This document shows positions 1 through 45,942 of a stretch of DNA of 45,942 nt, one piece after another. This stretch comes from a bacterium (GTDB taxonomy: Bacteria > JADJOY01), in the NCBI GenBank assembly GCA_046331705.1, contig JAXLQJ010000021.1, forward strand, positions 62,001-107,942. The letters run 5' to 3'. The translations under genes were made by a program, and so were the position numbers. Under the pieces are notes generated by a model. The model made no database searches, was not told the DNA's origin, and saw nothing but the letters and a program-made list of their open reading frames with translations. Position 1 is the first letter of the stretch, and every line of letters starts with the position of its first letter.

Positions 1-2
1 TC

Positions 3-2573
3 CGCCGCCTTCGGCGGGCGCGCGTCGACGAGCCGGAACGCGACGCGCAGGATCGAAGCGCCGCCACTGGCCGGCTCACGGCGGGTGGACAGCTCCTCGA
101 CGGACATGCCGTCGGGCACCTGCACGTCGAAGCCGGCGAACGCGAATCCGCTCGGCACGTGGAACGCCAGCCGGTGCACGAACGGCGCGAAGGCCGTCCC
201 CACCGATCCTTCCTGCACGCCGGCCAGCGTGCGGGCCGCGCCATCCCATTCCAGCGACTCGATCACGCCCACGCCGCCCAGCACGTGGCGGTTCGTGCCG
301 AGGAGCTGCGGCCGGTCGAGCTTGGGTCGAAGCGCGATCGCGCGCGCCGTGTGGGGCGGCACGTCGACCGAAAGCGTGCTCTCGATCTCGCCCAGGAACG
401 ATTCGGTCCAGAACTCCCACGCGAGCTTGGGGGTGGCGGGGTCGAGCCCCGCGGCAGCGAGATCCACGTCGATGCGCCGCGGCTCGTCGGGTAGCGCCAG
501 GTACGGGTTCACGGCGAGATCGCGATTGCGCCCCCAATGCGTGAGACCGATCACGTGGTAAGGCTCGGGGAAGTCGGGCACGGGCAGGCTCTCGACCTCG
601 GGATACTCGCGCGTCAGCACGTCGAGCGGGCGAGCGGCGCGTCCGTGGATGGGAAGCAACGCGCGAATCGACGCGATCGCCTCGGGTGAGAGGTCGACGA
701 GCTTGTCACCGAGCTTCACGATCCCACCGCTCATCGCCACGAACTGGGCCAGCGCCTGCGACTCGCTCAGCGTGAGCGGCGGCAGGCTGGTGTCGGCGTG
801 GGAGCGGAAGAAGATCAGATCGGGATGGACCAGCCACACGCGATCGTGGAGGAACCAGCGCCGCGCGGCTGCGCGCACGGTGGGTTTGATGCCTTGGTTC
901 GACAGGTCCTCGAAGACGTTGCTCGGGCGCGGATCCTCGCCGTCCCAAACCGGTTGGGTATCGAGCGTGACGCGATTGGCGTCCACGAGGTCGTACGTGG
1001 GGCCGACCACCGAGACCGTGAGAAAGAACGTGTCGGGTCCGATGGCGTCGCGCACCACGCGGTGCGCGGCACGAAACGCCTCGACGCGCGTGACGTCCTG
1101 CTGCTGCCAGCCGTGGCTCATCAGGAAGTAGTAGCCGAAATCGAGCTTGATCCAGCGCGCCCCCCAGCCCACGACCTTGCGCATGAGCGCGTCGAGCCAC
1201 GCGCGCACGTCCTGGCGCGTGAGATCGAGGGGAACCTGATCGTCGTCGATGGTGAAGGTGCCGACGAGATCCTTCTGCGCGACCCACTCGGGGTGTTCGC
1301 GCACCAGCTTCGAGTCGAAGCGCGCGGAATACGGGCTGATCCACACACCCGGGCGAAAGCCGCGCCGCGCGATCTCGCCCATCAGCCACTGGATCCCGTT
1401 CTGTTCTCCGTGCCGCGGAAAGCGATCGGCGCGCACCTCCCAGTCGCCCTGGGCGACCTGCCAGCCGTCGTCGATCTGGAACCAGCGCATCCCCCACTTG
1501 CGCAGCTCGCGATCCGCCACGTCGAGATTGGCGAGGATGATCTGCTCGTCGATGTCGGTGCCATAGCCGCCCGAGCCGCTCGACCCCGTCCACGAGTTCC
1601 AGCCGTCGGGGACGCCGATCTCGGGATGACGCTCGGTCCACGGCACGATGCCCAGCCAGGTGCGTACCGCGTCGGCGTAGCGTTCGAGCTGGGGCAGCAG
1701 ATCGGCGCCGCGGATGTCCACGTAGAGCGGCTCGGCTTCGAGCCGCTCGCCCGGCGCGACTCGGACCGCCGGCGTGAGCACGTTCAGCGTCTCGACGGCG
1801 AGGGCACCGTCGGAAGTGGCGGACGCCGCCGTGGAGACCAGCGGCTCGCCGCGCGCGAACGAGAGCCCACCGATGACCACGCTCGTGCCGCGCGCCAGGT
1901 CCGCGATCCCGGCGTTCCAGTTGGCGGCCGATGGTGCGGTGCCAGGCACCACGCGCGCCGCGAAATCGAAGTAGCTCACAGCGCCGTTCTCGAGGACGCG
2001 CAGCGTGCCGGGATCGCTCTCGGGAAACAGTCCGCCGGGATGGTCGCGGCCGGCGACCACCGCCGAGAGATCGCCGATGACGATCGGCTCCGCGCCGACG
2101 TTGGTCGCGGCCAGGCGCACCACGGCACCCGGGAAGGCGCCGCCGAGCGGCAGCGCGATCGTCTGTTCGAGCTCCACGCCATCGCCGGAGCGCGTCACCG
2201 TCAGGGCAGCCATGGCGCCGAGCGGCGAGTCCGCCCGCTCGACGTGCCAATCGCCGAGCGCCAGCTCGTCGCTCGACCAGCGTGAGCTGGCGCGAAACGC
2301 TCGTCCGCGTGCCTCGGAAGTGGCAGCCACGAGCACCCGCGCTGCGTCGGGGCCTCCGTCGTTGCCGTCGCCAGGCGCCCCCAGCGTGAACGAGCCGTGC
2401 GTGAGATCGTAGGCGAGATCCAGCGAATCGGTGACGACCCGCACCTCGCCAGGCGCGCGAATCACGCGAAAGCCGTCGGCCACCGAGGAGCCGCTCCCGC
2501 CGCCGCAAGCGGCGAGCGCGCCGAACGAGACGAGCACCACCAGCCGCGTCGCGCCGCGGGCGTCCGCCTTCAC
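3..2573 (-). CDS. Glycoside hydrolase family 36 (alpha-galactosidase-like) lipoprotein, 3' end runs off the window start
   Basis: Not in the ORF track because there is no stop in the window; translated by hand from GTG at 2573, which overlaps the upstream TGA (GTGA). Begins MKADARGATRLVVLVSFGALAAC (lipobox). Contains GWNSW, FQIDDGWQ, DRFP, PGVWISPY and WIKLDF (nucleophile Asp motif) typical of GH27/GH36 barrels. Confidence 0.85.
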   Translation of the reverse strand, partial: MKADARGATRLVVLVSFGALAACGGGSGSSVADGFRVIRAPGEVRVVTDSLDLAYDLTHGSFTLGAPGDGNDGGPDAARVLVAATSEARGRAFRASSRWSSDELALGDWHVERADSPLGAMAALTVTRSGDGVELEQTIALPLGGAFPGAVVRLAATNVGAEPIVIGDLSAVVAGRDHPGGLFPESDPGTLRVLENGAVSYFDFAARVVPGTAPSAANWNAGIADLARGTSVVIGGLSFARGEPLVSTAASATSDGALAVETLNVLTPAVRVAPGERLEAEPLYVDIRGADLLPQLERYADAVRTWLGIVPWTERHPEIGVPDGWNSWTGSSGSGGYGTDIDEQIILANLDVADRELRKWGMRWFQIDDGWQVAQGDWEVRADRFPRHGEQNGIQWLMGEIARRGFRPGVWISPYSARFDSKLVREHPEWVAQKDLVGTFTIDDDQVPLDLTRQDVRAWLDALMRKVVGWGARWIKLDFGYYFLMSHGWQQQDVTRVEAFRAAHRVVRDAIGPDTFFLTVSVVGPTYDLVDANRVTLDTQPVWDGEDPRPSNVFEDLSNQGIKPTVRAAARRWFLHDRVWLVHPDLIFFRSHADTSLPPLTLSESQALAQFVAMSGGIVKLGDKLVDLSPEAIASIRALLPIHGRAARPLDVLTREYPEVESLPVPDFPEPYHVIGLTHWGRNRDLAVNPYLALPDEPRRIDVDLAAAGLDPATPKLAWEFWTESFLGEIESTLSVDVPPHTARAIALRPKLDRPQLLGTNRHVLGGVGVIESLEWDGAARTLAGVQEGSVGTAFAPFVHRLAFHVPSGFAFAGFDVQVPDGMSVEELSTRREPASGGASILRVAFRLVDARPPKAA

Positions 2574-4726
2574 GGCTCGTACCAGCAGCCGTCGGCCGCC
2601 GCGAGAAAGCGGCGATCGAGGGCGTCGACCGCGCCGGTGTGATCGAGATCCGCGCCGTCGCACCAGGCGTTCCGCTGAGCGCACCGCCGCGAGCCCGGCG
2701 CCTGCGCGGCGGCTTCGAAGCGCCGGACGTCGCTCGCATCCACGCGCCCGTTCCCGTCGAGGTCCGCGCGTCCACAGCCCGCCGCCGCCCAGGTGCAGTC
2801 GAGGATCTGCGGCGCGAAGGTGCAGAGCGACAGCTCGTCGAACAGGCTCAGCCCGCCCACCGAGCGATGGCGCGGATTCTCGACGGGCCGCCACTCGCCG
2901 TCGGGACCTTGGGCCTCGTAGCCGTCGCTGGTGCGCCGCACCGGCGGCCGGTCGCCGAAACGCTCGCGATAGCGCGCCACGCGCGGAACGTCGTAGGGGC
3001 CGGCGTTCGCGAGGCGATTCTCGATGGCGGCGGCGATCTCCTCGTCGGAACGCAGCGGCCACGGCTCGGTGTCCGCCATCGTGAGCAAGCCCTCGATGCT
3101 CGCGATGCTCGCCTCGGCGGCGGCGAAGTCGCCGAGATCGGCGCGCGTCACTGGTAGGCCGGCGATGGCGTCGTGGAGCGCCGCCTCGTAGCGCTCGGCT
3201 TCCCGCTCGGCGGGCGAGCGGCTGCCGTAGAGCAGATCGGCGAACGCACGCAGGAGATCGGTCTCCTGCTGCAGCGCAGCGCGTGCCTGGTCCGCGAGCA
3301 CGGGATCGCGGACGAGATCGGCGTAGTGGACGAGCGCCGCTCCCGCGGCGACGATTTCCCGATAGTCGTCCTGGAACGAACCGAGCAACCCCACCGCGGT
3401 CCCCGGCGCCAACCGCTCCGCCAGCGCGATCGCGTCCCACCACGGGATTCCCACGATCTCGAGGCGAGGAAACTCGGCCACGGTCGCGCCGCAGTACGCG
3501 TCGTCGAGGCCGGCGCAGAGGCGCTCCCCCGTCGGGATCGCGCAGCTGGTGAGACGCACCAACGGACCGAGCGCCTCCGCGATGAGCTTCTCGATGGAAC
3601 CCGGGAGCGGCAGCGCGGGGACCGGTGTCGAGAGCCCCGGCGTCGAGATGGCACGTGCCAGGTAGGCGCGCGGACACTCCGACATGCTTCCCAGATCCTC
3701 CGGCTCACGGACGCCGTCCGGCCGCAGCTCGCCCGAGACGGTCAGCGTGTCGTAGTCGTGGTGCTCGTCCACGGTCATGATGCGCCCGCCGTTCTCCTCG
3801 ATGAGATCGCCGACGTCGTGGCCCACGGCGAGCGCTCGCTGCGCGGCGTCGCGAACGAGCGGATCGGCGCCCTCGTCGCCGACCAGCGCCAGCGCCGTCA
3901 GATACCCGAGCGCCAGGTCCTGCGAGTTGTCGCGCGAGTTGTGATTCCCCCAGAAAGCTCCCGCCCAGACGTTGCCCTCGGGCGTGCGCATCAGCGACGA
4001 GCAGCAATCGCTGGAGCGGATGAAGCGCGGCAGCTCGGAGAAGACGTAGGTGATCGCGTAGGCGGTGGGGTCCTGTCCGGGCTTGAACGAGAAATAGAAC
4101 TCGGCGGGGTTCTCTCGGTAGGTGAACGAGACGCCCGAATGGAACGCGCGGACGATCTCGGCCTCGAGCGCCGGCTCGAGACGCGCCGGCGAGACCACGG
4201 GTGCCCCGTCGCGCGTACGGGTGACCGTGCCCGTCGTGCCATCCACGGTCCGCGTCCAGCCGGGAAAGGCCTCGCGCGCCGTGACGCCGCGGTGCCCGGT
4301 CACCTCCGAGATGAGCGCGAGACCCTCGAGCATGCGCACCAGCGTCAGCGCCAGCGAGCGCGAGCGATAGAGAGCGTACGCCTGAGCGACGGCGAACGTG
4401 GATGCACCGATGCGATTGTTGTCGGCGGGGCCGGGCACGATCTCGAAGTGGTGGCCGTCGCGCGCCACGGCCACGGTGCCGATCGTGGTCGCGGCACCGG
4501 TGTCGCCGACCAGCATGAAACGGTTCCACGCCAACACCGCACGCTCGACGCGCTCCCGGTAGAAGAGCGAGAAGGCCCGCGCCGCCGCGTCTGCATCCGC
4601 GACCGGCGCCGCGGTTGCCGACTCCTCGTGGCCACTGGAACAGCCAGCGGCCACGAGCAGCGCCGCGAACGCGAGCGGGAGGATCGTCGAGCGCACCGAA
4701 AGACTCGCGGATCGAGGGGCTCGCAT
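2570..4726 (-). CDS. Large hypothetical lipoprotein (~718 aa) with C-terminal dockerin/EF-hand-like Ca-binding repeat pair
   Basis: ORF 2570..4786; the ATG at 4726 precedes a signal peptide ending LLVAAGC. C-terminus has DLDGNGRVDASD and DLDHTGAVDALD. Start is uncertain. Confidence 0.7.
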   Translation of the reverse strand: MRAPRSASLSVRSTILPLAFAALLVAAGCSSGHEESATAAPVADADAAARAFSLFYRERVERAVLAWNRFMLVGDTGAATTIGTVAVARDGHHFEIVPGPADNNRIGASTFAVAQAYALYRSRSLALTLVRMLEGLALISEVTGHRGVTAREAFPGWTRTVDGTTGTVTRTRDGAPVVSPARLEPALEAEIVRAFHSGVSFTYRENPAEFYFSFKPGQDPTAYAITYVFSELPRFIRSSDCCSSLMRTPEGNVWAGAFWGNHNSRDNSQDLALGYLTALALVGDEGADPLVRDAAQRALAVGHDVGDLIEENGGRIMTVDEHHDYDTLTVSGELRPDGVREPEDLGSMSECPRAYLARAISTPGLSTPVPALPLPGSIEKLIAEALGPLVRLTSCAIPTGERLCAGLDDAYCGATVAEFPRLEIVGIPWWDAIALAERLAPGTAVGLLGSFQDDYREIVAAGAALVHYADLVRDPVLADQARAALQQETDLLRAFADLLYGSRSPAEREAERYEAALHDAIAGLPVTRADLGDFAAAEASIASIEGLLTMADTEPWPLRSDEEIAAAIENRLANAGPYDVPRVARYRERFGDRPPVRRTSDGYEAQGPDGEWRPVENPRHRSVGGLSLFDELSLCTFAPQILDCTWAAAGCGRADLDGNGRVDASDVRRFEAAAQAPGSRRCAQRNAWCDGADLDHTGAVDALDRRFLAAADGCWYEP

Positions 4727-4826
4727 CCTACGTCGCGGCTCGCGCCCTTCACCAGCCGGTTCGGAACGCGGCCCGCGCCGCGGCACGCGCTTCCGCGCGT
4801 CCGCCGAAGGTCTCGCGAGGTGCGGC

Positions 4827-5489
4827 TCAGGACGCGAGCCGCGCCACCTCGGCAGCGCCCGCGCGCGCCGCCAGCTCCTCGAACCAGCCGAGCGCCGCCG
4901 CCACGCGCTCGTGCAACGACGACGCCCCCCACACCAAGATCAGCGTGCGGGTGGTCTCGGCGCTGGTCTTGGTGCGCATCGCGTCCTTCACCGCGTTCGC
5001 GCACGGCCCCGCGGCGTCGGCGAGGCCGAGCAGCCCCTCGACGTCGATCACGTGTCCCGCCGCGTTGAAGACGAAGCTCTCGCCCGGCGCACCCGGCACG
5101 ACGCGCAGCGGCGCCTCGAGACGGCCCGCGTCCACGACGCTGATCGGCAGCCCGCTGTGAAGCGAGACCGCGTTGCCCAGATCCACCGCGACGTTGATCG
5201 GCGCGAGCCCACCCTCCGCGGCGGCCCGCAGCAGATACTCGGACGCGGGCTTACCTCGGCCCGTGGGCTTGTAGCCGGTGTGCCGAAGCACGTCGCGGAT
5301 CGCACCTCGGATCGCATCGTCGGAGCGAAACGGAGCGCCGGCGGCATCGTTCGCGAGCAGGGTCGCGAGCCAATCGGGACTCGCCAGCGACCCGAGCGAC
5401 GCCGCGAACCCGATCTCCAGCACGCCCAGCTCGAGCTTGGGATGAGGCGCGATCTCGAGCGGCCCCAGCGACGTCGATACCGTGCTCAT
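4827..5489 (-). CDS. Stand-alone B3/B4 (PheRS beta editing-like) domain protein
   Basis: ATG at 5489 with GGAGG upstream. Motifs YKPTGRGKPASEYLLR, INVAVDLGNAVSLHSGLPISVVD and DAAGPCANAVKD match the B3/4 family. Confidence 0.85.
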   Translation of the reverse strand: MSTVSTSLGPLEIAPHPKLELGVLEIGFAASLGSLASPDWLATLLANDAAGAPFRSDDAIRGAIRDVLRHTGYKPTGRGKPASEYLLRAAAEGGLAPINVAVDLGNAVSLHSGLPISVVDAGRLEAPLRVVPGAPGESFVFNAAGHVIDVEGLLGLADAAGPCANAVKDAMRTKTSAETTRTLILVWGASSLHERVAAALGWFEELAARAGAAEVARLAS

Positions 5490-5570
5490 TCGTTCCTCCG
5501 GTAGTCTCCCGCTGCGCAAGCGGCGAGATCCTGACCCGCGCGTTCCTTCCCCGGCAACCGGAGCCCGACC

Positions 5571-6014
5571 GTGACCGAGCTGAGCCCCATCCCCCGATCC
5601 CCCGAGTTCGTGCGCTGCTACGGCTGCGGCCCCGCCAACGAGCTGGGCCTCAGACTCGACTTCCGTCTCGACGCCGCCAACCAGCGCGTCGAGGCGCGCT
5701 TCCACCCCGCAGGCGCCTTCGCCGGCTACAAGAAGATGGTGCACGGCGGCGTCATCGCCACCCTGCTCGACGAAGGCATGGGCTGGGCGCTGTGGGGTCT
5801 CGCGCAGAAGACGGGCGTCACCCGCGAGCTGCGCGTGCGCTACGCGCGGCCGGTGATGATCGAGCACGAGTACGTCGTGCGCGGCTGGGTCGAGCGCATC
5901 GAAGGCGAGGCTGCCGTCGTCCGTGCCACGGTCGAGGACAGCCGCGGCCGCCTCGCCGCCGAAGGCACCGGCGAATGGTCCCTGATCGCCGCCGAGAAGG
6001 TTCGCGATCGGTGA
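5571..6014 (+). CDS. PaaI-family hotdog-fold thioesterase
   Basis: CYGCGPANELGL N-terminal motif and VHGGVIATLLDE catalytic motif; 147 aa. Confidence 0.9.
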   Translation: MTELSPIPRSPEFVRCYGCGPANELGLRLDFRLDAANQRVEARFHPAGAFAGYKKMVHGGVIATLLDEGMGWALWGLAQKTGVTRELRVRYARPVMIEHEYVVRGWVERIEGEAAVVRATVEDSRGRLAAEGTGEWSLIAAEKVRDR

Positions 6015-6092
6015 TGCAACCGCGTGCAGTCGCGTGCATCACCGCGCGCGCCGACGAGACGGCTCGGACTACCGGGCACACAGCCCGGTCGG

Positions 6093-8045
6093 TCAGCGCG
6101 AGGGCGAACGTCGCGACCGAGACAGGGCAGCGAACACGAGCATCGTCAGGATGAGGTCGGGCGGCGGCACCTGCGCGTGTGGTGCTGCATCGCCAGCGCC
6201 GCCGACGTCCGCGATCGCGGGCGTGCAGCCGCCCGGCGTGGCGGGATTGCAGTCGTCATCCACGCCGTTCTGCGGAATCTCGACTTGACCGGGGTTGACC
6301 GAGGGATTGGCGTCGTCGCAATCGTACTGCGCGTGCGGACAGGCGAGCGAGCCCACCTCTCCGTAACCGTCATGATCGACATCGTTGCATGAATCGCAGA
6401 GATCCCCGATGCCGTCGGCATCGCGATCGGTCTGCGCTCCGTTTGGCGTCGTCAGGCAGTTGTCGCACGCGTCGCCCCAGGCATCGTAGTCGTTGTCGCC
6501 CTGATCGAAGTTCGCGATCGCGTCACAGTTGTCGCAGGCATCTCCGATGCGATCGCGGTCCGTGTCCGCCTGCGTGGGATCGTGGTCGTCGGGGCAGAGG
6601 TCGACCGCCGCGCACACTCCGTCGCGATCCGCGTCGAAGCACGGGTCGCACGCGTCTCCGGTGCCATCGGCATCACCATCGAGTTGATCCGCGTTCGCGC
6701 TCGCAGGACAGTCATCGCAGGCGTCGGGGACACCATCGCCATCGCCGTCCGGACCAGCACACAGTGCGATCTCGACGGCGCCGACGTCACACGCGGCCGT
6801 GCCGTCGCCGTCGCCATCCTGGGGCCGCGCCTCACCGCGTTGGTCGATCGGCAAGCAGCCGACCTCGTCCGCGCGATCGACCAACGCGCTGCCGATCGAC
6901 GGAGCCATCGTCGTCGTGGGGCCCCCACGCCAGGTCAGCGCGCCCAACGAGGGGTCGGCAGTGTTGGGCTGATCCGTGGCACCGGTCAGGCCACAGGTCG
7001 CGCCCGGTGACTCGATGTTGCCTCCGAGTGTGGTCGTCGCACTGCGATTGAGACAGGTGCCGACGATCACCGAGTTCGCGATCGTGAACGAGCCGCTGGT
7101 TTCGATCGTGCTGACATCATTCGTGTCCTGCTCCCGAGCGACGGTCGCATGCACGAGCGTGAGATCGCCCGGCACGTAGGTCGAATGCGTCGAGATGATC
7201 TCGCGTGCCGACTCGCCCGCCGCCCCGCCGTTCTTGGCGATCGTTGAGTTCCGGACGATCGCGATCCCGTCGTTGTGGAGGCCGATCCCGTATCGAGATC
7301 CGACGCCGAGCGCGCGATTGGCCGTGATCGACGAGCGCTCCACGAGCATGGTCGCGGTGGCCTCGTTCCACGCTCCCGAGCCCGTGGCCGCCCCAGGCCC
7401 CACGCAACACGCGATGGGCGGACACGGAAAGCAACCGAGGCCGCCCCCGCTCACCGCCGTGTTACCGTCGACGATCGTGTCGACGAGCGATAGCGTCCCG
7501 CGGTTTGCGATGCCGCCGCCGAGTCCCGAGGCCAGCAGGCTCTCACTACCGGCCTCGTTCCCGTCGACCCGGCAGCGCGACACGGTGAGCTGTCCCGCGT
7601 TCAGAATTCCGCCACCCTCGCTGCCCGACTTGCCGCCGCGGATTCGGACGTTGCTCACCGTCACGTTGCCACTCACCACGTGCAAGACGCGATCAACGTG
7701 GTTGCCGTTCACTACCGTGAGATGCGTCCCCGCACCTTCGAGGTCGAGATCACTCGCGATGTCGAGGTCGCCGGTCAGGTTGCCGTTCTCGCCAGTCCCG
7801 AGGATGACCAGGCCGTACGTGCCAGCCGGAAGGAGAACGAGGTCGTGCCCGGCACCCGCCGCGCAACCGTCGACCGCGGCGTCGGTGTTCGCGGCCTGAA
7901 GGGCCTCACGGAGCGTGCAGTTGCCGTTCGAGCCGAGGTCCATGTCATCGGCCGTCGAATCGACCGTGATGCTCGCAGCGTGCGCCACGACGGACGCCGT
8001 CAAGCAGATCGCCGACGCGATCCACCAGATCCGCCGGCGAGTCAT
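6093..8045 (-). CDS. Secreted/surface CSLREA-domain protein with beta-helix (choice-of-anchor Q-like) region, thrombospondin type 3 repeats and a MopE-like motif
   Basis: Signal peptide ending AHA; CTLREA; GGGILN/GGGIAN repeats; DQRGEARP..CDVGAVE; repeated DGDGxGDACDxC; DCDDANPSVNPG..E..NGVDDDC; C-terminal hydrophobic stretch followed by basic residues. Confidence 0.85.
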   Translation of the reverse strand: MTRRRIWWIASAICLTASVVAHAASITVDSTADDMDLGSNGNCTLREALQAANTDAAVDGCAAGAGHDLVLLPAGTYGLVILGTGENGNLTGDLDIASDLDLEGAGTHLTVVNGNHVDRVLHVVSGNVTVSNVRIRGGKSGSEGGGILNAGQLTVSRCRVDGNEAGSESLLASGLGGGIANRGTLSLVDTIVDGNTAVSGGGLGCFPCPPIACCVGPGAATGSGAWNEATATMLVERSSITANRALGVGSRYGIGLHNDGIAIVRNSTIAKNGGAAGESAREIISTHSTYVPGDLTLVHATVAREQDTNDVSTIETSGSFTIANSVIVGTCLNRSATTTLGGNIESPGATCGLTGATDQPNTADPSLGALTWRGGPTTTMAPSIGSALVDRADEVGCLPIDQRGEARPQDGDGDGTAACDVGAVEIALCAGPDGDGDGVPDACDDCPASANADQLDGDADGTGDACDPCFDADRDGVCAAVDLCPDDHDPTQADTDRDRIGDACDNCDAIANFDQGDNDYDAWGDACDNCLTTPNGAQTDRDADGIGDLCDSCNDVDHDGYGEVGSLACPHAQYDCDDANPSVNPGQVEIPQNGVDDDCNPATPGGCTPAIADVGGAGDAAPHAQVPPPDLILTMLVFAALSRSRRSPSR

Positions 8046-8248
8046 GTCGATCCTCCCACGCTGCTCGCGATGCTACACCCGCACGCTACGCGAGCGACAC
8101 GCGCGCCGATTCGGCCATCGCTCACCCGGGGCCCCCACGCGTGTCCGTCGAGGCGCCATCCGGTGCGATTCGCTGCACGGTGATGGTGCCCCCGGCCGCG
8201 TCGCCCCCGCAACGGTGCGCGATCGCGGACGAGATCGACCGGGGGCGT

Positions 8249-8275
8249 TGTCGATTTCGTGCGTTGCCGATCGAC
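8249..8275 (+). promoter_or_regulatory. Putative ECF42-type promoter (-35 TGTCGA, 17-nt spacer, -10 CGAC)
   Basis: TGTCGA at 8249-8254 and CGAC at 8272-8275, just upstream of the AAGGA RBS and the DGPF gene. Matches my recollection of the ECF42 consensus (TGTCGA / CGA-CGTC). Confidence 0.6.
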
Positions 8276-8301
8276 TACCTGTCAGAAAGGAAATCTCACC
8301 C

Positions 8302-8697
8302 ATGAAATACCTGTGCTTGGCCTATTACGACGAGAAGAAGTTCGAGGCGCTGACCGAGGCCGACATGGCCGCGATCGCGCGCGACTGCGCGCCACTCGAC
8401 GAGGATCTGCGCCAGAGCGGCCACCTGCTGGAGGTCGGCTCGCTGGCCGCGAGCAACGCTTCCGTGAGCCTGCGGCCACGCGCCGGCAAGGTCACGGTCA
8501 CCGACGGTCCCTACGCCGAGACCAAGGAACAGCTCGGAAGCTACTTCCTGATCGAGGCGCGCGACCTCAACGAGGCGATCCAGGTCGCCTCGAAGCACCC
8601 GGCCGCGCGCATCAACGAGCACCTGGGCTGGGGCATCGAGGTGAGGCCGATCGAGATGTGCCGGGTCGAGGTCGCCGCGGCCAAAGTCGGGCGGTGA
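8302..8697 (+). CDS. YciI/DGPF-family protein
   Basis: ATG at 8302 after AAGGA; MKYLCL start; DGPYAETKE motif; IEVRP near the C-terminus. Confidence 0.92.
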
Positions 8698-9935
8698 GCG
8701 ACGACGCCTTCGACCGCGCGCGGGCGACGGTCGACGCCGTCTACGGCGCCGACTCGCGCCGCGTCCTCGCCACGCTGATCCGCCTCCTCGGCGACTTCGA
8801 CCTCGCCGAGGAGGCGTTGCACGACGCTTTCCGTGCGGCGCTGGAGCAGTGGCCCCACGACGGCGTTCCCGAGAACCCGTACGCGTGGCTGGTCTCCGCA
8901 GGCCGCTTCCAGGCCATCGACGCGCTGCGACGGCGCGCGCGCTTCGACGCCAACCAGACGGAGATCGCCGAGCGCATGGCCGCCGCCAGCGAGCCACTGG
9001 TGGACGATCCCACCCTCGGCGACGACCGCCTACGCCTCGTCTTCACCTGCTGCCATCCCGCGCTGCCACCAGAAGCGCAGGTGGCATTGACGCTCCGGGA
9101 GGTCTGCGGCCTCACCACCGAGGAGATCGCGCACGCCTTCCTCGTGCCGGCGTCCACGCTCGCGCAGCGGATCGTGCGCGCCAAGGCGAAGATCCGCAGC
9201 GCTCGCATCCCGTACGAGGTTCCAGGACCCGCGGCACTTCCCGAGCGACTCGATGCGGTGCTGCGCGTGATCTACCTGGTCTTCAACGAAGGCTATGCGG
9301 CGTCGTCCGGCACAGCGCTCACGCGCCCCGACCTCTCGGGCGAAGCGATCCGACTCGGCCGGCTGCTGAGCGCGCTCCTGCCCGAGCCGGAGGCGATCGG
9401 CCTCCTGGCGCTGATGCTCCTGCACGAGTCCCGGCGCGCGGCCCGCACCTCGCCCGAGGGCGAGCTGATCCTGCTCGACGCTCAGGACCGCGCGCTCTGG
9501 AACCGGGAGTGGATCGCGGAAGGGTGCGCGCTGGTCGAGCGAGCGCTGTCGTCGCGTCGCTTCGGCCCGTACACGCTGCAAGCGGCCATCGCCGCCGTGC
9601 ACGCCGAATCAGCGAACGCCGCCGCGACCGACTGGCCGCAGATCGTGGGGCTCTACGACGTCCTGTGGCGCGCCGAACCGTCGCCGGTCGTCGAGCTCAA
9701 CCGCGCCGTCGCGGTGGCGATGCGCGACGGCCCGGAAGCCGGGCTCACGCTCATCGACGCCATCCTCGCCCGCGGCGACCTGACCGACTACCGCCTCGCC
9801 CACTCCGCCCGCGCCGACCTCTGCCGCCGCCTCGGCCGCACCGCAGACGCCCGCGCCGCCTACGAGCGCGCGCTTTCCCTCACACACCAGGAGCCCGAGC
9901 GCCGATTTCTCGAGCGGCGCCTTCGCGAGCGGTGA
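8694..9935 (+). CDS. ECF RNA polymerase sigma factor with C-terminal TPR-like extension (ECF42-type)
   Basis: GTG at 8694 overlaps the YciI stop (GTGA). Motifs [53 protein letters not shown] and [10 protein letters not shown]; paired with a DGPF gene. Confidence 0.92.
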
Positions 9936-10007
9936 GTCTCCTCTCGCGCCGCGCGCCGGTCCGCCGCAGTCTGGCCTCGCCCCAGCCCACCTCGAGCTTC
10001 CCGGCGG

Positions 10008-10310
10008 TCACGGTTTGCAGGGCTTCGAGCGACTCTGGAGATAGCGAAGCAGCGGATCGATCGCGGGTGTCTGCTCGTCGGAGCTCAAGGGAACCTCGCG
10101 CTCGCCCGTCTCGTCTTGCACGCGCAGCGAGAACTGGAACGCGTCGGGATGCGGTGCGCTGCGCGAGGCCGGCTCGGCGCCGGGACGCCGCTCCAGGAGG
10201 GTCGTCAGCGCCGCCGCGGCTGCGGCCGGCAGCTCGTCGAAATCGAGGTCGCAGCCGCGAATCAGCCCGGCGAACCCACCGGATTGTCGAAACGAGATCC
10301 GCTTGGTCAT
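10008..10310 (-). CDS. Emfourin-family protealysin (M4) inhibitor
   Basis: 100 aa from ATG at 10310; RISFRQSGGFAG and PDAFQFSL motifs; directly downstream of a protealysin-like gene. Confidence 0.85.
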   Translation of the reverse strand: MTKRISFRQSGGFAGLIRGCDLDFDELPAAAAAALTTLLERRPGAEPASRSAPHPDAFQFSLRVQDETGEREVPLSSDEQTPAIDPLLRYLQSRSKPCKP

Positions 10311-10398
10311 GCGCCGTGCTCGCTGTGCATCCCGCGTCGAGCGCGGGGAGCAGTGCTGCGTGGGGTTGCATCGAGGCGTGCTCGGCGGGCCGAAGCGC

Positions 10399-10438
10399 GC
10401 TCGTGGGGGGTGGGCGAAAGCGCCCACGCCCCACGAGC
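10399..10438. other. Strong intergenic stem-loop between the protealysin and emfourin genes
   Basis: GCTCGTGGGG..GTGGGCG-AAAG-CGCCCAC..CCCCACGAGC inverted repeat; no U-tract seen. Confidence 0.6.
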
Positions 10439-10505
10439 CATCACCGAGTGCTGCCACCCACTGGAACGTGGTTCGGCCCTCGGCGGGCCGCCGTGCGGGT
10501 CTTCG

Positions 10506-11588
10506 TCAGAGTCCCACCGCGGTCCACGCGTCATCGATGGCCTTCGCTTCCGCGGAGCTGGCGCCGAACAAGCCCCCCGCCACCATCCGGCACTGCGCGG
10601 CGCAGTCCGCGAACGAGCTGGTCGGAAGCAGATCGTGCATGACCTTGTACCAAACGCGGCCCGCCTTGTCCCAGGCGTGCCCGCCGATCTTGGTCGCGGC
10701 CAAGTAGAACGCGTGATTCGGGATGCCCGAGTTGATGTGCACGCCACCGTGGTCCGCCGAGCCCTTGTAGCGATTCGCGTAGTGCTTGGGCTGCGGATCG
10801 TCACCCAGATCCGGGTCGTTCTGGAATGCGGTGCCCGGTGCCTTCATGCTGCGCAGCGCCGTGCGAGTCGGGGCGGGAACCAGGATCTCCTTCCCGATCA
10901 GCCAATCGGCCTTGGCTGCGGTCTGCTTCTTCTTGTACTGCTTGACCAGCGAGCCGAACACGTCCGCGAAGTGCTCGTTCAACGCGCCGGGCTCGTTGTG
11001 ATACTCGAGGGCGCTGCCGAACTGCACCACGCCGTGCGTCAGCTCGTGGCCGATGACGTCGAGCGACAGCGTGAAGCGACGGAAGATGATGTCGTCTCCG
11101 TCGCCGTACACCATCTGCCGGCCGTTCCAGAAGGCGTTGTCGTAGCCCTTTCCGGCGTGAACGCTGCTGACCAGCGTCATCCCCGCGTCGTCGATCGAGT
11201 TCCGGCCGAAGACCTTGTTGTAGAGCTTCCAGGTCACCCCGGCGCCGTTGTACGCCTCGTCCACGGCGGGATCACCGGACTTGGGGTCACCTTCCGAACG
11301 GATCAGCTTGCCGGGGAGAAACCCGTCGAACTCGGCTGGCTCCTGGCTGCCTTGATCGTAGATCTCGCGGCGCACCTTCGCCTTGGTGGGCGCCGCCCCG
11401 GCGTACGGCGTCAAGGCTCGCGGCATGGCGCCCGCCAGCGACCGGAACGCGCGAATGTGACTCGAGGCCTGCAAGCTGCGCAGTGCCGCCTCTCGGACCT
11501 TCTTGTTGCCGGACTGCGTCAGTCGCTCGGCCATGAACGGCGGAACGATGCAATGGACGGGATTCCTGCGCTGCTCGTGCTCGCACAT
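10506..11588 (-). CDS. M4-family (protealysin-like) zinc metallopeptidase
   Basis: Short propeptide with HCIVPPFM; NAFWNG; HELTH zinc motif; GALNEHFAD; GGVHINSGIPN; no signal peptide. Confidence 0.95.
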   Translation of the reverse strand: MCEHEQRRNPVHCIVPPFMAERLTQSGNKKVREAALRSLQASSHIRAFRSLAGAMPRALTPYAGAAPTKAKVRREIYDQGSQEPAEFDGFLPGKLIRSEGDPKSGDPAVDEAYNGAGVTWKLYNKVFGRNSIDDAGMTLVSSVHAGKGYDNAFWNGRQMVYGDGDDIIFRRFTLSLDVIGHELTHGVVQFGSALEYHNEPGALNEHFADVFGSLVKQYKKKQTAAKADWLIGKEILVPAPTRTALRSMKAPGTAFQNDPDLGDDPQPKHYANRYKGSADHGGVHINSGIPNHAFYLAATKIGGHAWDKAGRVWYKVMHDLLPTSSFADCAAQCRMVAGGLFGASSAEAKAIDDAWTAVGL

Positions 11589-11978
11589 GCGTGATCTCCT
11601 CGGCCGACAGGCGCGACACCAATCGCGCCCGTCGTGTCGTTGGTGGCTCTCGGGGTATCCACGAAGCCGCGTGAACGCGAGCGACAGCGCTGCGTGCTGG
11701 TGCGAACCAGCACCGCCCCTCGTCCGATTTGCCCCGGGTTTCCGTGCCGCTCGGTTCCGCCGTGGATCACCGTGGGGACTACAAGCTGCGTGCCAGCGCT
11801 CGAGGCGACACGGATACGGGATTCATTGCAATTCCGTTGATCTTTTCCATCCAGCTACGGACGGCGTGCTCACCCCTCGTTCGCGACTTGAACGGCTCCG
11901 TTTGATTCCCGAACGAGCGGGATGCGTGCCCCGCGCGGGAGATCCCGCGCCAAGGTCGCCGAGGTCGCGCGGACCCAG

Positions 11979-12275
11979 GGAGGCGATGCACGCCGCGGCG
12001 GGACGCCGTCCCCGAGAACCCGTACGCGTGGCCGGTCTCCGTGGGCCGGGTCAAGGCCATCGACTCGCTGCGACGGTGCCCGCGCTTGGACGCCAACCGA
12101 TCGAAGATCGCCGCGAGCGTGGCCGCGGCCAGCGAGTCACCGGTGGACGATCTCACCCTCGCCGACGACAGCCTGCGCCTCGCCTTCACCTGCGGCATCC
12201 CTCACGCACCCAGAGCCCGAGCGCGGATGTCTCGAGCACCGCCTCCGCGAGCGGTGAGCCTCCCCTTCCACCGCG
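11979..12275 (+). pseudogene. Decayed, internally deleted duplicate of the ECF sigma gene at 8694-9935
   Basis: 12011-12200 aligns by eye to 8868-9059 (CCCGAGAACCCGTACGCGTGG...CTTCACCTGC). It then jumps to sequence matching ~9876-9953, encoding LTHPEPERGCLEHRLRER* versus [18 protein letters not shown]. The two parts are in different frames. Confidence 0.85.
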
Positions 12276-12653
12276 ACACCCATCGCTGAGTCGCTTGCTC
12301 CACCGAATTCCCGCCTCGGCTTCGTCCAGGAAATCCGAGATCGCTGCGAAGCGTTCACGAAGCGAACTGCATCGAGCGCCGTCGTTCGATCGTCGAACGC
12401 TGCGCGACGACCTCCGTTCGAGAGACTGAGTCACGGCGGGCAGTTCGATGGAGTGAATCGCGGCGTGGGCTTTGCTTTGAGCCGAGCCACACGAGGTCGA
12501 ACGCAAAGCTTCGACGCGCACCCCACCGAGCCGCAGCGGGGCACCACAGCTCACGCGGCGCATCGAGTTCGACTCGTGTGCGACCGCCAAGACCAGAGCG
12601 GGTCCCAGGGCGGGACTCCCTCAAACCGCGATCCGCTGAGGAGGAGACGACCA

Positions 12654-14042
12654 ATGGCGACGACAGAGCTGGACAAGGCACGGGCCAGGATTCGACCGAT
12701 CAAGCAGCGCGTCGAGGACGAGCTGCTCGCGCGTCCCGGTGTGACCGGAGTCGATATCGCCCACAAGGTCTCGAAGGGGCAGAAGACCGACAAGGTGGCG
12801 ATCGTCGTCTACGTGAAGAAGAAGAAGGCGAAGAGCGCGCTCAAGGCTGCGGAGTTGATTCCCACCGAGATCGACGGGGTCGTGACCGATGTGGTCGAGG
12901 AAGAGATCGTGCTGCATCCCGCACGGGTCGCGCTCGCCGAGGTTGAACCCATGGTGGACGCGGCGACATACGCCACCTTGCAAGGCGGAATCAGCATGGG
13001 ACCCTGCCGGTCCGTTCACCTGGAACCGCCGGACGTGGAAGAGCCGGGCGATTACATCTTCGTCGGCACGCTGGGCGCGATCGTGCGAGACCGGGACACC
13101 GGCGCAGCCATGGCGCTCACGAACTTCCACGTCGCGTGCGTCGACTCCAGCTGGTCCATCGGCGACGGCATGACACAACCGGGTCGTGTCGACGGCGGCA
13201 CGTGCCCGGGCGGAGAATTCGGAAGCCTCACGCGCGCCGCGCTGAGCGAGCACGTTGACGGCTCTGTCATCACCCTCGACAGCGGAAGGACGTGGGCCTG
13301 CCAGATCGCCGAGATCGGCAACGTCAACGGAACGGCTACGGCTGTGGCCGACATGGCCGTGCGCAAGCGCGGCCGCACCACGGGCCTGACCTACGGAACC
13401 GTGGCATCGGTCGACTACAGCGTTGCGATTCCGTACGGCAACGGGCTGGGGACGCGCACACTGAAGAACCAGATCCGCATCACCGTCGACTCGACGAAGA
13501 GCACCCAGTTCGGTGACCACGGCGACTCGGGGTCGGTGGTGGTGGACGGAAGCGGCAACGTCGTGGGGCTTTATTTCGCCGGCAGCACGACCGGCACCAC
13601 GGGGGTTGCAAACCCGATCCAGTTCGTCCTCGACGAGCTGAGTGTCGACATGTGCACCGGCGGCATCCGGATCGTGACCAGACCCGTGATCTGCGATCCA
13701 ATCTTCACCAAGCCGGTCGTGTGCGTGACCACCAAGCCGAACACGTGCGGTCTCGTGACGAAGCCATCGATCTGCACAATCCTCACGACACCCAAGGTGT
13801 GCATCGTCACCAAGGCCAGCTGTCCAATCGTGACGCGTACCTGTCCGATCGTCACCCGCGCCTGTCCCGGCCCCGACCCCGGCCCGCTCGGGCGCGCATC
13901 CGAGGGAGGCGCGCTCGATCCGCGCGCCTGGTACGGCTCGCCGAGCGGCGACGCGATTCACGATGCATTCTGGGAGGGCTACTACGCCGCCCTCGAGTGC
14001 GCCAGCGACCTGGAGGACGAGGTCAAGTGTGGTTCCTGCTGA
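12654..14042 (+). CDS. NAL1-like trypsin-fold (S1) serine protease with a C-terminal Thr/Cys repeat tail (candidate fused RiPP precursor)
   Basis: ATG at 12654 after GAGGAGGAG; 462 aa; no signal peptide. N-terminal prodomain GVTGVDIAHK..AIVVYVKKK..IDGVVTDVVE. Triad motifs TNFHV, HVDGS and GDSGS; KRGRTTGLTYG. Tail has eight T-X(2-4)-C units. Confidence 0.88.
   Translation: MATTELDKARARIRPIKQRVEDELLARPGVTGVDIAHKVSKGQKTDKVAIVVYVKKKKAKSALKAAELIPTEIDGVVTDVVEEEIVLHPARVALAEVEPMVDAATYATLQGGISMGPCRSVHLEPPDVEEPGDYIFVGTLGAIVRDRDTGAAMALTNFHVACVDSSWSIGDGMTQPGRVDGGTCPGGEFGSLTRAALSEHVDGSVITLDSGRTWACQIAEIGNVNGTATAVADMAVRKRGRTTGLTYGTVASVDYSVAIPYGNGLGTRTLKNQIRITVDSTKSTQFGDHGDSGSVVVDGSGNVVGLYFAGSTTGTTGVANPIQFVLDELSVDMCTGGIRIVTRPVICDPIFTKPVVCVTTKPNTCGLVTKPSICTILTTPKVCIVTKASCPIVTRTCPIVTRACPGPDPGPLGRASEGGALDPRAWYGSPSGDAIHDAFWEGYYAALECASDLEDEVKCGSC
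13671..13865 (+). repeat. Tandem peptide repeat [IL/V]-x-T-[KRT]-(x1-3)-C, eight units, within the protease tail
   Basis: IVTRPVIC, IFTKPVVC, VTTKPNTC, LVTKPSIC, ILTTPKVC, IVTKASC, IVTRTC and IVTRAC, read directly from the translation. Confidence 0.9.
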
Positions 14043-15114
14043 GATCCCGGGCGTTCCGCCCGCACGGATACTCGCATCGCTGGTGCGCGCCGGCCTCGTC
14101 GACAGCAGGACGGCTTGTGAGGGAGCGGTGTCCTTCATCGATCTGTCGCGATCCAACCCCGTGCATGTCGTTGCGATCGACACGACACCGGCGTTCGTCG
14201 TGAAGCAGAACGGTCCCGCCATCGATGGCGAGCCGCCGGTCGCCGTGGAACGCGAGGTGTACCGGTGGCTCGCGCGCTACCCCGCCCTCGCGGAGATTGC
14301 ACCGTCCTTCGTCCCGACCGGCGCGGGCGAGGGCGGTGAGCATTTCCTGATCACGCATGCCGTGGCAGACGCCAGCACGCCCCACGCATTCTGGCGCGGA
14401 GACGATCGCGAGATCCGTGGGCTCACGATCGCGTTGGCGCGCACACTGGCGCACCTTCACGGCTCTAGCGCTCGGGCGGCGCAGCAAGCTCACCGTCCTA
14501 GCGCGCGGCGTCCCTGGGTGCTCGGCCTACCTGCGTCGACGGCACCCGATTTCGTGACGCGCAACCCGAGCGCCCACGAGCTGACGGTACGCTTGCGCAA
14601 TCTGCCTTGGCTCGTCGAGCTGCTACGAGCGGCCGACGCGGCATGGTGCGCACGGTCGCTGATGCATGGCGACGTGAAGTGGGACAACGTGCTCGCCCGG
14701 CGCGGTACGCACGGCGACGGCTCGAGCGAATGGCGCATCTGGCTGGTGGATTGGGAGCTGGCGGGCTGGGGCGATCCCACCTGGGATGTCGCGGCGCTGG
14801 TCGAGAACGTGCTGAGCCGGTTTGGGCTCTTCGACGGAGGTCTCGACGTGCACGCGGCCGGGCACGATGTGGCGCTTGCCATATCCACCTATTGTGAATC
14901 GGTGGACGCGACCATCGCGCTGCGCCTGGAGCAACTGATCCAGTTGGTCGCCGTGCGTCTCGTACAGGTTGCGATCCAGCTCGCAGCGATGTCCGGTATC
15001 GGGATCGAGGTGAGCGCAGACCTCGGGCTAGTCCTCGACGTTGCACGCTCGATCGCGGCCGAGCCGTCGCGATGGATCGCAGACATCATCGGGCCGCAGA
15101 ACGCGGGGCGGTGA
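14029..15114 (+). CDS. APH/choline-kinase-family phosphotransferase (LanK-like)
   Basis: GTG at 14029 overlaps the protease 3' end, with GGAGG/GAGG upstream. Motifs FVVKQ, LAHLH, LMHGDVKWDNV (Brenner motif) and VDWELAGWGDPTWDVA. Confidence 0.88.
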   Translation: MVPAEIPGVPPARILASLVRAGLVDSRTACEGAVSFIDLSRSNPVHVVAIDTTPAFVVKQNGPAIDGEPPVAVEREVYRWLARYPALAEIAPSFVPTGAGEGGEHFLITHAVADASTPHAFWRGDDREIRGLTIALARTLAHLHGSSARAAQQAHRPSARRPWVLGLPASTAPDFVTRNPSAHELTVRLRNLPWLVELLRAADAAWCARSLMHGDVKWDNVLARRGTHGDGSSEWRIWLVDWELAGWGDPTWDVAALVENVLSRFGLFDGGLDVHAAGHDVALAISTYCESVDATIALRLEQLIQLVAVRLVQVAIQLAAMSGIGIEVSADLGLVLDVARSIAAEPSRWIADIIGPQNAGR

Positions 15115-16046
15115 TGACGGCGCTTCCACCGAGCGTCCACGGAGACTTCCTCGCCGCGTTGGCTGCGGCGAGGACCGCCATCCACGAATGTAGTGGTGTG
15201 GAAGCACTTGCGGTCCGGCTCTACCAGCTTTGGTACTCGGCACCGGTCGCCGCAGACGGTCCTCCGTTCGGCATCCCGCCTCGCCTGGATTCGCTACTAC
15301 GGTCCGCACACGCAGGTAGCGGCATCTGGGAGAACGGCTGGGAGGTCGAGCACACCGGCCGCGATGGGCAAGTGATCGCGCGCAAAGGGGGTGAGCGGCG
15401 CGTGCTCCATCGTTGCGATTACATCGTCCCGGAACACCCGGGACTCGTCGCCAAACCAGGCGAACACGTTCGCGTGTCGCTGCGGTACGACTACGTGGAC
15501 GTGGAGGGTGGCTGGTGGTTCACGCATTCACCCGGTTGGCAGCTCGATGCGCCCCCGGGACCTCTGGTGCGCTTCTACTGGAACGTCGGCGTCGCCCAAG
15601 TGGCGACGGTGGTCGAGCGCATCACGAGCGCGATGCTCTCCAACACGACCCCGTGGATGCTCAAGTGCGCGACGGATCCCGATGCCTATCGCCGCGCGGA
15701 TGTCGTGGTGCTCTACCTGCTACGGTCGGCGGTCGTGAGTCTCAGCCAACGGCTTGGCGAGGTTCGCGCCCATCTGCGACCGGTGCTCCGGGCGGGCTCT
15801 CCACCGCTCACGTTCGGTATCGCGCGGGGCGTTGCGGCGTGCGACGACCCCGCGACCGGTGCGAGCTTCGGTCAACATCGCTGCACGCTCATCGCCGAGG
15901 CCGTGTTGGGCACCGACGCGGACTCCACCCTGGCCGAGTCACCCGACGCCTTGCTCGACGCGATCGTGATGCGCTTCCGCGATGCGGGCATCCCGCCGGA
16001 TCGGCCCTACTTGGCAGACAAGACGCGCCGATTGCCTTGGGAATGA
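15114..16046 (+). CDS. HopA1-like domain protein (LanY-like phosphoSer/Thr lyase)
   Basis: ATG overlaps the kinase TGA. Motifs RFYWNV, WMLKC, YRRADVVVLY and DPATGASFGQHRC, as in HopA1-family proteins paired with APH kinases. Confidence 0.8.
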   Translation: MTALPPSVHGDFLAALAAARTAIHECSGVEALAVRLYQLWYSAPVAADGPPFGIPPRLDSLLRSAHAGSGIWENGWEVEHTGRDGQVIARKGGERRVLHRCDYIVPEHPGLVAKPGEHVRVSLRYDYVDVEGGWWFTHSPGWQLDAPPGPLVRFYWNVGVAQVATVVERITSAMLSNTTPWMLKCATDPDAYRRADVVVLYLLRSAVVSLSQRLGEVRAHLRPVLRAGSPPLTFGIARGVAACDDPATGASFGQHRCTLIAEAVLGTDADSTLAESPDALLDAIVMRFRDAGIPPDRPYLADKTRRLPWE

Positions 16047-17287
16047 GCGACATGCACGGCGCAAAGAACCTCCTGGCCCTCGCTTCATCACTGGCCGAGT
16101 CGTTGGCCGCGACCGCGGTGGTCTCCGCCGACCAGTGCACGTGGCTCACAGCGACGGTCGACCTGTCGAGTGGCGAGCGGCGCATCCTGCACCGCACCGG
16201 TGATCCATCGCTCTACCAGGGCGATGCCGGCATCGCCTGGGCGCTCGCGCACGCATCGCGTGCCCTCGATCGTTCGGATCTCGGCGCCCTGGCGCGCGCC
16301 GGTGCCCGCTGCGCGCTGCGGCGCGCCAGCTCATGCGCAGGGCCAGGACTCCACGACGGCACGAGCGGCGTCGCAACGGCCGCGCTGCAGGTTGCGGCGG
16401 TGCTTGACGATCCTGTCTTACGGCGCGACGCGATTGACCTACTGTCGGAAGCCGCGACCTCACAACCAAGCGGCAGCGACATCATCACCGGCGCGGCCGG
16501 CTCGCTCCTCGCGATGCTCTCAGCCCACGAGCAGACGAACGACTTGCGCTGGCTCGACCGTGCCGTCGCGCTGGGAAAGGCCGTCGTGGACGGGGCGCAG
16601 CGGCTCGCTTGGGGCTGGTGCTGGCCGGCGGGCGAGGAGCGCGAGCCAGGGCTCTGCGGGCTGGCGCACGGTGCCGTGGGCGTAGCGTGGGCGTTGGAAG
16701 AGCTCCACCAACTCACCGGCGACGAACGATTCAGACTGGCTGCGAACCATGCGTTGCGCTACGAGCGAAGCTGGTTCGATCGACGCCGCAGCAACTGGCC
16801 CGATCTGCGCGTCGGCGTGGGGGCGACCGATGGGGCGCCCTGCTTCGAGAGCTGGTGGTGCCACGGAGCCGTGGGCGAGGGACTAGTCCGACTGCGACTT
16901 CACGCTCTGGGCCGGTCGGATCCCGCAATTCTCGCCGAAGCCGGCGCAGCGTTTCAGTGTGCCCTCGACGAGGCCATCAACTCGATCGACGCCGCCGAGG
17001 CTCCCATCCATGGCCTCACGCTCTGTCACGGCTTGGGTGGGACGGTGGAGCTCTTTCTCATGGCCCACGCCGTGCTCGGCGAACAAGAACACCTCGTGAC
17101 CGCTCGCTGGATCCTCGATCGCGCGCTGGCCGCCCTCGGCGACGACGCCGAGCGCTGGCCAGACGGGCTAGGAACCGCGAGCGCAGCCCCAGGACTCATG
17201 ACTGGCGCAGCCGGCGCACTCACGGTCCTGCTGCGAGCGATCGCGCCGACGTCCATTCCGAGTGCCGTGCTCTTCCCTCGCGCGTGA
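16043..17287 (+). CDS. Stand-alone LanC-like lanthionine synthetase (cyclase)
   Basis: ATGA overlap with the previous gene. Seven GxxG repeats: LYQGDAG, LHDGTSG, IITGAAG, LAHGAVG, WCHGAVG, LCHGLGG and LMTGAAG. Zn ligands (WC, CH) and the catalytic His (AHG) are intact. Confidence 0.9.
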   Translation: MSDMHGAKNLLALASSLAESLAATAVVSADQCTWLTATVDLSSGERRILHRTGDPSLYQGDAGIAWALAHASRALDRSDLGALARAGARCALRRASSCAGPGLHDGTSGVATAALQVAAVLDDPVLRRDAIDLLSEAATSQPSGSDIITGAAGSLLAMLSAHEQTNDLRWLDRAVALGKAVVDGAQRLAWGWCWPAGEEREPGLCGLAHGAVGVAWALEELHQLTGDERFRLAANHALRYERSWFDRRRSNWPDLRVGVGATDGAPCFESWWCHGAVGEGLVRLRLHALGRSDPAILAEAGAAFQCALDEAINSIDAAEAPIHGLTLCHGLGGTVELFLMAHAVLGEQEHLVTARWILDRALAALGDDAERWPDGLGTASAAPGLMTGAAGALTVLLRAIAPTSIPSAVLFPRA

Positions 17288-17623
17288 GTGCTCCGGCGGT
17301 GTCGGCTCCCTCAGCCATCCTGCGCGGCTGGCCGACGCGGCGTGCCGCCCGTAGCCGAGGCAACGAGCCAAGCGACGACCGTGCTGCTCCGTGTGCTTCG
17401 GGCTCGTCCCCGCTTCGTCGCACGGACAAGGCCGCAATGGGCTGAGGCACCGAACTGCGGGGCAGCGAGAGGTGCCGGGTCGAGGTCGCGGCGGCACGAG
17501 TCGCGCGTTGAGCAACGACGCCCTCGACCTCGCGGGCGATGGTCGACGCCGTCCAACGCGCAGCAACCGGCTCGGGTGGCGCGCGGTACGCGAGGATCCG
17601 AGCGGGTGTCCGCAGGCCGCGCG

Positions 17624-19112
<1,489 letters not shown>

Positions 19113-19120
<8 letters not shown>

Positions 19121-20384
19121 CGAACCGGGTTCCCGTGCGCGTCTTGAGCCGCGGCGACGGCGGCATGAGCGCCACTGGTCGATCGGGGACGATCATCTGG
19201 GTTCCGACGAGCACCTTGGGGCGCAGCGGATCGCCGCTCCCGCCGTGGTCGATCACGATCCCTGCTTGGCCGTCCGCGAGGGTCACGTGCGCGCCGAGCG
19301 GGATCTCGCCGGAGGCATACACCAGCGTTCGCACCGAGCGCTCGTCGAAGCCGTCGCCCATCTGAGCGGCCGCTTGCGCCAGCAGATCGGCGTAGGTGAG
19401 CGCGAAGTCGACGTTCCCGGGGATGCGGCCCTTCTCGAGGTCGTAGACCAGGTGGATGAGCGCGGGCAGGCCCTCCCAATCGCGAGGCGCCATGGAGGTG
19501 TGCGCGATCTCGTGGAGCAGCGCGCACACCTTGAGGCGGTGGGGAGCGATGCGGCTGGCCTTGCCCGCCGACGGCGGGACCATCTGCGGCAATGCGGCGC
19601 TCGCCGCCTTGGGCGTGGTGATGCCGCCGACCGTGGCCAGCCCGTGGCACGCCAAGCCGAGGGCGGCGTGCGCCGCCGCGCGCGCCGCTTGCTTCTGCAC
19701 GCCGAGCGCACCCATCGCGCTCAGCAGCCGATAGGTCACGCTCACGGCGCGGCGCGCGGGAGACCACTCGCCGGGGGCCACCTCGAGCGCGCGCGCCAGG
19801 CCGTCCGAGCTGCGGTCGACGGCGTTCTCGAGCCGGCGCACGACGGCCATGCCGTGGCTCCAATTCCACGGCATCCGGTTCCGCGCGATCAGCTCCTCGG
19901 CGCGGGCGACGGCGAGAGCGAGGTGCGTCGCACAGAAGATCTCGGGGTCCACGTCCTCGGCGTCGCGTCCCCAGCGTGCGCCTGGCAGGTCGCGCCAGCT
20001 CACGCCGCGGATCCTGGCGCTCGATGGGGCGGCGACGCCCCGCGCGCCAGACGCGAGCAGATCGCCCAGGCGCACCAGGTCGGCCACCGAGGGCAGCGCG
20101 TCGATGACGAGCTCGGTGGCGCCCATGCCGATGGCCGCGCCGATGAGCTCCTGGATCTTCCCGTACTCGTCGATGTCGAGCGGCACCAGCACGCGATCGC
20201 GGAACACCGCGCGTCCCACGAAATGCAGCTCGATGGGCGGTGCCGCCTTCTTCAGGCTCTCCGCGACGAGGTTGCCGCCCTTGGCGGTCAGCGGATGATC
20301 GGCGCCATGGGTGCCGATCGTCTTCATCAGCAAGAAGAGGTCGATCAACAGACCGCGCGTTCCCTGGGGATCGTGTGCCGGCAT
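19113..20384 (-). CDS. Hypothetical protein with a degenerate HD-GYP-like C-terminal domain
   Basis: 423-aa ORF with GGAG RBS. C-terminal FDERSVRTLV..GEIPLGAHVTLADGQAGIV..DPLRPKV resembles HD-GYP C-termini. No HD dyad or GYP motif. Confidence 0.6.
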
Positions 20385-20391
20385 GGTCTCC

Positions 20392-22359
20392 TCAGGGGTT
20401 CGCGGGCTTCGGGCTGGTGTTCGATGCTGCCGGCTTCGGCTTGCCCTCGGCGGTCTTCCCGCCGCTCGACTTCGGGGCGGAGGGCTTCGCGGCGGCCGCG
20501 CCCGGCTGCGCTGGCTTCACCGCGCTGCCCGTGGGTGCCGCAGGCGAGGTGGGCGACGGCGCCGCCGCGGGCGTGGGCTCGGAAGCGACGGGTGCGCTCG
20601 TCGAGGTGCCCCTGAGCCGCGCCAGCAACCCCGCGAAGTCGAGCCCTTCCTTCTTCATGTAGGCGAACGCACCGCCACCGGCGAGCAGCAAGACCGCGAC
20701 GATCGCCGCCGCGACGTACACCATCGGGCTGGTGCCACCGCCGCGCACGGATTCGAGCCAGGCCTTGATCGGCGCGGGCTCGGAACCGTCCGCCATGCTG
20801 CGTTTGATGGCCTTGTCGAAGAGCGCGGGCTCGGCGCGCAGCGCTTGGTAGGCCACCAGCCGCGCGGGTGGATCGACCTTGCGATTCTTCGCGAACGGCA
20901 GCACCAGCTTCTCGCCGTGCCCCGCGGCCACCAGCGCCTTGAGCAGCGGCTCCACGGTTTGCTTGCGCCAGCCCGCACCGTCGCGCGCCAGCGCCAGCTC
21001 GCCGAGCATGGCGATCGTGGCGGGATCGCCGGCCTTCACCAACGCGTCCACCACCGGCTCCGCGGCACCGTGGTCGGCCTTCTCCAGGAACGACTTCACC
21101 TCGCCGATGAGCGGCATCAGCGCCGCGGCGGGCATGGCCGCGAGCAACGGGCCCGCGGTCTTGGCGTTGCGCAGCAGATCGCGGGCGATCGCCGGGTTGG
21201 GATCGCATCTGGGCAGGACCTGCACCAGGCCGCGCTGCGCGGGCGCCGAGAGCTTGGCGAAGTCGAGGTGCTTCCAGACGGTCTTGAGCCCCACCTTCTG
21301 CACCAGCGCGATCGCCGCGTCGAGGGCGGCACGGTCGGCGCCGGCGCGCTCCATGAACCCGTGCACGAAGCCCTGGGAGATGCGGGAACGATCGCCCGAC
21401 AGCAAGCGCTCCACCTCGGGCTTGGCGATCTCGTTGAGGCGGACGCTCGCGGCGATGGTCTCGCCGATGGGCTCGCGTTCGATGGCGGCCGAGAGCGCCA
21501 CCGCGAACGGGTCCTTGCGCTGCGCCAGCTCGCCGAGCACCGCGACCAAGTCCAGGTCGACGTCGTGCTTGAGGATCTGCACCACCGAGATCGAGAGCTT
21601 GCGCGGATCGAGCGAGGGTGCCAGCGCCGGGTGCGCCGCCGCGAAGTCCACCTGCGCCTTGACCCAGAAAGCCGGGTCCTCGCAGCCGCGCTTGAGCTCG
21701 GCGCGGCGCGCGTCGTCGACGTCGAAGCCGTGCTCGCGAGCGCTCGCGAGCAGCGCGTCGAGCGGAAGCTGGAACTCCTCGCGCACCGCCGCGGCGTCGA
21801 GATCGCGCGAATGAACCGCGAGCGTCGTGTCGCTCAGGCTCATCGCGGCCTCGGAGCGCAGCGCCAGCAGCTCTTGCTTGGCGGTCGTCGGGTCGACGAA
21901 GGCCGCGTCGAGCGCGTCGGTGAAGCTGTCCTCGCAGACGCACACGAAGCCCTCGGCGCCGTCCATCCACAGCCAATCGCGGAAGCCCTCCACCGCTTCG
22001 GCCTGCGGCTTCAGGTTCGCCAGCTCCTCGGCGAAGCGCAGCATGTCGTTCACTTCCGGGCCCACCTCGTCGATGCGGATCTCGCGCAGCCCGGCCATGA
22101 ACGCGGGCAGCACCCAGCGACCTTCCTTGGCCTTGGGGCCGAGCGCTTCCTGGCCGTCGACCAGGAGCGACGTGCCGTCGAGAGTCAGCGTGGCGTCGGG
22201 GGTCGCGAGCCAGGCGTCGATGGCCTGGCGCGCCATGCCTTCGAGGTCGAAGGCGCCTTGCTGCATCGAGTGGATCAAACCGCCCAGGGCGAGGGCGATC
22301 GGAGACGCCGCCACCGGCGCCTTGCTCGCGCCGCGAGCGGTGTCCTTCGTCGTCGCCAT
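20392..22359 (-). CDS. Hypothetical alpha-helical (HEAT-like) protein with C-terminal transmembrane helix and Pro/Ala/Lys-rich tail
   Basis: 655-aa ORF with typical GC3-rich coding pattern; Leu/Ala helical repeats; TM segment VYVAAAIVAVLLLAGGGAFAYM. Confidence 0.65.
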   Translation of the reverse strand: MATTKDTARGASKAPVAASPIALALGGLIHSMQQGAFDLEGMARQAIDAWLATPDATLTLDGTSLLVDGQEALGPKAKEGRWVLPAFMAGLREIRIDEVGPEVNDMLRFAEELANLKPQAEAVEGFRDWLWMDGAEGFVCVCEDSFTDALDAAFVDPTTAKQELLALRSEAAMSLSDTTLAVHSRDLDAAAVREEFQLPLDALLASAREHGFDVDDARRAELKRGCEDPAFWVKAQVDFAAAHPALAPSLDPRKLSISVVQILKHDVDLDLVAVLGELAQRKDPFAVALSAAIEREPIGETIAASVRLNEIAKPEVERLLSGDRSRISQGFVHGFMERAGADRAALDAAIALVQKVGLKTVWKHLDFAKLSAPAQRGLVQVLPRCDPNPAIARDLLRNAKTAGPLLAAMPAAALMPLIGEVKSFLEKADHGAAEPVVDALVKAGDPATIAMLGELALARDGAGWRKQTVEPLLKALVAAGHGEKLVLPFAKNRKVDPPARLVAYQALRAEPALFDKAIKRSMADGSEPAPIKAWLESVRGGGTSPMVYVAAAIVAVLLLAGGGAFAYMKKEGLDFAGLLARLRGTSTSAPVASEPTPAAAPSPTSPAAPTGSAVKPAQPGAAAAKPSAPKSSGGKTAEGKPKPAASNTSPKPANP

Positions 22360-22580
22360 GGGGGGAGTCTCGATGAGCCCGGGTGAGCTCCGCGTGGGGA
22401 AACGAGCGGGAAACCCCGCTTGCAGCGCATCCTACCGGCGCGCCGTCGCCTGGTGCAACGCGTTCTGCCGCGATCGCCCGCCCGCTGCGGACGCGCCGAA
22501 GCGCGCCCGCTCCGATGTCAGACGGATGGCTGCGGTGCCCGGCGGCTGTGACGTTGCGCCCGCGGACGATGCGCGCCGGG

Positions 22581-22934
22581 TCAAGGAACGAGCCGGATCG
22601 CGAAGGGATAGCGGTAGCGCTCGCCGCGGCCGACGGCCCGCGCGGCCTGGACCACCAGCACCACGTCGGCCACCGCCAGCGCCACGAGCAACGGAACGCC
22701 GAGGCCCACGATCGACAGTCCCGCGCACGCGAGCCCCGCGAGCAGCACGGTGAGCTGGAAGTTGATGGACTCGCGCGCCTCGGCTTCGACGCGACGCGAC
22801 TCTCCCTTGTACGACGCCCAGATCGCCGCTGGCACGATCAGGTTGCCGAACGGCAGCCCGAGGAACACCGCGAGCGACCCGACGTGGCACGCGACGGCCC
22901 AGAACCGCTCGTTGCGTTCCGGCGTGCGGCTCAT
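22581..22934 (-). CDS. DUF4870-family membrane protein
   Basis: ATG overlaps the upstream stop. Motifs ERFWAVACH, EARESINFQLT and GERYRYPFAIRLV. Confidence 0.85.
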   Translation of the reverse strand: MSRTPERNERFWAVACHVGSLAVFLGLPFGNLIVPAAIWASYKGESRRVEAEARESINFQLTVLLAGLACAGLSIVGLGVPLLVALAVADVVLVVQAARAVGRGERYRYPFAIRLVP

Positions 22935-23752
22935 CCCACCCCGCGTGCGATCAAGTCCTCTTCGCTCAGGCCGAGGTAATGCCCGATCTCGTGGATGAGC
23001 GTGACGGCGATCTCTTCCATCAGCTCCTCCGGCGAGCGGCTCGTGAGCTCGAGACAGCGCTGGTAGAGCACCACCGTGTCGGGCGGAGCGCCGCCGTCCA
23101 GCACACTCTTCTCGGCAAGCGGCACGCCGCGGAAGAGCCCCAGGATCAGCGGTGAAAGCGGCGGCGTGGAGGCCCGCAGCTCCTCCAAGGACGGGAACTC
23201 CTCCACCTGGATGCTGACGTTCTCCAGCGCGCTTTGGATGTCGCGCGGAAGCTGCTCCAGCGTGTCGTCGACCACGCTGTCGAACGCCGCGCGATCGAGC
23301 GGCGCGACCGTGCGATAGGTCTCGTCGCGCCGCGCCGCTTCGGCGTAGAGTGCCTGCGCTTCCGTCGACCGGCCGTCGCGCTCCGCGATCACCGCGCACA
23401 GGAACGCGGCCTCGGCGTGCTCGCCGGGCTCGCTCAGCAGCGGCTCGAGCGCACGCCGCGCGCCGTCGAAGTCGCAGCTCTCGAAGAGCGCGGCGCCGAG
23501 CAGCGCCATGGCGCCGCGGTCGTCCGGGTCGAGCTCGAGGGCCTCGCGGACGTTCTCCGCGGCGCTCTCGGGATCGTCCATGCGCAACAGGATCTCGGCC
23601 GCGAGCAGGTAGCCGTCGGGGTGCTCGGGCTCGTGGTCGATCGCTTGCTCGCAGACCGCGAGGGCTTCCTCGAGCTCGCCCTCCTCGAGATAGGCCTGGG
23701 CATCCTCGAGCAGACGAGACCACGAGCTGGGGCCGGTGGGAGGATTCGACAT
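22931..23752 (-). CDS. TPR-repeat protein fused to a minimal zincin-like metallopeptidase domain
   Basis: N-terminal TPR-like helices; C-terminal LGLFRGVP, PDTVVLYQ and TLIHEIGHYLGL (HExxH). Confidence 0.85.
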   Translation of the reverse strand: MSNPPTGPSSWSRLLEDAQAYLEEGELEEALAVCEQAIDHEPEHPDGYLLAAEILLRMDDPESAAENVREALELDPDDRGAMALLGAALFESCDFDGARRALEPLLSEPGEHAEAAFLCAVIAERDGRSTEAQALYAEAARRDETYRTVAPLDRAAFDSVVDDTLEQLPRDIQSALENVSIQVEEFPSLEELRASTPPLSPLILGLFRGVPLAEKSVLDGGAPPDTVVLYQRCLELTSRSPEELMEEIAVTLIHEIGHYLGLSEEDLIARGVG

Positions 23753-23838
23753 GGGTGGCACGAGCAGCGCGCGCGAGAAACGAAAATCGTAGCTGTCGGT
23801 GCGGCCCCGCTGCAACGACAGGTATCCTTCCGTCGTCG

Positions 23839-24321
23839 ATGCACGCACGCCGCAGCCGCGCGAAGCGAGTGGGTGTGATCTCGGACACCCACGGTTTGGT
23901 GCGTCCCGAGGCCCTCGACGCGCTCGGCGGCAGCGACTGCATCGTGCACGCCGGCGACGTCGGATCGCCCGAGGTCCTCGACGCCCTCGCGCGGGTGGCG
24001 CCGGTGCACGCGATTCGCGGCAACAACGACACCGAGCGCTGGGCGCGCGCGCTGCCGCACGAGCGTGCGATCGAGATCGCAGGCGCGCGGATCTACGTCA
24101 TCCATGCGCGCGAGGAGCTCGCCTTCGATCCGCTCGCGCGGGGTTACCACGCGGTGATCGCGGGTCATTCGCATCGCCCCTCGATCGAGCGGCGCGCAGG
24201 CGTGCTCCACGTGAATCCCGGCAGCGCCGGGCCGCGGCGGTTCCGCCTCCCGGTGGCGGTGGCGATGCTCGAGGTACGCGACGGCGTCGTCGAGGCCACG
24301 CTCGTGACGCTCGCGGTGTGA
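23839..24321 (+). CDS. YfcE/MJ0936-family metallophosphoesterase
   Basis: ISDTHG, HAGD, RGNND, GHSH and NPGS motifs. Confidence 0.92.
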   Translation: MHARRSRAKRVGVISDTHGLVRPEALDALGGSDCIVHAGDVGSPEVLDALARVAPVHAIRGNNDTERWARALPHERAIEIAGARIYVIHAREELAFDPLARGYHAVIAGHSHRPSIERRAGVLHVNPGSAGPRRFRLPVAVAMLEVRDGVVEATLVTLAV

Positions 24322-24366
24322 GCGCGCTCGCGGCCCAGCGGCGGTACCCGCGGCGCTGCCCGCGAG

Positions 24367-24864
24367 TCAGAAGCGCGACGTGTGGATGGCGGCGAGCAGC
24401 GCCGAGCGGCGGGCGTCGAGCGCGGCGCGCTCGCCCGCCGCCTCGACGATCACCAAGGTCTCGTCACGCACGAAGAGCCCCACGAGATAGCCCTGGTCGC
24501 GAGTGCCGCGCGGCGCCACGAGATCGAGCAGCGTCCCCGGTGCCGTGCCCGCATCGGAGAGCGTGTCCTCGGCGAGCACGGTGTAGCCCGCTGCACGCAT
24601 CCGCGCGGCGAGCGCCTCCTTCCAGAAGGCGAGCGGCGCGGCGCCGGGGTTGGGCTCGCGTCGTACGCGATACACGACGCCATCGGCGCTCACCGCGCGA
24701 AACGGCGTGCGCCCGTCGCCGGAGCATGCGGCGAATCCGATGGGCGTCATCGGTTGCGCGGCACCGCAATCGACCAGCGCGAGCAGCGCCGCGAGCACCA
24801 GCAATCGCGCGGTCCAGCGGAGCGCGAAGGAGCATGGGTTCGCGCGTCGAGCATCAGCGTGCAT
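24367..24864 (-). CDS. Hypothetical (probable lipoprotein)
   Basis: 165 aa; hydrophobic stretch ending LALVDC; overlaps the upstream gene end; similar to the C-terminal domain of 25471-26673. Confidence 0.6.
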   Translation of the reverse strand: MHADARRANPCSFALRWTARLLVLAALLALVDCGAAQPMTPIGFAACSGDGRTPFRAVSADGVVYRVRREPNPGAAPLAFWKEALAARMRAAGYTVLAEDTLSDAGTAPGTLLDLVAPRGTRDQGYLVGLFVRDETLVIVEAAGERAALDARRSALLAAIHTSRF

Positions 24865-25471
24865 GGCGAAAGCTCTCCACGAGCTCGGACGAGCTCAAGG
24901 TGTTCATCCACGCGAACGAGGACTCGCCCACGTTCACCGGTGCCTCGGTCTTGCGCGAGCGAAGCGATACCGCGACGCGCGCGAACGCTGCGCGATGGCG
25001 CAGGAGGTTGAGCTCGCCCTGCGCATCCTCGATGCGAGCGATGAGCTCCACCATCTGTTTCTCGACCGCCACCACCGCCTCGGGATCGGCCGTGGACAGC
25101 ACCGAGCGATAGCGCGTCAGCATCTCGCGGCGAGACGCGAGCCTGGCTTCCAGCTCGGCCATCGCGGCGCCGAGATCGTCGCTTTGGTAATCGTGGTCCA
25201 CCAGCTCGCCGCGCGCACCGACCGCCTGGATCAAGCCGTCGACCGCGTTGCCCGGCAGCCGGAGCGTGAGCTGGTCGTCGGTCCAGCTCGCGAAGTAGCC
25301 GCCATGCGCTTCCGTCCAGCGCACCGTCTCCTCGGCGGCGCTGCGGGGGTCGGGCACCTGCACGGTCAGCGACGCCTCGATGGCGTTGCGTGGCGGCGCG
25401 GCGCTCGCGGCGTGCGCTCCCGCCGTGGCCGCGAGGGCGAGCGCCATGGTGGCGAAAGCGATGGATCGCAT
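24854..25471 (-). CDS. DUF4349-family secreted protein
   Basis: ATG at 25471 overlaps the upstream TGA; signal peptide; GGYF..LTLRLP; SDDL followed by a coiled coil, matching the DUF4349 pattern. Confidence 0.75.
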   Translation of the reverse strand: MRSIAFATMALALAATAGAHAASAAPPRNAIEASLTVQVPDPRSAAEETVRWTEAHGGYFASWTDDQLTLRLPGNAVDGLIQAVGARGELVDHDYQSDDLGAAMAELEARLASRREMLTRYRSVLSTADPEAVVAVEKQMVELIARIEDAQGELNLLRHRAAFARVAVSLRSRKTEAPVNVGESSFAWMNTLSSSELVESFRHAR

Positions 25472-26673
25472 CACGGCACCCCCGCGCGGATCGCCGCCGC
25501 CACGGCGTCGCGGTGGCGGTCGTGCTCGCGCTCGGACGGAAAGTAGACCTCGACGAGATCGAGCTGGTCTTGGTGGGCGTGCACGGCGATCCAGTAGCGA
25601 TACGGATCGCTGCCTCGCTCGGTGAGCTCGAGCACCTGGAGCTCGCCGGCCTTGCTCGTGGTCACGCTGGCGAAGGCCGGCGCGAGACGCCTGCGGATGG
25701 CCTCCACCCAGAACGCGGTATCGCCACGTGGCTCGTTGGCGCGACGGCTCGTCCACATCGTGGTGCGATCGGCAGCCTCGACGCGAAACATCCCCGCGGG
25801 CGAGAGCAGCACGAAGCCCTCGGGCACGGGAAGCGTGAGCCGCGCGCCACTCTGTGCGACCTCGAAGCGACCGACGCCGAGCGAGTGGATCCAGCGCAGG
25901 CTGGCGATGTCGGTGTCGGCGGGGTTCTCGATGGCCGGCGCGTAGGGGCGCAGGTCGAGCGTGATGGTGGAGAGCGCGCCCAGCGTGGCCAGGGTCGCGA
26001 GCTGGGTCTCGAGGACGTCGATCTCCTCCACCACCGATTCCAGCTCCTTCAGGATCGTGACGCGGTCTTTCTCGTTCTTGGAGTGCGCGAGGAGCACCTG
26101 CAGGCGATCACGGGTGGCGCGCAGCGTCGTCAGCCTGAGATCGGTGTCGCGGTACGCGTGGGAGAGGTCCTCGACGCTGACCGATTGGTGAAGCAGCGTG
26201 CCGAGGGCGCTGATCGCGTCGAAGACCTGGCGAAAGCGCGCCACCGGCACGCGCAAGCTCGCATGCAGATCGCGGGCGTGCTCGACGTAGCCGCCGCTCG
26301 CGGTGGCGAGCGCCGAGGCCTTCGCAATCACATCGGCTGGCGAGGGGACTTGGAGCTCGAGCCAGCCGCTGTAGTGGAGCAGGCGCCGGTCGAGCGTCTG
26401 GGGCACGGCGGCGTCGAGGTCGAAGGCCAGCCACGGCGAGCCCCCGCTCGCGTCGGGTCCATCGGCGTGGGTGCCCTTGCCAAAGGCCTTCTTCGAGACG
26501 CCGGACGCGTCCTCGTCCAGCGAGCGCGAAGCCGTGGGGGACACCCTCTCGCGGTGGGCGTCGCGCGGTAGCTCGTGGCCGCACCGCGGCCCGAGCGCCA
26601 GCGTCACGAGCGCCAGGAAGAGAAGTCGCCGCACCGAGGACGAGATCGTTCGACCGTCGACGTTGCATCGCAT
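25471..26673 (-). CDS. DUF4349-family protein with extra C-terminal domain
   Basis: GGYVE..ASLRVP, SVEDLS..YRD, coiled coil, LSTITLDL. Start may instead be the GTG at 26634. Confidence 0.75.
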   Translation of the reverse strand: MRCNVDGRTISSSVRRLLFLALVTLALGPRCGHELPRDAHRERVSPTASRSLDEDASGVSKKAFGKGTHADGPDASGGSPWLAFDLDAAVPQTLDRRLLHYSGWLELQVPSPADVIAKASALATASGGYVEHARDLHASLRVPVARFRQVFDAISALGTLLHQSVSVEDLSHAYRDTDLRLTTLRATRDRLQVLLAHSKNEKDRVTILKELESVVEEIDVLETQLATLATLGALSTITLDLRPYAPAIENPADTDIASLRWIHSLGVGRFEVAQSGARLTLPVPEGFVLLSPAGMFRVEAADRTTMWTSRRANEPRGDTAFWVEAIRRRLAPAFASVTTSKAGELQVLELTERGSDPYRYWIAVHAHQDQLDLVEVYFPSEREHDRHRDAVAAAIRAGVP

Positions 26674-26813
26674 GACGGACGATGTAGCGCGGGAGTCGCA
26701 GGCATCGGTGGAGACTCGGTCGGCGCTCGATCACGACTCGGTCACGGCTTGAACGGCCGTTCGAGTGCGTGCAAGCCTCGCCATCGGTTCGTGACAACGG
26801 AGGGCTCGAGACC

Positions 26814-28034
26814 GTGATTCCCGACCTAGTCGACCGCGAAGAAACCGCGGAAGTAGCGGCCTATCGCCAGGATCTCGTGCGATGGCTGGGCACCCACCTG
26901 CCGCCCAAGCCGGCATTTCATCTGCCGCAGAGCTTCCTGGAGGTGGAGAGCGCCGATCAGTGCGAGTTCCTCCGTGCGTGGCAGATGCGGCTCTACGAAG
27001 CCGGCTACGTCGGCATCGACGTGCCGCGGGCCTACGGCGGCCACGAGGGCGAGAGCTGGAAGCAGCGGATCGTCGCCCAGGAGCTGATCCGCGCCGCCGC
27101 ACCGACGCTGCTCAACGTGGTCGGCCTGCGCATGGCCATGCCCACGATCCTCACCCACGGCACCGAGCAGCAGAAGCAGCGCTTCGTTCAGAAGATCCTC
27201 TCGGCCGAGGAGATCTGGTGCCAGGGTTTCTCCGAGCCCAACGCCGGCAGCGATCTCGCTTCCGTGCAGACCTTCGTGAAGCGCGAAGGCGAACACTGGG
27301 TGGCCAACGGTCACAAGATCTGGACCACGCTCGGCCAGTTCGCGGACTTCATGATCCTGCTCGGCCGCACCGACAAGGACGCGAGCAAGCACGGCGGGCT
27401 CTCGTACTTCCTGATGCCGATGAAGGCGCGCGGCGTGGACGTGCGGCCGCTGGTCAAGATGACCCGCGAAGCCACGTTCAACCAGGTGCACATCGAGGAC
27501 GTGGAAATGCCGCTCGATGCGCTGCTCGGTCAGCTCGGCCAGGGTTGGCAGGTGGCGATGACCACGCTGCTCTTCGAGCGCGGGGCTGCCGGCGGATCGG
27601 AGCGCGACCTGCACGCGGCGTTCGAGGAGATGATCGCGCGCCTCGCGGACCTCGCGAAGCGCACCCAGCGCGGCGGGCGCGCGATGATCGACGACGCGAT
27701 CATCCGCGATCGCCTCGCGGCGCTCGCCACCGAGGTCGAAGCGATCCGCCACCACATCACCCGCGTGCGCTACCCCGCGCTCAACGACCACCCGATGTCG
27801 ATCCCGCTCATGGGAAAGCTCATGGGCAGCGAGCTGATGATGCGATTGCACCGGCTCGGCCAGGACATCCTCGGGCCGGCAGCAACCCAATGGATGGATT
27901 CGCCTTCGGCCGTCGACGGCGGCGCGTGGCACCTGGCGTTCGAGAATGCCTACGGCCCGATCATCGGCGGCGGCACCAGCGAGATCCAGCGGAACATCGT
28001 GGGCGAGCGTGTGCTCGGGCTCGCGAAAGGCTGA
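26814..28034 (+). CDS. Acyl-CoA dehydrogenase family protein
   Basis: WCQGFSEPNAGSDLAS, NGHKIWT, GWQVAMTTLLFER and IGGGTSEIQRN; GTG at 26814 after GGAGG. Confidence 0.95.
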   Translation: MIPDLVDREETAEVAAYRQDLVRWLGTHLPPKPAFHLPQSFLEVESADQCEFLRAWQMRLYEAGYVGIDVPRAYGGHEGESWKQRIVAQELIRAAAPTLLNVVGLRMAMPTILTHGTEQQKQRFVQKILSAEEIWCQGFSEPNAGSDLASVQTFVKREGEHWVANGHKIWTTLGQFADFMILLGRTDKDASKHGGLSYFLMPMKARGVDVRPLVKMTREATFNQVHIEDVEMPLDALLGQLGQGWQVAMTTLLFERGAAGGSERDLHAAFEEMIARLADLAKRTQRGGRAMIDDAIIRDRLAALATEVEAIRHHITRVRYPALNDHPMSIPLMGKLMGSELMMRLHRLGQDILGPAATQWMDSPSAVDGGAWHLAFENAYGPIIGGGTSEIQRNIVGERVLGLAKG

Positions 28035-28046
28035 GCGGGGGCGACG

Positions 28047-29261
28047 ATGACGACGACGGAGCAGAGCGGCGCGGCGGCGCCGACGGTCGCGCGGTTCGTG
28101 TACGGCGACAAGCAGGAGATGCTGCGCGAGTCGGCGCAGAAGTTTCTCGACGCGCGCTTTTCCACTGCACGCGTCCGCGAGCTGATGGAGACCGAGCGCG
28201 CCCACGATGCCGACGCCTGGCGCGAGATGGCCGGGCTCGGATGGCACGGGCTCTTGATTCCCGAGGAGTTGGGCGGCGCCGGTTTCGACGTCTTCGATCT
28301 CGGCATGCTCCTCGAGCGCATGGGCGAAGCGGTGATGCCGGGGCCGTACCTGGCTGCGCAGCTCGCGACGCTGGTACTGCGCGGCGCAGCGAGCGATGAG
28401 CAGCAGCGAAGCTGGCTACCGGGCGTGGCGAGCGGCGAAGCGATCCCGACACTCGCCCTGTTCGAGAAGGACGCCGGCTGGGCCGTCGCGGCGGGCGGGC
28501 TCAAGGCCCGGCCCACGAGCAAGGGCGACGCGAGCGCGGGCTACACGCTTTCGGGTAGCAAGCTCCACGTCCTCGACGCCCAGAACGCCTCGCACTTCGT
28601 GGTCGCCGCGCGCACCGGAAAGGAAACCACGCTCTTCTGGGTGGACGCGAGGAGCAAAGGGATCGACATCCTCCCCGACAAGCTCGCCGACGAAACCCGC
28701 CGCAGCGCCACCGTCACGTTCCGAAACGTGAAGGTCTCCGCGGAAGACAGGATCGGCGAGCTGGGCCGCGGCGAGGCGTTGCTCGCGAGCACGCTACCGC
28801 ACGTGTGGTGCGTGCTCGCCGCCGAGCTGGTGGGTGCTGCCCACAAAGTCTTCCAGGTCGCCGTCCACTACGCCCGCATCCGGGAGCAATTCGGCCGTCC
28901 CATCGGCAGCTTCCAGGGCATCAAGCACCGACTGGTCGATCGGATGGTGTCGCTCGAGAACGCTCGCTCGCTGGTCTACGGGGCGCTCTGGGCGCAAGTC
29001 CACGAGCCGGCCCGCGCCGAGCGTCTCGCGCGGATGGCAAAAGCCTACGTCTCCGACGTCGGCCCCGAGATCGCCGACGCCGCGCTCCGCACCCACGGCG
29101 GCATCGGCTTCACCTGGGAGTGCGACGTTCACCTCTACTGGAAACGTTTGCATTGGGGCCAGATGGCCTTCGGCGATGGCACGTTCCATCGCCAATCGAT
29201 CGCCGCCGATCTCGCCCTCACCGCCAAGCCCGTCGGCGGCCCCACTCCCACGGGGATCTGA
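28047..29261 (+). CDS. Acyl-CoA dehydrogenase family protein (probable partner subunit of a heteromeric ACAD)
   Basis: REQFGRPIGSFQGIKH and HGGIGFTWE; lacks the SEP..GSD motif of the preceding ACAD. Confidence 0.93.
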   Translation: MTTTEQSGAAAPTVARFVYGDKQEMLRESAQKFLDARFSTARVRELMETERAHDADAWREMAGLGWHGLLIPEELGGAGFDVFDLGMLLERMGEAVMPGPYLAAQLATLVLRGAASDEQQRSWLPGVASGEAIPTLALFEKDAGWAVAAGGLKARPTSKGDASAGYTLSGSKLHVLDAQNASHFVVAARTGKETTLFWVDARSKGIDILPDKLADETRRSATVTFRNVKVSAEDRIGELGRGEALLASTLPHVWCVLAAELVGAAHKVFQVAVHYARIREQFGRPIGSFQGIKHRLVDRMVSLENARSLVYGALWAQVHEPARAERLARMAKAYVSDVGPEIADAALRTHGGIGFTWECDVHLYWKRLHWGQMAFGDGTFHRQSIAADLALTAKPVGGPTPTGI

Positions 29262-29367
29262 CTCGCCGCGCTTCACGAGCTCGGGCGGGACGCGCTCCGT
29301 CGCGCCCACCACGGAACACCCTCGGCTGCGGGGGACCGCCGTGCGCCGTCGGCGCCGACGCGTTTCC

Positions 29368-30159
29368 TCACTCGCCGCGGAAGCTCGGGCGGCGCTTTTC
29401 GCGGGCGGCGGTGATGCCTTCGCGGAGGTCGGCGGTGCCGTAGTCGATCGATTGGCAGAACGCCTCGCGCTCGAGCGCCGCGTCGAGGTCGCCCACGAGA
29501 TTGCGTTGGAGCGATTCCTTGGCCTGCCGTACGGCGATGGGGGCGTTGCGCGCGATCGCGAGCGCGAGCTCTCGGGCTCGCTCGACCAGGCGCTCGGCGG
29601 GAAGGACCTCGCTCACGATGCCCATCTCGCGGGCTTCCGTGGCGTCGATCAGGCGACCGGTGAGGATGAGATCGGCGGCGCGGGCCGCGCCCACGAGGCG
29701 TGGCAGCAGGAACGAGCCGCCCATTCCCGGGTGCAGGCCGAGCGTCACGAAGTTGAGCCCGAGCTTGGCGCCTTGGGCGGCGAGCCGCAGATCGCACGCG
29801 AGCGGAAAGCAAAGCCCGGCGCCGATCGCATGGCCGTTGATGGCGGCGATGGTGGGCACGGGGACGTCGGCCACCGCGAGGAAGAGCCGGTAGAACCACT
29901 TCATCCGCTGGCGGCGCTGCTCCGCGGGGAGCGTCGTCACCTCCTCGATGAAGTCGAACTTCCCGCCGGCCGCGAAGGCGGAGCCCGCACCCGTCACGAT
30001 CATCGCGCGCAGCTCCGCGCTCGCGCTCGCCTCGCGGCACGCATCGGCGACTTCCTCGCCCATCGCGGGCGTCATCGCGTTTCGCTCCTCGGGGCGATTC
30101 AGCGTGAGCGTCGCGATCCCGTCAGCGATCTCGAAGCGGATCTCGGAATAGGCGTTCAT
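29368..30159 (-). CDS. Enoyl-CoA hydratase/isomerase (crotonase) family protein
   Basis: TLNRPEERNA, AFAAGG, IAAINGHAIGAG and DLREGITAAREKRRPSF. Confidence 0.93.
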   Translation of the reverse strand: MNAYSEIRFEIADGIATLTLNRPEERNAMTPAMGEEVADACREASASAELRAMIVTGAGSAFAAGGKFDFIEEVTTLPAEQRRQRMKWFYRLFLAVADVPVPTIAAINGHAIGAGLCFPLACDLRLAAQGAKLGLNFVTLGLHPGMGGSFLLPRLVGAARAADLILTGRLIDATEAREMGIVSEVLPAERLVERARELALAIARNAPIAVRQAKESLQRNLVGDLDAALEREAFCQSIDYGTADLREGITAAREKRRPSFRGE

Positions 30160-30254
30160 CGTGGGGATTCCTCCGCGCGAAGTCGAGCTTCGGCGTCAAG
30201 CACGCGCCCAACGGCAAGCGCGAAACCCGAGCACCCGCGCCACGCACGGTGTCG

Positions 30255-30505
30255 ATCTCTCCGCGAGCCAGCGGCGAGCCGACGAGCGAAGCGAGGCGAC
30301 TTGGGGGGGACCCAACGCGGCTTGGCCGCGCTGGGCGGGGGTCTGGAACAGACCCGACGGAGTGTCCCGTGGACCGCTCGGCCAACCGGTCTCCACGCTC
30401 GCCGTCCATCTCTCCGCGAGCCAGCGGCGAGCCGACGAGCGAAGCGAGGCGACTTGGTGGACCCAACGCGGCTTGGCCGCGTTGGGCGGGGTCTGGAACA
30501 GACCC
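30255..30505. repeat. Two direct copies (30255-30355 and 30408-30505) of a ~100-bp palindromic REP-like element
   Basis: Near-identical ATCTCTCCGCGAGCCAGCGGCGAGCCGACGAGCGAAGCGAGGCGACTTGG...GACCC copies. Internal hairpins CCCAACGCGGC-TTG-GCCGCG(T/C)TGGG and GGGTCTG-GAA-CAGACCC. Confidence 0.9.
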
Positions 30506-30514
30506 CGCAACGAC

Positions 30515-31900
30515 TCAATGCCCCATCCCGCTGCCGCCGCTCAGCGCCTTCACGATGTCGGCGACGAAGCCCTTGGCGTCGCCGAACAGCATCAGCGTCT
30601 TCTCGTCGAAATAGAGCTCGTTCTCGATGCCGGCGAAGCCAGGGTTCATCGAGCGCTTGATGACCATGACGGTCCGCGCCTTGTCGCAATCGATGATGGG
30701 CATGCCGTAGATCGGGCTCGACTTGTCGTGGCGCGCCGCCGGGTTGGTGACGTCGTTGGCGCCGATGACCAGCGCGACGTCCGCCTGCGGCATCTCGGGG
30801 TTGATGTCGTCCATCTCGATCAGCTTGTCGTAGGGGATGTCGGCCTCGGCGAGCAGCACGTTCATGTGGCCGGGCATGCGTCCCGCGACCGGGTGGATCG
30901 CGAACTTCATGTCGACGCCCTTCTTGGCGAGGATGTCGTGAAGCTCGCGAACCTTGTGCTGGGCTTGCGCCACCGCCATGCCGTAACCGGGAATCACCAC
31001 CACGAGCTGCGAGCTCTCGAGAATCTGCGCCGCCTCTTCCGCGCTAGCGCTCTTCACCGTGCGCTGCTCGGCCTCGCCGGCGGCCGCAGTCTGGACCTGG
31101 CCGAATGCGCCGAAGAGCACGTTGGTGAACGAGCGGTTCATCGCGCGGCACATGATGATCGACAGGATCAGACCCGAGGACCCGTCGAGGGCGCCGGCGA
31201 TGATGAGCAGCTGATTGTCGAGGACGAACCCCATCGCCACCGCCGACAGGCCGGCGTACGAGTTCAAGAGCGAGATCACCGTGGGCATGTCGGCGCCGCC
31301 GATCGGGATGATCAGGAGCACGCCGAACGCGAGCGCCAAGAGCGCGAAGATCGGGAACAGGAACTTGAGCCCGGGCGAGATGACCAGGATCACGCCGATG
31401 ACCGCCGCCAGCCCGAGCAACGACAGGTTGAACTTGTTCTGACCCTTGAACGTGATCGGGCGGGTGGGGATGAGCTCCTGGAGCTTCGCGAACGCCATGA
31501 CGCTGCCGGTGAAGGTCAGGAAGCCGAGCAACGTCTCGAACACGATGGCGCCCATCACGAACTTGGTGATGTGGGGCGCGTGCAAGTAGTACTCGGCGGT
31601 ACCGACCAGCGCCGCGGCGAGCGCGCCGAACGCGTGCGACACCGCGGTTCGTTGCGGCACCGCGGTCATCGCCACCCGCGAGATCGGAATACCCACGATG
31701 GTGCCCAGCACCAGCGCGACCAGGATGGGCGTGAAGTGGCTGACGTTGGGGAGCGCCAGCGTGCCGATGATGGCGGCCGCCATGCCGAGCACGCCCGCGA
31801 ACACACCGCGACGCGCGGTCTTGGGGTCGCTCATCCACTTGAGCGACAGGATGAACGCCGCCGCGGCGACGAGATAGATGAGTGTGATGAGAGAGCTCAT
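30515..31900 (-). CDS. pntB: NAD(P) transhydrogenase beta subunit
   Basis: IGGADMPTVISLLNSY, MCRAMNRS, PGYGMAVAQAQ, HPVAGRMPGHMNVLLAEA and GANDVTNP; ATG at 31900 overlaps the upstream stop. Confidence 0.97.
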   Translation of the reverse strand: MSSLITLIYLVAAAAFILSLKWMSDPKTARRGVFAGVLGMAAAIIGTLALPNVSHFTPILVALVLGTIVGIPISRVAMTAVPQRTAVSHAFGALAAALVGTAEYYLHAPHITKFVMGAIVFETLLGFLTFTGSVMAFAKLQELIPTRPITFKGQNKFNLSLLGLAAVIGVILVISPGLKFLFPIFALLALAFGVLLIIPIGGADMPTVISLLNSYAGLSAVAMGFVLDNQLLIIAGALDGSSGLILSIIMCRAMNRSFTNVLFGAFGQVQTAAAGEAEQRTVKSASAEEAAQILESSQLVVVIPGYGMAVAQAQHKVRELHDILAKKGVDMKFAIHPVAGRMPGHMNVLLAEADIPYDKLIEMDDINPEMPQADVALVIGANDVTNPAARHDKSSPIYGMPIIDCDKARTVMVIKRSMNPGFAGIENELYFDEKTLMLFGDAKGFVADIVKALSGGSGMGH

Positions 31901-32202
31901 GGCTTCGTCGGCTCCCGCTTCTTGAACATCTTGAGCATCCGGTCCGTGAGGAGGAAGCCGGACACGATGTTGGTCGTGGACGCGAACACCGCGATCGCGC
32001 CCAGCCACTCGGCGAACGGCGTCGTGTGCTCGGGCGCCGCGCCCGCGATCTGGATCGCGCCAACCACCGCGATGGCGGAGATCGCGTTGGTCAGCGACAT
32101 GAGCGGCGTGTGCAGCAGGCGCGACACGCCCCGGATCACCTCGATCCCGAGGAACGTGGCGAGCATGAAGATGTAGAGGCTCAGTGTGAGTTTCACGTCC
32201 AC
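31897..32202 (-). CDS. pntAB: NAD(P) transhydrogenase alpha subunit part 2
   Basis: LHTPLMSLTNAIS and GFLLTDRMLKMF. Confidence 0.95.
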   Translation of the reverse strand: MDVKLTLSLYIFMLATFLGIEVIRGVSRLLHTPLMSLTNAISAIAVVGAIQIAGAAPEHTTPFAEWLGAIAVFASTTNIVSGFLLTDRMLKMFKKREPTKP

Positions 32203-32245
32203 GGCGGGGTCGCTCCTTTCCGAAACTTCGCGGGCAGCCGAACGA

Positions 32246-33454
32246 TCAGGCGGACTTCGCGGTTTCCGCTGCGACGAGCGCGGGCAGCTTGAGCATCTCG
32301 CGCAGCCGAGCGTGCACCACCTCGTTGCCGAACGTGGTGAGCGTCTCGCGGACGATCTCGTCCTCGCGCGGCACGGGGACGGCGCCAGCCTTGGCGTCGC
32401 CGCCCGAGGTCTTCACCACGTGGAGCAGGAACGTGACGACGTTCTTCGCGTAGAGCTGGCTCGCGTGATAGGCGACGGTGGCCGGCAGGTTGAGCGTGCC
32501 GATGATCGTGACGCCGTGCTCGACCACGATCTTGCCGGCCTGGGTCAGCTCGCAGTTGCCGCCGCGCTCCGCGGCGAGATCCACGATCACCGAGCCCGGG
32601 TTCATGCCCTTCACCTGCTCGGTGGTGACCAGCACCGGTGCTTTGCCGCCCGGCACCGCGGCGGTGCAGATGACCACGTCGCTCACGGCGATCGACTTGC
32701 CCATGAGCTCGCGCTGGCGCTTGTAGAACTCCTCGCCGAGCGCCTTGGCGTAGCCGCCCGAGCCCTCGGCGCTCGCGGTATCCAGCGGGATCTCGAGGAA
32801 CTTGGCGCCGAGGCTCATGACCTGCTCTTTGACGGCGGGCCGCACGTCGTAGCCCTCCACCACGGCGCCGAGCCGCCGCGCGGTGGCGATCGCCTGCAGA
32901 CCCGCGACACCGGCGCCGATCACGAACACCTTCGCCGGCGTCACCGTGCCGGCCGCGGTCATCATCATCGGGAACATCCGCGGCACGGCCTCGGCGGCCA
33001 TGAGCACGGCCTTGTAGCCGGCGATGTTCGCCTGCGACGACAGCACGTCCATCGACTGGGCGCGCGTGATGCGCGGCACCAGCTCGAGGGCGAACGTGCT
33101 CACGCCGCGCGCCGCCAGCTCGCTCATGCGCTCGGGCGCCGCGAGCGGATCGCCGTGCCCGACCACCCATTGACCGGCGCGCATCTTGTCCAGATCGGCG
33201 CGACCCGCCTCGGGATTCGCGCCAAAGGTGCGGACCTGGAGCAAGCAATCGGATTTGGCCAGGATCTCGTCGCGATTCGCAACGATTTCAGCACCTTTGT
33301 CCTTGTACCCGGCATCGGGAAAGCCTGCCGCGTCGCCCGCACCGGCTTCGATCAAGACCTGAATGCCGGCCTTGGTCAGCGAGGGAACGACTGCGGGGAC
33401 GAGTGCCACGCGCTTTTCACCGGGGCACGTTTCCCGGAGCACTCCGGCGATCAT
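32246..33454 (-). CDS. pntAA: NAD(P) transhydrogenase alpha subunit part 1
   Basis: ATG at 33454 after GGAGG; EKRVALVP, RITRAQSMDVLSSQANIAGY, GAGVAGL and DLAAERGGNC. Confidence 0.96.
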   Translation of the reverse strand: MIAGVLRETCPGEKRVALVPAVVPSLTKAGIQVLIEAGAGDAAGFPDAGYKDKGAEIVANRDEILAKSDCLLQVRTFGANPEAGRADLDKMRAGQWVVGHGDPLAAPERMSELAARGVSTFALELVPRITRAQSMDVLSSQANIAGYKAVLMAAEAVPRMFPMMMTAAGTVTPAKVFVIGAGVAGLQAIATARRLGAVVEGYDVRPAVKEQVMSLGAKFLEIPLDTASAEGSGGYAKALGEEFYKRQRELMGKSIAVSDVVICTAAVPGGKAPVLVTTEQVKGMNPGSVIVDLAAERGGNCELTQAGKIVVEHGVTIIGTLNLPATVAYHASQLYAKNVVTFLLHVVKTSGGDAKAGAVPVPREDEIVRETLTTFGNEVVHARLREMLKLPALVAAETAKSA

Positions 33455-33716
33455 GGAACCTCCCGGATGGAGAGTGGGCGTCGAGGAAAGGGCGGAACGC
33501 GGTTTGAGGTTTTGCCGCATTTCGACGCGGCGCGGCAAGCCCGTGACAGCTCGCCCGCGTCGTCGGTGCGGGATCCCGATCGTGACGCTCGCGGCCGAGG
33601 CCCTCACCCCCGCCGCGAAACCACCGGGCGCCCCGAACGCCGCAAGGCCACGCAAGTCGGGTGCCAGCCGTCGCGTGGACGCTGGCGAAAACGACGATCG
33701 CCGCCGAAGACGCCGA

Positions 33717-35639
33717 TTATTCCGCGTCGATGCGCGCGCTGCCGGTTTTCGCGCGGGTGTCGATGAAGTCGGCGACCTGATTCAGCGCACCAGGCCGTGA
33801 CAAGAGGAGCTGGTGATTGAGCGCGGTGACGTTACTGACGTGGAACTGATAGAGCCCGCTTCCGGTCACCGGCGCGACGACGGTTTCGAGCCCGAAGACC
33901 GAGTCCAGGCTGGGCTCGACCTGCGGGACGCCGAGCGCACCCGCATAGAGCGCGGTCGCGCTCGCCGGGACGTCCACGTCGTCCATCGCCTGCTGAAGCA
34001 GCACGTCTTTCGGGCGTTGGCCCGGGAATGGATCGTCGATCACGTGCGGGCTGAAGCTCCCCGGATCGATGGTGTCGAAGAACAGCTGCAGGATGGGGAC
34101 GAGCACGAGCCGATCAGCGGCCGTCGCGCCGGCAGGCAGCATGCCGTCGAGGATGGAACCGAGCCCGGGGCTCTGCTGGAAGAGCGAGATGAAACCCGCG
34201 CCAGGAACGTTGAGGACCGCCGCGCCGATCGCGGGCTCGACCGCCAGCAGCGCGCCGCCGAGCGTGGATCCCAGGGACTGGCCCACGAACGCGACAGGCG
34301 CCGGCGCCAGGTCGGGCACGCCGTCCCCACCCGCGGGCAGCACGTCGAGGGTCGTGAGCGCGCCTTCGACGAGACGCACGAGCTGCAGCTCGTCGGCCAC
34401 CGTCTGCAGCAACAGATCGCGCCCCTCGAGCAGCCGCTCGAAGGTGAGGTACTCGGGCATCGGCCCGTCCTCGCCGAGCCGCGAGTGGTGACCGGGAATG
34501 TCGATGCCGATGGTCGCGTAACCACGCTGGCCCACCGCCGAGGTGATCTGAAGCATCGTTTCCTTGAACGCGCCGAGCCCGTGACCGAACACCACCACCG
34601 GCGCGCGGCCGGCTCCCGCCTTGGGAAGCTTGAGGAGAAACTCGAGCTCGTGCTCGCGCTGCTCGATCGGGCGTCCGCGCGAGTCCCACGCGATGCGGTG
34701 ATCGGCGTCGCGATAGTCCGGCGCGGTCAAGTAGCCGATCACTCCCGCCGCCACTCCCTTGGTCTCGAGCGCCGGCAGCGGCTGCACGATCTGCCCGACG
34801 CGAAACCGCGGCGGATTCGTCCTGGCGCGCTCGAAGATCGCGCGGGCGAGCGCGCGCAGGTCGCGGGTGACCAGCTCGTTGCTGCGCACGGTGAATGCCG
34901 TGGCGAGCACCGCGTGCGCGGGATCCTCCCGCAGCGCCGAGACCAGCGTGGCGAGCACCGGCTGGAAGGCGTCGCGCACGCGCTCGGCGTCGGAGTCGCC
35001 ACCCGTCGCCGGGGCCAGGACGCGCCGGAAGCCTTCGAACGCGGGCATCGGCGCGCCATCCGCCGTGCGCACGCGATCGGTGACCAGCGCCACGATCGTG
35101 TGATGGCTGGCGAACGGCGTCTGCGGAACGAGCGACAAGAGCGCGCGCGGGATCGCCTCCCCAGCGGCGCGCCCGTCGAGCAGCGCGCGGAACGCGAGCG
35201 GCTGGCCCGCGTCGACGTCCCAGAGGCGGACGCTCGCGTCCGGCTGGATCGACTGCGCGGGATCGGTGGGGAGCGACGCCGGATCGGGCAGCGCGGGAAG
35301 CGGCATCATCACGGGGGCGAGCGCGCTCCATCCGTCGGCTCCCGCGAGCAACTCGGGCGGATAGCGGCGCATCATCTCCGCGGTCGCCGGGGTGCGAAAG
35401 CTCTCCGCGTGAAGATCGAGGGAGAGGCCGGTCGCCGTGGCTGCCGGCTTCGTGAAGAGGTTCGTCGGAAACGGGAAGTAACAGTCGTCGGTCAGCCCCG
35501 TGCAGGTGATCGCGCGAGCGGGCACGGAAGCCGGCGTGCGCGCGACGGAGTGGCTGTCGCCGCAGCCCGACGTTGGCGCGGCGAGTGCCGCGAAGGCGAC
35601 GGCGGCGACCGCCCGCCGCGCTGGAACGGCGCGCATCAT
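33717..35639 (-). CDS. Alpha/beta-hydrolase (lipase-like) lipoprotein, paralog 2
   Basis: Lipobox TSGC; VVFGHGLG; GQSLG nucleophile elbow; DDVDVP; NH near the C-terminus. Confidence 0.82.
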   Translation of the reverse strand: MMRAVPARRAVAAVAFAALAAPTSGCGDSHSVARTPASVPARAITCTGLTDDCYFPFPTNLFTKPAATATGLSLDLHAESFRTPATAEMMRRYPPELLAGADGWSALAPVMMPLPALPDPASLPTDPAQSIQPDASVRLWDVDAGQPLAFRALLDGRAAGEAIPRALLSLVPQTPFASHHTIVALVTDRVRTADGAPMPAFEGFRRVLAPATGGDSDAERVRDAFQPVLATLVSALREDPAHAVLATAFTVRSNELVTRDLRALARAIFERARTNPPRFRVGQIVQPLPALETKGVAAGVIGYLTAPDYRDADHRIAWDSRGRPIEQREHELEFLLKLPKAGAGRAPVVVFGHGLGAFKETMLQITSAVGQRGYATIGIDIPGHHSRLGEDGPMPEYLTFERLLEGRDLLLQTVADELQLVRLVEGALTTLDVLPAGGDGVPDLAPAPVAFVGQSLGSTLGGALLAVEPAIGAAVLNVPGAGFISLFQQSPGLGSILDGMLPAGATAADRLVLVPILQLFFDTIDPGSFSPHVIDDPFPGQRPKDVLLQQAMDDVDVPASATALYAGALGVPQVEPSLDSVFGLETVVAPVTGSGLYQFHVSNVTALNHQLLLSRPGALNQVADFIDTRAKTGSARIDAE

Positions 35640-37570
35640 TCGGCGTCGATTCGCGCGGTGCCGGTCTTGGCGCGACTGTCGATGAACTCGGCCACCTGGT
35701 CGAGCGCTCCCGGGCGCGAGAGCAGGAAGCCGTGGTTGATGAACCCGCTGTCGCTGACGCGGAACTGATAGAGCCCGCTGCCTTCGGCGGGTGCCGCGAT
35801 CTTGGCCAAGCTGAAGATCGGGTCGAGGTCCGGCTCGACCTGCGGCAGGTCGAGCGACGCGGCGAGCAGCTCGGTGGCTGCGTTCGGCATGATGCCGTCG
35901 TCCATCGATTCCTGGATCAGCACGTCCTTCGGCGCGTAGCCGGGGAACGGGTCGCGCGTGACGTGCGGACCGAAGTTCGCGGGATCGACGTCGTCCACGA
36001 GCATCTGCGCGAGCGGGATCAGCACCATGCGGTCGTCCGGCGTGGCGCCGGCAGGCAGGAAGCCGTCGAGGATGCCGCCGAGCTGCTCGCTCTGCTGGAG
36101 CAGCGACGCGAAACCGCCGCCGGGCACGTTGAGGACGCCCGCGCCGATCGACGGCTCCACCGCCAGGTACGTGCCGCCCAGCACCGTGCCCAGCGATTGG
36201 CCCACGAATGCGATGGGGCCCGCGGCGAGATCCGGGACCCCGTCGCCGCTGCCGCCCGGCGAGACGTCGAGCGTGGTGAGCGCACCCTCCACCAAGCGCA
36301 CGAGCTGCATCTCGTCGGCGATGGTCTGCATGAAGAGATCGCGCGTCTCGAGCAACCGCGTGAACGTGAAGTAGCTCGCGATGAAGCCGTCCTCGCCGAT
36401 GCGCGAGCCGTGCGCGGCGACGTCGATGCCGATGGTGGCGTAGCCGCGCTCACCCAGCTTGCTGGTGATCTGCAGCATCGTTTCCTTGATCGCGCCGAGC
36501 CCGTGACCGAACACCACCACCGGCGCGTGTCCGGCGCTCGCCTTCGGCAGCTTGAGCAGGAACTCGAGCTGGTGCTCGCGCTGCTCGACGGGGCGGCCTT
36601 GCTCGTCCCACACGATTCGCCCATCGGCCCCGCGATAGTCGGGCGTGCTCATGCGCCCGATCACGCCGAGCTCGACTCCCTTGGTCTCGAGCGCCGGCAG
36701 CGGCGGGTTGATCGCGACGATCTCGAAGCGCGGCGGGTTGCGCTTGGCGCGTTCCAGGTTCGCGTTCGCGAGCGCCCGCATGCCGCGGGTGATCGGATCG
36801 TTCGAGCGCACGGTGAACGCCGTGGCCACCACGACGTGCGCCGGGTCCTCGGCCATCGCGCCGCGAATCGAGGCGAGCACGGGCTGATAAGCGGCGCGAG
36901 CCCGCGCGGCGTCGGTGTCGGAGGCCGCGGTGGGATCCAGCAAGCGCTGAAAGCCGGGATACGCCGGCATCGCGCGACCGTCGGCGGTGCGCACGCGATC
37001 CGTCACCAGCGCGATGAGCGTGTGGCGATTGGCGAAGGGCGCTTGCGGGATGAGCGAGAGCACCGCGTGCGGCGCGGCGTCGTTCGCGGCGCGATCGTCG
37101 AGGCGAGCGCGAAACGCGACGGGACGTGCCGCGTCGACGTCCCAGATCCGGATGCTCGCGTCGGCGGCGATGGATGCGGCGGGATCCGTCGGTAGCGTGG
37201 CCACGTCGGGCAGCTCGGGCAGCGGCACGACCACCGGTGCCACCGGGCTGAACCCGTCGGCGCCATTCAGCAGCGCCGGCGGATACGTCGTCAGCACTTG
37301 CTCGGTCACCGGCGACGGGAAGTTCTCGGCGCGAATGTCGAGGGTGAGGCCGGTCGGAGTGCTCGCGGGCTTGGCGAAAAGATTGGTCGGGAACGGGAAG
37401 TAGCAAGTGTCGGTGACGCTCGTGCACGCGAGCGGTTGATCCGGCACACCGAGCGCCGTGGTGGTCGGCTCGCCGCCGCCACATCCCGAGAGCGCGGCGG
37501 CGGTCAGCACGACGGTCGCGAAACAGGAACGAAACCACGGGAAGCGAGGCCGTGTGGAAGGTCGGTGCAT
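35636..37570 (-). CDS. Alpha/beta-hydrolase (lipase-like) lipoprotein, paralog 1
   Basis: Lipobox LSGC; VVFGHGLG; GQSLG; DDGIMP; INHG; colinear with the downstream paralog. Confidence 0.82.
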   Translation of the reverse strand: MHRPSTRPRFPWFRSCFATVVLTAAALSGCGGGEPTTTALGVPDQPLACTSVTDTCYFPFPTNLFAKPASTPTGLTLDIRAENFPSPVTEQVLTTYPPALLNGADGFSPVAPVVVPLPELPDVATLPTDPAASIAADASIRIWDVDAARPVAFRARLDDRAANDAAPHAVLSLIPQAPFANRHTLIALVTDRVRTADGRAMPAYPGFQRLLDPTAASDTDAARARAAYQPVLASIRGAMAEDPAHVVVATAFTVRSNDPITRGMRALANANLERAKRNPPRFEIVAINPPLPALETKGVELGVIGRMSTPDYRGADGRIVWDEQGRPVEQREHQLEFLLKLPKASAGHAPVVVFGHGLGAIKETMLQITSKLGERGYATIGIDVAAHGSRIGEDGFIASYFTFTRLLETRDLFMQTIADEMQLVRLVEGALTTLDVSPGGSGDGVPDLAAGPIAFVGQSLGTVLGGTYLAVEPSIGAGVLNVPGGGFASLLQQSEQLGGILDGFLPAGATPDDRMVLIPLAQMLVDDVDPANFGPHVTRDPFPGYAPKDVLIQESMDDGIMPNAATELLAASLDLPQVEPDLDPIFSLAKIAAPAEGSGLYQFRVSDSGFINHGFLLSRPGALDQVAEFIDSRAKTGTARIDAE

Positions 37571-37740
37571 GGGATCGCTCGCGAGGGGTGGTGAGGCGTT
37601 GCTTACTTTGCACGACGCGGTAGGCCGGTCAACAGCGCTTTGCTACCATGCTTGCGAACGACGCCTACCCGGGGCGTCCCGTTCGGGTCCGCGCCTCGAA
37701 TCTCCCGCCTCGCGCGGCCCTCCGCGTTTCGGAGGACGCC

Positions 37741-39429
37741 ATGGTTGCTCGATCTGCGCGCCGACCGGCGCCGCGCACGGCGGCGCTCGGTGGGATGGCT
37801 CTTCTCGTCGTTTGCGTGCTCGGGCTCACCACGTGCGGGGGTGGCACCGATGGCGCGCCACCGTGCGAGATCGGGGCGTGTCCGCCCGCGCTCACGCTCG
37901 AGATCACCGCCAACGACGGAGGCGGCGCGGTGAAGGACGTGGGCATTTCGGGCGCCAGCTTCGCGTGCAGCGAGGTCCCGGGCGCGACGGTGTGCACCTC
38001 CGTCGACGGGAGCGCTGGCGACTACCACCTCACGATCACCGCTCCCGGCTTCGCGTCGACGACGCTCGACACGACGGTGGACGCGAATCCCGAGCGCTGT
38101 AGCTGCGGCTACTTTCCAGCGACGGTGGCGGTCCAGCTCGGCCACCTCACGTGCGACGCGCGTCCCGCGGTCGCAGCGGATAGCGCGCCGCTGTCACTCG
38201 CCGCAGCCGAGCCGGGCAGCACCGAAACAGCGTCGGTCTCTCGATACCAGCGGACGTTCCCCAGCGGCGTTCGGAGCCGTGCGAACGACGTGATGGCTCT
38301 CGATGACGGTGGTTTCGTGGTCGCCGGCGAAGGTTCGCCGGCCGATTCGTCGTTCCAGGAGATGCGAATCGTGCGAACCGACGCCTCGGCGCAGGTGGTC
38401 TGGGACCACGCGTATCCAGGCGCGATCGGGGGCTTCCCCGGCAGCTCCGCGAGCGTCGTTGGAGCCACCGCGGATGGTGGTCTCTTCGCCGCGGGGTATG
38501 CAGTCGGAGCGTGGCTCAACGTGGTGGCGCTGACGCAGGCGTACCTGGTCGAGCTGGACACGGATGGGTCGGAGCTGCATCGGATCGTTTGGCCCGCATT
38601 TCAGCTGGGCTACGACGCCATTCAGGACGGCCTCGGAACCGCTGCCGGCGGCTTGCTGCTGGTCGGGGCGACGGTTCCCGAGCCGTACCACCTGCCTCCG
38701 TGGGAGGTGCCGCCCGGCGCCGCGTTCGTCGTGGCGGTCGATGTCGCCGGCCAGGGGGTCGCGAGCGCGACGAGCCTGGATGAGGCCGGACGTGCTGCGT
38801 TCGCCGATGCGATCGTCGAGCTCGGCGCCGCCGGGTATCGCCTCGCAGGCGGCAGCCACGACGCGTTCGGCCAGCGTCTCTTCCTCGCGGAAGTCGCGCC
38901 GGACGGAACCGTGACGTCGCGCCGCAGCTTCTGCGGCAGCGACGTGGGTGGAGCGAGCGCCGCCGTTGGGCTCCTGGACGGCGGCATGATCGTCGCGGGT
39001 CAGACGAGCGTTCCACCTGGCGACACCGTCGCGCCGCATGGCTTCGTTGCGCGCCTCGATGCCAGCGGCGGTCTGGTTTGGACGAGGGTCCTCGCGGGCG
39101 CTGGCGCGATCTCCGTCAGCGGCGTAGCACTTGGCGCCGCCGACACGCTCGCGGTCGTGGGCACGATGACCACCGCGACGAACGCATCCGACGGGTTCCT
39201 CGCGAAGCTCGACCTCGGAGGGAACCTCGCGTGGGTGAGGACGTACGGCGGCGACTTCGAGGACGGATTCTCGGCCATCGACGCGACCGCCGACGGCGGT
39301 TTCGTGATCGCCGGCGCGCTCGGTCGCGCGCCGCTTGCCGACGGCACGCAGACGACGGACTCCTGGCTGGTCCGCACCGACGCCGAGGGTCGCACCGGTC
39401 CACTCCCCGCCGCGGACCCGGCGCGCTGA
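37741..39429 (+). CDS. Hypothetical secreted/lipoprotein with probable beta-propeller repeats
   Basis: Hydrophobic leader ending LTTC; repeated DGGFVVAG / FVARLDASGGLVW / FLAKLDLGGNLAWVRTYGG blades. Start is uncertain (37648, 37741 or 37795). Confidence 0.7.
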   Translation: MVARSARRPAPRTAALGGMALLVVCVLGLTTCGGGTDGAPPCEIGACPPALTLEITANDGGGAVKDVGISGASFACSEVPGATVCTSVDGSAGDYHLTITAPGFASTTLDTTVDANPERCSCGYFPATVAVQLGHLTCDARPAVAADSAPLSLAAAEPGSTETASVSRYQRTFPSGVRSRANDVMALDDGGFVVAGEGSPADSSFQEMRIVRTDASAQVVWDHAYPGAIGGFPGSSASVVGATADGGLFAAGYAVGAWLNVVALTQAYLVELDTDGSELHRIVWPAFQLGYDAIQDGLGTAAGGLLLVGATVPEPYHLPPWEVPPGAAFVVAVDVAGQGVASATSLDEAGRAAFADAIVELGAAGYRLAGGSHDAFGQRLFLAEVAPDGTVTSRRSFCGSDVGGASAAVGLLDGGMIVAGQTSVPPGDTVAPHGFVARLDASGGLVWTRVLAGAGAISVSGVALGAADTLAVVGTMTTATNASDGFLAKLDLGGNLAWVRTYGGDFEDGFSAIDATADGGFVIAGALGRAPLADGTQTTDSWLVRTDAEGRTGPLPAADPAR

Positions 39430-39502
39430 GATGCGAACGGCCCGACGCCGGGAGGCGTCGGGCCGCTGGATCGCTCGCGCGGGGCGAGCGCTGGAACGGG
39501 GC

Positions 39503-40114
39503 TCAGAAGTAGAAGTTCGCGCGCGCCGTGATCTGCAGGAAGTCGGGGTAATCGGTGAGGTCGGTGTCCTTGATCTGCGGGATCGAGTCGAAGCTGTCCG
39601 AGAAGATCAGGTTGTAGCGAACGTCCGGACCCACGGTGATGTGGTCGCCGAGCTCGATCTCGAGGCCTCCGCCCAGGATCAGGCCGAACTCGTTTTGGTC
39701 GTTCTGGACGAGCTTCTCGGCCTGGTTGATGGAGTCGAAGGCCTGGAAATCCACGACGTGGTAGGCGCCACCGATGAGGACGTAGAGGCGTACCGGGCTG
39801 AGGTCGATGTTGTAGCGAGCCGAGAGACCCAGCGACAGCACGTCGAGATCGCCGCCGGCGGAGCCCACGATCGGCAGGCTCACCTCGTTGCCGTCGAAGC
39901 TCGCGTACTTGGCGGTGAACTCGATGGCCGGGCCATCGAAGTCGACGCCGATCGCACCGCCGTAGACCAAGTCGTCGTCGAACTCGTCGTTACCCAGCAA
40001 GAAAGTCCAGCCCAGGTCGCCGCCCAGGTAGAAGCGCGCGGCGTGGGCGCCCGGCGCGAAGCTCACGCTCGCGAGCGCGGCGACGAACAGGTATGCGATG
40101 ACTCGTTTGGTCAT
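39503..40114 (-). CDS. Small outer-membrane beta-barrel protein (OmpA/OmpW-like transmembrane domain)
   Basis: Signal peptide ending AHA; alternating beta strands; C-terminal aromatic ARANFYF; GGAG RBS. Confidence 0.85.
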   Translation of the reverse strand: MTKRVIAYLFVAALASVSFAPGAHAARFYLGGDLGWTFLLGNDEFDDDLVYGGAIGVDFDGPAIEFTAKYASFDGNEVSLPIVGSAGGDLDVLSLGLSARYNIDLSPVRLYVLIGGAYHVVDFQAFDSINQAEKLVQNDQNEFGLILGGGLEIELGDHITVGPDVRYNLIFSDSFDSIPQIKDTDLTDYPDFLQITARANFYF

Positions 40115-40241
40115 GCTCGCTCCCTCCGATGCTACGAGTGGATCGAGGCGCCGCGTGGCGGCGGCTTCGATCGCGCGTGTATAACATTGCGTCGACGGGC
40201 GTCACAACCGACCGCCGGCCCTGCGCCGCCGGCGCTTTCGC

Positions 40242-40988
40242 ATGACGAATCCGGAGCTTCGCTCGAACGCCACGCCATCCGCCAGCGCGCGGGATCGGTT
40301 GCGCCTACGCTTGGCCGGAGTCGTGGCGTTGCTGCTCGTGGGCGCAGCGGTGGGGTGGAGCGTGATGCGTTGGCGCGGCGGCGGCGGCGCCGTCGACCTG
40401 GTGGCGTGGATGGGGCGGTTCCGCGCCAGCCCGCTCGCCGTTCCCGCGACCCTCGGCATCTACGTGGCGGCCGGGCTCACGTTGATGCCCATGTCGTTCG
40501 TGATGATGGCCACCGGGCTCTCGTTCGGTCCCGTGCTCGGCGCGGCGCTGGCGCTCTCGGGTTGCTTGCTCAGCGCCGTCCTCAACTACGCGATCGGCGC
40601 GGCGCTGGGCCGCGACCTGGTGCATCGGGTGCGCTCGCCCCGGCTCCGGCAGCTCAATCGCTTCCTGGGAGCGCACGGCTTCGCGGCGATCGCCACCGTG
40701 CGCATCGTCCCGGTGGCGCCGTTCGGGCTCGTGAACCTGGTCGCGGGCGCCTCGGACATCCGCTTTCGCGACTACTGGTGGGGAACGGTGGCGCTGCTGA
40801 CGCCCAGCGTGATCCTGTCGAGTCTGTTCGGCGATCGCATCGGGGAGCTCGCGCGGAATCCGAGCGTCGCCACGTTCGCGTCATTGGTGGCCGTGCTCGG
40901 GATCCTGCTGGCGGTCGGCTACTGGCTGCGAAACAAGGTCCGTCAACGCGCGGATGCCGCGATTGTGCCTACGGGCGAACCGTACTAA
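40242..40988 (+). CDS. TVP38/TMEM64 (DedA/VTT) family membrane protein
   Basis: GLSFGP, YAIGAALG, VRIVPVAPFGLVNLVAG and YWWGT. Confidence 0.9.
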   Translation: MTNPELRSNATPSASARDRLRLRLAGVVALLLVGAAVGWSVMRWRGGGGAVDLVAWMGRFRASPLAVPATLGIYVAAGLTLMPMSFVMMATGLSFGPVLGAALALSGCLLSAVLNYAIGAALGRDLVHRVRSPRLRQLNRFLGAHGFAAIATVRIVPVAPFGLVNLVAGASDIRFRDYWWGTVALLTPSVILSSLFGDRIGELARNPSVATFASLVAVLGILLAVGYWLRNKVRQRADAAIVPTGEPY

Positions 40989-41036
40989 AACTCGCCCGCG
41001 ATTCGAACGAACGATCGAAGGAGAACCAACGCCGCG

Positions 41037-42821
41037 ATGGGGCGCATCATTGGAATCGACCTCGGCACCAGCAACTCGTGCGTCGCCGTGATGGAGAACG
41101 GCGAGGCCAAGGTCATCAGCAATTCGGAAGGAGATCGCCTCACACCGTCGGTCGTGTCGTTCACCAAAGCGGGCGGGCGCATCGTCGGCATCACCGCCAA
41201 GCGTCAGGCGGTGCTCAACCCGACGCGCACGTTCCACTCGGTCAAGCGCCTGCTCGGCCGCCGCTGGGACGAGCAGGACGTCCAAGACCTCGTCCAAGTC
41301 CTGCCCTTCCCCACCCTGCGGGCGGAAAGCGGCGACGTGCGCGTGGGCGACGCCGCGGAGGCGTGGGCACCCGAGCAGCTGCTCGCGATGGTGCTCGACA
41401 AGCTGCGCGGCGACGCCGAGTCGGTGCTCGGGGAGTCGATCGATCAAGCCGTCATCACGGTTCCCGCGAACTACAACGACCTGCAGCGCACGGCGACGCG
41501 CACCGCGGCGCAGATCGCCGGGCTCGAGGTGGTGCGGCTCGTCAACGAGCCCACCGCCGCCGCGCTCGCGTACGGCTACAGCCGTCGCAAGGCGGGGGTG
41601 TTCGCGGTCTACGATCTCGGCGCCGGCACCTTCGACATCACGGTGCTGTCGAGCCAGCAAGGAGCCTTGGCCTTCCAGGTGCGCGCCACCGGCGGCGCGC
41701 ACCGGCTGGGCGGCGACGACATCGACCTCTTGATCGCCGGCCTGCTCAACGAGCGCTTCGAGAAGACCCACGGGTTCGCGCTCGATCCCAGCCCCGCCAC
41801 CCGCCAGCGCGTGATCACCGCCGCGGAAGAGGCCAAGAAGGCGCTCTCGAACGTGGAGGCCACGCGCGTCACGCTGCCGTTCATCGGCACCGGCCCGCAG
41901 GGGCCCGTGCACCTCGACACCGAGCTCTATCGCTCGGAGCTCGAGCAAGTCATGCGGCCCTTGGTCGACCGCACCTTGGAAGTGTGCGCATCGGTGCTCA
42001 AGGACGCCGGGCTCGAGCCGCACCAGGTGGACGAGGTGCTGCTGGTCGGCGGGCAGACCCGCGCACCGATCGTGAAGCGCGCGGTCGCGAACTTCTTCGG
42101 TCGCGAGCCCACGCGCGGCGTCGAGCCGGACGAGGCGGTGGCCATGGGCGCCGCCCTCATGGGCAGCTTGAGCGAGACCGACATGGTCGACCGGGTGGTC
42201 GCCGACGTCTGTCCGCTCTCCCTCGGTGTCGAGACCGCGGGCGGCCTGTTCACGCCGCTGATTCCGCGCAACACGCCCATCCCCACGCGCGCCACCAAGG
42301 TCTTCACCACCACCGCGGACAACCAGATGATGATCCGCGTGAACGTGTACCAGGGCGAGCGGCAGCGCGCGAGCGACAACCTGCTCCTCGGCGTGCTCGA
42401 TCTGGTGGGGCTCGCGCCCGCGCCGCGCGGCCGCGCCCAGATCGAGATCGCGTTCTCGATGGACAGCGACGGCATCTTGCACATCGAGGCGCGCGACATG
42501 GTCACGCAACGGGCGCGCTCGGTGCGGGTCTCGGCGCGCGGCGGTGTGTCGCCGGTCGAGCTGGAGCGCATGGTGGCGCAGGCCGAGAACGAGCGCGATC
42601 GCGACGAAGCGTTCCGCGCGCTCTCGAGCCGGCGCAATGCCGCGATGCAGACCATCTACCAGGCCGAACGGATGATTCGCGAGGCCGAGGACATCGAGGA
42701 CGACCATCGCGGGCGCATCCGGATGGCGCTCGACGACCTGCAGCGCGCATGCGACACGGCGCAGACCGTCCAATCGATCCAACAGGCGCACCAGGCGCTG
42801 CTCGAGGTGCTGCGGCGGTGA
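41037..42821 (+). CDS. Hsp70-family (DnaK-like) chaperone, divergent paralog
   Basis: GIDLGTSNS, TVPA, NEPTAAALAYG, DLGAGTFD, LVGGQTR and PDEAVAMGAA; substrate-binding domain present; no grpE/dnaJ adjacent. Confidence 0.92.
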   Translation: MGRIIGIDLGTSNSCVAVMENGEAKVISNSEGDRLTPSVVSFTKAGGRIVGITAKRQAVLNPTRTFHSVKRLLGRRWDEQDVQDLVQVLPFPTLRAESGDVRVGDAAEAWAPEQLLAMVLDKLRGDAESVLGESIDQAVITVPANYNDLQRTATRTAAQIAGLEVVRLVNEPTAAALAYGYSRRKAGVFAVYDLGAGTFDITVLSSQQGALAFQVRATGGAHRLGGDDIDLLIAGLLNERFEKTHGFALDPSPATRQRVITAAEEAKKALSNVEATRVTLPFIGTGPQGPVHLDTELYRSELEQVMRPLVDRTLEVCASVLKDAGLEPHQVDEVLLVGGQTRAPIVKRAVANFFGREPTRGVEPDEAVAMGAALMGSLSETDMVDRVVADVCPLSLGVETAGGLFTPLIPRNTPIPTRATKVFTTTADNQMMIRVNVYQGERQRASDNLLLGVLDLVGLAPAPRGRAQIEIAFSMDSDGILHIEARDMVTQRARSVRVSARGGVSPVELERMVAQAENERDRDEAFRALSSRRNAAMQTIYQAERMIREAEDIEDDHRGRIRMALDDLQRACDTAQTVQSIQQAHQALLEVLRR

Positions 42822-42933
42822 GGAAGCGACGCGCGGCGCGCACGCGTGCGTGGCTCGGGCCGAGCCGCGCGAGCAGCATCACGCCCGTTGGCTCGCGCCG
42901 CTCCACCTCACGCCACGGAGGCCCGCGAGACCC

Positions 42934-43440
42934 ATGATCGACGACGTAACCGGTCTGCCCTCGGAGCCCCATCTCTTCGAGCGTCTCGAGGAGGAGCTGG
43001 ATCGCGGCCGCCGCTACGGTCGCCCGCTCGCGGTGATGATGCTGGACATCGACTGCCTGCGGACCATCAACGAGGAGACGCACCGGTTGTTCGGAAGCTA
43101 CGTGCTGCGCGAGGTCGGCGAGCTGCTGTCTCGGAATCTGCGGCGCTGCGACACCGTGTTCCGATTCGAGAGCGACGAGTTCGTGGCGATCCTGCCGGAG
43201 ACCACCCCGGAGGGCGCGATGGTCGCCGCCGAGCGTGCCCGACGACTGATCGAATCGCATCGCTTCGAGTCGCCGCCGTGGGCGGTGCAGGTCACGGTGA
43301 GCGTCGGCGTCACGGGCTCGGCGGGGACGTCGGACGAGACCGCCCGCGCGATCGTGCGCAGCGTCGACGTCGCCGTGGACGCCGCCAAGCGCGACGGCCG
43401 CAATCGCTGCGCGATGGCTCGGCCCGTGGCGGCGGTCTGA
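42934..43440 (+). CDS. Stand-alone GGDEF-domain protein with degenerate active site (ESDEF)
   Basis: DDVTGL, MLDID, LRRCDTVFRFESDEFVAILP, VTVSVGV and AKRDGRN. Confidence 0.85.
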   Translation: MIDDVTGLPSEPHLFERLEEELDRGRRYGRPLAVMMLDIDCLRTINEETHRLFGSYVLREVGELLSRNLRRCDTVFRFESDEFVAILPETTPEGAMVAAERARRLIESHRFESPPWAVQVTVSVGVTGSAGTSDETARAIVRSVDVAVDAAKRDGRNRCAMARPVAAV

Positions 43441-43485
43441 GCGCGCCTGGAGTCGAAACCGCCGCACCACCACGCGTCGTCGTGC

Positions 43486-44640
43486 ATGCTCTCGCGTCCC
43501 GATCTCGAGCGGCGCGTCCGCGAGCTGTTGGCGGAGGCCGTGCGCGCCGGCGTCTTCCCCGGATCCGTGCTGCGGGTGGAGACCGAGGACGGCGACGTGC
43601 TGGAGGCCACGTCCGGTCAGCACTGCCGTGAGCCCGGCGCGGCGCGCGTCGCGACGGAGACCCGCTACGACCTGGCGTCGCTCACCAAGCTGATCGCCAC
43701 CACCGCGATCGCGATGCGCGCCGTCGATCGCGGCGCGCTGGACCTGGTGGCGCCGCTCGCCGCGTTCTTGCCCTCGGGCGCGCCGAGCTGGACCCGCGAC
43801 GTCGCGATCCATCACCTGCTCTCGCACGGCTCCGGCCTGGCCGCGTGGGAGCCGTTCCACCGGATGCTCTGCGACGCGGGTGTGCCGCTCGGCGGCGCCG
43901 AGGCGCGCGCCTTCGTGATCGATCGCATCCTCGCCGGCGGTCCGCTCGACCCTCCCGGCCACAGCACGCGTTACAGCGATCTGGGCTTCCTGCTGCTCGG
44001 CGTGGTGCTGGAGGCGTCCCTCGGCGCCGACCTGCGCACGCTCTACCAGCGCGAGGTTCGCGATCCGTTCGGGTTGGGACGGCTCGACTTCCGGCCCCTC
44101 GGCCGCGTCAGCGCCACCGAGCTCTATCCCGAGTCCGCTCCCGATCCACTCATCGCGCCCACCGAGGACTGCCCGTGGCGCGGCCGCGTGCTCGCGGGCG
44201 AGGTCCACGACGAGAACGCCTGGGCGCTGGGCGGCGTGGCCCCGCACGCGGGGCTCTTCGGCACGGCGAGCGAGGTGGCGCGCTTCGGATCGCAGGTGCT
44301 CGCCGCGTGGCGTGGCCGCTCCGCGCTCCTCGGCGCGATCGCCGTGCGGCGATTCTCGCGGCGTGCCACGCGCCCGCTCGGCACCACGTGGGCACTGGGC
44401 TGGGACACGCCGTCGCACGGCGAGTCGAGCGCCGGGCCGACCATCGGCCGCAAGGCGATCGGCGGGCTGGGATTCACGGGGACGTCGCTCTGGATCGATC
44501 CCACGCGCGGCGCCGTGGTGGTGCTGCTCAGCAATCGCGTCCACCCCACCCGTGCCAACGAGGCGATCCGGGGGTTCCGCCCGCGGATCCACGAGGCCGC
44601 GCTGGCGTGGGTCGACGCCGCCCGCGCCGAGCGCGCATGA
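43486..44640 (+). CDS. Serine hydrolase, beta-lactamase/AmpC-like family
   Basis: YDLASLTK (SxxK), LLSHGSGL, YSDLGF, GEVHDENA, HAGLF and GFTGTSLWIDP. Confidence 0.9.
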   Translation: MLSRPDLERRVRELLAEAVRAGVFPGSVLRVETEDGDVLEATSGQHCREPGAARVATETRYDLASLTKLIATTAIAMRAVDRGALDLVAPLAAFLPSGAPSWTRDVAIHHLLSHGSGLAAWEPFHRMLCDAGVPLGGAEARAFVIDRILAGGPLDPPGHSTRYSDLGFLLLGVVLEASLGADLRTLYQREVRDPFGLGRLDFRPLGRVSATELYPESAPDPLIAPTEDCPWRGRVLAGEVHDENAWALGGVAPHAGLFGTASEVARFGSQVLAAWRGRSALLGAIAVRRFSRRATRPLGTTWALGWDTPSHGESSAGPTIGRKAIGGLGFTGTSLWIDPTRGAVVVLLSNRVHPTRANEAIRGFRPRIHEAALAWVDAARAERA

Positions 44641-44661
44641 TTCCGCGCGAGGCCGCCTGAC

Positions 44662-45816
44662 ATGCCGAACCGCGAGCTCGTCTGCTCCTTCTGCAGCAAG
44701 GGCGCGACGGACGTGCGAAAGCTGATCGCCGGTCCGACGGTCTACATCTGCGACGAGTGCATCGATCGCTGCAACGACCTCGTCTCGGAAGAGCACGGAC
44801 GATCGACGGACGCGCGGGCCCCCGCAGCCGCGCCGCCGGCGGCAGCGCGAGCCGAGTCCGCCCTCCCCATCACGCTCTCGGCAGCGTCGCCCGGCGAGGT
44901 GATCCGTCCGCCACGGCTCCGCGAGGGCGACCGCATCGCGGTGGTGGCGCCCGCGGGAGCCTTCGATCCCGCGGCGCTAAAGCGCGGGATCGAGCGGCTG
45001 CGCGCGCGCGGCTTCGACGTGGTGCACCGCGCCGACATCACCGAGCGCGTGCGCTACCTGGCTGGCAGCGACGAGCGCCGCGCCCGCGAGCTGGAAGAGG
45101 CGTTCGCCGACGCCTCGATCCGCGCGCTCTTCTGCGCGCGCGGCGGTTACGGCTCGTCGCGGGCGCTCGAGCGCATGGCGACGCTCTCGGTGGGCTCGAT
45201 CGCCGCGCCCAAGATCGTGGTCGGTTACAGCGACGCCACCGTGCTGCTGAATGCGATCACGGGCGGCGCCGGCGTCGTTTCGTTTCACGGCCCGCAGGTC
45301 GCCGTGGATCTCGCGCAAGACGGCTTCGAGGCCTCGCTCGACGATCTCCTCGACACGCTCATGGGCCGTCGGTTTCCCGGTCCGTTCCAGGCCAAGCCGC
45401 TCGCGGCGCTGGTCACCGGCGACGCCGAGGGCCGCCTCATGGGCGGCTGCCTCTCGATGCTGGTCACGATGATCGGCACGCCCTGGGAGCCGAACCTGCG
45501 CGGTTCCATCCTCTTGCTCGAGGACATTGCCGAGCCCGCGTTCCGCATCGATCGGATGCTCACGCATCTGCGACAGGCGGGCGCCCTCGACGGCGTGACC
45601 GGCGTGGTGATCGGTCATCTCAAGGACGTGCGCGCACCCGAGGGCACGACGATCGAGGACGTGTTCCGTGATTGCCTCTCGCCGCTCGCGATCCCGGTGG
45701 CCATGGGGCTCGAGACGGGTCATGGTGTGCCCTGCCGCACGCTGCCGCTCGGCGCGCGGGCGCGACTCGACACGACCTCGGGCCAGCTCGACATCCTCGA
45801 GTCGGTCGTCGCGTGA
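44662..45816 (+). CDS. ldcA: LD-carboxypeptidase (peptidase S66) with N-terminal ClpX-type C4 zinc finger
   Basis: N-terminal [26 protein letters not shown], then Ala/Pro linker, then [25 protein letters not shown] (Ser), LEDI (Glu) and GHG (His). Confidence 0.9.
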
Positions 45817-45825
45817 CGCGCGGCG

Positions 45826-45942
45826 GTGAGAGCCCGCGATGTCCTCTCGCCACCCGACCCAGACGGCTCGCGCGGTGAGACCGCGACGCTGGGTGCGTAC
45901 CCGGAACGGCTGATCCGCGAGTCCAGGAAAGGATCGATCGAG
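45826..45942 (+). CDS. Possible 5' end of the next gene (unidentified, truncated by the window edge)
   Basis: GTG at 45826, 10 nt after the ldcA stop, opens a frame to the window end (VRARDVLSPPDPDGSRGETATLGAYPERLIRESRKGSIE). No recognisable motif. Confidence 0.3.
   Translation, partial: MRARDVLSPPDPDGSRGETATLGAYPERLIRESRKGSIE

Follow-up and report, generated by a model that had tools for sequence, protein, structure and literature searches.

A class Vb-type lanthionine cassette whose probable substrate is the C-terminal tail of its own NAL1-like protease

The window considered here, a stretch of 45,942 nucleotides of bacterial DNA, carries at positions 12654-17287 of the + strand four overlapping genes, which encode a NAL1-like S1 protease, an APH kinase, a HopA1-like lyase, and a zinc-type LanC. 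It is proposed, with a probability of about three in four and on the grounds of sequence comparison, that the four genes form a self-contained lanthionine system of the class Vb type, the substrate of which would be the C-terminal tail of the operon's own protease. The enzyme trio as such is already known and, judged by its motifs, matches the class Vb lanthipeptide pathway LanK/LanY/LanC. The probable novelty, which is well supported at the sequence level, lies in the substrate: a folded protease, its catalytic triad intact, would carry the core in its tail, with a helix behind the core and no leader ahead of it.

Organization of the operon

The protease gene (12654-14042, + strand; 462 aa) starts with ATG and stops at 14040-14042; a Shine-Dalgarno-like GAGGAGGAG can be read from the sequence 7 nt 5' of the start (12638..12646, + strand). 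The gene of the APH-fold, LanK-like kinase (14029..15114, + strand; Pfam APH) begins with a GTG at 14029 and overlaps the protease stop. The TGATG at 15112-15116 combines the kinase stop with the start of the HopA1-like, LanY-like phospho-Ser/Thr lyase (15114..16046, + strand; Pfam HopA1), and the ATGA at 16043-16046 combines the start of the zinc-type LanC cyclase (16043..17287, + strand; Pfam LANC_like) with the lyase stop. An earlier sequence-only reading had described four same-strand genes with such overlapping junctions, and both its coordinates and its gene identities are confirmed. Among the PADLOC anti-phage defence models, no family was matched by the four window proteins (E up to 0.01). 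Contigs from sludge metatranscriptomes (four libraries of four studies) are identical to the locus or nearly so, 15 of the 19 without differences, and cover the protease, the tail, and the protease/kinase and kinase/lyase junctions; they give a weak hint that the locus is expressed, with DNA carry-over possible.

The protease and its tail

Residues 1-333 (12654..13652, + strand) were assigned to a NAL1-like N-domain and an S1 serine protease domain using AlphaFold, Foldseek, and alignments. Pfam scores of the protease are below the cut-offs (NAL1_N, 21.2 vs 27; Trypsin_2, 17 vs 27.6), and PF25819 (Nal1_C) is precomputed on many of its homologues. In the AlphaFold monomer model, pLDDT exceeds 90 for residues 1-335, and in the Foldseek comparison of this model with the PDB, chains of rice NARROW LEAF 1 (NAL1) occupy ranks 1-34 (E 1.3e-18 to 8e-14, 360-391 columns), followed by alpha-lytic proteases. 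As modelled, the protease is NAL1-like, with an N-domain and a protease domain of the chymotrypsin fold. Rice NAL1, a plant hexameric cage protease as described in PMC12012508, is the best structural match to both domains and shares the triad, at a sequence identity of ~20%; in contrast to the window protease, it has neither a Thr/Cys tail nor modifying enzymes. The catalytic residues identified by alignment, His159 (13128-13130), Asp202 (13257-13259), and Ser292 (13527-13529; all + strand), are invariant in 17/17 sequences (alignment A2), and in 114 protease sequences (alignment A3) there is no exception at H159 or D202, while S292 is kept in at least 90%. With its triad intact, the protease looks active. 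The triad is conserved, and among the related proteases some bear a different long tail and some have no tail; the protease therefore has a function of its own and does not serve merely as a leader.

The domain is followed by a Thr/Cys repeat tail, residues 334-411 (13653..13886, + strand), proposed as the lanthionine core from its composition, spacing, and conservation. Its 78 residues include 9 Cys and 14 Thr, as compared with 4 Cys in the whole 333-residue protease domain. It has eight units of the form hydrophobic-Thr-(Lys/Arg)-x-x-x-Cys; from C347 to C404, eight Cys are each preceded by a Thr at a distance of 3-5 residues. The Cys-Cys gaps are 13, 10, 8, 9, 9, 7, 7, and 7; spacing as regular as this was reached in 31 of 20,000 shuffles of the tail itself, and in 564 of 20,000 at least eight Cys were preceded by a Thr at positions -3 to -6. 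Composition, spacing, and shuffles hence bear out the earlier description of eight regularly spaced Thr...Cys units. Recent DNA duplication is limited to the last two units (21-nt period, 2.3 copies). The Thr/Cys pattern is kept in all 113 family tails examined, which have 6-10 Cys each (median 9), and also across 49 genome loci. Among the 994 tail Cys of the 113 family members, 92% have Thr or Ser at most 6 residues upstream, and the residue after the tail Thr is most often Arg (336 times), then Lys (235 times). Predicted to be disordered in the AlphaFold model, with Thr/Ser upstream of Cys and Arg/Lys after Thr, the tail looks like a core.

Between the tail and the C-terminus lies a Pro/Gly-rich linker with a conserved Tyr-Gly (13887..13961, + strand; alignments A3 and A6), where Y427 is nearly invariant (at least 90%) in A3 and the Gly after it is invariant in A2 (17 sequences) and A6. 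An amphipathic helix, residues 437-459, conserved in the alignments and predicted by AlphaFold (block pLDDT 85-91), and then an acidic end complete the protein (13962..14030, + strand). The helix motif F-W-x-G-Y-Y-A-A-L-E, of which G442, Y443, and A446 are invariant in A2/A6, is present twice in double-tail variants. We infer that the helix is an enzyme docking element, a follower and not a leader. Its position after the core counts against the docking idea, as the class V recognition elements characterised so far, according to the account in PMC9486802, are all N-terminal leaders.

The modifying enzymes

The kinase matches Pfam APH (E 1.6e-13; 51.4 bits, cut-off 23.2) and has the marks of the APH fold, a catalytic loop H-G-D-x4-N and a metal-binding Asp; none of K59, H213-G214-D215, N220, and D241 varies among 40 cassette kinases. 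Its profile matches the LxmK chain 9dk1_A (E 2.4e-7). Classification as an LxmK equivalog was ruled out, the score with NCBIfam NF038156 (31.4 bits, E 1e-7) being far under the cut-off of 315. The lyase matches Pfam HopA1 (E 1.8e-17; 64.2 bits, cut-off 22.7), and its profile matches the LxmY chain 9dk1_B (E 6e-19). Its residues R153, K184, R194, and Y201, invariant in 38 sequences, are spaced +31, +10, +7, very near the +32, +10, +7 of catalytic R187/K219/R229/Y236 in CaoY, and the lyase appears to carry the catalytic Arg, Lys, Arg, and Tyr as defined there. The LanC matches Pfam LANC_like (E 3.8e-43; 147.9 bits, cut-off 23.2), the cyclase part of LanM (TIGR03897, E 3.1e-61), and the class IV LanL model NF038150 (E 3.3e-31). 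H209, C273, C328, and H329 are invariant in 20/20 cassette LanCs, and we take them to fill the zinc-ligand/catalytic roles of NisC; the protein has the zinc ligands (Cys, Cys-His) and catalytic His expected of a stand-alone LanC. The roles proposed earlier, dehydration by kinase and lyase and cyclisation by LanC, fit established class V chemistry, in which LanK/LanY are described as dehydrating Ser/Thr (PMC9486802) and the LanK/LanY/LanC trio as making the class Vb peptide SmoA (PMC11186320, PMC12328550).

One may argue that the tail is dehydrated while the LanC-like protein makes no intramolecular rings, leaving a dehydrobutyrine-rich or thiol-capped tail; variants of this explanation have an external thiol added, rings formed spontaneously, or rings absent altogether. 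It is favoured by the reports that a cyclase is not essential to ring formation in class Va (PMC11186320) and that mammalian LanC-like proteins are not lanthionine synthases (PMC5247676). However, across 113 tails Cys matches Thr in how strictly it is conserved and how regularly it is placed, the zinc ligands and catalytic His show no exception among the 20 LanCs, and the closest relatives of the LanC domain are lanthipeptide cyclase domains, with that of LanM at E 3.1e-61. A dehydrated tail without LanC-made rings is considered very unlikely.

Co-occurrence of tail and enzymes

The association of the tail with the enzymes was followed in 80 genome loci encoding homologous proteases, 49 with a Thr/Cys tail and C-terminal helix and 31 without a Cys-rich tail. 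By tblastn, all three enzymes lie directly downstream in the same order in 44/49 tailed loci; blastp of ORFs found the kinase in 48/49, the lyase in 47/49, and LanC in 45/49. Among the tailed loci missing at least one enzyme, the contigs of L006, L028, and L037 stop ahead of the missing gene or inside it, and that of L009 stops inside LanC. Wherever the contig runs on, the three enzyme genes follow the protease gene directly in all 49 tailed loci. None of the 31 tail-less protease loci has a kinase, lyase, or LanC within ~8 kb. The question raised by the sequence-only reading, whether Thr/Cys tails occur only beside the three enzymes, received a clean answer (44/49 by tblastn vs 0/31), and the pattern that would have spoken against it, the tail on proteases without the enzymes, was not seen in the 80 loci.

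In a FastTree phylogeny of the protease domains, the short-tailed, enzyme-less loci L047/L050/L051/L056 and L048/L049/L071 nest among the tailed proteases, and so do four K/D/E-tailed loci (support of the joining node, 0.63). With that node support, the tree suggests that tail and enzymes became associated through more than one evolutionary event. Much of the co-occurrence reflects the shared descent of a mobile four-gene module. At the level of gene neighbourhoods, what follows from the co-occurrence is a functional link; it does not single out the molecule that is modified. An S8 subtilase is encoded next door in 28/49 tailed loci; none was found in the genome studied here. Across the 49 loci the cassette has no constant companion in the form of an exporter, an immunity gene, or a dedicated leader peptidase, an uncommon situation among lanthipeptide clusters.

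Another, unrelated carrier protein was found in 41 metagenome loci; it combines a beta-rich domain of ~95 aa with long Cys/Thr repeats after it. With HMMs derived from the cassettes of the protease type, at least the kinase was identified directly adjacent in 24/41 of these loci and all three enzymes in 14/41 (best scores: kinase E 2e-37, lyase 3e-48, LanC 3e-72), downstream and on the same strand except in L117 (opposite strand). No enzymes were detected in the 2.1-7.7 kb of downstream DNA of L112-L115 and L123. In the LanC tree, a single branch separates the two carrier types (SH-aLRT 100).

These data bear on a further explanation, by which the trio would act on fragments that the protease releases from other proteins of the cell, the tail being unrelated to the enzyme chemistry. 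Such a role would suit the intact triad, and there is a parallel in the report by Makarova et al. that ATP-grasp branches 7 and 8 are linked to several peptidase families with the precursor undetected, for which they suggested that the peptidases supply peptides from other proteins (PMC8939145). However, it leaves unexplained both the joint gain and loss of Thr/Cys tail and enzymes and the same cassette behind a non-protease carrier with like repeats, and it is regarded as most improbable.

Search for a separate precursor

It could also be supposed that the trio modifies a separate small precursor, encoded elsewhere or overlooked at this locus, that the tail is structural or metal-binding, and that the protease is the leader peptidase. 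A small LanA is the rule in lanthipeptide clusters, a protease is frequent, and Eyles et al. describe short-peptide families beside HopA1-LanC clusters (PMC8153245). In the window, an upstream ORF of 82 aa at 12041-12289 has coding-like GC3; however, it is conserved in 0/49 homologous loci, which agrees with the earlier impression that no convincing small precursor ORF lies nearby. None of the other window ORFs of at least 25 aa beyond the four genes has a relative in the 49 loci either, and no small precursor ORF is conserved across them, the only conserved Thr/Cys-rich segment being the protease tail. Since the cassette genes overlap or abut, there is no room for a precursor ORF inside. The conserved short precursor that would have contradicted the sequence-only reading was likewise missing from 5.8 billion proteins, where no short stand-alone relative of the tail was found; the short matches to the tail profile that were inspected are N-truncated protease fragments. 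Moreover, the tail tracks the enzymes (49 loci vs 0/31), the same cassette also follows a Cys/Thr-repeat carrier that has no protease, and the spacing of 7-10 residues between Cys, with Thr-Lys/Arg upstream, differs from a metal-site pattern. A separate precursor is thus quite unlikely. Instead of the small precursor by which class V(b) membership is defined, the proposed core sits on a 462-aa protease. Earlier class V mining took only ORFs of <110 residues (as described in PMC9486802) or short peptides via RiPPER (as described in PMC8153245), and a protease-borne core would have been missed because of this limitation to short ORFs and peptides.

Proposed mechanism and comparison with known systems

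In the proposed modification of the protease tail, the APH-fold kinase would phosphorylate the Thr of each hydrophobic-Thr-(Lys/Arg)-x-x-x-Cys unit, the HopA1-like lyase would eliminate the phosphate to yield dehydrobutyrine, and the zinc LanC would add the Cys 3-5 residues downstream. The disordered 70-residue tail would be converted to up to eight small non-overlapping methyllanthionine rings. We infer that this chemistry takes place on this tail. The stapled tail may then remain attached, serving the protease as a regulatory appendage that resists proteolysis, or it may be trimmed off by the protease itself or by the neighbouring S8 subtilase (28/49 loci); the odds of the two fates are roughly even.

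Borosin methyltransferases and BURP cyclases act on the core fused to them and themselves install the modification that defines the class. Their core is, likewise, the C-terminal tail of a folded enzyme (PMC8429565), whereas in the present case it is a protease that is fused to the core, and modification would fall to three separate proteins. A borosin-type autocatalytic precursor was rejected, as the modifying activities are on three separate genes. The class Vb system of SmoA (Pei et al., JACS 2022) is described with the same three free-standing enzymes, the catalytic motifs of which are intact here. SmoA itself is presented as a small precursor with overlapping rings (PMC11186320, PMC12328550), in contrast to the 462-aa protease considered here, with eight tandem non-overlapping units in its tail, a helix after the core, and no leader before it. 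The class Va pairs LxmK-LxmY (PDB 9DK1) and CaoK-CaoY are homologous to our kinase and lyase, with similar catalytic spacing in the lyase; class Va, as outlined in PMC11186320 and PMC9486802, has no LanC and has LanX, LanD, and AviMeCys formation, genes for which are not present in this cassette. Class IV LanL achieves the same chemistry with lyase, kinase, and zinc-LanC modules (PMC9486802), but in one polypeptide and with a protein-kinase-type kinase, whereas here there are three proteins and the kinase is of the APH type. The HopA1-LanC clusters of Eyles et al. (2021) were proposed as lanthionine synthetases with short-peptide precursors found via RiPPER, and the passages on which this comparison is based mention no protease-borne core (PMC8153245).

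Literature searches found no description of a protease-fused lanthipeptide precursor, in agreement with the sequence-only reading, which knew of none. If the proposal is correct, the tail of this protease would represent a precursor design so far undescribed in a well-studied class of modified peptides.

The four-gene cassette and its protease

The four genes at 12654-17287 all lie on the forward strand with overlapping junctions, as the sequence-only reading had stated. The protease gene starts at ATG 12654 (+), with a GAGGAGGAG box in front of it; the kinase starts at GTG 14029 (+) and overlaps the protease stop at 14040-14042. The kinase/lyase junction is formed by TGATG at 15112-15116 (+), and the lyase/LanC junction by ATGA at 16043-16046 (+). 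The assignment of genes 2-4 to APH, HopA1 and LANC_like also held, each protein scoring far over its Pfam cut-off; the protease (gene 1) scores under the Pfam cut-offs. The ATP lysine, the H-G-D-x4-N motif and the metal Asp of the kinase are invariant in 40 sequences, and His209, Cys273, Cys328 and His329 of LanC in 20 of 20. Among 38 lyase sequences, R153, K184, R194 and Y201 never vary, and their spacing matches that of CaoY R187, K219, R229 and Y236, shown to matter by mutagenesis (PMC9486802). A solved structure, 9DK1, identified in PMC12141560 as the LxmK-LxmY complex, is matched by both the lyase and the kinase profile. Judged by their residues, the three enzymes look active and of known kind. 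The class Vb subgroup is defined, according to PMC11186320 and PMC12328550, by a free LanK/LanY pair with a dedicated LanC, and SmoA is given there as its sole characterised member as of 2024; 20% of HopA1-like proteins are close to, or fused with, LanC-like proteins, as stated by Eyles et al. (PMC8153245). Because the class Vb trio and HopA1-LanC pairs have been reported, the chemistry is already known, and it is the substrate architecture that is new. No matches to the four cassette proteins were found in a PADLOC search, and the genome carries no second copy of any cassette gene. An Rfam scan of 11400-17800 returned two sub-threshold, chance-level matches only, and a promoter and terminator scan of the same region gave no excess over shuffles.

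Residues 1-335 of the protease were modelled confidently by AlphaFold. The best PDB match is rice NAL1 (E 1.3e-18), spanning the N-domain and the protease domain, and His159, Asp202 and Ser292 are conserved in alignments. The model is disordered past residue 333 (pLDDT <50 for 353-422) and then ends in a confident helix, 437-459. The disordered tail holds 9 Cys and 14 Thr among 78 residues (334-411); a Thr lies 3-5 residues upstream of each of eight Cys, C347 to C404, usually with Lys or Arg right after it. Equally regular Cys spacing was reached by 31 of 20,000 tail shuffles. A recent DNA duplication covers the last two units only, so the pattern is old and maintained. The window protein has three extra Cys past the helix at its C-terminal end (residues 449, 459 and 462; window 13998-14039), present in none of the aligned homologues; many Knoellia/Janibacter-type tails end in Gly-Gly-Ala instead.

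A homologue search over 5.8 billion proteins, in which 8000 candidates were scored, yielded at least 934 protease homologues with E no higher than 0.001, and almost all of the top 120 are full length. In the 113 family members examined, each tail contains 6-10 Cys (median 9), the Cys-Cys gaps peak at 7-10 residues, a Thr or Ser lies at most 6 residues upstream of 92% of the 994 tail Cys, and the commonest residues after Thr are Arg and Lys. Common to all 113 is a C-terminal helix of the F-W-x-G-Y-(Y/L)-A-A-L-E type with an acidic end behind it. A few members continue into a second repeat block of Cys-Pro-Ser/Thr units and then a second copy of the helix motif. In these double-tail variants (L020, L024, L037, L038, L044 and L073), the first block consists of Thr/Cys repeats and a degenerate helix, and the tails contain 19-24 Cys and are up to about 250 residues long. 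A metagenome protein joining protease to kinase (P0068, 803 aa) was considered as a natural fusion; since unrelated, out-of-frame-looking sequence replaces its helix region, it is more likely a frameshift or gene-call artefact. Only tail-less protease-domain homologues were found in the plasmid collection, among them a Bacillus protein of 334 aa that lacks neighbouring modifying enzymes.

Co-occurrence of the tail and the modifying enzymes

It had been proposed from the sequence that the protease's own tail is the lanthipeptide precursor, and a test was set beforehand: the Thr/Cys tail should occur only beside the three enzymes. A scan of one genome per species gave 210 protease relatives, of which the best 80 loci were kept. 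Tail and helix are present in 49 of the 80; the remaining 31 comprise 22 with long Lys/Asp/Glu-rich tails, 7 with tails of at most 44 residues and 2 that are frame-broken. The expectation was borne out: kinase, lyase and LanC follow directly downstream, in that order, in 44 of the 49 tailed loci (tblastn), whereas none of the three was found within about 8 kb in any of the 31 others. Three of the incomplete loci (L006, L028 and L037) are those in which the contig ends before the full enzyme set, and in two (L017 and L073) only the kinase match is missing by tblastn and was recovered by ORF-level blastp, which detected the kinase in 48, the lyase in 47 and LanC in 45 of the 49 tailed loci. Since the four genes form one mobile unit, the rows of this comparison are non-independent. 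In a FastTree of the protease domain, the smallest clade that holds all tailed loci also takes in four K/D/E-tailed loci and two groups with short tails and no enzymes (node support weak, 0.63), and this placement suggests that tail and enzymes were jointly lost or swapped more than once.

The alternative that the enzymes act on a separate small peptide was weighed by several routes. Window ORFs of at least 25 aa besides the four genes have no relatives in the 49 loci, and when all ORFs lying outside the cassettes were clustered, no small ORF rich in Cys/Thr recurred. Short stand-alone tail-like proteins (30-253 aa) were sought with a word-based method whose sensitivity is limited; it returned 28 candidates, none of which scored. 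A tail-only profile gave 31 matches among 1.84 billion representatives; each short match inspected begins within the protease or the tail, so these are contig-end fragments. Thus no separate conserved small precursor was found by window-ORF comparison, ORF clustering or the tail-like protein search, in line with the sequence-only reading. Between the divergent upstream gene and the protease lies an unusually long stretch of about 1 kb without a conserved gene (11589-12653). It holds an unconserved 82-aa ORF with coding-like GC3 (12041-12289) and one terminator-like hairpin (11816-11837), and has no Rfam match.

A second carrier of Cys/Thr repeats

Four of the 31 tail-profile matches (537-846 aa) belong to another family, consisting of a conserved N-domain of about 95 residues and then 3-8 Cys/Thr-rich blocks with Gly-rich, aromatic spacers. 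The repeats are rich in Cys, Thr and Pro and extend over 100 to more than 1000 residues. Neither Pfam nor NCBIfam gave a match to the N-domain, which is modelled as a confident small beta-rich domain; no PDB fold match was obtained at E up to 0.001. A metagenome scan revealed 41 loci of this second carrier (L084-L124, e.g., L089:6340-9888 and L091:8001-9386), with proteins reaching about 1180 residues and 124 Cys. Scored with HMMs from the protease-type cassettes, 14 of the 41 have kinase, lyase and LanC directly adjacent; the enzymes lie downstream on the same strand, and only L117 has them on the opposite strand. In ten further loci the kinase, or kinase and lyase, can be seen up to the contig end; 12 are truncated inside the gene or within about 700 nt past it, and in five (L112-L115 and L123) the 2.1-7.7 kb available downstream encode none of the enzymes. 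In a quick LanC tree, one branch (SH-aLRT 100) splits 32 protease-type from 12 second-type cyclases. Profile-profile comparison of the tail module (alignment A6) with the second-carrier N-domain (alignment A8) gave a probability of 0.1%, and no homology is claimed. As the second carrier precedes the same enzymes, what the cassettes share is an immediately upstream gene that encodes a Cys/Thr-repeat segment, irrespective of what this segment is attached to.

Genomic neighbours, possible horizontal acquisition and habitat

The genes just upstream code for an S8 subtilase (E 1.6e-15 in Pfam) and a CHAT-TPR protein (E 3.1e-28 to CHAT) in 28 of the 49 tailed loci (L007-L009, L011-L014, L016-L018, L020, L024, L026, L027, L029, L034, L035, L038, L039, L041, L042, L046, L053, L064, L067, L073 and L080), in most of them on the strand opposite to the cassette and in several actinobacterial families. 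They are missing from the tail-less loci, save for weak matches in L045, and the window and its own genome contain no S8 or CHAT relative of these actinobacterial neighbours at E up to 1e-6. The Cys-free, K/D/E-tailed protease homologues have a protein of 240-276 aa encoded 6-75 nt downstream (L055, L057, L059 at 9353-10180, L061-L063, L065, L066, L068-L070, L072 and L074-L079); tblastn detects it in 19 loci and clustering in 21. This protein matched no Pfam or NCBIfam family and no PDB sequence, and was placed by the ESM Atlas beside MvdC/MvdD ATP-grasp peptide maturases (TM 0.72-0.74, feature score 0.91). A lead only is that this protein may correspond to the truncated ATP-grasp "branch 8" of PMC8939145, which is peptidase-linked.

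The cassette flanks are unconserved across the 49 loci. In the window, the gene at 10506-11588 (-) resembles by eye a thermolysin-type metalloprotease (HExxH motif) and that at 17624-19120 (-) a Ser/Thr protein kinase; neither is conserved beside the cassette in other loci. GC3 is 0.77-0.85 in the cassette versus 0.88-0.92 in the neighbouring genes. The tailed protease was not found in the four same-genus genomes searched (74-90% complete), and distant protease-domain matches only were seen within the family, in one congener and one genome of a second genus (E 1e-22 and 2e-16). A Solirubrobacterales MAG encodes the nearest relatives of the window enzymes (LanC 55% identical). The GC3, the search of congeners and the closest enzymes are consistent with horizontal acquisition of the cassette. 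Fourteen DNA runs, from metagenomes of activated sludge, wastewater and digesters, contain at least 86% of sampled words, and two of them are perhaps the source of the window DNA. In four sludge metatranscriptome libraries, each from a different study, short contigs match the window exactly or almost exactly (15 of 19 without differences). They cover the protease with its tail, as well as the junctions protease/kinase (13945-14322) and kinase/lyase; none reaches LanC, which reflects a gap in the contigs and is no sign of absence. Since DNA carry-over is possible in these RNA libraries, the contigs hint only weakly at transcription.

Proposed modification and fate of the tail

The interpretation of the tail as a lanthionine substrate is supported by the co-occurrence test and by the independent second carrier family. 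Gene content, catalytic motifs and tail-enzyme co-variation were observed directly; the tail chemistry is drawn from that of class V enzymes and LanC. By this analogy, the kinase would phosphorylate the Thr of each tail unit, the lyase would turn phosphorylated Thr into dehydrobutyrine, and LanC would join it to the Cys 3-5 residues downstream as a methyllanthionine ring, giving a tail with up to eight tandem rings. From its conservation, its duplication with the second repeat block and the analogy to the leader helix that binds CaoK (PMC9486802), we infer that the C-terminal helix is a docking element. A complex prediction for kinase, lyase and tail residues 385-462, run without controls, gave a best ipSAE of 0.01, a value that speaks neither for nor against docking of the helix.

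The modified tail could be released as an exported antibiotic. This is argued against by the lack of any transporter or immunity gene conserved with the cassette across the loci, by the alignments, which indicate that the protease triad is under selection, and by protease relatives that bear other tails or none. Arguments for proteolytic processing are the fusion of a protease to the core and the divergent S8 subtilase and CHAT-TPR neighbours in 28 of the 49 loci, although the window and its genome are not among these. A broader reading, unlikely to hold in all its parts jointly, is that these loci serve to engineer an enzyme post-translationally and are not a natural-product pathway. It assumes that co-encoded macrocyclases would turn the C-terminal tails of cage-type NAL1-like bacterial proteases into arrays of rings that resist proteolysis and remain attached. 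Each ring of the lanthionine form would enclose Thr-derived Abu, then Lys/Arg, then often Pro, a geometry that we take to be reminiscent of the Thr-Lys reactive loop in Bowman-Birk/SFTI-type inhibitors. The tail would then act as a pseudo-substrate, tethered and uncleavable, by which the protease is gated or inhibited until the tail is taken off, e.g., by the neighbouring S8/CHAT proteases. The K/D/E-tailed relatives with their adjacent ATP-grasp-like protein would represent a second chemistry of the same design, and the giant Cys/Thr-repeat proteins a third use of protein-scale lanthionine stapling.

Significance

Lanthipeptide mining presumes small precursor genes. Class V mining took only ORFs of <110 residues in PMC9486802 and sought short peptides in PMC8153245; because of these filters, a family of at least several hundred proteins would be invisible to such surveys. 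A protease-borne lanthipeptide core or a giant second carrier is undescribed in the literature searched, and the supplements of both studies may list such loci. The results suggest that in the previously reported peptidase-linked "precursor-less" macrocyclase loci the peptidase's own tail may be the precursor. The C-terminal helix is a candidate "follower" recognition element for class V enzymes that would be useful in engineering, and the four-gene system is directly testable. If tail modification holds, lanthionine chemistry would take place on the tail of a full-length, active-looking enzyme and on giant repeat proteins with more than 100 Cys, and the boundary between RiPP natural products and protein post-translational modification would blur.
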